Positions 1 to 35,751 of a DNA stretch of 35,751 bases are shown here, piece after piece. The position numbers and the translations under genes were made by a program. Under the pieces are notes generated by a model that did not search any database, was not told the DNA's origin, and was given only the letters and a program-made list of their open reading frames with translations. Position 1 is the first letter of the stretch; every line of letters begins with the position of its first letter. This DNA is from a virus (lineage: Duplodnaviria; Caudoviricetes). The stretch covers positions 1 to 35,751 of IMG/VR virus record IMGVR_UViG_3300044638_006439, one strand, 5' to 3'.

Positions 1-124
1 CCGTTGTTCTTTGTTTGGACGGTTAACACCATCCTCGCTCACGATCGCGACATTGCCGTGATGAAAATGCAAATCGCCATGCAGAGCGGTGGCAAGGGCA
101 ACATCTCCAACAGCATCAACATGG
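1..124 (+). repeat. Direct terminal repeat, copy 1 (circular assembly overlap)
   Basis: 1-124 (ccgttgttct...catcaacatgg) is identical to 35628-35751; an ORF reads in frame across the join. Confidence 0.97.
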
Positions 125-381
125 GCAACGCGGGGGCGGGCACCGAGATGGTGGACAGCGCCAAAACGTGGCTGACTACGAAGGATGTGGCTACTCGCGA
201 GGGCTGCGACGAGCGCACCGTCTTGAACTACATCGCGCGCGGCCAGATCGTGCCGATGCCTGAGAAGGATGGCAAGAGCTGGCGCATTTCCGCAGGTTTC
301 CGCATCATTCCGAATCCCGCCGAATCGGGCGGAAAGGTCGCAGCCAAGCTCCAACCTGAATGCGAGGAGGCCACGCCATGA
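1..381 (+). CDS. 3' part of a junction-spanning 151-aa protein: N-terminal TM segment plus C-terminal excisionase/MerR-like (HTH_17-type) winged HTH
   Basis: Continues the ORF starting at 35553; WLTTKDVATREGCDERTVLNYIARGQI...KDGKSWRI fits the HTH_17 pattern; stop overlaps next ATG (ATGA 378-381). Confidence 0.8.
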   Translation, partial: PLFFVWTVNTILAHDRDIAVMKMQIAMQSGGKGNISNSINMGNAGAGTEMVDSAKTWLTTKDVATREGCDERTVLNYIARGQIVPMPEKDGKSWRISAGFRIIPNPAESGGKVAAKLQPECEEATP

Positions 382-1022
382 GCCGTCGCGTCGTCTATTT
401 CATCCTGAACGGCATCCACACGAACCCGGCGCAGACGGACGGCTGGGTCGATGAGGCGGCAACGCTGCTCAACCGGCAGACGCCCGACTACGTGAAGCCT
501 GAAAAGTTCGAGTATTACACGACGGCGCTGACTCGCAGGCTGTTCCAGGCGCGCCGCGCGGAGAAGCTGCTGCACAAGGCGCTGGGCTACGCGGAGGACG
601 GCTGGACCGTCCGCATGATCGGGCACAGCAACGGCTGCGATTTGATCGCGCGTGTGGCGCTGGCGGCAGCAAAGAAGGAGATTCCAACGCTCCGACTGGA
701 TAGCGTCCACCTGATCGCCCCAGCTGCGGAGGATGCGGACTTCGCGCAAGCGGTGCAGTGCGGCGCGATTAGCCGCGTCCACATCTACGGCAGCGCAAAC
801 GACAAGGCGCTTCTGGCGGCTGGCCTGTCCGCGAAGCTGCTCAACTTTGTCGGCCTGGGCTTCGGATCGCTGGGCCTGCGCGGCAAGGCTTTGGCGGATC
901 GCTTTCCGGGCCGCGTCTTTGACCACTCGCGCGACCACTACGGGCATTCAACGTGGATCGGTCTCGCACTTCCGGGCACCGTCCGCGAAATTCTCGAACA
1001 TGACGAGATTCTAATTCCATGA
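378..1022 (+). CDS. Alpha/beta hydrolase fold serine esterase/lipase (DUF900-like)
   Basis: Nucleophile elbow GHSNG, VHLIAPA strand, candidate Asp in YGSAND and His in YGHS; ATGA coupling at both ends. Confidence 0.8.
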   Translation: MSRRVVYFILNGIHTNPAQTDGWVDEAATLLNRQTPDYVKPEKFEYYTTALTRRLFQARRAEKLLHKALGYAEDGWTVRMIGHSNGCDLIARVALAAAKKEIPTLRLDSVHLIAPAAEDADFAQAVQCGAISRVHIYGSANDKALLAAGLSAKLLNFVGLGFGSLGLRGKALADRFPGRVFDHSRDHYGHSTWIGLALPGTVREILEHDEILIP

Positions 1023-1144
1023 ACACGCTCCTCGACCTCGCCGCCATGTCGATGCCCGAAACGGGCGCGCGCATCATTCTATCTGGCGCGGTCATGATCG
1101 GCCTTGTTGTCGGGGCCTTCTACTACGCATCCAAAACGCCATGA
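1019..1144 (+). CDS. 41-aa single-TM peptide, candidate holin/lysis accessory
   Basis: Read by hand: MNTLLDLAAMSMPETGARIILSGAVMIGLVVGAFYYASKTP; ATGA overlaps with both neighbours. Confidence 0.7.
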   Translation: MNTLLDLAAMSMPETGARIILSGAVMIGLVVGAFYYASKTP

Positions 1145-1620
1145 GAACCAAGCGCACCATCGAAAACCTCGGCAGTCTGAACCGCAAGGCTCTTGCCAAA
1201 ATCGAGCCGTTCCTTGCGGAAGCAGAAGCCGCCATGTCCGCAAGGGGCGTTTCCATCGAAGTCATTTCCGGCCTGCGCTCATGGGCCGCGCAGGCGGCGC
1301 TTTATGCGCAGGGCCGAACCAAGTCGGGGCGCATCGTCACAAAGGCGCGGCCCGGATCGAGCTGGCACAACTTCGGCCTCGCTATCGACCTGGGCCTTTT
1401 CCGAAACGGCGTTTATCTGGACGAGAAACGGCCCGTCGATGCCGACAGGTTTTATGCTGAGATTGGCCGGATTGCCGCCAAGCATGGCGTCGAGTGGGCC
1501 GGAAACTGGAAGTCCTTCACGGAGACTCCGCACTTCCAAGTTACCTTTGGCCTCACGCTGGCGACGGCGCGTGAGCGCATGATTGCCGCCAACTACGACG
1601 TGCAAAAGGTCGTTCCTTGA
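1141..1620 (+). CDS. Endolysin, M15 family (L-Ala-D-Glu peptidase-like)
   Basis: SGLRS..Q..LYAQGRT, SWHNFGLAID (SxHxxGxAxD), WAGNW..FTETPHFQ. Confidence 0.92.
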   Translation: MRTKRTIENLGSLNRKALAKIEPFLAEAEAAMSARGVSIEVISGLRSWAAQAALYAQGRTKSGRIVTKARPGSSWHNFGLAIDLGLFRNGVYLDEKRPVDADRFYAEIGRIAAKHGVEWAGNWKSFTETPHFQVTFGLTLATARERMIAANYDVQKVVP

Positions 1621-1701
1621 AATGCACAAATGACAGCGTGCAAATGTGCCGCCTTGTGGCTTCCTTTGTGCGATTGGCCTAGTTCCCCACTGAAACGGAT
1701 C

Positions 1702-1717
1702 ACCCGCTATGCTCCAC
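1702..1717 (+). other. attP core: 3' end of tRNA-Ala (or tmRNA)
   Basis: ACCCGCTATGCTCCAC = T-stem 3' strand CCGCT + acceptor 3' strand ATGCTCC (U70 of the Ala G3:U70 pair) + discriminator A; followed by a terminator and the integrase. Confidence 0.75.
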
Positions 1718-1728
1718 TTCATCATTTC

Positions 1729-1751
1729 AGCCGCTTTCGAGCGGCTTTTTT
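1729..1751 (+). terminator. Intrinsic terminator
   Basis: AGCCGCT-TTCG-AGCGGCT followed by a T run. Confidence 0.85.
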
Positions 1752-1882
1752 GTGCCCGCGTTTGGGCTGTGTAGCTGGGAAAACGGCAAAATTACACGCC
1801 ATGTCATGCGGAATGACACGAAATGGCGCATTTGTGGCTTTTTTTGTGGCTCGCCTGTGGGCTTTGTGGCTACCGTTGTGGC

Positions 1883-3004
1883 ATGGCTTCTGTGTTTCAG
1901 CGAGGGCGTTCAGACGTGTGGATTGCGGCGTTTCGCGCCTGGGATGCTCGCGCCGGGAAATGGGTCTGGCGGCAGCAATCGACGGGCGTTCAGGACAAGG
2001 CGGCAGCGGCAGGCATTGCGGCTACGCTTGAGGCCGGATCGCAGGCCGCCAAGGCTGGCGTCCTGAATCGCGAGAAGGCTTTGCGGATGGTGAATGACAT
2101 CCTGCGGCTGGCGGGCCTCGATGAGCTGGCGGCAGCGCCAAGCCTTGCCAGCGTCGCGAAGGGGCTACTGGACGGCTCCGACGTGGCCGAGAGCACAGCG
2201 CGGAAGTATGCGGCGCAGTGGGCGGCGCTCGAAGCCTGGGCCGGTCCAAAAGCCGCGCAGCCGGTTACGGCCTGGACGGTCGAGACAATCGAGGCCTACT
2301 ATCTGGCGACCAAGGCCAAGTTCAGCGCCACGACGGCGAACGATCACCTGCGCTTTGTGGGCATGGTTTTCAGTCGGGCGGTCAAGCTGGGGCACCTGAC
2401 GAGCAATCCGGTGGATGCCGTCACGCGGGCGCGGAACGACTCCATCGACAAGGAGACGATCACGCGAGGCCAGCAAGCCGCAATCCTGCGGGCCATGCGC
2501 CGCGCCAAGCGCAAAGATTGGTGCTGCCTCGCCGCGCTGGGCTGGCATACCGGCCACCGCCTGCAAGACCTGCTCGACGCCACGACGGCCAACGGCGACC
2601 TGCTGACGCTCTCGCCGCGCAAAAAGGGCGGCAGGGGCCGCGAGGTCGTCTTGCCCTTGCCGCGATGGCTGGCGCGGCTTTTGTCGCGACTGGAGGGCTT
2701 CCAGACCATCGAGAAGGCCGACAACCGCAACGGGCGCGTGTCGGAGCAATTCATCGGCTGGCTTCGAGCCGCTGGCGTTGATCCTGTTCCGGTGCAGCGC
2801 GGGGCGCGGATCATTCATGCGCGGTCCTTCCATTCCTACCGGCACTCGATGGCCTCGCGCCTCGCTGCCGCTGGCGTGTCGGGCGAACTGGCGCGGCTTG
2901 TCACGGATCACGATTCCCCGAAGGTCGCGCGGCGCTACGTTCACGCGGAGGTTCAAGCCCTGCGCGAAGCCTTGGCAGCGGCCAGAATGCGCAAATCGTC
3001 GTGA
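1883..3004 (+). CDS. int: Tyrosine integrase
   Basis: Catalytic residues: TGHR, PRKK, HSYRH, TDHDS, RRYVH; start MASVFQRGRS at 1883 preferred because 1823-1882 is the arm-repeat DNA. Confidence 0.95.
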   Translation: MASVFQRGRSDVWIAAFRAWDARAGKWVWRQQSTGVQDKAAAAGIAATLEAGSQAAKAGVLNREKALRMVNDILRLAGLDELAAAPSLASVAKGLLDGSDVAESTARKYAAQWAALEAWAGPKAAQPVTAWTVETIEAYYLATKAKFSATTANDHLRFVGMVFSRAVKLGHLTSNPVDAVTRARNDSIDKETITRGQQAAILRAMRRAKRKDWCCLAALGWHTGHRLQDLLDATTANGDLLTLSPRKKGGRGREVVLPLPRWLARLLSRLEGFQTIEKADNRNGRVSEQFIGWLRAAGVDPVPVQRGARIIHARSFHSYRHSMASRLAAAGVSGELARLVTDHDSPKVARRYVHAEVQALREALAAARMRKSS

Positions 3005-3150
3005 CGGCGCATGTCTTCCCAAATGAGGTTTTCGACGTAGGACGAGAAGTTGCGGCGCTGTTCCTTGGCGATTCGCTGCCCGCCCTTGTGGATCGCGGCA
3101 TCAATCGAAATGGACGTATTGGTTTTCTTGTCGGGTCGAATGCTGGCCAT
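2953..3150 (-). CDS. Ribbon-helix-helix DNA-binding protein (65 aa)
   Basis: KKTNTSISID (ribbon) AAIHKGGQRIAKEQ RRNFSSYVENLIWEDM fits CopG/Arc pattern; TTGCAC 35 nt upstream of the ATG. Confidence 0.75.
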   Translation of the reverse strand: MASIRPDKKTNTSISIDAAIHKGGQRIAKEQRRNFSSYVENLIWEDMRRHDDLRILAAAKASRRA

Positions 3151-3151
3151 G

Positions 3152-3185
3152 CGTGGCATTTCGTGGCATTGTGCCACTTGTGCAA
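3152..3185 (-). promoter_or_regulatory. Promoter with tandem operator repeats AATGCCACG(A) upstream of the RHH gene
   Basis: Minus strand TTGCAC-aagtggcac-AATGCCACGA-AATGCCACG-c-ATG. Confidence 0.55.
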
Positions 3186-3241
3186 GTGTGAACTTGTGTT
3201 ACAATTTTGACGCGATGCTGTCCCGACCTTCAGCGCCTCGC

Positions 3242-3388
3242 CTATGGATGCCCGTCGCTTTGGCCCAAAGGGTGCAAGGCTGGCGGAGGTGGGAGATTTT
3301 CCAAAAGACCAGATCGACGCGCGCGCAAGACCAACAAGCCAGCGCAGAGCGTGGCAACCACGAAGGCGGGAATCATCCAAGGTTTCAT
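3242..3388 (-). CDS. 48-aa signal-anchor membrane peptide
   Basis: Read by hand: MKPWMIPAFVVATLCAGLLVLRARRSGLLENLPPPPALHPLGQSDGHP; starts 1 nt after the repressor stop. Confidence 0.55.
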   Translation of the reverse strand: MKPWMIPAFVVATLCAGLLVLRARRSGLLENLPPPPALHPLGQSDGHP

Positions 3389-3389
3389 G

Positions 3390-3713
3390 TTATGCGATGC
3401 AGTAGAGCAAGAGGCCCGCCAAGAAAAAGATCAGCGCCGATTTGATAACAGACTCAACCCATTGTTGCAGGGTTTGCCCCTGCGCCTCCGCCTTTTTCTG
3501 CATGGAGGCGAACTCATCAATTGAGAACATCGGCATAATGGAAGGCTGCTGTCTAAGCATCTTCCAGACCCAATCAGGGATGGGATTTTGGGCGTTTTCC
3601 CAAGCAATGACGGCGCTCTTAGAGCAACCGAGAAAAGCGGCGAGAGACTTCTGAGTATAGCCAAGCGACTTGCGTTCGGCTTGGAGTTTTGCGGCCTGTT
3701 TTTGGAGGTTCAT
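3390..3713 (-). CDS. XRE-family HTH repressor candidate with RHH-like middle and hydrophobic C-terminal tail
   Basis: RKSLGYTQKSLAAFLGCSKSAVIAWENAQNPIP is a typical XRE HTH; divergent from the early operon; ends ALIFFLAGLLLYCIA. Confidence 0.82.
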   Translation of the reverse strand: MNLQKQAAKLQAERKSLGYTQKSLAAFLGCSKSAVIAWENAQNPIPDWVWKMLRQQPSIMPMFSIDEFASMQKKAEAQGQTLQQWVESVIKSALIFFLAGLLLYCIA

Positions 3714-3798
3714 AGTTCTCGAATGTAATCAAAGTTACATCCGATACAACTTTTTATTTGACCAATGTTAGACCAGATGTAACTACTTCTTACACGCC
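3714..3798. promoter_or_regulatory. Divergent promoter/operator region (lysis-lysogeny switch)
   Basis: AT-rich; palindrome ATGTAA-N6-TTACAT (3723-3740); GATGTAAC at 3776-3783 is the inverse of 3734-3741; leftward TTGTAT-N16-TACATT; rightward TTGACC at 3758. Confidence 0.7.
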
Positions 3799-3969
3799 AT
3801 GGAACTACTCCTCAAGATCACAGAAAGCGACACGCTCAGCGCTGACGAAATCAGCGCGTTTCGCGACAAGGCCATACAGGCAGGCGCTAGCGCCGAATCC
3901 TTGCTGGCAAAACTCATCCGCGCGGAAATCGCCAAACCCTCCAAGACCAAGAAAGGAGCACGGAAATGA
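3799..3969 (+). CDS. Small basic protein, RHH-like, in the Cro position (56 aa)
   Basis: Read by hand: MELLLKITESDTLSADEISAFRDKAIQAGASAESLLAKLIRAEIAKPSKTKKGARK; ATGA-coupled to next gene. Confidence 0.65.
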   Translation: MELLLKITESDTLSADEISAFRDKAIQAGASAESLLAKLIRAEIAKPSKTKKGARK

Positions 3970-4130
3970 AGCTGACGCTTGAACTCCCTCCTGAGCTTTC
4001 GCGCTGGGTCAAAGCTGCTGCATCTCGCAGCAAGCACACGCCCGAAGCTGAAACGCTCTCCATGTTGAACTGGATTCACGCGGCCTCCGCTGCTGTGACG
4101 CCGAAGGCTAGAAAGGGCCGCAAGTCATGA
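3966..4130 (+). CDS. Arc-like RHH protein (54 aa)
   Basis: Read by hand: MKLTLELPPELSRWVKAAASRSKHTPEAETLSMLNWIH...; ATGA overlaps both sides. Confidence 0.7.
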   Translation: MKLTLELPPELSRWVKAAASRSKHTPEAETLSMLNWIHAASAAVTPKARKGRKS

Positions 4131-4456
4131 GTGACGCTAAGCTGATTCCGCTTTGGATCGAGTCGCAAACCCTGCGCCGCCAAGGATGGTGGAAGGCTGT
4201 CGATTCAATGCTTGCCGATAAAGGCCTCAAGATCGACCCGAAGCACCCCGACAACGCGGACGGGCATCCCATCTACCTGCAAGCCGGTGACTCGCATATC
4301 TGCATCAGTTCGGGAGAGTGGCCGACAAGCAACGGGCCGCATCTTTACATCACAGACGAACGCGAATCGTGGGAGGCCCGATTCACAGAGCGCACGCCCC
4401 TTTCCGTCGTCCTCGAAGCAATCCGCGAACTCGAAACGCCCGAAGCCACCGAATAG
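4127..4456 (+). CDS. Hypothetical protein
   Basis: 109-aa ORF, ATGA-coupled, normal composition. Confidence 0.75.
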   Translation: MSDAKLIPLWIESQTLRRQGWWKAVDSMLADKGLKIDPKHPDNADGHPIYLQAGDSHICISSGEWPTSNGPHLYITDERESWEARFTERTPLSVVLEAIRELETPEATE

Positions 4457-4467
4457 CACCAAAAGCC

Positions 4468-4623
4468 ATGAACATCCGCCTTCGCCCCAGCCCTCACATG
4501 CTCGACCTGCGCCCGCGCACGATTGCGCAGGTGCATGAACGCCGCGCTTCCCTGACCTTCTACGCGCTCGGCTTCTGCATCGGCTGCGTCGCGACGGCTG
4601 CTTATCTGATCTTCAACGCATGA
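4468..4623 (+). CDS. Small protein with C-terminal TM helix
   Basis: MNIRLRPSPH...LTFYALGFCIGCVATAAYLIFNA; ATGA-coupled to 4620. Confidence 0.6.
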   Translation: MNIRLRPSPHMLDLRPRTIAQVHERRASLTFYALGFCIGCVATAAYLIFNA

Positions 4624-4865
4624 AAACACCCATCACCCAACTCCTCGCCAAAGCCGCGAAAGCACTGCCGCCGCAAAAGCCGTCGCGCTCATCCTGGGCA
4701 CCTTTCGCGCCCGTCGTGACTCAACTCCAAGCGAACGGCTACGACCTGACTGCCGCCGTCGATTGGCTCATTGCGGAAAAGCAGGTCGAGCTTTCCGACC
4801 GCCTGAAATGCTACCGCAGCCTTCGCCAGCTTCTCGAACGCCAGAACCCGAAAACCAACAAGTAA
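4620..4865 (+). CDS. Hypothetical protein
   Basis: 81-aa ORF tiling the operon. Confidence 0.7.
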   Translation: MKTPITQLLAKAAKALPPQKPSRSSWAPFAPVVTQLQANGYDLTAAVDWLIAEKQVELSDRLKCYRSLRQLLERQNPKTNK

Positions 4866-4868
4866 CCC

Positions 4869-5723
4869 ATGAGTGAACAACTAGCCACTGCCCAACCTCG
4901 CGCCTCCGCCCTTGTGGTGATGGCCGATAAATACCACGTCGAGCCTAACAAGCTGCTCGAAACGCTGAAAAACACCGTGTTCCGCAACGCGACGAATGAC
5001 GAGCTTTTGGCGCTTGTCGTCGTGTCGAACGAATACGGCCTCAACCCGCTTACGAAGGAAATTTACGCCTTCCCAGCCAAAGGCGGCGGCATCGTGCCGG
5101 TCGTCTCGATTGACGGCTGGATTCGCATGATGAACGACCATCCGCAGTTCGACGGCATTGACTATCAGTTTGAGCACGACGAACAGGGCAGGCTCGTTTC
5201 CTGCACGTCTATTATTTACCGCAAGGACCGCAGCCATCCGACACGGGTAACTGAGTACCTGAACGAATGCCGCCGCAACACAGAGCCGTGGAAGATGGAA
5301 AGCCGCATGCTGCGCCACAAGGCCACGATCCAAGGCGCTCGCGTTGCCTTTGGGTTCTCGGGCATCACGGACGAGGACGAAGCTATCGCGACTCCTGGAC
5401 TTGCTGGCGCGAAGGACGCGACGCCGAAAGCTGCACGATCCGCGCCCCTCGACCCATTCGCGCAGATTCCCGGCGAGGCTCCGACCATCGAGGCGGAAAC
5501 AGAAGTTGTTCACGAAGTCGCGGAGCCAACGCAAGAGGACATGCTGGCAACCGACCTGCTCGAAGCTGTGGCCGATTCTGACGCTGAAAACCTCGGCTCC
5601 TACGTCGAGCAAGCCAACGCGGCTTTGACGGGCGCTAAACAAGAGATGGTGAAGAAAGCCATTCAGGCGCGGGCTAAGGCCCTGGGCGTGAAGTGGGACA
5701 AGGAAAGGGGGGCTTTTGTATGA
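4869..5723 (+). CDS. bet: Single-strand annealing protein, Red-beta/RecT family
   Basis: YGLNPLTKEIYAFPAKGGGIVPVVSIDGW, VTEYLNEC, PW...RMLRHKATIQGARVAFGFSGITDEDEA closely follow lambda Bet. Confidence 0.95.
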   Translation: MSEQLATAQPRASALVVMADKYHVEPNKLLETLKNTVFRNATNDELLALVVVSNEYGLNPLTKEIYAFPAKGGGIVPVVSIDGWIRMMNDHPQFDGIDYQFEHDEQGRLVSCTSIIYRKDRSHPTRVTEYLNECRRNTEPWKMESRMLRHKATIQGARVAFGFSGITDEDEAIATPGLAGAKDATPKAARSAPLDPFAQIPGEAPTIEAETEVVHEVAEPTQEDMLATDLLEAVADSDAENLGSYVEQANAALTGAKQEMVKKAIQARAKALGVKWDKERGAFV

Positions 5724-5992
5724 GCGCCAAATTGCACATGGAAACAGGCCACGCCGTCACTGCTGACGTTCAGATAGTCGCCGGGGAGCGCCTTCGTTTT
5801 GTGAATGCCGACCAACGCACGATTTTTGAAGTGGTCGCTAACGAAGCCAGCATTTCGGTGCGTGGCGTGGAGTTTCACTTTATCGGCGATGCTATTCATG
5901 GAGGCGGTATTATTGTTGCTCCCCGCGCGTCTAATGAAGTGGAAATCAGCACGCCATTTTACGGCATGCGCCAGAAAGGAGGCCAAGCATGA
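5720..5992 (+). CDS. Hypothetical protein
   Basis: ATGA-coupled at both ends; start MSAKLH at 5720. Confidence 0.7.
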   Translation: MSAKLHMETGHAVTADVQIVAGERLRFVNADQRTIFEVVANEASISVRGVEFHFIGDAIHGGGIIVAPRASNEVEISTPFYGMRQKGGQA

Positions 5993-6249
5993 GCGCCGAC
6001 CGAATCAACACCCTGCGCGACACCTTCCGCGTTGCTATGCTCGACTGGGACGTGCCGGTGTCCGTCACTATTGAGGACGATTGCGCCAGTGTCTGCTTTA
6101 CTCTTTGGGGCACCAAATTGGAAGGCAGTTTCGAGCACTTAGAAGACGATGAGTGGTCAGACGGCAACGACTGTCCGCATTACATCAAAAACACTGAATC
6201 GGTCTGGCAATGGATCGCAATGAAACTTCACGACAAACTTACAGCATGA
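5989..6249 (+). CDS. Hypothetical protein
   Basis: 86-aa ORF, ATGA-coupled. Confidence 0.7.
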   Translation: MSADRINTLRDTFRVAMLDWDVPVSVTIEDDCASVCFTLWGTKLEGSFEHLEDDEWSDGNDCPHYIKNTESVWQWIAMKLHDKLTA

Positions 6250-6887
6250 AAATTCACCAAGGCTTTCTCCAGGGTTCCGAAGAATGGTTTGCGCTCCGCC
6301 GTGGCCGCGCGACTGCGAGCAACTTCAAGAAGATCATCACGCCTGCGAAAGGCGAGTATTCCAAACAGGCCAGCGCCTACATGCGCGACTTGTTGGTTGA
6401 GTGCTTCACGCCCGACTATGCTAAGTTCCTCGGAACGTTTTGGACCGATCGCGGGACCGAGATGGAGCCGGAAGCGCGCAAGGCCTTCGAGGCTCACACG
6501 GGCCTGACTGCCGAACAGGTCGCCTTTGTGACCGCTGACCAATGGAAGCACGTCGTCGGCTGCTCGCCTGACTCGCTCATCAAGGACGACTCCGGCGAAT
6601 ATGTGGCGGGCCTCGAAATCAAGTGCCCGTCGCCGTTCACGCATGCCCAGTATATCGAGGAAGGCGTTTTGCCCGACGACTACAAGGCCCAGGTTCACGG
6701 CTCCATGGCCGTCACGGGACTAGATCGCTGGCATTTCTTCTCTTACTTCCCCGGCCTGCAACCGTTTCACTTGGTCGTGGAGCGCGACGACTACACGGCG
6801 AAGCTGGAAGCCGCGATTGATCGCTTTGTCATCGAATACGGAGCCTATCGCGAGAAGATGACGCCGAAACTTCAACTGCAAGCCTGA
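6246..6887 (+). CDS. Lambda-exonuclease/YqaJ family exonuclease
   Basis: QGSEEWFALRRGRATAS, RGTEMEPEAR, GCSPD, LEIKCP, YKAQV. Confidence 0.93.
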   Translation: MKIHQGFLQGSEEWFALRRGRATASNFKKIITPAKGEYSKQASAYMRDLLVECFTPDYAKFLGTFWTDRGTEMEPEARKAFEAHTGLTAEQVAFVTADQWKHVVGCSPDSLIKDDSGEYVAGLEIKCPSPFTHAQYIEEGVLPDDYKAQVHGSMAVTGLDRWHFFSYFPGLQPFHLVVERDDYTAKLEAAIDRFVIEYGAYREKMTPKLQLQA

Positions 6888-6911
6888 TACTGCCAAAAGC
6901 CACCAACTGCC

Positions 6912-7106
6912 ATGACGATTGAACAACTCATCAACGAACTCGCGACGCTGGGCCAAGCCATCGGCCACAAGGCGGAAGTTCTGACTTGGAACCTGCGCGA
7001 AAAAGAAAACCCGAACGAGCCGCTTGGCATTCGCGCTGTGTCTGGCGTGTCTGCCGGTTGGGACAAGCTCAAGCAGGCGTCGGTCGCAACCATCAAACTT
7101 GTATGA
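6912..7106 (+). CDS. Hypothetical protein
   Basis: MTIEQLINEL start typical of small phage early proteins; ATGA-coupled to 7103. Confidence 0.65.
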   Translation: MTIEQLINELATLGQAIGHKAEVLTWNLREKENPNEPLGIRAVSGVSAGWDKLKQASVATIKLV

Positions 7107-7552
7107 CGCCCATTATCTTTTTTGCTCCCGGTATTCCAAAAGGCCAACCTCGCGTTCGTGCTTTCGTGCGCGGTCGTCATGCTGGCGTCTATGATCCTGG
7201 CACCGCTGACGACTTCAAGGCGTCTATTCATCTGGCGGCACGCTCGGCAATGCGACCATTTGCAGACCGTCCGATTTTTCCAAGCGGCCCGGTTCGAGTC
7301 GATTGCGAGTTCGTGTTTCCGCGCCCGAAGTCGCACTTTACCAGCAAGGGGCAAATCAAAGCAGACGCGCCCGTCTGGCACACGCAAAAGCCGGATCGCG
7401 ACAACCTCGACAAGGCCGCGCTCGACACCTTGACCAAAATCGAGATGTGGCGCGACGATAGCCAAGCCTGCTCAGGCCAACTTCTCAAACGGTGGGCCGC
7501 TCTCGGCGAGCCTTCCGGCGTTCAAATTACCGTCACGTCCATTGCGTCGTGA
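7103..7552 (+). CDS. rusA: RusA family Holliday junction resolvase
   Basis: GIPKGQPR, FVFPRPKSH, KPDRDNLDKAALDTL, WRDDSQ. Confidence 0.92.
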   Translation: MTPIIFFAPGIPKGQPRVRAFVRGRHAGVYDPGTADDFKASIHLAARSAMRPFADRPIFPSGPVRVDCEFVFPRPKSHFTSKGQIKADAPVWHTQKPDRDNLDKAALDTLTKIEMWRDDSQACSGQLLKRWAALGEPSGVQITVTSIAS

Positions 7553-7587
7553 TGCCACCAAATAGCACCGCTCAACCTCTAATCACC

Positions 7588-7950
7588 ATGGCACGCCCCA
7601 TCAAAATCAAAATCAACGTTACCCGCATCCTCAAGGAGTACATCTTTGAGGGTAAAAACGGCAAGTACCTGAACCTTGTCGCATGGCCGAACAAGAACGG
7701 CACAGGTCAATATGGCGACACGCATTTTGTTTCGCAGGACATCCCGAAGGAAGCCCGCGACGAAGGCGTTCAAGCGCCGATTCTTGGCAATTTGACGCTG
7801 CCCGAAGATGAAGCGCCAGCGCGCCAGCAACCGCCGCAAAAGCGCGTCATTCACCAACAGGCACCTCCGCGCCTCTCTCCTCCTGGGACTATCGAGTATC
7901 CAGAAGGGCCGATTGCGGACGGCATGGAAGATTCAGACATTCCGTTTTAG
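7588..7950 (+). CDS. Putative single-stranded DNA-binding protein (non-canonical)
   Basis: Beta-rich N-terminus, Pro/Gln linker, acidic tail ending EDSDIPF like the SSB C-terminal motif. Confidence 0.65.
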   Translation: MARPIKIKINVTRILKEYIFEGKNGKYLNLVAWPNKNGTGQYGDTHFVSQDIPKEARDEGVQAPILGNLTLPEDEAPARQQPPQKRVIHQQAPPRLSPPGTIEYPEGPIADGMEDSDIPF

Positions 7951-7954
7951 AATC

Positions 7955-8455
7955 ATGAAAACGTGTTTTCGATGCCGCTCCACAAAGCCATTGGAGCAAT
8001 TTTACACTCATCCGCGCATGGCGGACGGGCACTTAAACAAGTGCAAGGACTGCACAAGAGGAGATGCCGAGGCGCGCAGGCTTCACCTCGTTCAAACCGA
8101 TCTAGATTGGGTTGAGCGAGAGCTTGAGCGCCAAAGACTCAAACAGGCAAAACGGCGCAGCATGGGGAAAGTCGCAAAGCCGCTTCCCAACCATTCGGAT
8201 AAATGGAGGAAAATGAATCCGGTCAAGGCTCGCGCTCATGCGTTAGTGCAAGAGGCTATTGCTTTGGGAGCGTTGAAGAAATGTCCTTGTGAAATTTGCG
8301 GAAGCGATACGGCGCAGGCCCATCATGAAGATTACGCGAAGCCGTTGGATGTAGTTTGGTTATGCACCAAACATCACGCCGCCCGACATGTGGAAATCAA
8401 TCGCCAGAGGCGCAAATTGCGCTTTTTGGGAAAACCACAAAATACCACGTTGTAA
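7955..8455 (+). CDS. Zn-binding HNH-like endonuclease
   Basis: N-terminal CxxC...CxxC (KTCFRC...CKDC), C-terminal CEICG...AHHEDY.KPLDVVWLCTKHH. Confidence 0.75.
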   Translation: MKTCFRCRSTKPLEQFYTHPRMADGHLNKCKDCTRGDAEARRLHLVQTDLDWVERELERQRLKQAKRRSMGKVAKPLPNHSDKWRKMNPVKARAHALVQEAIALGALKKCPCEICGSDTAQAHHEDYAKPLDVVWLCTKHHAARHVEINRQRRKLRFLGKPQNTTL

Positions 8456-8506
8456 TAAGCGAGAACGTGATCCAAAAGAAGACGCCGACTGGAAACGGCT
8501 GATAGA

Positions 8507-8617
8507 ATGAAAACAAACCACTACAACGCCCCATCCTTGCCCGTGCCCTTGTGGCATCTCTGCGTTTTCCAGAGTTTCCAGCGGTCATTGATGGGGCGGC
8601 CTGTTTTTTGCAAATGA
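8507..8617 (+). CDS. Possible 36-aa leader peptide overlapping the initiator start
   Basis: MKTNHYNAPSLPVPLWHLCVFQSFQRSLMGRPVFCK; its TGA overlaps ATG 8614; runs through a predicted RNA structure. Confidence 0.35.
   Translation: MKTNHYNAPSLPVPLWHLCVFQSFQRSLMGRPVFCK
8527..8609 (+). promoter_or_regulatory. Branched RNA structure with T tract (attenuator-like leader)
   Basis: CGCCCCATC (8527-8535) pairs with GATGGGGCG (8590-8598), enclosing hairpins TGCC/GGCA and CTCTG/CAGAG; followed by GCCTGTTTTTT. Confidence 0.55.
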
Positions 8618-9390
8618 ACGGTAAGCCTGCGCCTGCGTTTCAATTCTATCCCGCCGACTGGATTTCGAGTCAGCGAGTCCAAATGCTATCCTTGGACGAA
8701 GAGGGCGCATACATACGTCTTGTGGCTTCATGCTGGCAGCATGGCAGCATTCCAGCCGACGCGGAAAAGTGCGCCCGCTTGATTGGCAAGGGTTGTTCAA
8801 CCACCCTTGCAACGGTGGTTCAAGCAATGTTCCAACCACACCCCAACGACGGCACCAAATTGGTGCATGATCGACTTGATATGGAGCGTGAAAAGCAGGC
8901 TCTTTGGCGTCAAAAGTCGGCTGATGGCGGGCGCAAATCGGCTGAAAAGAGGGCCGAAAAAGCCAAAAACAAAGAGCCCTCTCCTACTGAAAGCAAGGGT
9001 GGTTCAAGGGTGGTTGAACCACCGTATCAACCAAATGGCAACTCTTCATCTTCATCTTCTTCTTCTATTACCCCTATATCCCCAAACGGGAAACCTCCGG
9101 CTCCGCCGTCGTTGGAGTTGGAAGCTCAACAAACCATTCCAATCCTGACCCCTGAGCAAAAAGAAGTGGCGTCTTGGTTTGGTCGCAGGCCCACAACAGC
9201 ATGGAGCGACAAAGAGCGGAAGGCATGGGCCAAGATCGCCAAGCCTATCGAGCCGGACGATTGGAAGGCTGTGCGTTGGTTCTACACGCAATCAGGGTGC
9301 CAATACCTGCGACGCGACCTCTTGACTTTGCTGAACAACTGGAGCGGCGAAATCGACCGCTCAAAAAACTTTGACCCGTCTGCGAAATGA
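8614..9390 (+). CDS. Phage replication initiator (DUF1376/YdaU-like)
   Basis: PAFQFYPADW...LSLDEEGAYIRL...WQHGSIP...RLDMEREKQ...GGRKS; directly upstream of DnaB; internal repeats. Confidence 0.85.
   Translation: MNGKPAPAFQFYPADWISSQRVQMLSLDEEGAYIRLVASCWQHGSIPADAEKCARLIGKGCSTTLATVVQAMFQPHPNDGTKLVHDRLDMEREKQALWRQKSADGGRKSAEKRAEKAKNKEPSPTESKGGSRVVEPPYQPNGNSSSSSSSSITPISPNGKPPAPPSLELEAQQTIPILTPEQKEVASWFGRRPTTAWSDKERKAWAKIAKPIEPDDWKAVRWFYTQSGCQYLRRDLLTLLNNWSGEIDRSKNFDPSAK
8786..9024. repeat. Iteron-like repeats CAAGGGTGGTT inside the initiator gene (candidate origin)
   Basis: Copies at about 8786 (1 mismatch), 8799 (inverted), 8809 (1 mismatch), 8993, 9005, 9017 (inverted, partial). Confidence 0.6.
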
Positions 9391-10784
9391 CCCTCACGAC
9401 CGAAGAACTTCTGGCTTCCCTTAACCGCGCGCTGCCTTGCTCAGACGAGGCCGAGAAGGGCGTTATCTCGTGCCTCATGCAGCGGCCCGAACTGCTGAAC
9501 GAATGTCCTGCGCCTGCCACCATCTACCACGAAGGCACGCGGGCCATTTACGAGGCAATGCAAACGCTTGCGGCCAAGGGGCAACCCTTCGACCCCGTGA
9601 CGCTGACTCATTTTCTGCGCGAGCAAGGGGCACTCGACAAAGTAGGCGGAGCCGTGGCGATTAGCGACCTTTGGGGCTTTACGCCTATCTCGGCGCACTT
9701 CCCATTTTATCGCAAGATCGTGATGGAGAAGTTCACGCTGCGCGAAGTCATCCGCGCCTCTGCGCTGAACATCGCTCAAGCCTACGAACACGGCAAGGAG
9801 CAGACCGACGATGACGTGACGGTTGTGCTCGACGATGCGGCACGGCGAATCCAAGACGCTCGCGAAGTTTCGTCCATGGAGGAAAGCGCCGAATTGCCCT
9901 CGACGCCGATCCGTGAACTCGTCATGCAGGTATTGGAAGATTGCGAGGGGCAGGCGTCATCCGGCAGGAAGTTTGCTGGCGTCTCGACCGGCATCGAGGC
10001 GGTTGATGACATCATGGGCGGGCTTGAGCCTGGATGCCTCACGGTCGTGGCCGCAGAGTCCAGCGATGGCAAGTCCTCGCTGTGTCGCCAAATTCTCGAA
10101 GAGGTCGCCAAGGAAGGGCACCAGTGCGTTGATTACACTTATGAGATGATGCCCAAGACCGAGGCGCGGCGCATTTTGTGCTCGCAGGGGCGTATTGACG
10201 CCCGCAACCTCAAGATGGGGCTTTTGACCAGAGGCGAACAAGGCTCTTTGGCTGCGCATGCCCGCAAGGTCAGCGAGTGGGACATGCACATCATCGACGT
10301 GGCGGGCAAGACCATCGAGCAGATTTGCCGAGACATCACGCGCCGCGCCCGCAAGTTGCCTGCCAGCAAGAGGCTCGTTGCCATGATCGACTACATTCAG
10401 TTGTGCAAAACGGCGGCCACAGACAAGAAGAATCGGGAGCGCGAGGTTGCGCACATCACAGCGACCGCCAAGCAGTGCGCCAAGACGACGGGAGCGCACA
10501 TCATCATGCCCAGCCAGCAAAACAAAGACGGCGAGGTGCGGGAAAGCATGGCAATCGAGCAGGACGCCGACAACCTGCTTCAGATTCAAAAGGTCAAGCA
10601 ACAGGGCAAGAAACCAGCTTGGCAGCGTGGCGAGCAGGACGAGGACGAAAAGCCGTCCTGGGTGCGGAAGATTTTTTTCAAGAAGCTGCGCGACGGCGAG
10701 CGATACCGCCATGTCATGATGGAACTGCGAGGGAACAATTTCCGCTTTGAGGTCATCCGCGAAACCGAGGAACCGACACCATGA
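9387..10784 (+). CDS. dnaB: DnaB-like replicative helicase
   Basis: P.S.EAEKGVI N-domain, GVSTGIEAVDDIMGGLEPG, Walker A AAESSDGKS, YEM, MIDYIQL, RESMAIEQDAD, KLRDG. Confidence 0.95.
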   Translation: MTLTTEELLASLNRALPCSDEAEKGVISCLMQRPELLNECPAPATIYHEGTRAIYEAMQTLAAKGQPFDPVTLTHFLREQGALDKVGGAVAISDLWGFTPISAHFPFYRKIVMEKFTLREVIRASALNIAQAYEHGKEQTDDDVTVVLDDAARRIQDAREVSSMEESAELPSTPIRELVMQVLEDCEGQASSGRKFAGVSTGIEAVDDIMGGLEPGCLTVVAAESSDGKSSLCRQILEEVAKEGHQCVDYTYEMMPKTEARRILCSQGRIDARNLKMGLLTRGEQGSLAAHARKVSEWDMHIIDVAGKTIEQICRDITRRARKLPASKRLVAMIDYIQLCKTAATDKKNREREVAHITATAKQCAKTTGAHIIMPSQQNKDGEVRESMAIEQDADNLLQIQKVKQQGKKPAWQRGEQDEDEKPSWVRKIFFKKLRDGERYRHVMMELRGNNFRFEVIRETEEPTP

Positions 10785-10990
10785 ATGCCATCCCTTACCC
10801 TATTTGCCAACAAACCGGCCCCACAAGCCGCCAGATTGGCCGCAAGCTCGCGCGAGTGTTAGCAATCATGCGACGCCAAGAGGCCGTCAAATCGCCCGCA
10901 AACGCGAAATCTGCGACAATTTGCAATCCGATGTCTGCTTTTGCGACTTGGGAGCATGAACGCGACGGGACCGCGACTGACGAGTTTTGA
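10781..10990 (+). CDS. Hypothetical protein
   Basis: 69-aa ORF, ATGA-coupled to dnaB. Confidence 0.55.
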   Translation: MNAIPYPICQQTGPTSRQIGRKLARVLAIMRRQEAVKSPANAKSATICNPMSAFATWEHERDGTATDEF

Positions 10991-11002
10991 ACTTTACCAC
11001 CC

Positions 11003-11206
11003 ATGACGGAATATGAACGAATCCGCGACCGCTTTAACGCCTCCACGACCTGCCGAGAAGGTCAACGGCCATGCCTCGACTACGAACCTGGATGCCGCTT
11101 TATCGAATGCGAGCGCGGCGACGCCTGCCGGTGCCGACTCAATGACGGCGACGTGGGGCCAATCTCCGCATTTCTTATCCGCTGGCGCGAGCGTTTCGCC
11201 AAGTAA
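11003..11206 (+). CDS. Cys-rich hypothetical protein
   Basis: 67 aa with six Cys. Confidence 0.6.
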   Translation: MTEYERIRDRFNASTTCREGQRPCLDYEPGCRFIECERGDACRCRLNDGDVGPISAFLIRWRERFAK

Positions 11207-11315
11207 GACGTGCCGCCGCTGTCTTGGACTCGGGCGCGTGCTCGCGAATGCAGGAACCGGGCTTTTGCTCAATTGCCCGACGTGCCACAAAATACCACGA
11301 AATACCGTTGACTAA
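11142..11315 (+). CDS. Possible small zinc-finger protein
   Basis: C-terminus TCRRCLGLG...NCPTCH matches CxxCxGxG...CxxC; start uncertain, overlaps upstream ORF. Confidence 0.4.
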   Translation: MTATWGQSPHFLSAGASVSPSKTCRRCLGLGRVLANAGTGLLLNCPTCHKIPRNTVD

Positions 11316-11336
11316 TACGAGCGGGCTTGTATGAAT
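11285..11336 (+). promoter_or_regulatory. Promoter with upstream operator repeats
   Basis: CCACAAAATA-CCACGAAATA-CCG directly followed by TTGACT (11308) and TATGAAT (11330). Confidence 0.55.
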
Positions 11337-11344
11337 CCCATGCC

Positions 11345-11641
11345 ATGAAAGCACCTAACATTACACCTGGGCATTGGGCCACCGCATCCACATTCCCTTT
11401 TCGTGTCTCCTGCCCACTAGGCAACGGCGTCGCGGACTGCAACGCATCTACCGGCAAAAGCGATGTCGAGAAGGCAGCCAACGCTCAAGCAATTGCCGCA
11501 GTTCCCGCGTTGCTGGAGGCTTTGGCGGCTATGCGTGCCGAGTTTGGAAAGCCCGAAGATGAGCTTGATCCAGACCTAAGCGCAGACCGCGCGCGTATTC
11601 TCGCTAATTCCGCCCTCAAGCAAGCCGGTTACGAATTTTGA
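11345..11641 (+). CDS. Conserved-type phage early hypothetical protein
   Basis: TPGHW...ANAQAIAAVPALLEAL pattern frequent in phage early genes. Confidence 0.8.
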   Translation: MKAPNITPGHWATASTFPFRVSCPLGNGVADCNASTGKSDVEKAANAQAIAAVPALLEALAAMRAEFGKPEDELDPDLSADRARILANSALKQAGYEF

Positions 11642-11695
11642 CACCATGAACACACGAACGAACCACGGCGCGCTTGTGCCGATTGAACGAATTGC

Positions 11696-11869
11696 ATGAA
11701 AGCGACCTGTCCCAAATGCAACACGGCCTTCGAGGTCAAGACGCTGGCGAGCCTGGGCGGAAAAGCTCGCTGGAAAGGCATCCCTGCCGCTGAACGGTCC
11801 AACATCGCCCGCGCTGCCGTTTCGGCTCGATGGGCAAAGCAGAAACAAGCCAAAGAGCAAAGATCATGA
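11696..11869 (+). CDS. Small basic protein, CxxC plus GGKAR...ERS.IAR.A..ARW motif
   Basis: Read by hand: MKATCPKCNTAFEVKTLASLGGKARWKGIPAAERSNIARAAVSARWAKQKQAKEQRS; ATGA-coupled. Confidence 0.7.
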   Translation: MKATCPKCNTAFEVKTLASLGGKARWKGIPAAERSNIARAAVSARWAKQKQAKEQRS

Positions 11870-12357
11870 ACACCACACCAACACCCGACTACGGCGAGCC
11901 GTGGACTATTCAAGAAGGCCATCTTTCCACAAGCCTGTTGGATGGCAAAGGAGACTACTTTGCCGACATCCATGAGCTTGTTGGTGAGGATAGTTCTGTT
12001 GCATGGGCTAAAGCAGAGCGCATTGTCGCCTGCGTCAACGCTTGCGCTAAAATGGCTGACCCGGCTGCTGAGATTGCCGCCATGCGCGAAGCCCTCTCAG
12101 GACGCACGGTGTCCTGCGGGCAGTGCAATGACTACGCCTACAAGCTCGTCGGATTTGAAGCCGAAGTCGCTGGGCTAAGGGCGGAGAATGAAGAGATGCG
12201 CGAGGCTATCCGGGAGGCAATAACAGCCCTATTCCGCCATGACATTGAAGACGTTCATTTGGAATCAGGCGAAGAGCTGACAATGACCGTCACCGAGGAA
12301 GATCAAAAATCGCTTCGATCCGCCCTCGCCAAACTCCAACCCTTCACCACACCATGA
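11866..12357 (+). CDS. Hypothetical protein with coiled coil
   Basis: MNTTPTPDYGEPW...AERIVACVNAC phage early-gene pattern. Confidence 0.8.
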   Translation: MNTTPTPDYGEPWTIQEGHLSTSLLDGKGDYFADIHELVGEDSSVAWAKAERIVACVNACAKMADPAAEIAAMREALSGRTVSCGQCNDYAYKLVGFEAEVAGLRAENEEMREAIREAITALFRHDIEDVHLESGEELTMTVTEEDQKSLRSALAKLQPFTTP

Positions 12358-12533
12358 CTTTCCACCGCATTGTCATTCAAGTGCTCGATTCGGAGCACAA
12401 CAAGGCCGCGATTGAGCGCCTGATGCCTAAGCTGCCGGAACTTCTCGGGCCCATCCACGGCCCTTTCGAGATCATCAAACGCGAGCAGGTCACAATCATC
12501 GACGCTGCCAGAATCGAAAAACCAGAACCATGA
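12354..12533 (+). CDS. Hypothetical protein (59 aa)
   Basis: Read by hand: MTFHRIVIQVLDSEHNKAAIERLMPKLPELLGPIHGPFEIIKREQVTIIDAARIEKPEP; ATGA overlaps both sides. Confidence 0.7.
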   Translation: MTFHRIVIQVLDSEHNKAAIERLMPKLPELLGPIHGPFEIIKREQVTIIDAARIEKPEP

Positions 12534-12871
12534 AAGCAGACCCTAAAGCAGCGGCTCTGACGCTCAAAGGCCAGGGCTACGGAGCAAGGCGAGCCGCCAA
12601 GGTGCTCCGCCTACCGTTTCAGACAGTTTCGACGTGGTTCTATGGCCGCTCAAGACGCTGCGCGGGACGATCCACGAAGGCAAGTGCGGGACACTCTGCG
12701 GGACAGTGGATGCAATCGCTACACCACGACTCCGCCCACTTTATCGTCAACGGCCTGCCGGTCTGCGCGGACGGTCCCACGGGGGCCAAGGTCAACGCGG
12801 GCGACCGATGGTTCACGCATGACGGCTGCTTGAAGAAATGCCTGCGCTGTGTGGCTCGGGCGAACAAATGA
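12530..12871 (+). CDS. HTH protein with C-terminal His/Cys metal-binding domain
   Basis: LKGQGYGARRAAKVLRLPFQTVSTWF (HTH); AHF....PVC...KKCLRC. Confidence 0.7.
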   Translation: MKADPKAAALTLKGQGYGARRAAKVLRLPFQTVSTWFYGRSRRCAGRSTKASAGHSAGQWMQSLHHDSAHFIVNGLPVCADGPTGAKVNAGDRWFTHDGCLKKCLRCVARANK

Positions 12872-12924
12872 GCTGAGCCGCTAGCGAGCCTTGGCGAGTC
12901 TGTCGGCTCCAGCGCCAGTTCGCC
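12859..12924 (-). mobile_element. Solitary integron attC-like recombination site
   Basis: Minus strand GGCGAAC-TGGCG-CTGGAGC-CGAC...GCG-GCTCAG-CTCATTT-GTTCGCC: complementary R boxes, unpaired spacers, L box with one extra base. Confidence 0.7.
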
Positions 12925-12926
12925 CC

Positions 12927-12961
12927 TTGACTTTACGACCTGCATCTAACCCGATACGAGC
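12927..12961 (+). promoter_or_regulatory. Candidate late promoter
   Basis: TTGACT begins 35 nt before the terS ATG; no good -10. Confidence 0.45.
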
Positions 12962-13396
12962 ATGCCCGCATTGAAGAACCCGAAACATGAAGCGTTTGCG
13001 CAAGCTGTGGCTCTCGGCATGCCCGCCAGTCAGGCCTACGTCGAGCACGTCAGCCGGGATGGGAATTGCTCAAGCGGGACGGCGGAAGTAACGGGCTGTC
13101 GGCTTTCTAAAGATTCTAAGGTGTCTCTAAGAATCGCAGATTTGAGAAAAAAGGTAAGCGAGAAAGCTGACCGCAAGTTCGACCTGACAAAGGACCGCTG
13201 GCTTGATCGACTCGAAAAGATCGCCGACAAGGCCGAAGATGCGGAGGACTATTCAGCCGCGACCGGCGCTCTTCGAGAAATCGGAAAAGCTGCCGCCTAC
13301 TACGAACCCGAGGAGGTCCGACACACGGGCCACATTGACGTTGCCTTGCCCGACCTTGCGGCAGTGGTGGCGAAAGTCTTCAAAGCCAAGCCATGA
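12962..13396 (+). CDS. terS: Terminase small subunit
   Basis: LKNPKHEAFAQ...G...SQAY...A...RL...V..RI.DL pattern; precedes terL. Confidence 0.88.
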   Translation: MPALKNPKHEAFAQAVALGMPASQAYVEHVSRDGNCSSGTAEVTGCRLSKDSKVSLRIADLRKKVSEKADRKFDLTKDRWLDRLEKIADKAEDAEDYSAATGALREIGKAAAYYEPEEVRHTGHIDVALPDLAAVVAKVFKAKP

Positions 13397-15006
13397 CCGC
13401 CACCGTCACAGCCGAGGAAATGGCCGCATGCCTGGGTGACAAGCGATGGCGCTTGAACAATCTCATGCTCATTCTCCCCGAGGATGACGAGGACGGGGGC
13501 CTAATCCCCTTTGTGATGCGCGCCGAACAGGAGCAGTTCCTTCGCGAGCGCCACACGCGAAATTTTGTCCCGAAGGCTCGAAAGCTGGGCATGTCCACGC
13601 TCATTGTCTTGGACAATTTCGACGAGGCCTTGACGGTCCCGAATACCCATTGCGCCATTGTGGACTACCGCGAGGACGACGCCTTGAAGAAGCTCGACAT
13701 TGCGCGCAGGGCATGGAAGGACGGGCCAAAGCATCCGAATCCCGTGATTGCGCACATTTGGGCACAGATTCACAAGGGGCTGAAACTGGTCAAAGACACG
13801 ACGGAACGGCTGGAATGGTCGAACGGCTCCTGCATGGAGGCCTCGACCTCCTTCATGGGAGGTACGCCGCGCCGCATTCACTGGTCCGAAGCTGGGCCGC
13901 AGTCTGCACACGCGCCGGATCGCGCCCGAAAAGTCAAGCGAGGCACCCTGAACGCCATTGGGGCGCATGGCGTCATCGACGTAGAGACGACCATGGAAGG
14001 CGGAGAGGGCACGCCAGCGCGCGACCTGTTCGACCTTGCGCTCTCGATGGTGGGCAAACCGCTCTCGCGCATGGATTGGAAGCTCCATTTCTTCCCGTGG
14101 TATGGGCACCCGTCTTACGATCTTCCCGGCCATGTCCCGCAGTCTGACGAGGTGCTGAAATACGCGGCTGAGATGCAGGAAAAGCACGGCATCAAGATTC
14201 CGGCCTCGCGCTGGGCTTGGTATGAGAAGAAGCGCCAGGAGCAGAAAGACGACGTGTGGACGCAGTTTCCGACCATCGCCGAAGAGGCAATCCGCGTGGT
14301 CGTGTCCGGCCAAATCTTCCCGCAGGTCGTGACGGTCAAGAGCAAGGGCCGTGTCCGACCGCTGACCGTCGAGGCGAACCGCCCGCTTTGGTCGTTTTGG
14401 GACATCGGCAACGACGGCCTCTCTTGCTGGGTGGGCCAACAGGTCTTTCGTGACATCCTGTGGCATCGGTTCTTTTTCACGACCGGCGCGGGCGCTGTCC
14501 GGGCTGCGGAAGTCATTCGCCAGTTTGAGCAGGAGCTAAGCCTTTCGTTCTCGACGCACTTCTTCCCGCATGACGTTGACCATCGCGACACCGGCTCATG
14601 TATCACTTACCGCTCGCAGCTCGTCACCGCCGGGGTGCCTAACCACAAGATTATCACGATCCCGATTGCGGGCGACAAGTGGGACGGCATCAACGCCGTG
14701 CGTGACCGCATCCCGCGCATGTGGTTTGATCCGGCCTGCGAGAAGCCGCAGATCGACGCTTTCGGTGAAAAGCTGCCTTCTGGCCTCGGATGCCTCACGA
14801 ACTACCGGACGCAGCCAAAGGCGGCTTCTGGCGCACTACGGGCACTTCCGCTGCATGACGTGAACTCGCACGGGGCCGACGCTATGGTGACGTTTGGCGC
14901 TGCCGATGAACAGGGCTACCTTGTCGGCAACCTGCGGGCCGATGAGACGCCAAGAGCAAAACGGCGCGGAACGGTGGCAGTCGGAGGACTGGCAACGAGC
15001 CTATGA
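13393..15006 (+). CDS. terL: Terminase large subunit
   Basis: Walker A PKARKLGMST, Walker B IHWSEAG, ETT motif, HFFPW, nuclease WDIG, FPHD, HD..SHGADA. Confidence 0.95.
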   Translation: MTATVTAEEMAACLGDKRWRLNNLMLILPEDDEDGGLIPFVMRAEQEQFLRERHTRNFVPKARKLGMSTLIVLDNFDEALTVPNTHCAIVDYREDDALKKLDIARRAWKDGPKHPNPVIAHIWAQIHKGLKLVKDTTERLEWSNGSCMEASTSFMGGTPRRIHWSEAGPQSAHAPDRARKVKRGTLNAIGAHGVIDVETTMEGGEGTPARDLFDLALSMVGKPLSRMDWKLHFFPWYGHPSYDLPGHVPQSDEVLKYAAEMQEKHGIKIPASRWAWYEKKRQEQKDDVWTQFPTIAEEAIRVVVSGQIFPQVVTVKSKGRVRPLTVEANRPLWSFWDIGNDGLSCWVGQQVFRDILWHRFFFTTGAGAVRAAEVIRQFEQELSLSFSTHFFPHDVDHRDTGSCITYRSQLVTAGVPNHKIITIPIAGDKWDGINAVRDRIPRMWFDPACEKPQIDAFGEKLPSGLGCLTNYRTQPKAASGALRALPLHDVNSHGADAMVTFGAADEQGYLVGNLRADETPRAKRRGTVAVGGLATSL

Positions 15007-15428
15007 ACGTCCAGCAAGCAATCGCCGCTCTCTACGCCTCGCACTTTGCGGCAGGCCATACCTTCGAGGCCGATCTTGCGGCCCATCTTCGCAACGGCTA
15101 CGTGTGGGCGTCTCCTACCGCTTTCGTGATGGCTCGCCTTGTCCGCTCTGACTGGACGTGGGCCGAATGGGGCAACCTGGAGCTTTCCGACCCTGACGGC
15201 GATTGTTGGTGCGTGTGGATCGCTGCCGGTGACTTGGCGGAGTTCTTCCGCGTCTGCCCGCGTGAGACAAAATTCGCTTGCTATTCCAGGCGTGGTTTCC
15301 CCCGACTTTGGGAGTTCCGAGAACTCCAAAGACTTTGCTATGGGATTCATGCCAAAACCGCAAGCTCCGCCCCCTCCGCCTCCTGCTCCTTTGCCGGTGC
15401 GAGAAGATGTCCAACAGGGCACAACTGA
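15003..15428 (+). CDS. Hypothetical protein between terminase and portal (possible GNAT-like fold)
   Basis: ATGA-coupled; HLRNGYVWASPTAFVMAR...DCWCVWIAAGDL; fold call is tentative. Confidence 0.65.
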   Translation: MNVQQAIAALYASHFAAGHTFEADLAAHLRNGYVWASPTAFVMARLVRSDWTWAEWGNLELSDPDGDCWCVWIAAGDLAEFFRVCPRETKFACYSRRGFPRLWEFRELQRLCYGIHAKTASSAPSASCSFAGARRCPTGHN

Positions 15429-15540
15429 CGCCGCTGCGATGGCGAACCGCAGGAAGGGCATTCGCTCAACCATCCTCGGGCAGGCCGCGCAGCCGAAAAC
15501 CATTCTCGGGCAAGTTCCGCAAGGCCAAAGCATGCAATGA
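15340..15540 (+). CDS. Small Pro-rich virion assembly protein
   Basis: MGFMPKPQAPPPPPP...RRKGIRSTILG...KTILG, typical of the gene just before podovirus portals. Confidence 0.8.
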   Translation: MGFMPKPQAPPPPPPAPLPVREDVQQGTTDAAAMANRRKGIRSTILGQAAQPKTILGQVPQGQSMQ

Positions 15541-17252
15541 CCGACGAACCCAAAGACGCCAAGGCCATGTACTCCGCCCGCGACAAAGCGAAGGCGGAAA
15601 AGCTGGTTAAGAAGTTCGAGCGCCTCGAAGGCGACCGCGCGCCCTTTGATGCGCTTTGGCAGGAAGTGGCCGAGAAGATCAGCCCCCGACATGCTGGCAT
15701 TACGGTGCAGCGCGTCACGCCAGACAAAGGCGTTGAGGCTCGCATGTTTGACACGACGGGCAGCGATGCCTTGCAGACAATGGCGGCAGGCCTCATGTCG
15801 TGGACGACTTCGGCAAGCGAGGAATGGTTTCAATTCGCCGCGCCCTCGAACCAACGGGCAACCGATGCCGTCAAGCTGTGGACTCAGGAGGCCTCGCACG
15901 TCGCGCAAGAACTGCTCGCGAACTCGAATTACTACACGTCCCGTCATGAAAACCTTCTGACCAAGTGCGCGCACGGCACAACGGCTATGCTGGCCGAAAT
16001 GCGCAACGGTCGCCTGCGCTTCGAGTCGTTCCCGATTGGCACCTACTGCATCGAGGAGAACATTTTCGGCGAGGTGACGGGCTTTTTCCGTCGCCACAAG
16101 CTCGCGCCTTCCCGCATTGTCGAACTCATGGGCGAAGAGGCGCTGACCAAAGACATGCGCGAGGCCTGGGCGGTCGAAAAGAACGGCGGAGCGGGCAAGG
16201 AGTTCGATGTCCTTCACGCCATCTACGAGCGCGACCGCGCCGACATTCCCGAGACGGCGAATCCTGCCGCCTCCATCTTCATGCCCGTGGCGTCGTGCTG
16301 GGTCTGCATTGCCTCGAAGCAAATGCTCAAGGAGTCCGGCTTTGCCTCCATGCCGATCTTTGCGGCCCGTTACCTCAAATGGTCGGCCCTTGGTGCAACC
16401 TGTCCTTGGGGCTACTCTCCGGGCATTCTCGCGTTGCCGGAAGTGAAGCAGAACAACTTCTTGCATGCCATGCTCGACGTGATGGTCGAACGCGCCATCG
16501 ACCCGCCCATGATGGCACCCGACGAACTCGAAGGGCAGCTAATCATGACGGCGCGTGGCGTGAACTACGTCAACCAGAACGTCGCTGCGGATCGCTGGCC
16601 GCGACCTCTGTATCAGCCTGCCGACCTCAAGACTGCGCAATGGATCGTCGAGCAAAAGAAGCTCGCCATTCAGACCAAGTTTCACGTCGAGCTTTTCCAA
16701 ATGTTCGCGAACCTCGACCGCCAAATGACGGCCCGCGAGGTCGCAGAACGGGCAGGCGAGCGCCTGACCCTCATCACGCCCGCTTTCTCGCGCGATGCCG
16801 TCGAGGAAGTGCAACCGATGATGCAGCATGTTTTTACGCTGCTCGCCGAATCGGGCCAGCTTCCTCCGCCTCCTGCCGAAGCATTCCTTGGCGGCAATCC
16901 GGCCAGCGGTCGCGTTGCCATGCCGAAGGTCGTGCTCCAAGGTCGGCTTGCGCTGGCAATCCGCATGCAGCGCAACATGGCCGCAAGCCGGACCCTGGAG
17001 GAAACGCTGACCATCGCGCAGGCCGTTCCCGGCGTGCTGGACAACTACGATTTCGACACCATGGAGCGCGCCAAGGCTCTCGCGAACGGCATCCCTGCCG
17101 AATGGCTCAAGCCGGAAGATGTCCGCGACGCGCAGCGCCAACAGGCCGCAGAAGCTCAACAGGCCGCAATGGCCGCCGAGATGGCCGAAAAGGCAGCGGG
17201 AACCGTCCAGAAGGTCGGAGGCATCGAACAAGCCCGCGAACTCCTTGCATGA
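15537..17252 (+). CDS. Portal (head-tail connector), T7 gp8/BPP-1-like
   Basis: 571 aa; WQEVAEKI.P, FDTTG..A...MAAGLMS, ESGF..MP....RY, WGYSPG..ALP, MTAREV.ER..E. Confidence 0.93.
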   Translation: MTDEPKDAKAMYSARDKAKAEKLVKKFERLEGDRAPFDALWQEVAEKISPRHAGITVQRVTPDKGVEARMFDTTGSDALQTMAAGLMSWTTSASEEWFQFAAPSNQRATDAVKLWTQEASHVAQELLANSNYYTSRHENLLTKCAHGTTAMLAEMRNGRLRFESFPIGTYCIEENIFGEVTGFFRRHKLAPSRIVELMGEEALTKDMREAWAVEKNGGAGKEFDVLHAIYERDRADIPETANPAASIFMPVASCWVCIASKQMLKESGFASMPIFAARYLKWSALGATCPWGYSPGILALPEVKQNNFLHAMLDVMVERAIDPPMMAPDELEGQLIMTARGVNYVNQNVAADRWPRPLYQPADLKTAQWIVEQKKLAIQTKFHVELFQMFANLDRQMTAREVAERAGERLTLITPAFSRDAVEEVQPMMQHVFTLLAESGQLPPPPAEAFLGGNPASGRVAMPKVVLQGRLALAIRMQRNMAASRTLEETLTIAQAVPGVLDNYDFDTMERAKALANGIPAEWLKPEDVRDAQRQQAAEAQQAAMAAEMAEKAAGTVQKVGGIEQARELLA

Positions 17253-17545
17253 GCAACGAATTTAGACCCGATTTCTCGAACCACTTTCGACGTGGCAACA
17301 AGGACGCCGTTCTCAAGATGGCGGACTTTGCTTCGCAGTTCGGCCTACAAATGCGGATTCAGCACCTCTTCGAGAAAGAGGGCGTGACAGCCTTCAGGTT
17401 TGAGGCCGAAATCATGGGGAAGCGATACGCGGCTGGCGTCGCTCTCCGGCCTGAGCTTCACAACGAAAAGGATGTCGAGGAACTAGCGGTCGAAATCTGG
17501 AGCGAGTTCCGCAACATGGAAATCATGCCCACCATTGCGCAATGA
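17249..17545 (+). CDS. Hypothetical protein (98 aa)
   Basis: MSNEFRPDF...; real start at the ATGA overlap with the portal stop. Confidence 0.75.
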   Translation: MSNEFRPDFSNHFRRGNKDAVLKMADFASQFGLQMRIQHLFEKEGVTAFRFEAEIMGKRYAAGVALRPELHNEKDVEELAVEIWSEFRNMEIMPTIAQ

Positions 17546-17850
17546 CCGAAGAAGAGACGCCACGCCAAAAGGAGCTGCGCGTTATTCGCGGGGCCGCACA
17601 ATCGCTGTCCAAAAACAAGGATTGGGAGCGAGTCTGGATTCACCTGCAAAAACGCTACCCCATCGCCGCGCCAGTTTTTGAAACCGGCCACGAAGGCAAC
17701 ACGCACCGCGCCGCTAAGAAGGACGGCAACCGCGAAGTGATGTCTCACATTCTCGCGCTCATGACTTTACCCCTAGACGTTGATTTCGAGATCGACGCCA
17801 TGGAGTTGAAACCCGCAGAAGCAACAAGCAACACCCACGCACCCGCATGA
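17542..17850 (+). CDS. Head-module hypothetical protein (BPP-1 Bbp19-like position and motif)
   Basis: ERVWIHL...F...THRAAKKDGNREVMSHI. Confidence 0.75.
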   Translation: MTEEETPRQKELRVIRGAAQSLSKNKDWERVWIHLQKRYPIAAPVFETGHEGNTHRAAKKDGNREVMSHILALMTLPLDVDFEIDAMELKPAEATSNTHAPA

Positions 17851-18368
17851 TTACCATTGAAGGAAGCGCCGTTCGTCGCGACGGCCAGCAAATCGCAGAA
17901 CTGGAGGGCGGCGTTGTCCGCTCTCTCTCGAAACTCCCGCCCGTCATCATGGGGCAGGTCCGCAAGGCCGCAGGCGCGGACGTGACTTTTGAGGTCATCG
18001 AAAGCAAAGCGCCGGAAACGCCTACGCCGATCGACAAGCCGGAAGCGCCCGAAGCGCCCGAGGTCGAGCAAAGCAAGCTCGGACCTGCCGAGGAAACGGA
18101 CCTGACGACCATCTACGGCATCACGGTTGCGGCTGACAGCGGGCTGATTCCCATGTATCCGGCCATGCACGAAGCTCTTGGCAGTCGCACGCCTGCCTTT
18201 GTGGCCTGGGCGAAAACGATCCTGAGCGCCGAGGACTTCGCGCGCGAGTATGCGGGTAAGACACTGCCGACCGTCGAGGAGGTCGAGTTCCAGTTCGGCA
18301 AGACCGCCCGCGCAAATGCTCACTTTGAAAAGCTCTCCGAAAGCGAGCACGGCGGCGAACCCATTTAA
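17847..18368 (+). CDS. Hypothetical protein
   Basis: 173-aa ORF, ATGA-coupled. Confidence 0.75.
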   Translation: MITIEGSAVRRDGQQIAELEGGVVRSLSKLPPVIMGQVRKAAGADVTFEVIESKAPETPTPIDKPEAPEAPEVEQSKLGPAEETDLTTIYGITVAADSGLIPMYPAMHEALGSRTPAFVAWAKTILSAEDFAREYAGKTLPTVEEVEFQFGKTARANAHFEKLSESEHGGEPI

Positions 18369-18389
18369 TCCACACCCAACAGCACCAAC

Positions 18390-19259
18390 ATGAGCACCAT
18401 ACTCGAAGGACAACAGCAGCAGCAAGGCGACGGCCAACAGCAGCAACAGCAACAGGGGCAGCAACAGCAAAGCCAGCAGAACGGCGGCGGGCTGTCTTTC
18501 CACGAACTCATCAACCCGGACGGCACTTTCGCGCAGGGCTGGACCGAAAAGCTGCCCGAGGCCTTCAAGCCATTCGGGCCAAGCGTCGGGCGCTTCCCTT
18601 CCATCACCGACCTCATCGGCGGTTATGCGAATGCCGAAAAGGCCATTTCGGCCAAGCGCCTCACTCCTCCCGGCGAGAACGCCACGCCTGAGCAGGTCGC
18701 CGAATGGCGGAAGCTCGTCGGCGCTCCTGACAAGCCGGACGGCTACGGACCCCTAAAGCCTGAAAAGCTGCCAGCGGGCGCGGAGTGGAACGACGAACTG
18801 GCGGGCAAGCTCGCGGAAATCGGTCACAAACACCACCTGCCGAAAGCCGCACTGGCTGACCTTGTGGCGCTCAATCTCTCGGCGCAGGAAGCGGCAGCGC
18901 AAAAGAACGGCGCGGACGCGGAGGCCTACGTTGCACAGCAGACCGAAGCGCTGAAAAAGGAATGGGGCCAAGGCTACGAGGAAAATCTCGCGCAGTCCGT
19001 CAAAGCCGCGAAGCTCCTGGGCGTGGACATCACCGACCCGGAAGTTGGCAGTAATGCGAAGATGATCCGGCTCCTGCATTCGGCCTCGAAGCTCATGCGC
19101 GAAGATAAACTTCTCGGCGGCGACGGCGCGCAAGCAACGCTTCGCGAACAGGCCGACACGATCCGCAAGGGCGACGACTACCAGGGCAAGAACGGCCTTG
19201 AAAAGCAGAAGGCCGCGCAGGCGCGCATTGCCGCGCTGCTTGGCGAAAAATTGTCATGA
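18390..19259 (+). CDS. Capsid scaffolding/assembly protein
   Basis: Poly-Q N-terminus, Y.NAEK.I, LVGAPDKPDGY, LKKEWGQGYEENL; precedes capsid gene. Confidence 0.85.
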   Translation: MSTILEGQQQQQGDGQQQQQQQGQQQQSQQNGGGLSFHELINPDGTFAQGWTEKLPEAFKPFGPSVGRFPSITDLIGGYANAEKAISAKRLTPPGENATPEQVAEWRKLVGAPDKPDGYGPLKPEKLPAGAEWNDELAGKLAEIGHKHHLPKAALADLVALNLSAQEAAAQKNGADAEAYVAQQTEALKKEWGQGYEENLAQSVKAAKLLGVDITDPEVGSNAKMIRLLHSASKLMREDKLLGGDGAQATLREQADTIRKGDDYQGKNGLEKQKAAQARIAALLGEKLS

Positions 19260-19266
19260 TCGACTC

Positions 19267-19450
19267 TTGACAACGCGGCGGGTGTTTCACTCCGTCGCGT
19301 TGTCCAAGCGACCCTTCACACGACAAGAGGGGCAATCGCGAAGCAAGGCACTGACGGCCCGCTTCGCGCGGGGAACCGAAAGACCGAGCTTGAACGCCAA
19401 AGGCACCGGACACGCCAAGGCAATCAACCTCTCATTCTTTCTTCACCTTT
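19267..19450 (+). promoter_or_regulatory. Capsid gene promoter and structured leader
   Basis: TTGACA at 19267; two stem-bulge-stem hairpins (19308-19339, 19355-19378); pyrimidine tract rather than SD before the ATG. Confidence 0.5.
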
Positions 19451-20332
19451 ATGGCTGAAATCCCCTCATTCTACAAAACCGAGTTTGCGACCAACTGGGA
19501 GCAGGCTTACCAGCAAATGAACTCCCGCATGAAGGGTGCCGTCACGGCCTCTCCTTTCACCGGGGCGCGCAAGTGGTTCAATGAACTCGACCAAACCGAA
19601 ATGTCCGAAGTGACGGATCGCAAGGCCGACACTGGCGACGGCGACAGTACCGGGTTCAAATACTGGATTTTCCGGCGCAAGTTCCAGTTCGTCAAAAGCT
19701 GGGACGAAGACGACGCCGTGCAACTCGGCGAAATCACTCTCCCGCAGTCTGACGAAATCGTCTCCGCCGCCGCCGCTGAAAACCGCCGCGCCGATGACCT
19801 CATCATTGAGGCCATGGACGCAACGCGCTACATCGGCGAAAACGGCACGGATTCTGACGCCTTCCTTTCGGCGCAGTCCATCGCGGTCAACTACGTGCCT
19901 TCCGGCTCGACGGTCGATTCCGGCCTGACGATGGGCAAGCTCCGCTATGCGAAGCGCCTCTTCGACCTCGCCGAAGTGCCCGAGTCGGAACGCTACCTCG
20001 CCTATGGGGCGCGCCAGCTCGACGACGCTCTCGGCATCACCGAAGTCACCTCCCGCGACTACAACGACTTCATGGCGTTGAAGGACGGCAAGGTTGACCG
20101 CTTCATGGGCTTCACCTGGGTGCCCTCTCAGCGCCTCAGCGTGGCGAGCAGCGTCCGCAAGGTCGTCGCATGGCACAAGTCCGGCGTCCGCTTCGCTGAC
20201 CTCGAACGCCACGTTCATATCGACGTGCTTCCGGCCAAGTCGCACAAGACCCAGCTCCGCGCCGTCAAGCGCATGGGTGCCGTTCGCGCCAAGAACAAAG
20301 GCGTCGTTCGCATCTACTGCAACGAACCCTGA
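19451..20332 (+). CDS. Major capsid protein
   Basis: 293 aa, strongly C-ending codons, F..NW....QQ..SR, R..DDLII.A, ALKDGKVDRFMGF.W, MGAVR....VV.I.C. Confidence 0.9.
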   Translation: MAEIPSFYKTEFATNWEQAYQQMNSRMKGAVTASPFTGARKWFNELDQTEMSEVTDRKADTGDGDSTGFKYWIFRRKFQFVKSWDEDDAVQLGEITLPQSDEIVSAAAAENRRADDLIIEAMDATRYIGENGTDSDAFLSAQSIAVNYVPSGSTVDSGLTMGKLRYAKRLFDLAEVPESERYLAYGARQLDDALGITEVTSRDYNDFMALKDGKVDRFMGFTWVPSQRLSVASSVRKVVAWHKSGVRFADLERHVHIDVLPAKSHKTQLRAVKRMGAVRAKNKGVVRIYCNEP

Positions 20333-20341
20333 TGAATCTCG

Positions 20342-20369
20342 GGGCGCTCCTTTCGGGGAGCGCCCTTTT
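20342..20369 (+). terminator. Intrinsic terminator after capsid gene
   Basis: GGGCGCTCC-TTTCGG-GGAGCGCCC-TTTT. Confidence 0.8.
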
Positions 20370-20398
20370 CCTCAAATCTTCACCTCCTTTCTCCTCCT

Positions 20399-20854
20399 AT
20401 GGCTACCATCTATTCAGACCTCGCAACGGCCCAAAACTCGGCCCTTTCCGATCAGTCCAAGTCTCCTTCGCTCCCGGCCTACGGTGGCGACCTCAAGTAT
20501 CTCGACGTTACGGTTTCCGTCGCGTCGGACATCACGACCTCTGATGCCATTTATCTGTGCCGCCTTCCCAAAGGCGCGCGGTTGGTGCCGTCTCTCATCT
20601 CCGTTGATTACGGCGACCCCGGCGATGCCCTGACGCTCAAGCTCGGCGATGCCAGCGACGACGACCGCTATATTTCCGGGCTTGCGCTCGGTGGCTCGGC
20701 GGGCCGCAAGCTGCTGACCGAGGGCACGGAAGGCGCTGCTTTCCTGACGCCCTACAAGCTGACGGATGCCGGTTGGCTCATCGCGACTCCTACGACCGTG
20801 ACGAGTGCCGCCGCGCACACGCAGACGTGGCACATCTTCTACACGCTCGGTTAA
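20399..20854 (+). CDS. Capsid decoration/cement protein candidate
   Basis: 151-aa beta-rich, D.IYLCRLPKGARL...LKLGD..DDDRY; follows capsid. Confidence 0.7.
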   Translation: MATIYSDLATAQNSALSDQSKSPSLPAYGGDLKYLDVTVSVASDITTSDAIYLCRLPKGARLVPSLISVDYGDPGDALTLKLGDASDDDRYISGLALGGSAGRKLLTEGTEGAAFLTPYKLTDAGWLIATPTTVTSAAAHTQTWHIFYTLG

Positions 20855-20904
20855 ACCATTCGCCCTTCGGGTGTGGCGAGGCGCATGCAGTGGCGCACAA
20901 AACA

Positions 20905-20948
20905 GCGGGGGCTGTCCTTTCTTGTTGGGGACGGCCCCCGCATTTTTT
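20905..20948 (+). terminator. Intrinsic terminator
   Basis: GCGGGGGCTGTCC/GGACGGCCCCCGC 13-bp stem followed by ATTTTTT. Confidence 0.8.
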
Positions 20949-20959
20949 GAATACCATCC

Positions 20960-21763
20960 ATGACCAAGACTGAAATCATCAACACCGCTCTCGCGCTCAT
21001 CGGGGGCAAGTCTCTCGCGAATGCCGACACGGACACGACCCCGCAGGCCGTGAGTGGCCGGAAGTTTTGGGAACTGGCACTCAATGAAGCCCTGAGCGCG
21101 CAGAACTGGAACTTTGCCACCAAACGCACGCGCCTCAAAGTCACGCGCACGGCTATTACATCCGTGACCAACAACGGCGGACTTGTCCGCATCACGAAGG
21201 TGTCGCACGGCCTAGTGACGGGCGACCGGGCCGCAATCGAGAAGGTTCCTTGTGCGGTCGGGTCGTTCTTTGCAACGCGGATCGACGCCGACACGTTCGA
21301 CCTGCAAGACAGCGTTTTCGCGTCTGGCTATTCGAGCGGCGGAACGTTCCTGAAAATCCCGGCCTTTGGGTGGTCGTATCAGCACGCGCTTCCTTCCGAT
21401 TGCGTCAAGGTCCGGCGCGTCGTCGATGATCCTGACCGAGACATGGAGGAAAACGACACGGAGCCGTTTCGTGTCGAATCTGGTTTCATCCTCTGCGACC
21501 TCGAAGCGGCTTTTGTGGCCTACACGTGGCGCAACGAAACAACCTCGACCTATCCGCATGAGTTCGTGGCGGCGCTCTCGACGCTTCTTGCCTCCTATCT
21601 GGCGCAAGACCTCGCGGGACCGGCTGGACGCTCGGCAGAGATTCGACAGACCTACGAGCGCCTAATGCTCCCAAATGCTCGCGGACGTGATGCGCGCGAG
21701 GGCAAGGGCGATACCAACGTCAACACGGCAAGCAGCGAACTCCACGCCTCCCGTTTCGCATGA
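20960..21763 (+). CDS. Tail tubular protein A (adaptor) with an inserted beta domain
   Basis: EIINTALALIG, WNFATKR, FGWSYQHALPSDC, F..ALS.LLA.YLA; insert ITSVTN...HGLVTGD...IDADTF. Confidence 0.88.
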   Translation: MTKTEIINTALALIGGKSLANADTDTTPQAVSGRKFWELALNEALSAQNWNFATKRTRLKVTRTAITSVTNNGGLVRITKVSHGLVTGDRAAIEKVPCAVGSFFATRIDADTFDLQDSVFASGYSSGGTFLKIPAFGWSYQHALPSDCVKVRRVVDDPDRDMEENDTEPFRVESGFILCDLEAAFVAYTWRNETTSTYPHEFVAALSTLLASYLAQDLAGPAGRSAEIRQTYERLMLPNARGRDAREGKGDTNVNTASSELHASRFA

Positions 21764-24441
21764 GCATTGCAACCCGCACCTTCCAGGCTTCCTTCAACGG
21801 CGGCGAGCTTTCGCCCCTGCTCGACTCCCGGCCAGACGCGGCCATTTACCGCGACGGTTGCCGCGAGCTTCAAAACTGTGTCGTGCGGCCCTACGGCGGA
21901 GCGTTCAAGCGTCCGGGCCTGCAATACGGCGGGGCCGTCAAAACCTCCTCGACGGCAACGCGCCTGATTCCCTTTAAGCGTTCAACCTCGACCAACTACG
22001 TGATCGAGATGGGGGATAGCTACATGCGCTTTTGGAAAGGCGGTTCAGCCATGACGCGCATCACAAGCGGGACGCCTGTGGAAATCGCATCCCCCTACAC
22101 GGCGGCACAGCTTCAAGCGGTGCAGTTCTGCCAAATCAACGACGTGATGTTCCTTGTGCATCCGTCGCATGCGCCGCGCCGTCTTTCGCGCAATTCGGAG
22201 ACAAGCTGGACACTCGAAGCGTTCCCGTTCGACTTCCCGCCCATGTCGGACATCAACGACACGACGACGACAATTCGGATTCAACCGGGCGTTACCGCGT
22301 GGGCGACCTCGACGACCTACGCGGTCGGGGCTGTCCGGCTTGAAAGTGGCCTGCTCTACATGTGCGCAACGGCCCACACGTCCGGCACGTTCGCGACCGA
22401 TCTTGCAGCCTCGCGCTGGAAGCTCGTCAAACCTCGCGGCCCGTGGGTGCGCGACGACGACCACGACACCGCCGACATGGTGGACGTGAACGGCGTCCGC
22501 TACGTCTGCATTCTCTCGACGGCGGGCCTCATTGCATCACAAGGGCCAAACCCAAATCCGCGCCCTGGCGGTTCCGGCTCTTGGGCTACCTACTGGGCAG
22601 CGGTCGGAGATTCCAACCTTCGACTTTTCGCCAGTGCCGCGACCTTTTCCGCTGCCGATGTCGGGACGTTTTTTCGAATCGACGTTGGCAGCGTTAAGCG
22701 GTCTGTGTTTTTATCCACGGATCACACCAACGGCGTAACGCATGTGACAGAACCTATGTTTGTCGCTGGCGATGTGCTTATCCGCTCAACCTTAACGACA
22801 ACGACGTTTTCCGGCTACTTGACTGGCGTGGTGAAGGGTGAACTTTATTTGGAGTTCAGCCCGGATCGCATCACTTGGGACCGCGTTCGACATTGGGGCT
22901 TCAAGAAGCCGACAGATGGCAACATTGCCTCGACCTACAACGGCCCTTCCACTGGCGGCTATTATCGTTTTCGATGGGAGCCCGGAATTACCTCGTCAAC
23001 GCGCGACCAAGGCTTTTTTATTGAGGCCACAACCGGAGTCGTGACGGCGCTTGTTCGCGTTGACTCGTTTGTTTCCAGCACGGAAGTCACGGCCTCCTTT
23101 GTGCTGCCTGACGTTTCTTTCGCGCCGTGCGAGATTCTGACGCAGGACAACCGCAATTGGTATCGCGGAGCCTTCGGGGCCAACTACCCGCGCGCCGTGG
23201 CCTTCCATGAGGCGCGCCTGTGGTTTGCGGGCGTTTCGGGCGATGTCTCGCGGGCATGGTCAAGCCGCGTCGATGACTTCTACAACTTCTTCACCGGCCC
23301 GGAGGATGACGACGGGATCGACATCACGCTTTCAAGCGTCGAGACAAATCAAATCGAGTGGATGCAGTCCCTTGGGCGCAATCTCGTTATCGGCACAACT
23401 GGCGAGGAGTGGATCATCAATAGCGGGGAATCCGACTCGGTGCTGACTGCCGACAACATGCGCGCCCGCCTGACGACCCGGAACGGCTCCGCGCCTCTCG
23501 CGCCGCAGATGGTGAACGATGCTTTGTTCTGGTGCCCGCGCAGTGCGCGCCGCCTGCATGAGTTCAACTACGATTTCAGCCGCGACGCTTGGAGCGGTTC
23601 GGACGTGCTGCAATTTGCGGAGCACCTGGGCGCTTCTGGCCTCGTCGATATGGACTTTGCGGCCATGCCTGACTCGGTCCTGTGGGCCATTAATGGCAAC
23701 GGCGAGCTTTGCGGCTTCACCTATGATCGACGCCAGAACGTCACGGCATGGCACCGCCATATCACAGACGGCGCTTTCGAGAGCGTCGCGACCATCTACG
23801 GCGACAACGGACGTGACGAAGTGTGGTTCGTGGTGCGTCGGACCATCAACGGCGCGACGGTTCGCAACGTCGAACGCTTTTACCCGACCGCGCAAGACTT
23901 CGATTTCGACACCGCGAGTGATTTCTTCTACGTCGATTCGGGCCTCAAGGTCACGCCCTCGGGAACGTCCATTACGGGCCTTTCGCACCTCGAAGGAAAG
24001 CAGGTCAAGATTTGGGCCGATGGTGCCCGGATTGAGACGAAAACCGTCTCCTCCGGGGCCGTCACGCTCACAACCGCTGCCACGTCGGCCATTGTGGGCC
24101 TTGCCTATGAGGCCACGCTTCGGCCAATGCGCTTAGAGGTCGTGCTGGATGACGGCACCGGGCAGGGTAGGCGCTGGCGTCCGAACCGGCTCATTGCCTG
24201 CCTCTACAACTCCATCGGGGGCGAGTTCCGAACGGGCGGCGATTGGACGGCGCTGGACTACTCGACGCCCTACGAGCGCGAGCAGGCCGACGAACCGGCG
24301 CTCACGGTCAGGACAGAGCGCATTTCGAGCCACGTCCCGGCAGACTGGGAGGATTCCATCGAGCTGCAATTCCGCAGCGCCGATCCTGTGCCTTTTAACT
24401 TGCTCGCATACATTTTGATTCATGAAGTGGAGGGGAAATAA
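21760..24441 (+). CDS. Tail tubular protein B (nozzle)
   Basis: SFNGGELSP.L..R.D, GGAFKRPG, RLIPF, Q.NDV, YPRAVAFHEARLWF, IGTTGEEW, VTAWHRH, VGL.YEA. Confidence 0.92.
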   Translation: MSIATRTFQASFNGGELSPLLDSRPDAAIYRDGCRELQNCVVRPYGGAFKRPGLQYGGAVKTSSTATRLIPFKRSTSTNYVIEMGDSYMRFWKGGSAMTRITSGTPVEIASPYTAAQLQAVQFCQINDVMFLVHPSHAPRRLSRNSETSWTLEAFPFDFPPMSDINDTTTTIRIQPGVTAWATSTTYAVGAVRLESGLLYMCATAHTSGTFATDLAASRWKLVKPRGPWVRDDDHDTADMVDVNGVRYVCILSTAGLIASQGPNPNPRPGGSGSWATYWAAVGDSNLRLFASAATFSAADVGTFFRIDVGSVKRSVFLSTDHTNGVTHVTEPMFVAGDVLIRSTLTTTTFSGYLTGVVKGELYLEFSPDRITWDRVRHWGFKKPTDGNIASTYNGPSTGGYYRFRWEPGITSSTRDQGFFIEATTGVVTALVRVDSFVSSTEVTASFVLPDVSFAPCEILTQDNRNWYRGAFGANYPRAVAFHEARLWFAGVSGDVSRAWSSRVDDFYNFFTGPEDDDGIDITLSSVETNQIEWMQSLGRNLVIGTTGEEWIINSGESDSVLTADNMRARLTTRNGSAPLAPQMVNDALFWCPRSARRLHEFNYDFSRDAWSGSDVLQFAEHLGASGLVDMDFAAMPDSVLWAINGNGELCGFTYDRRQNVTAWHRHITDGAFESVATIYGDNGRDEVWFVVRRTINGATVRNVERFYPTAQDFDFDTASDFFYVDSGLKVTPSGTSITGLSHLEGKQVKIWADGARIETKTVSSGAVTLTTAATSAIVGLAYEATLRPMRLEVVLDDGTGQGRRWRPNRLIACLYNSIGGEFRTGGDWTALDYSTPYEREQADEPALTVRTERISSHVPADWEDSIELQFRSADPVPFNLLAYILIHEVEGK

Positions 24442-24444
24442 GCC

Positions 24445-24957
24445 ATGGCATTTGCACCCATTTTTGCAGGACTAAGCGCCGCCGCCTCTATCGGGGGCCT
24501 GGGCGTGAGCCTTTACGCCAACCGGCAGCAACAAAAGGCTGCGCAGATCGAGGGCGACATGCAGGCGCGCGCGGCGGAGGATGAGGCCAAGCGGAAGCAA
24601 ATCGAGCTTGCCGAGAACCAGCGCCGCACAGCCAAGAATCAGGCCGGGGCACGCGCCACGCAGGCGGCACGCATGGCCTTGAGCGGCACGGGCGGAGGTT
24701 CGCCGCTCTCCATCATGGCCGAAACACTGACGCTGCAACAGCGCGAGCTTTCAGACACGCAATATGGCGGCGACCTCACGACCCGCGCGCTGACCAACCA
24801 AGCCGCAAATGCCCGCTACGGCGCGGCCTCAAGCATCGCGGCACTCAAGCAACGCGGGACTGGCCTACTGATCGAAGGCGTCGGCGAGCTTGCGCAAATG
24901 GGCTACGGCGTGGCTCGCGACTATCCCCGCAAAGAATCTCCCCGCAAAGCATCATGA
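24445..24957 (+). CDS. Internal virion (ejection) protein, small
   Basis: Hydrophobic Gly/Ala N-terminus, Ala/Gln helical body, SG..GGSPL motif; follows nozzle. Confidence 0.75.
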   Translation: MAFAPIFAGLSAAASIGGLGVSLYANRQQQKAAQIEGDMQARAAEDEAKRKQIELAENQRRTAKNQAGARATQAARMALSGTGGGSPLSIMAETLTLQQRELSDTQYGGDLTTRALTNQAANARYGAASSIAALKQRGTGLLIEGVGELAQMGYGVARDYPRKESPRKAS

Positions 24958-26486
24958 GCACTCGCTACCGTGACGGCCAGACTGCCTTTCTCGAATCCGG
25001 CGTTCAACCGCTGGAGACGGCTCGCGTTGCTGCGCCCACTGATGACATCGGGCGCGGCTTGATGAGCCTCGGGGCCAGTGGTGCCCGCGTGTTTGCGGAG
25101 TACACGCGAGTCAACGACGCCCGCGAACTGCTCGAAGCGGAGCAGGACATGCAGAAGGCCGCGAATGACTTTGCGGTTTTCCAGACCAAAAACACGAACG
25201 AAAAAACATGGCTTCCCGAGTGGCGGCGCATTAGCGGCGAACTCGAAAAGCGGAACGGGCAGCGCCAGCTTTCGGCGGATGGTCGTCTTTCGCTCGCGCA
25301 AGGCGTGGGCCGCTGGGCCACAAACCAAACGGGCCGCGTCCAAGAGCAGGCCTTGAAGCAAACCGCTGCACGCACCTTGCAGGCGGCTAAAAACACCATC
25401 AACGCCGCAATTGATAATGACGATCCAGACCGCGCCTTTGGAGCTATTCAGCTTTTGGAGACTTCCGGCGCGGCCTTTCCTGAGCAGGCAGAGGCGATGC
25501 GGCAAGATTTGACGCGCGCCCTCAAGACCAAGACGGCAGAAAAGGAGTTTGAGGAGCTTTCCATGATGGCGACGACCAACCCCGCAATGGCGCGCGAGTT
25601 GGCCGACGAGGGCGTAAAGTCCTCTCGCATCTCGGACCTGCAACGGTTCAAGATTAACGAAATGGCCGACCGTCAGGAGCAGCAAAACCGGACGGAGAGC
25701 TTTAACACGTTCCGCCGTCGCATCGGCGTTGGTGATTTGCCCTCTCCCGATGAACTCAAGGCCGACGCCTCCTTGACGGACCTCGACCGGCAAGAACTTG
25801 TCACGCTCGCGACCTCGCAGCCCTCAAATGACGAGGAGCTTTTCCAGCGTCAAATCACCGCCATTGGCTCGATGCCGTCGAATGCCGCGCCGTTGGAGCG
25901 CGCCAAGTATGAGGCCTTCCTCGAAGCCAATTTCAGCGGCCCGCATCTCGACCACCTGCGCAGCCTCTACGATGCGCGCTTTGCTTCTGGCGGCATGGAG
26001 GCAGTTCGCACGACAGAGGCCTTTCAGGCGCTCGACCGCTGGGCATTCGATGAGCAGCGCCTCGGCTCCTACAAAAAGCCGAAACTGGACGCGGAAGGAA
26101 AGCCGGTATTCAAGAAGAGAGAGGGCGTTTATTCCCTCGTTGAGGGCTGGTTTAGCTCTTCGCATGAAAAGCAGCCTGACACGTTCGAGCCTGACGAGGA
26201 AGTCGATCCCGCCGCGAAAGACAAGGTGATGACGCTTGTGTCGCAAATCAAAGAGACGCTTCGCGGCGAGATTTCCACCGGCAAGCTCACGGATTCGGCG
26301 GGAGTCTTTCGCCGCATGGCCGAGCTTGCCAAGATGCCGCTCACAGCAAAGGCCGCGAGCGAAGTCGATCCGCAGATGATGGGTATGCCCACTTCCGTCT
26401 CTGGCAGCCCTTCGACTCCAAGCCTCCTGCCTCCTGCCGACATTTCCGAAATCTTGAAACGCCATGCCCAGAATCCTCGAAAGTGA
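24954..26486 (+). CDS. Internal virion (ejection) protein, medium
   Basis: 510-aa helical protein in the ejection-protein position. Confidence 0.7.
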   Translation: MSTRYRDGQTAFLESGVQPLETARVAAPTDDIGRGLMSLGASGARVFAEYTRVNDARELLEAEQDMQKAANDFAVFQTKNTNEKTWLPEWRRISGELEKRNGQRQLSADGRLSLAQGVGRWATNQTGRVQEQALKQTAARTLQAAKNTINAAIDNDDPDRAFGAIQLLETSGAAFPEQAEAMRQDLTRALKTKTAEKEFEELSMMATTNPAMARELADEGVKSSRISDLQRFKINEMADRQEQQNRTESFNTFRRRIGVGDLPSPDELKADASLTDLDRQELVTLATSQPSNDEELFQRQITAIGSMPSNAAPLERAKYEAFLEANFSGPHLDHLRSLYDARFASGGMEAVRTTEAFQALDRWAFDEQRLGSYKKPKLDAEGKPVFKKREGVYSLVEGWFSSSHEKQPDTFEPDEEVDPAAKDKVMTLVSQIKETLRGEISTGKLTDSAGVFRRMAELAKMPLTAKAASEVDPQMMGMPTSVSGSPSTPSLLPPADISEILKRHAQNPRK

Positions 26487-29400
26487 AGCGCTCGCGCTCG
26501 CGCAAAACATCGACGCCATGAGCGACGATCTAAGGCCGCAAGCTCTCGACATCCTGACACGCTACAAAACGCAGCAAGAGGACTTCGGAGAGCCTGAGTG
26601 GCCGACGTATGCCAAACAGCAAGAGGAGGCGGAGCAGCGCTTTCGCTCCATGTTCGACAGCCTGAAGAACGTCGATAAAGCCGCTCCATCTCTGGTTGAA
26701 GCGCTCTCCTATGCTGAAAATCCAGATGCCGACCGCGCCCGCGTGGCAAACACGGCATTCTTATCCCGCGTCTATGGCAAGACGACGGACGAAATCAGCG
26801 GCTCGCTTGAGCTTTACCAAAGCGACTATGCCGCCAAGCGCGGGCAAAAGGCCGTCGATGACTTGGGCTTCTACAAGCTCGCAGCGGGTGAGGTTGCCGC
26901 CATGAAGCGGAAAGAGGAGACGGCGCTAGAGGGGGCGAAAGCGGCCCTTCGCGGGGAGGATGTGATTCAGTCGCTCCAAGCATGGCAGGCTAAGAACACC
27001 GACCGCATCCCTGATTCGACCGAGTTCGCGAAAGGTTACCTCAAAGCTAAAGACAGAGCGGGCGATTACCTGCCCATTGCCGACGAGCTTTTGAAGCTCA
27101 TGGAAAGCCAGACCGGGCAAAGCAATAGTACGCGAACCTTTGACGCGAAGGCGGCAGGCCGGATTGACGAGATTGCTGGCGATCTGGCAACGATGAAGCC
27201 TCGCGAGCGGAAGCAGATTTACGCCTCAATTGCGGCGCGAGCGGAGGCGGCTGGATACGATCAAAAAGGGTTTTGGTCACAAATGCTCGGCGAACTCGAC
27301 AAGGGGCTTTTACGTATGACTTCTACCGTCGGCACGACGGCAGGGATCGCTCTCGATGTGGTGAGCAATCTCCCGGCCATGCTCTCGAATACCATGAAGC
27401 CGGAAGAGTTCGACGCGACGGAGGCGAGTATTGCCCAGCGTCAGGCCCTCGGTGAAATCCATGATGAGCTTGCATCCATCGTATCCGGCGAGGTTGATCC
27501 CGTAAAGCCGACAATCGGCTGGCTCAATGACACCGTTGAAACGGGCCTCATCAAGGGGCCGGGAGCGGTTGCTCCATTCATGGCGGCAACGGCAGCGCTC
27601 GGACCATGGGGCGGCGGCATGCTCTTTACGGCTGATTTCGCAGAGCAGAACCGGCGCGATCTTCGAGCCGCTGGTTTGGACAATGACAGGGCCATTCAAA
27701 TCGGCGTCATGGCCGCGCCCCTACAAGCCGCCGTCGAATCGCTTTCGAACATGCTCCAGCTCGGCAGGTTCACGAAGCTGCAAACGGTTCTCGCTGGCTT
27801 TACGAGGCCAATCGGCGGAGGCGCTGGGCTGGCGCTTCGCTATGCTCAAAACGCGGGAATCTCGCTCGCTACCGAATACACGGAGGAACAGATTCAGGAT
27901 AATTTTATCGTGCCCGCAGTTCAGCAGATCGTCGGCGCTTTGGCTGCGGATGTGCCGGAAGTGGATTGGAGCTTCTACAAGACGCGAGCCGCTGAATCGA
28001 CGCCCGAATTGCTGTCCGTGCTCGCCCCCATGGCCCTCGTTTTTGGCGGAGTGATGACCGGTGCGCAGGCGAATCTCTCGCGGGTGATGACCAGTAACAT
28101 CGACGCACTCAAGGCCTTGAACTACTCGGAAGCGCAAGCCGTCGAAATCGTCGCGGAGAAGTCCGAAGATGCCCGAATCGCAAAAGCCTCGTCGCTTTGG
28201 GGTTCACGGGCCGGGGATAAAACGACACTGGAAGATGGCGCAAAGAGTCTGGCGTCACGCATGCGCCAGCTATCCGGCGACGTGGTAGCGCAGCAGCAGG
28301 AGCTTGAACGGCGCGGCATCCTGCCCCGCATGCTTCACGCCTCGGCCGATCAATGGCGGCTCACGTTTCAGGATGGCTCTACGGCTGCTTTCAATTCCCA
28401 TCGGGAAGCAGACGCGGCACGCTGGACGTGGACCGAGGATCAACTCGGCAAGGTTCACGCGCTCACCCGCGAAACGCTCGCCAGCCTGGAAAAGAATCTC
28501 GATGTGAACCGTGAGGTAGGCGTTCAGTTCTCGCCGAATGCCCGCACGGCACAGGACGCCGTGAACGACGGAGCGAGCGTGGATCAAATCAAGCAGCGCG
28601 TCGAACAGGGTAAAGCCCTTGGCGATCTGTCTCCAGATGCCGCCTTCGAAGATGCGCAGGCCATCGACAAGGCCACGGCTGAAACGGACGACTTTCTTTC
28701 GTCGCTCCAGATCCTCGGAAGCTCAAAAAACGAGTTCAAAGACGGCATTCTGCGCACAACGGTCAAGCTATGGGAAGGCTCCAACGTCCTCACGTTGGTA
28801 GAGGAAAAGATCGAGGGCGACGCCAAAGCCATCATTGCGGACGCAAAGGGCCGGGAATGGATGCTCTCCCGCCTCCGTGGTTACGAGGATGTCAGCGGCG
28901 ACAAGCTCTTTCGTGACGCTCCAGACGGTGAATTGAAAGATGACGACATCGTAGAGGCGTGGTCACACCTGGGGCAGTCCTACCTCGTCGGGCGTTCCAC
29001 CTTCGGAGAGCCGTTACAAAAGCGGACCATGCGCCGCTTTGGCCGTCTCCTGATGCGATCCGGCCTGACTGGCGCGATGAATGCCGAAAGCTCCTTCTTC
29101 GCCGCCGTCGCCAGCCGTGCACAAAAGCTCGGCGAACTGAAAAGCGCAGGCAAGCTCTCGGAGGATTTGGTGAGTGAGCTGGAAAAGCAGCTCGGCATCG
29201 ACTCGCAAGTTTCGCATGACGCGGCGGCGACCAAAGAAGCGGACGCCATCGCGGCGGAGGTCGTCGATACTTCCGGGTATTCGCCCGAGAATCCGGGGCC
29301 GAATGGCGAGACGTTTTCTCTCGCGGTGCAACAGCGTGGTGGTGTGCCGTTTAAGGCCGGGGATCGTGTTCGCTCTCTCGACTTTGAGGCTACTGTGTAT

Positions 29401-32400
29401 AGTGTGGAGCCACGGCAAAAGCTTGGGTATTGGGTAGTTTATACCGATGTGACCGGGGAGCCGGAATGGAAAAGCGAAGACAGAAGGGCGCTAAGTCCAT
29501 TTGCAAAGCCATTTGACGCCTACTCGGAGCCCGTGGAGATTGTTCGCCGTGGAAACGCCAGCCCAATACGGAACGAAGCCCTTGAAGCCCTCAAGGAAAC
29601 AGGGGGCGTCAGTGCTAAAGCCGACGTTCGCCAAATACCAATTCGTGAAGCGCCCAAAAGCAGCGTCAACTACACCGCCCCCAAAAGGAAGGGCGTAAAA
29701 GCTTCCTCCATTAAAGTTGGAGACATAATAGATTTGGGGGGCGCGCAAACCGTGACCTCGATCGAGCGGCGCGGTAGTGGATTTTTGTGGCTTGAGTTTG
29801 AAGGCGGGAACGCAGGTCTGTTTAGCGGTGATTCGCTCGTCAACCGCGCTTCTCGCGCCGTTCCTGCTGACGCCTCGAAGGTCGTCGAAATGCCGGACGG
29901 CGCGCAACTCGTCGGCCCTACGACGTTCTCAATTCGCGCCTACCACGGCACGCCGCACAAGGTCGATAAGTTCACGACGGCAAAAATCGGCACGGGCGAG
30001 GGTGCGCAGGCTTACGGCTGGGGGCTTTACTTTGCGGAGAACGAAGGAGTGGCAAGAAATTATCAGGAGCAGTTGAGGCCGCGCCAGCCGGACGATTATG
30101 ATTCGGCATTCACTGAAGCAGCCAAATCGTTCATTGCCTCAAACGGCAACGTCACGCTTGAGGATCTTCGTTCAGCGTATCCGAATGCCTCAACTGCTGC
30201 CCTTGAATGGGGAATGCGTGAAGCGCGAGGGCAAGAGCGCGGCAACCTCTACACCGTCGAACTCCTGCCGGACGAAGCTGATTTCCTCGATTGGGATAAG
30301 CCGCTGAGTGAGCAGAGCGATAAAGTGAAGGCGGCGCTGGCGAGCCTGCCAGAAAGCCCCGGAGATATTCAGCAGGCTATTGATTTGCTGACTCCACGCA
30401 TTGCTTTAGAAGGGCGGCAAGCTGGCCTTGCGCAAAAGCAGATCGACCAACTAAAAGTTCGTCTCGGCAATGTCAACGCAGGTAGTGGAGCGCAATTTTA
30501 TAACCGTCTTGGGGAAGCTGTGGCGGCCTCCGAAATGCTGGCGAAAGCTGGCATCCCCGGCATCCGCTACCTCGACGCTGGCAGTCGAGGTGCTGGCGAC
30601 GGCACTCGCAACTTTGTGATCTTCGACGAGAACCTTGTCCGCATTCTCGAAGAGAACGGGAGGCCGGTGGAGGGCGAAACCTTCTCCCTCCGCCCCGGCG
30701 ACTTCGAGAGCCGCATGGCCGCAAAATTCTCCCTCTTCCAAGCTAAGCCGGAACTTCGCCTTGCCATTGCGCAGGTAGCGAAAGAGCGAGCTTTGCGCCT
30801 TGGCGCTGAGTGGATCGCCAAGGGTGATGTAATCCGCACCGCGAAGGACATCGGCAAAGAGCAGGCATTCCGCGAGGCTGACGGCTTCGACCGGCGCATG
30901 ACGGCCTATCTCGACGGCCTCACGCCAAACGCACGGCAGACGCTGGAATTTGAGCCTTCCGCGCTCGAATCCGACCCGCTCGTCTCGGCGATGCTGGATG
31001 AGGGCAAATTAATGAGTCGAAGCACTGCTGTGAAAAACGGTGTGAAGAATCTGGATGAATACGACGGTGTTCCGTGGTTGCCTCCAGCGTGGTATTCAAA
31101 GGGCGCTGGAATCACTCCCGGCAAGATGGCGAAGGCGCTTCACGATGGGCCGCAGGATCAAGGCGGGCCGCTGCGTGGCGACTCGGCGCAAGACCTTTGG
31201 GATTCATTGGCCGAAGTCATTGCTTCCACGCGCAAAGACAAAGCTGCGCATCGTGAAGCCGTGCAGGCCTACAAGGACGCACAGAAAGCCGCGAAGGCAG
31301 ACGCTAAGGCAGAGGCGGAGGCCTGGGCGAATCAGGCCCGCAAGACAGCCGGAAGCCCAAAGGCGCAACGCGACATGCTGAAAGCGGCCCTGCGCACGCT
31401 TGACGGCATCCTTGCGGCGGCTCCTCCCGAAGTCCGCGCCCGTGTGGGCGGATACGTGAAGCTCGCAGGTCTGGCGACCGACGAAGCCATGCTGGCCGAA
31501 ATCGAACGCCGTATCGACAAAATGAACGTCGAGCTTGAGAAGTGGCTGAAAAAGGAAGGTCGCGCCGAACTGACGCGACTTTTCAAGAGGGCGGCCCCCA
31601 AGAACGAATCCGGCGAAAAGGCACAAGGCAAGATTGGCCCCGAGTTCCACGCATGGTTTGCCCTCGCGGAGTCGGCGGCGGAAATGTCGCCCGAAAAAGC
31701 CGACGAGGCTATCGTTGCGGCAGAGCAGGCCCTAGAGGCCGACGTTACCGACGCGCAGCTTGCGGGCTTGTCGGCATGGATGGGCCGCGAAGTCTCGGAT
31801 TTGGACGAGGCCCGGACCTTGCAGGACATTCGCCTTACAGTGCTTCAAACGTTCGGCAGCACCCTTTACAGCACGGACGCGCAAGCACCGCGCAACGCCG
31901 CCGAAATCATGGCAGCGGTCGATGCCGCCAAGGAGCAATACATCAAGGGCCGCGTGACTCATCTGGAAAAAATGGCGGCCCGTCGCGAGCGCCGTCAAGA
32001 ATGGCGCACCAAGGGCATTGCCTTGGTCGGCGGTGCCGCAACGGGCGATTCGGCGCGCGCCCAAATGGCCCGCAGTCCTTCCGACCTCAAGCGCCTTGCG
32101 TCGGACTACCTCGACACGGGCCTTGATGCCAGCGGCTTTTTCCGCTCACTCCTCGGGGAGGGCGACCTTTACCAGACCGTCCGGCGCTCCATCTTGGAGG
32201 CCGACGCCCAAGAGCAGGACGCCATGAAGGCGCGACGCGCTGAGTTTGCGAAGCTGCTCAAGACCACGTTTGCGGGCGGCAAAACGGCCCGCCTGCGCGG
32301 CCTTTGGGAATTGCAGCGAATCCAAGAGGGAACGCCGCTCGGCACCTTCTCGCAAATGCAGGCCGTGCAGTTCACGCTCTGGTTTCAAGACCTCGATTCC

Positions 32401-33975
32401 CGCGAATGGCTGGCCTCTCACGGCTACGGCGAGGAGTGGCAGGCCAAGGCGGAGAAATGGCTGACGCCAGAAGCCAAGAAAATCCGCGCATGGCTGCTCG
32501 AAAAATACGGCCAGCAATACGACCGCATCAACCCTGTTTTCCGCGAGCTGCGAGGCGTCAACCTGCCGCGCGTGGAGGCCTACGGCGGCATGCGCCAAGT
32601 CGAGAACATGGGCAAGGACGGAAGCGTTGCCCTCACGGCTGACAACATGGCGGGCGGCATGGCGGCGGGTTTCACAAAAACGCGTGTTTCGTCTCCAACG
32701 GGACCGCCTAAAAACGTCGATGCGCTGGCGAACTATTGGGGCAACGCCTTTCAGGTCGAGCACTACATCGCATGGGCTGAACCGTTGGCCGAAATTCGCG
32801 CCGTCGTGGGTCATCGTGACTTTCGCATGGCCGTAGAGTCCAACCTGGGCGCGGCCAAGAGCGCGCAAATGATGCGTTGGATCGACGACTTGGAGAAGTC
32901 CGGCCAGCGAAACGCCATCATGAACACCTTGAGCGGCGACTTGATGCAGCGATGGGGGAGCGCCGCCTCCGCGTCGGCCCTGTTGTTCAAGGTCGGGGTT
33001 CTGTTGAAGCAGGCAACCGCTGCGCTCGGTAGTGCCTTCAAGGTGGGCCTCGGCAGCTATGCGCGCAGTCTTGGCCGGGTGCTTTCAGGCGCTTCGTCGA
33101 TTTCGCTCCGCGAGGCGTGGAATAGCGACTCCGTGCAACGTCGTATCAATGACTATGATCCCGAGATGCGGGAAGCCTTTCAGGCGCACCAAAAGCGCCG
33201 GTTCGAGAACGAAATCCTTGATGTCCTGACCCAATACCCAAATCGAGCACTCGAAGGCGGATGGTATGCCATCGGGTTCACGGATGCGGTCTTCACGACC
33301 GTTAGCGCGGCGGTTGCGCATGACGCATCCTATCGTGAAGGACTGGCGGCAGGGCTGAACAACGAGCAGGCAATGGCCTACGCGGGCGAGCAAATGACCC
33401 TGATCGTCAAGGAGACAGCGCAACCCGACAGCACGGCGACGAAATCGCAGTTTGAAAACTCGGTTGGCAATCCTTGGCTCCGCGTCATTTTCGCCTTTCA
33501 GAGCGCGAACCGTCAGGCTTTCGGCCTGAGCCTGCTATCCTACAAGCACGGCGACAAGTTCGCTTCTCGCCTGATCCTCGGGCATCTCATTATCCCCATT
33601 GTCTCGCAGACCATCGGGAACATGATCCGCGACGGCTTTACGGATGCGGACGACGATGAAATCTGGACGCTCAAAGGCTATCTGGCCTCAATGCTTCTCG
33701 GGCCGTTCTCTGGTGCGTTGCAGCTTGGGCCGTTGCTCGAAGTGCTGGCGCAAAAAACATTCGGCGCTGAGCCGCGAGTTGCTTCAAATCCTGCGGCCAC
33801 GGCCCTTACGGCGCTTGGCTCCATTCTCGAAGGCGACTTTGACAGCGGCGACATTGGCCGGGTCGTTACGGAACTGGGCAACATTCTTGGCGGTCGAGCC
33901 TCGGCGACGGGCGCGGGCTGGAACATTATCCGCCAACTGCTCGGCTTGCAGGAGAACGCCGAAAACGACCAGTGA
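26464..33975 (+). CDS. Giant internal virion/polyvalent protein with ADP-ribosyltransferase-like domain
   Basis: 2503 aa; AYHGTPH.VDKF....IGTGEGAQAYGWGLYF...GIPGIRYLD..SR...TRNFVIFD at about 29938-30660; hydrophobic helices near both ends. Confidence 0.85.
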   Translation: MPRILESEALALAQNIDAMSDDLRPQALDILTRYKTQQEDFGEPEWPTYAKQQEEAEQRFRSMFDSLKNVDKAAPSLVEALSYAENPDADRARVANTAFLSRVYGKTTDEISGSLELYQSDYAAKRGQKAVDDLGFYKLAAGEVAAMKRKEETALEGAKAALRGEDVIQSLQAWQAKNTDRIPDSTEFAKGYLKAKDRAGDYLPIADELLKLMESQTGQSNSTRTFDAKAAGRIDEIAGDLATMKPRERKQIYASIAARAEAAGYDQKGFWSQMLGELDKGLLRMTSTVGTTAGIALDVVSNLPAMLSNTMKPEEFDATEASIAQRQALGEIHDELASIVSGEVDPVKPTIGWLNDTVETGLIKGPGAVAPFMAATAALGPWGGGMLFTADFAEQNRRDLRAAGLDNDRAIQIGVMAAPLQAAVESLSNMLQLGRFTKLQTVLAGFTRPIGGGAGLALRYAQNAGISLATEYTEEQIQDNFIVPAVQQIVGALAADVPEVDWSFYKTRAAESTPELLSVLAPMALVFGGVMTGAQANLSRVMTSNIDALKALNYSEAQAVEIVAEKSEDARIAKASSLWGSRAGDKTTLEDGAKSLASRMRQLSGDVVAQQQELERRGILPRMLHASADQWRLTFQDGSTAAFNSHREADAARWTWTEDQLGKVHALTRETLASLEKNLDVNREVGVQFSPNARTAQDAVNDGASVDQIKQRVEQGKALGDLSPDAAFEDAQAIDKATAETDDFLSSLQILGSSKNEFKDGILRTTVKLWEGSNVLTLVEEKIEGDAKAIIADAKGREWMLSRLRGYEDVSGDKLFRDAPDGELKDDDIVEAWSHLGQSYLVGRSTFGEPLQKRTMRRFGRLLMRSGLTGAMNAESSFFAAVASRAQKLGELKSAGKLSEDLVSELEKQLGIDSQVSHDAAATKEADAIAAEVVDTSGYSPENPGPNGETFSLAVQQRGGVPFKAGDRVRSLDFEATVYSVEPRQKLGYWVVYTDVTGEPEWKSEDRRALSPFAKPFDAYSEPVEIVRRGNASPIRNEALEALKETGGVSAKADVRQIPIREAPKSSVNYTAPKRKGVKASSIKVGDIIDLGGAQTVTSIERRGSGFLWLEFEGGNAGLFSGDSLVNRASRAVPADASKVVEMPDGAQLVGPTTFSIRAYHGTPHKVDKFTTAKIGTGEGAQAYGWGLYFAENEGVARNYQEQLRPRQPDDYDSAFTEAAKSFIASNGNVTLEDLRSAYPNASTAALEWGMREARGQERGNLYTVELLPDEADFLDWDKPLSEQSDKVKAALASLPESPGDIQQAIDLLTPRIALEGRQAGLAQKQIDQLKVRLGNVNAGSGAQFYNRLGEAVAASEMLAKAGIPGIRYLDAGSRGAGDGTRNFVIFDENLVRILEENGRPVEGETFSLRPGDFESRMAAKFSLFQAKPELRLAIAQVAKERALRLGAEWIAKGDVIRTAKDIGKEQAFREADGFDRRMTAYLDGLTPNARQTLEFEPSALESDPLVSAMLDEGKLMSRSTAVKNGVKNLDEYDGVPWLPPAWYSKGAGITPGKMAKALHDGPQDQGGPLRGDSAQDLWDSLAEVIASTRKDKAAHREAVQAYKDAQKAAKADAKAEAEAWANQARKTAGSPKAQRDMLKAALRTLDGILAAAPPEVRARVGGYVKLAGLATDEAMLAEIERRIDKMNVELEKWLKKEGRAELTRLFKRAAPKNESGEKAQGKIGPEFHAWFALAESAAEMSPEKADEAIVAAEQALEADVTDAQLAGLSAWMGREVSDLDEARTLQDIRLTVLQTFGSTLYSTDAQAPRNAAEIMAAVDAAKEQYIKGRVTHLEKMAARRERRQEWRTKGIALVGGAATGDSARAQMARSPSDLKRLASDYLDTGLDASGFFRSLLGEGDLYQTVRRSILEADAQEQDAMKARRAEFAKLLKTTFAGGKTARLRGLWELQRIQEGTPLGTFSQMQAVQFTLWFQDLDSREWLASHGYGEEWQAKAEKWLTPEAKKIRAWLLEKYGQQYDRINPVFRELRGVNLPRVEAYGGMRQVENMGKDGSVALTADNMAGGMAAGFTKTRVSSPTGPPKNVDALANYWGNAFQVEHYIAWAEPLAEIRAVVGHRDFRMAVESNLGAAKSAQMMRWIDDLEKSGQRNAIMNTLSGDLMQRWGSAASASALLFKVGVLLKQATAALGSAFKVGLGSYARSLGRVLSGASSISLREAWNSDSVQRRINDYDPEMREAFQAHQKRRFENEILDVLTQYPNRALEGGWYAIGFTDAVFTTVSAAVAHDASYREGLAAGLNNEQAMAYAGEQMTLIVKETAQPDSTATKSQFENSVGNPWLRVIFAFQSANRQAFGLSLLSYKHGDKFASRLILGHLIIPIVSQTIGNMIRDGFTDADDDEIWTLKGYLASMLLGPFSGALQLGPLLEVLAQKTFGAEPRVASNPAATALTALGSILEGDFDSGDIGRVVTELGNILGGRASATGAGWNIIRQLLGLQENAENDQ

Positions 33976-34156
33976 CAAGGCATCCGGTGCCGTAGCCGGT
34001 GGCGAGAATGCCGGGAAGCACGGCGAGGCATCCGATGATGCCCTTGCCGGTGCCCTTGCGCATCGTCCCATCCAACGTGTCCCGGCTCGCGTCCGCGCCA
34101 AGCAGGAACACGACGGGAAGCCAGAAGAGAAACCAGAAGGTGAGCCAGATTTTCAC
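33926..34156 (-). CDS. Small two-TM membrane protein (moron, superinfection-exclusion candidate)
   Basis: GTG start; IWLTFWFLFWLPVVFLLG and GIIGCLAVLPGILATGYGTGCLV; own promoter GTGACA-N17-CAGACT (34191-34163). Confidence 0.6.
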   Translation of the reverse strand: MKIWLTFWFLFWLPVVFLLGADASRDTLDGTMRKGTGKGIIGCLAVLPGILATGYGTGCLVTGRFRRSPASRAVGG

Positions 34157-34250
34157 GCCGCAAGTCTGCCCGACCGCCTGCCCGCTGTCACGTCAAAAAT
34201 GCCCGTAGCCGGGACTTGACACGCCCGCGCCCGTTTCCCCGAAGTTGCGC

Positions 34251-34532
34251 ATGACCAACGCGGCTTTCCTTACCTCCGTTCAAACCAGCGCCACGGGAAC
34301 GAATTTCGTGACCTTCCCGGCCTACGTCTGCGATGGCGTCCACGTCATCAACAACACGGGCACGACGCTTGCGTTCAAGCGCGGCAGCGATTCGGCGACC
34401 TTCGAGCTTCCGACCGGCTCCGGTTATTCGTTCTACGGCATCACGAACGCGAACCAGATTTCCGTCAAGCGTGCCGATGACTCCAACACGCAAGTCACCA
34501 TCAAGAGCATCGAGGCCGAATATCTTTCATGA
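34251..34532 (+). CDS. Small beta-rich virion protein (tail/fibre associated)
   Basis: 93 aa, Thr/Ser/Asn rich; TTGACA 35 nt upstream. Confidence 0.7.
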   Translation: MTNAAFLTSVQTSATGTNFVTFPAYVCDGVHVINNTGTTLAFKRGSDSATFELPTGSGYSFYGITNANQISVKRADDSNTQVTIKSIEAEYLS

Positions 34533-35230
34533 TACACTCCTCCAAATTCGGCGGGATTGACCGCCTGCGCAGGCGTCCGCGATTCGTGGCAAGTGGCGGT
34601 GAGTGGACTCCTGCTTTGTTGTCCCCCATGACTTGGTTCAATGCCGCCTCCATTGGGGTTGGTAATGGCAACCCGATTAGCACCTGGAGCAATCAAGGCA
34701 CTTTGGGGGCATCTGGCAACGCTACCGCAACAGGCACGGCCCGCCCTACTTTAAGCTCTACGGGCATCAATGGCGGGCCTGCTGTGCTGTTTGATGGCGT
34801 CGATGATTTGATGGCCTTTTCCCACTCAGCCACTACAGCATTCACCATCTGGTTCATCTACAAAGCAAACACTGCAAGCGGGAGGCATCGTGTGTATGAT
34901 GATGCGGGGGGCAATCGGTTGGTAGGTTTCTACGATTCGGCGCGAAGCGTGTTCACAGGATCGTTTCTATACAACGGGTCAACCGCTACGAGCACGCAAG
35001 TGTTTATCGCACAAGCATCTAGTTCTGGTCGAAGTTTTCGCGTTAACGGAACTACCGTCACTGACGCCACCTCGGCGGGAGTGTTAACAGGCGTGGCTGG
35101 CCTTGGGAAAACCACAGAATTTATCAAGGGTAATGTTTCCGAGCTTGGCTTGATGAACCGCCTCCTCACAGCCGAAGAGCTTACCAGTCTCACACAGTAT
35201 CTCACCAACAAATCGGGGGTATCCGCATGA
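34529..35230 (+). CDS. Concanavalin A/LamG-like lectin-fold protein, candidate receptor-binding protein
   Basis: WTP....WFNA...ISTW.NQ...PTL...GINGGPAVLFDGVDD...G.VSELG..NR.LT.EE...L.QYL. Confidence 0.8.
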   Translation: MIHSSKFGGIDRLRRRPRFVASGGEWTPALLSPMTWFNAASIGVGNGNPISTWSNQGTLGASGNATATGTARPTLSSTGINGGPAVLFDGVDDLMAFSHSATTAFTIWFIYKANTASGRHRVYDDAGGNRLVGFYDSARSVFTGSFLYNGSTATSTQVFIAQASSSGRSFRVNGTTVTDATSAGVLTGVAGLGKTTEFIKGNVSELGLMNRLLTAEELTSLTQYLTNKSGVSA

Positions 35231-35547
35231 TCCGAGGTCTTATCCTCATCCTGGCAGAGCATTTACCCAGTGCGCGGGCGCTGGCGACTACCGCTCCTTT
35301 CAGTCTGACGGAGGAAGAGGCGGCCAATCTGTTTGTGCCGGCAGGCAGCCCGTCTGGAGATGGGCCCGCCACGCACTACTGGGCCGCAGGACTTTTTACC
35401 CCCACGCATTGGAGCGCCATTCAAGGGCTCGCCATGCTGCTGCCGTGGGCCGATTGTCAGGCTTACGACATCGCCACCCAACCGGATTTTCCCGACACGC
35501 AACTGGCCGTTTTGGGCCTGCAACGATGGAAAGGAGACATGTCGTGA
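35227..35547 (+). CDS. Hypothetical protein (possible fibre partner)
   Basis: 106 aa, ATGA-coupled; F...LS.type G..PATHYW motif. Confidence 0.7.
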   Translation: MIRGLILILAEHLPSARALATTAPFSLTEEEAANLFVPAGSPSGDGPATHYWAAGLFTPTHWSAIQGLAMLLPWADCQAYDIATQPDFPDTQLAVLGLQRWKGDMS

Positions 35548-35552
35548 GCATT

Positions 35553-35751
35553 ATGGACGACAACCAAGAAATCATCAAACTGGGGACGGTTCATGGGTGG
35601 GTATTCAAAATTTCTCTGTGGGCAGCTCCGTTGTTCTTTGTTTGGACGGTTAACACCATCCTCGCTCACGATCGCGACATTGCCGTGATGAAAATGCAAA
35701 TCGCCATGCAGAGCGGTGGCAAGGGCAACATCTCCAACAGCATCAACATGG
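35553..35751 (+). CDS. 5' part of the junction-spanning TM + HTH protein
   Basis: MDDNQEIIKLGTVHGWVFKISLWAAPLFFVWTVNTILAH...; alternative GTG start at 35544 overlaps upstream stop. Confidence 0.8.
   Translation, partial: MDDNQEIIKLGTVHGWVFKISLWAAPLFFVWTVNTILAHDRDIAVMKMQIAMQSGGKGNISNSINM
35628..35751 (+). repeat. Direct terminal repeat, copy 2
   Basis: Identical to 1-124. Confidence 0.97.

Follow-up and report, generated by a model that had tools for sequence, protein, structure and literature searches.

The window, by which we mean the whole 35,751-nt stretch of viral DNA analyzed here, belongs to an IMG/VR record of the direct terminal repeats class. Its first 124 nt (1-124) recur exactly at its end, and the contig closes to a complete, circular genome of 35,627 bp of a temperate, podophage-like virus, in which portal, capsid, nozzle, internal virion proteins and an integrase are recognized. 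Across the closing point runs a gene that joins a predicted membrane anchor to a winged helix-turn-helix (wHTH) domain and precedes an endolysin; an array of short repeats lies within the 3' end of the gene itself. The key features are summarized in Table 1. Elsewhere in the genome, the virion module encodes a 2503-aa protein (26464-33975) with a weak ART-PolyVal match (E=1.4e-5, below the cut-off) that is likely an ejected polyvalent protein, and the reverse strand contains a moron-like 161-aa ORF (33678-34163) with a hydrophobic start and no family match.

Table 1. Features of the anchor-wHTH gene and the adjoining lysis cassette (window coordinates).
Feature	Position	Strand	Basis or remark
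AGGAG ribosome-binding site of the GTG start	35532..35536	+	sequence
Anchor-wHTH gene, 5' part, residues 1-28 (type-A N-tail, first half of hydrophobic segment)	35544..35627	+	
Terminal repeat, copy of 1-124 (assembly overlap)	35628..35751	+	exact sequence identity
Anchor-wHTH gene, 3' part, residues 29-154	1..381	+	
Membrane segment (predicted), second half; residues 23-41 are 35610-35627 plus 1-39	1..39	+	hydropathy; helix 15-57 in model
Short predicted coiled coil after the anchor	40..84	+	only a loose RhxxhE match here
Beta-type motif, S-V-x-V/I-G class, conserved; start of swapped module	103..126	+	
Winged HTH, lambda-Xis/BldC class, residues 85-132	169..312	+	profile, structure; recognition helix 211-231, wing 265-282
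Array of five near-palindromic 7-mers, 10-nt period, starts 288, 298, 308, 318, 328; inside CDS; candidate binding site	288..334	.	
Alpha/beta-hydrolase-like gene, optional neighbor	378..1022	+	weak DUF900 and Ser_hydrolase matches
41-aa single-TM peptide before endolysin	1019..1144	+	
M15 peptidase endolysin	1141..1620	+	

An earlier, sequence-only reading of this DNA held that the gene is split by the contig end, and the joined frame from ATG 35553 indeed translates to the 151 aa that it gave. The circular junction on which this frame depends is confirmed by an independent contig (L017) that is 100% identical over 3023 nt across it; contigs of runs X2, X3 and X4 also extend past window position 1, and the gene is unsplit in 12 IMG/VR loci that were retrieved with its C-terminal part. 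The anchor-wHTH gene is intact. Its start is probably GTG 35544, for a protein of 154 aa, instead of the ATG, because AGGAG lies 7 nt upstream, the GTG overlaps the stop codon of the upstream gene (GTGA) and the relatives use the same start. An internal start yielding a soluble wHTH protein was considered and rejected, as no start is common to the relatives and the codons of the beta-motif vary synonymously. No sigma-70-like promoter was found in positions 1-4000. One metatranscriptome has contigs covering 1-125 and 250-730, which attests to the presence of the sequence and is not a transcription result.

By sequence profiles and by the structural model, the C-terminal domain is a wHTH of the lambda-Xis/BldC class. 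The HTH_17/MerR-like assignment proposed earlier is borne out by an HTH_17 match at E=4.7e-7 (30.4 bits against a curated cut-off of 27), and profile and structure searches place the domain closest to lambda/HK022 Xis, with BldC next, by sequence as well as structure. The best PDB profile matches are Xis (E=7e-5) and BldC (E=0.006), the top Foldseek matches are Xis (TM-score by target 0.80-0.84, E about 4e-3 to 3e-2), and the VIA-align Z scores are a middling 5.8 (Xis) and 5.1 (BldC); such fold scores are modest, as expected at 50 residues. The basic residues of the helix and wing are kept among 154 aligned sequences (R100 in 146, T101 in 131, K/R117 in 127 and K/R120 in 143). An equivalent of the base-reading Arg30 of BldC is missing, the aligned position 104 being variable (N/D/T/S/E), and a conserved Arg aligns with the position of BldC Lys26.

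A profile search against 1.84 billion representatives yielded 147 matches. Of these, 115 were combined with 15 of the 35 matches from another search into an alignment of 130 rows; the 32 left out comprise the window's own entry, proteins that are truncated or consist of the anchor only, long proteins with several HTH domains, and Xis-like proteins that are small and soluble. The family thus includes at least 130 divergent proteins from phages and from prophage copies in Verrucomicrobiaceae, of which 114 match HTH_17 at E<=0.01 and 47 match the Exc family. The link to the host comes from a match within a Verrucomicrobiaceae MAG; 3 of 145 Verrucomicrobiaceae genomes contain a family match, and there are none more among 401 genomes sampled from the order. 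Near-identical DNA is present in lake and freshwater metagenomes, the 50,697 GenBank phage records contain no match, and the ESM Atlas gave no usable match for two family members.

The same wHTH module follows three types of N-terminal anchors, sorted by eye. Type A (n=57), the type of the window, consists of a short acidic tail, a TM segment and a short coiled coil; type B (n=19) is an XhlA-like coiled coil followed by the TM; type C (n=54) is a shorter form of B, with a few atypical rows. XhlA (PF10779) is matched by 3 of the 130 proteins, all of type B (best E=2e-4), within generally weak XhlA/hemolysin matches for this type, and no XhlA match was found for the window's type-A anchor. The hydrophobic helix noted in the earlier reading is upheld as a hydropathy-based prediction of moderate strength (best 19-residue Kyte-Doolittle mean 1.62), and 121 of 130 members have a hydrophobic segment (21-residue mean of at least 1.4). 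Strict matches to the RhxxhE motif number 70 among the 130 members and 2.0 in shuffled sequences; the available passages of a study of this motif describe it as enriched in trimers, yet also present in dimers (PMC13060782). A homotrimer prediction scored 0.13 against a mark of 0.42, which is evidence in neither direction.

Ahead of the wHTH, 105 of 130 members have the beta-type motif, which appears to mark the seam at which anchors are exchanged. A type-A and a type-B protein (P0046 and P0070) are 92% identical over their 71 C-terminal residues, and in a pair of sibling prophages one slot is filled by an A anchor in one and a B anchor in the other, their DNA becoming similar again at the beta-motif. 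No specific pairing of anchor and holin is evident, because these siblings exchange anchor types yet keep the downstream genes. A quick tree of the wHTH compared with anchor type (108 of 130 rows) is poorly resolved. One lone sequence, P0037, retains the anchor and the array-coded tail with 29 wHTH residues deleted, and may be an assembly error.

A two-gene arrangement was also rejected. No relatives of 30-77 aa, the size of an anchor-less soluble form, or of 302-2000 aa were found with the type-A alignment (weak negatives, with 78-83 and about 270-301 aa outside the range), and no separate wHTH gene lies near either of two anchors that lack the domain. None of the contrary findings foreseen in the sequence-only reading appears, since an N-terminal membrane anchor and an Xis-like wHTH in a single frame beside endolysins form a conserved architecture.

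The genomic context was surveyed in 31 loci returned by id-based searches, 25 of them with at least 2 kb downstream; type B is represented by only 3 loci with DNA. An endolysin homologue lies within 1.4 kb downstream in 23 of the 25, and the other two have an unclassified candidate; the endolysin classes include M15, amidase_3, CHAP, lysozyme and PG_binding_3. At L046 (10756-11358) and L055 (10847-11437), the gene in the endolysin position has no Pfam match and is a candidate peptidoglycan hydrolase. In the window, ATGA overlaps to the hydrolase, the TM peptide and the endolysin are present, as the earlier report of translational coupling would have it. An alpha/beta-hydrolase in the lysis cassette of a phage of a Gram-negative host is seen in 7 of the 31 loci. 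In many loci, a single-TM peptide of 28-41 aa directly precedes the endolysin regardless of its class and is a candidate minimal holin or release factor.

The description of the gene product as a holin-position membrane protein stands as far as position is concerned, that is, as a TM protein in a lysis cassette; that it is the holin itself does not follow. No holin profile matches the window protein, and in the window no multi-TM holin or spanin is recognized, only the 41-aa TM peptide. Multi-TM holin-like genes, with no confident profile match, lie downstream in many type-A and type-B loci and upstream in type C. A role as a lysis accessory is likelier because these separate genes flank the anchor-wHTH gene in many loci and because wHTH-less anchors exist; the anchor-wHTH protein is probably not itself the holin. 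In three type-C loci (L040:5616-6035, L059:4559-5011 and L063:1890-2276), an unclassified 2-3-TM gene, a holin candidate, overlaps the start of the anchor-wHTH gene by about 30-35 nt.

The repeat array had gone unnoticed in the earlier reading. In the window, four CCG[CA]A motifs follow each other at exact 10-nt steps (290-324), the sole chain of at least three in the genome, and 200 order-4 Markov simulations produced no such chain. The unit seen across loci, T[GT]C[CG]G[CA]A followed by 3 nt, is nearly palindromic and is present in 4-6 copies whose orientation flips between phages; 2-47 nt separate the end of the array from the stop codon. Its codons depart sharply from those for the same residues elsewhere in the gene, which served as the control: P132 is CCG in 18/18 versus 8/18 at P113 (18 loci), E136 is GAA in 14/15 versus 0/16 at E99, and G139 is GGA in 13/14 versus 0/18 at G119. 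With the protein fixed and the scoring matrix trained on the other anchor types, the arrays exceed synonymously resampled codons in 26 of 26 loci (p 0.0002-0.022), which are related, several type-C ones closely, and so do not amount to 26 independent events. The array is under synonymous constraint. Because of this codon usage, the array accounts for the conserved residues of the protein tail, and the tail residues do not account for the array; purifying selection of this strength suggests that a genome gains from carrying the array. Variants in lake populations affect three array positions, all in spacers or at the C/A position. RNA structure was tried as an explanation and rejected, given a consensus fold of only -3.0 kcal/mol with 8 pairs and an unfavorable covariation term.

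In each of 7 whole phage contigs, scanned with their own row left out of the matrix and relatives kept, the array of the gene scores highest (20.0-34.3 versus 5.3-13.1 for the other arrays listed). In the 145 host-family genomes, the full-length matches are the three training genes only, and 29 other genomes have partial matches of at most 20.2 bits; no full array was found in the remaining 142 genomes among 40 candidates scored per genome. Two prophage cassettes lack the wHTH, one of type A (L097) and one of type B (L100, 66% identical to the anchor of L039), and retain the anchor together with a holin-like gene and a predicted endolysin. No array is present within about 1.5 kb of either (scores 3.1 and 0.5), and wider scans of the two loci gave at best 13.0 and 17.3, compared to 19.9-37.4 for the training arrays. 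The borderline score of 17.3, from two good units 20 nt apart inside an integrase gene (L105:4737-4776), is probably due to chance. In one of these wHTH-less cassettes, a multi-TM holin-like region is fused to an astacin-like peptidase (L100:1825-3000, E=4.9e-5).

Known relatives of the domain bind comparable sites. In the available passages, BldC is described as binding CAATTCGGAC repeats head-to-tail, with one protomer per repeat (PMC5859096), and Gp36 of phage D29 as requiring GCGGC repeats (PMC12266134). Read on the opposite strand, the window's units give ATTCGGAA, and GCGGC is the core of the type-B/C units, so that the array units contain both cores. Given the co-occurrence of array and wHTH and this likeness to the BldC and Gp36 sites, the protein's own wHTH is, by analogy, probably what binds the array. 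The proposal that the domain reads DNA gains strength from a candidate cognate array within the same gene; it may do so on either the cytoplasmic or the periplasmic side of the membrane.

It is rather improbable that another phage or host protein reads the array and that the wHTH is a protein-interaction or non-specific DNA-binding domain. In favor of this, the covariation between recognition helix and site shows in raw counts (N104 with a unit variant in 24/33 versus 4/66), with only 2 independent pairs on supported branches, and phage exclusion proteins exposed at the surface, such as Ltp, act on proteins according to the title of a work cited in PMC3952083. Ltp has an HTH fold. Against a separate reader, the array is missing from the two cassettes in which the wHTH is missing, is not found in full among the 40 candidates scored in each of the 142 other host-family genomes and coexists with conserved DNA-contact positions.

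The Xis-like fold also raises the option, voiced in the earlier reading, of a membrane-tethered recombination directionality factor for the neighboring integrase. Lambda Xis is the closest fold, Exc matches are frequent in the family, the integrase follows the window's cassette, the same profile finds no other clear Xis-like gene in the window, and integrases are encoded in 4 of 5 further near-complete genomes. However, an integrase lies within 4.5 kb in just 7 of 25 loci, the gene occupies a late-operon position, and a 92% complete genome (G004) contains the gene and no integrase match. Furthermore, the array lies 1.3 kb from attP-like repeats, with none in 1620-1885. We consider this option highly improbable. 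The attP-like repeats are seven copies of TTGTG[GC] between endolysin and integrase (1654-1885), which differ in motif from the array and are likely the integrase arm sites. In a close relative, a mere fragment of the window's integrase follows a different (CHAP) endolysin (L019:9753-10190).

The orientation of the protein bears on the remaining readings. K+R residues are more numerous before the TM than after it in 14 of 19 anchors of type B and 50 of 54 of type C (64 of 73 together), a bias that predicts from sequence a wHTH outside the inner membrane (N-in/C-out). By net charge, type B points the opposite way (15 of 19), and type A is ambiguous (17 with more before, 15 equal and 25 with more after the TM). 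A single orientation is likely because the wHTH module moves between anchors, and the inside is favored by how strongly selection acts on a site that the carrier has in its own genome. Possibly, the wHTH reaches the cytoplasm via an anchor of the re-entrant kind; a proline lies in the middle of the type-A segment, but the structural model shows a straight helix.

If the charge bias is followed, the protein would be a periplasmic DNA sensor that reads the array on superinfecting DNA and delays lysis, the gene being tag and reader at once. The XhlA matches of type B fit this reading, as does the proposal, in the passages available, that the T4 T/RI complex is stabilized by periplasmic DNA (PMC11413866; bioRxiv 10.1101/2025.11.12.688109). 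We nevertheless find this reading unlikely: a tag read only by other cells would bring no direct benefit to its carrier and fits poorly with constraint in every locus tested, a single 50-bp site in 35-42 kb makes for a sparse signal, a motif common to distant phages is not kin-specific, and the net charge of type B contradicts the bias.

With a cytoplasmic wHTH, the protein could instead be a membrane-tethered autoregulator that acts on the array as a transcription roadblock and limits read-through to the lysis genes, the anchor only localizing or sensing. The array is indeed placed just before the stop codon and, in 23 of 25 loci, has the endolysin downstream of it; D29 Gp36 is described as a repressor of the genes that follow its site (PMC12266134), and CadC and ToxR show that membrane-bound regulators are workable (PMC5430869 for CadC). 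This too is doubtful, given that the multi-TM holin-like gene of type-C loci lies upstream of the array, that deletion of Gp36 is described as leaving lysis timing unchanged (PMC12266134, in part), that repression does not call for an anchor, whereas the 30-77 aa search yielded no form without one, and that the charge bias places the wHTH outside in types B and C.

The reading that we prefer, and put forward tentatively, is a DNA-held brake on lysis, in which the wHTH, bound to the array of free phage genomes, would keep a lysis-accessory anchor in check for as long as packaging has not taken the sites away. The wHTH would face the cytoplasm and bind the array on unpackaged genomes with 4-6 subunits, one per helical turn, so that the bound anchors would be held in small DNA-bound clusters. 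The anchor would be a lysis accessory of the XhlA/hol-like kind, and DNA binding would delay, not promote, lysis, the direction of the effect being a guess. Packaging would then remove the array sites, free the anchors and allow lysis; accessory anchors, which also exist without the wHTH, would have acquired a DNA input. If 50-200 genomes are assumed late in infection, the free ones, with 4-6 sites each, could together bind from a few hundred up to roughly a thousand subunits.

The brake is supported by the fusion, the fold class, the position before the endolysin, the anchor swapping, the constraint on the array, the presence of one array per genome and its absence from the wHTH-less cassettes; the type-B/C charge bias, the variable Arg30 position and the number of wHTH-less controls, only two, speak against it. 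Stated more broadly, the locus could quite possibly be a one-gene genome counter, since the same 460 bp encode the protein and its candidate binding array: the number of free genomes, or array-bearing DNA from outside, would set the state of a membrane lysis protein and couple lysis to packaging or to phage density.

Holin timing is usually held to be independent of virion assembly, and a DNA signal to the lysis machinery has been proposed mainly for T4, with the site left undefined. Where a membrane protein of the lysis module comes with a defined array, silent mutations can test whether phage DNA itself gates lysis, and a small wHTH module grafted onto three anchors opens up lysis control in Verrucomicrobia phages, for which the literature searched contains no study. 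The titles and abstract openings searched in the open full-text literature, which takes in few subscription journals, contain no description of this fusion or array.

Among the known systems, lambda/HK022 Xis, BldC and D29 Gp36 share the fold and the wing signature (MerR-like, HTH_17/Exc), and BldC and Gp36 have similar repeat cores, BldC placing one subunit per repeat. These proteins are small and soluble, and their sites lie in promoters or att regions, whereas here a membrane anchor precedes the wHTH, and the protein's own CDS contains the candidate site, a 10-nt tandem array with about one unit per helical turn. XhlA-like and hol-like accessories likewise combine a coiled coil and a single TM at the head of a lysis module, and wHTH-less relatives of the anchor fill the same slot, but a DNA-binding domain or array is not known there. 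Phi29 p16.7 and Bacillus subtilis RacA also tie DNA to the envelope, although neither belongs to a lysis cassette; p16.7 acts early and binds DNA non-specifically, and RacA, which has the same MerR-like fold and gives weak matches, is without a TM. The T4 holin T and antiholin RI resemble the window protein as single-TM lysis proteins with a soluble domain and DNA as the proposed signal, but they are two genes, the available passages on T4 name no defined DNA site, and neither is among the profile, Foldseek or VIA-align matches of the wHTH protein. ToxR and CadC also combine a single TM with a winged HTH in one polypeptide (PMC5430869 for CadC); they have an N-terminal OmpR-type wHTH and a periplasmic sensor, in contrast to the C-terminal Xis-type wHTH and the lack of a large sensor here. 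The architecture fails or falls short of membership in each known kind tested, and what is new is a conserved array of 10-nt period in the 3' end of a lysis-cassette anchor-wHTH gene.
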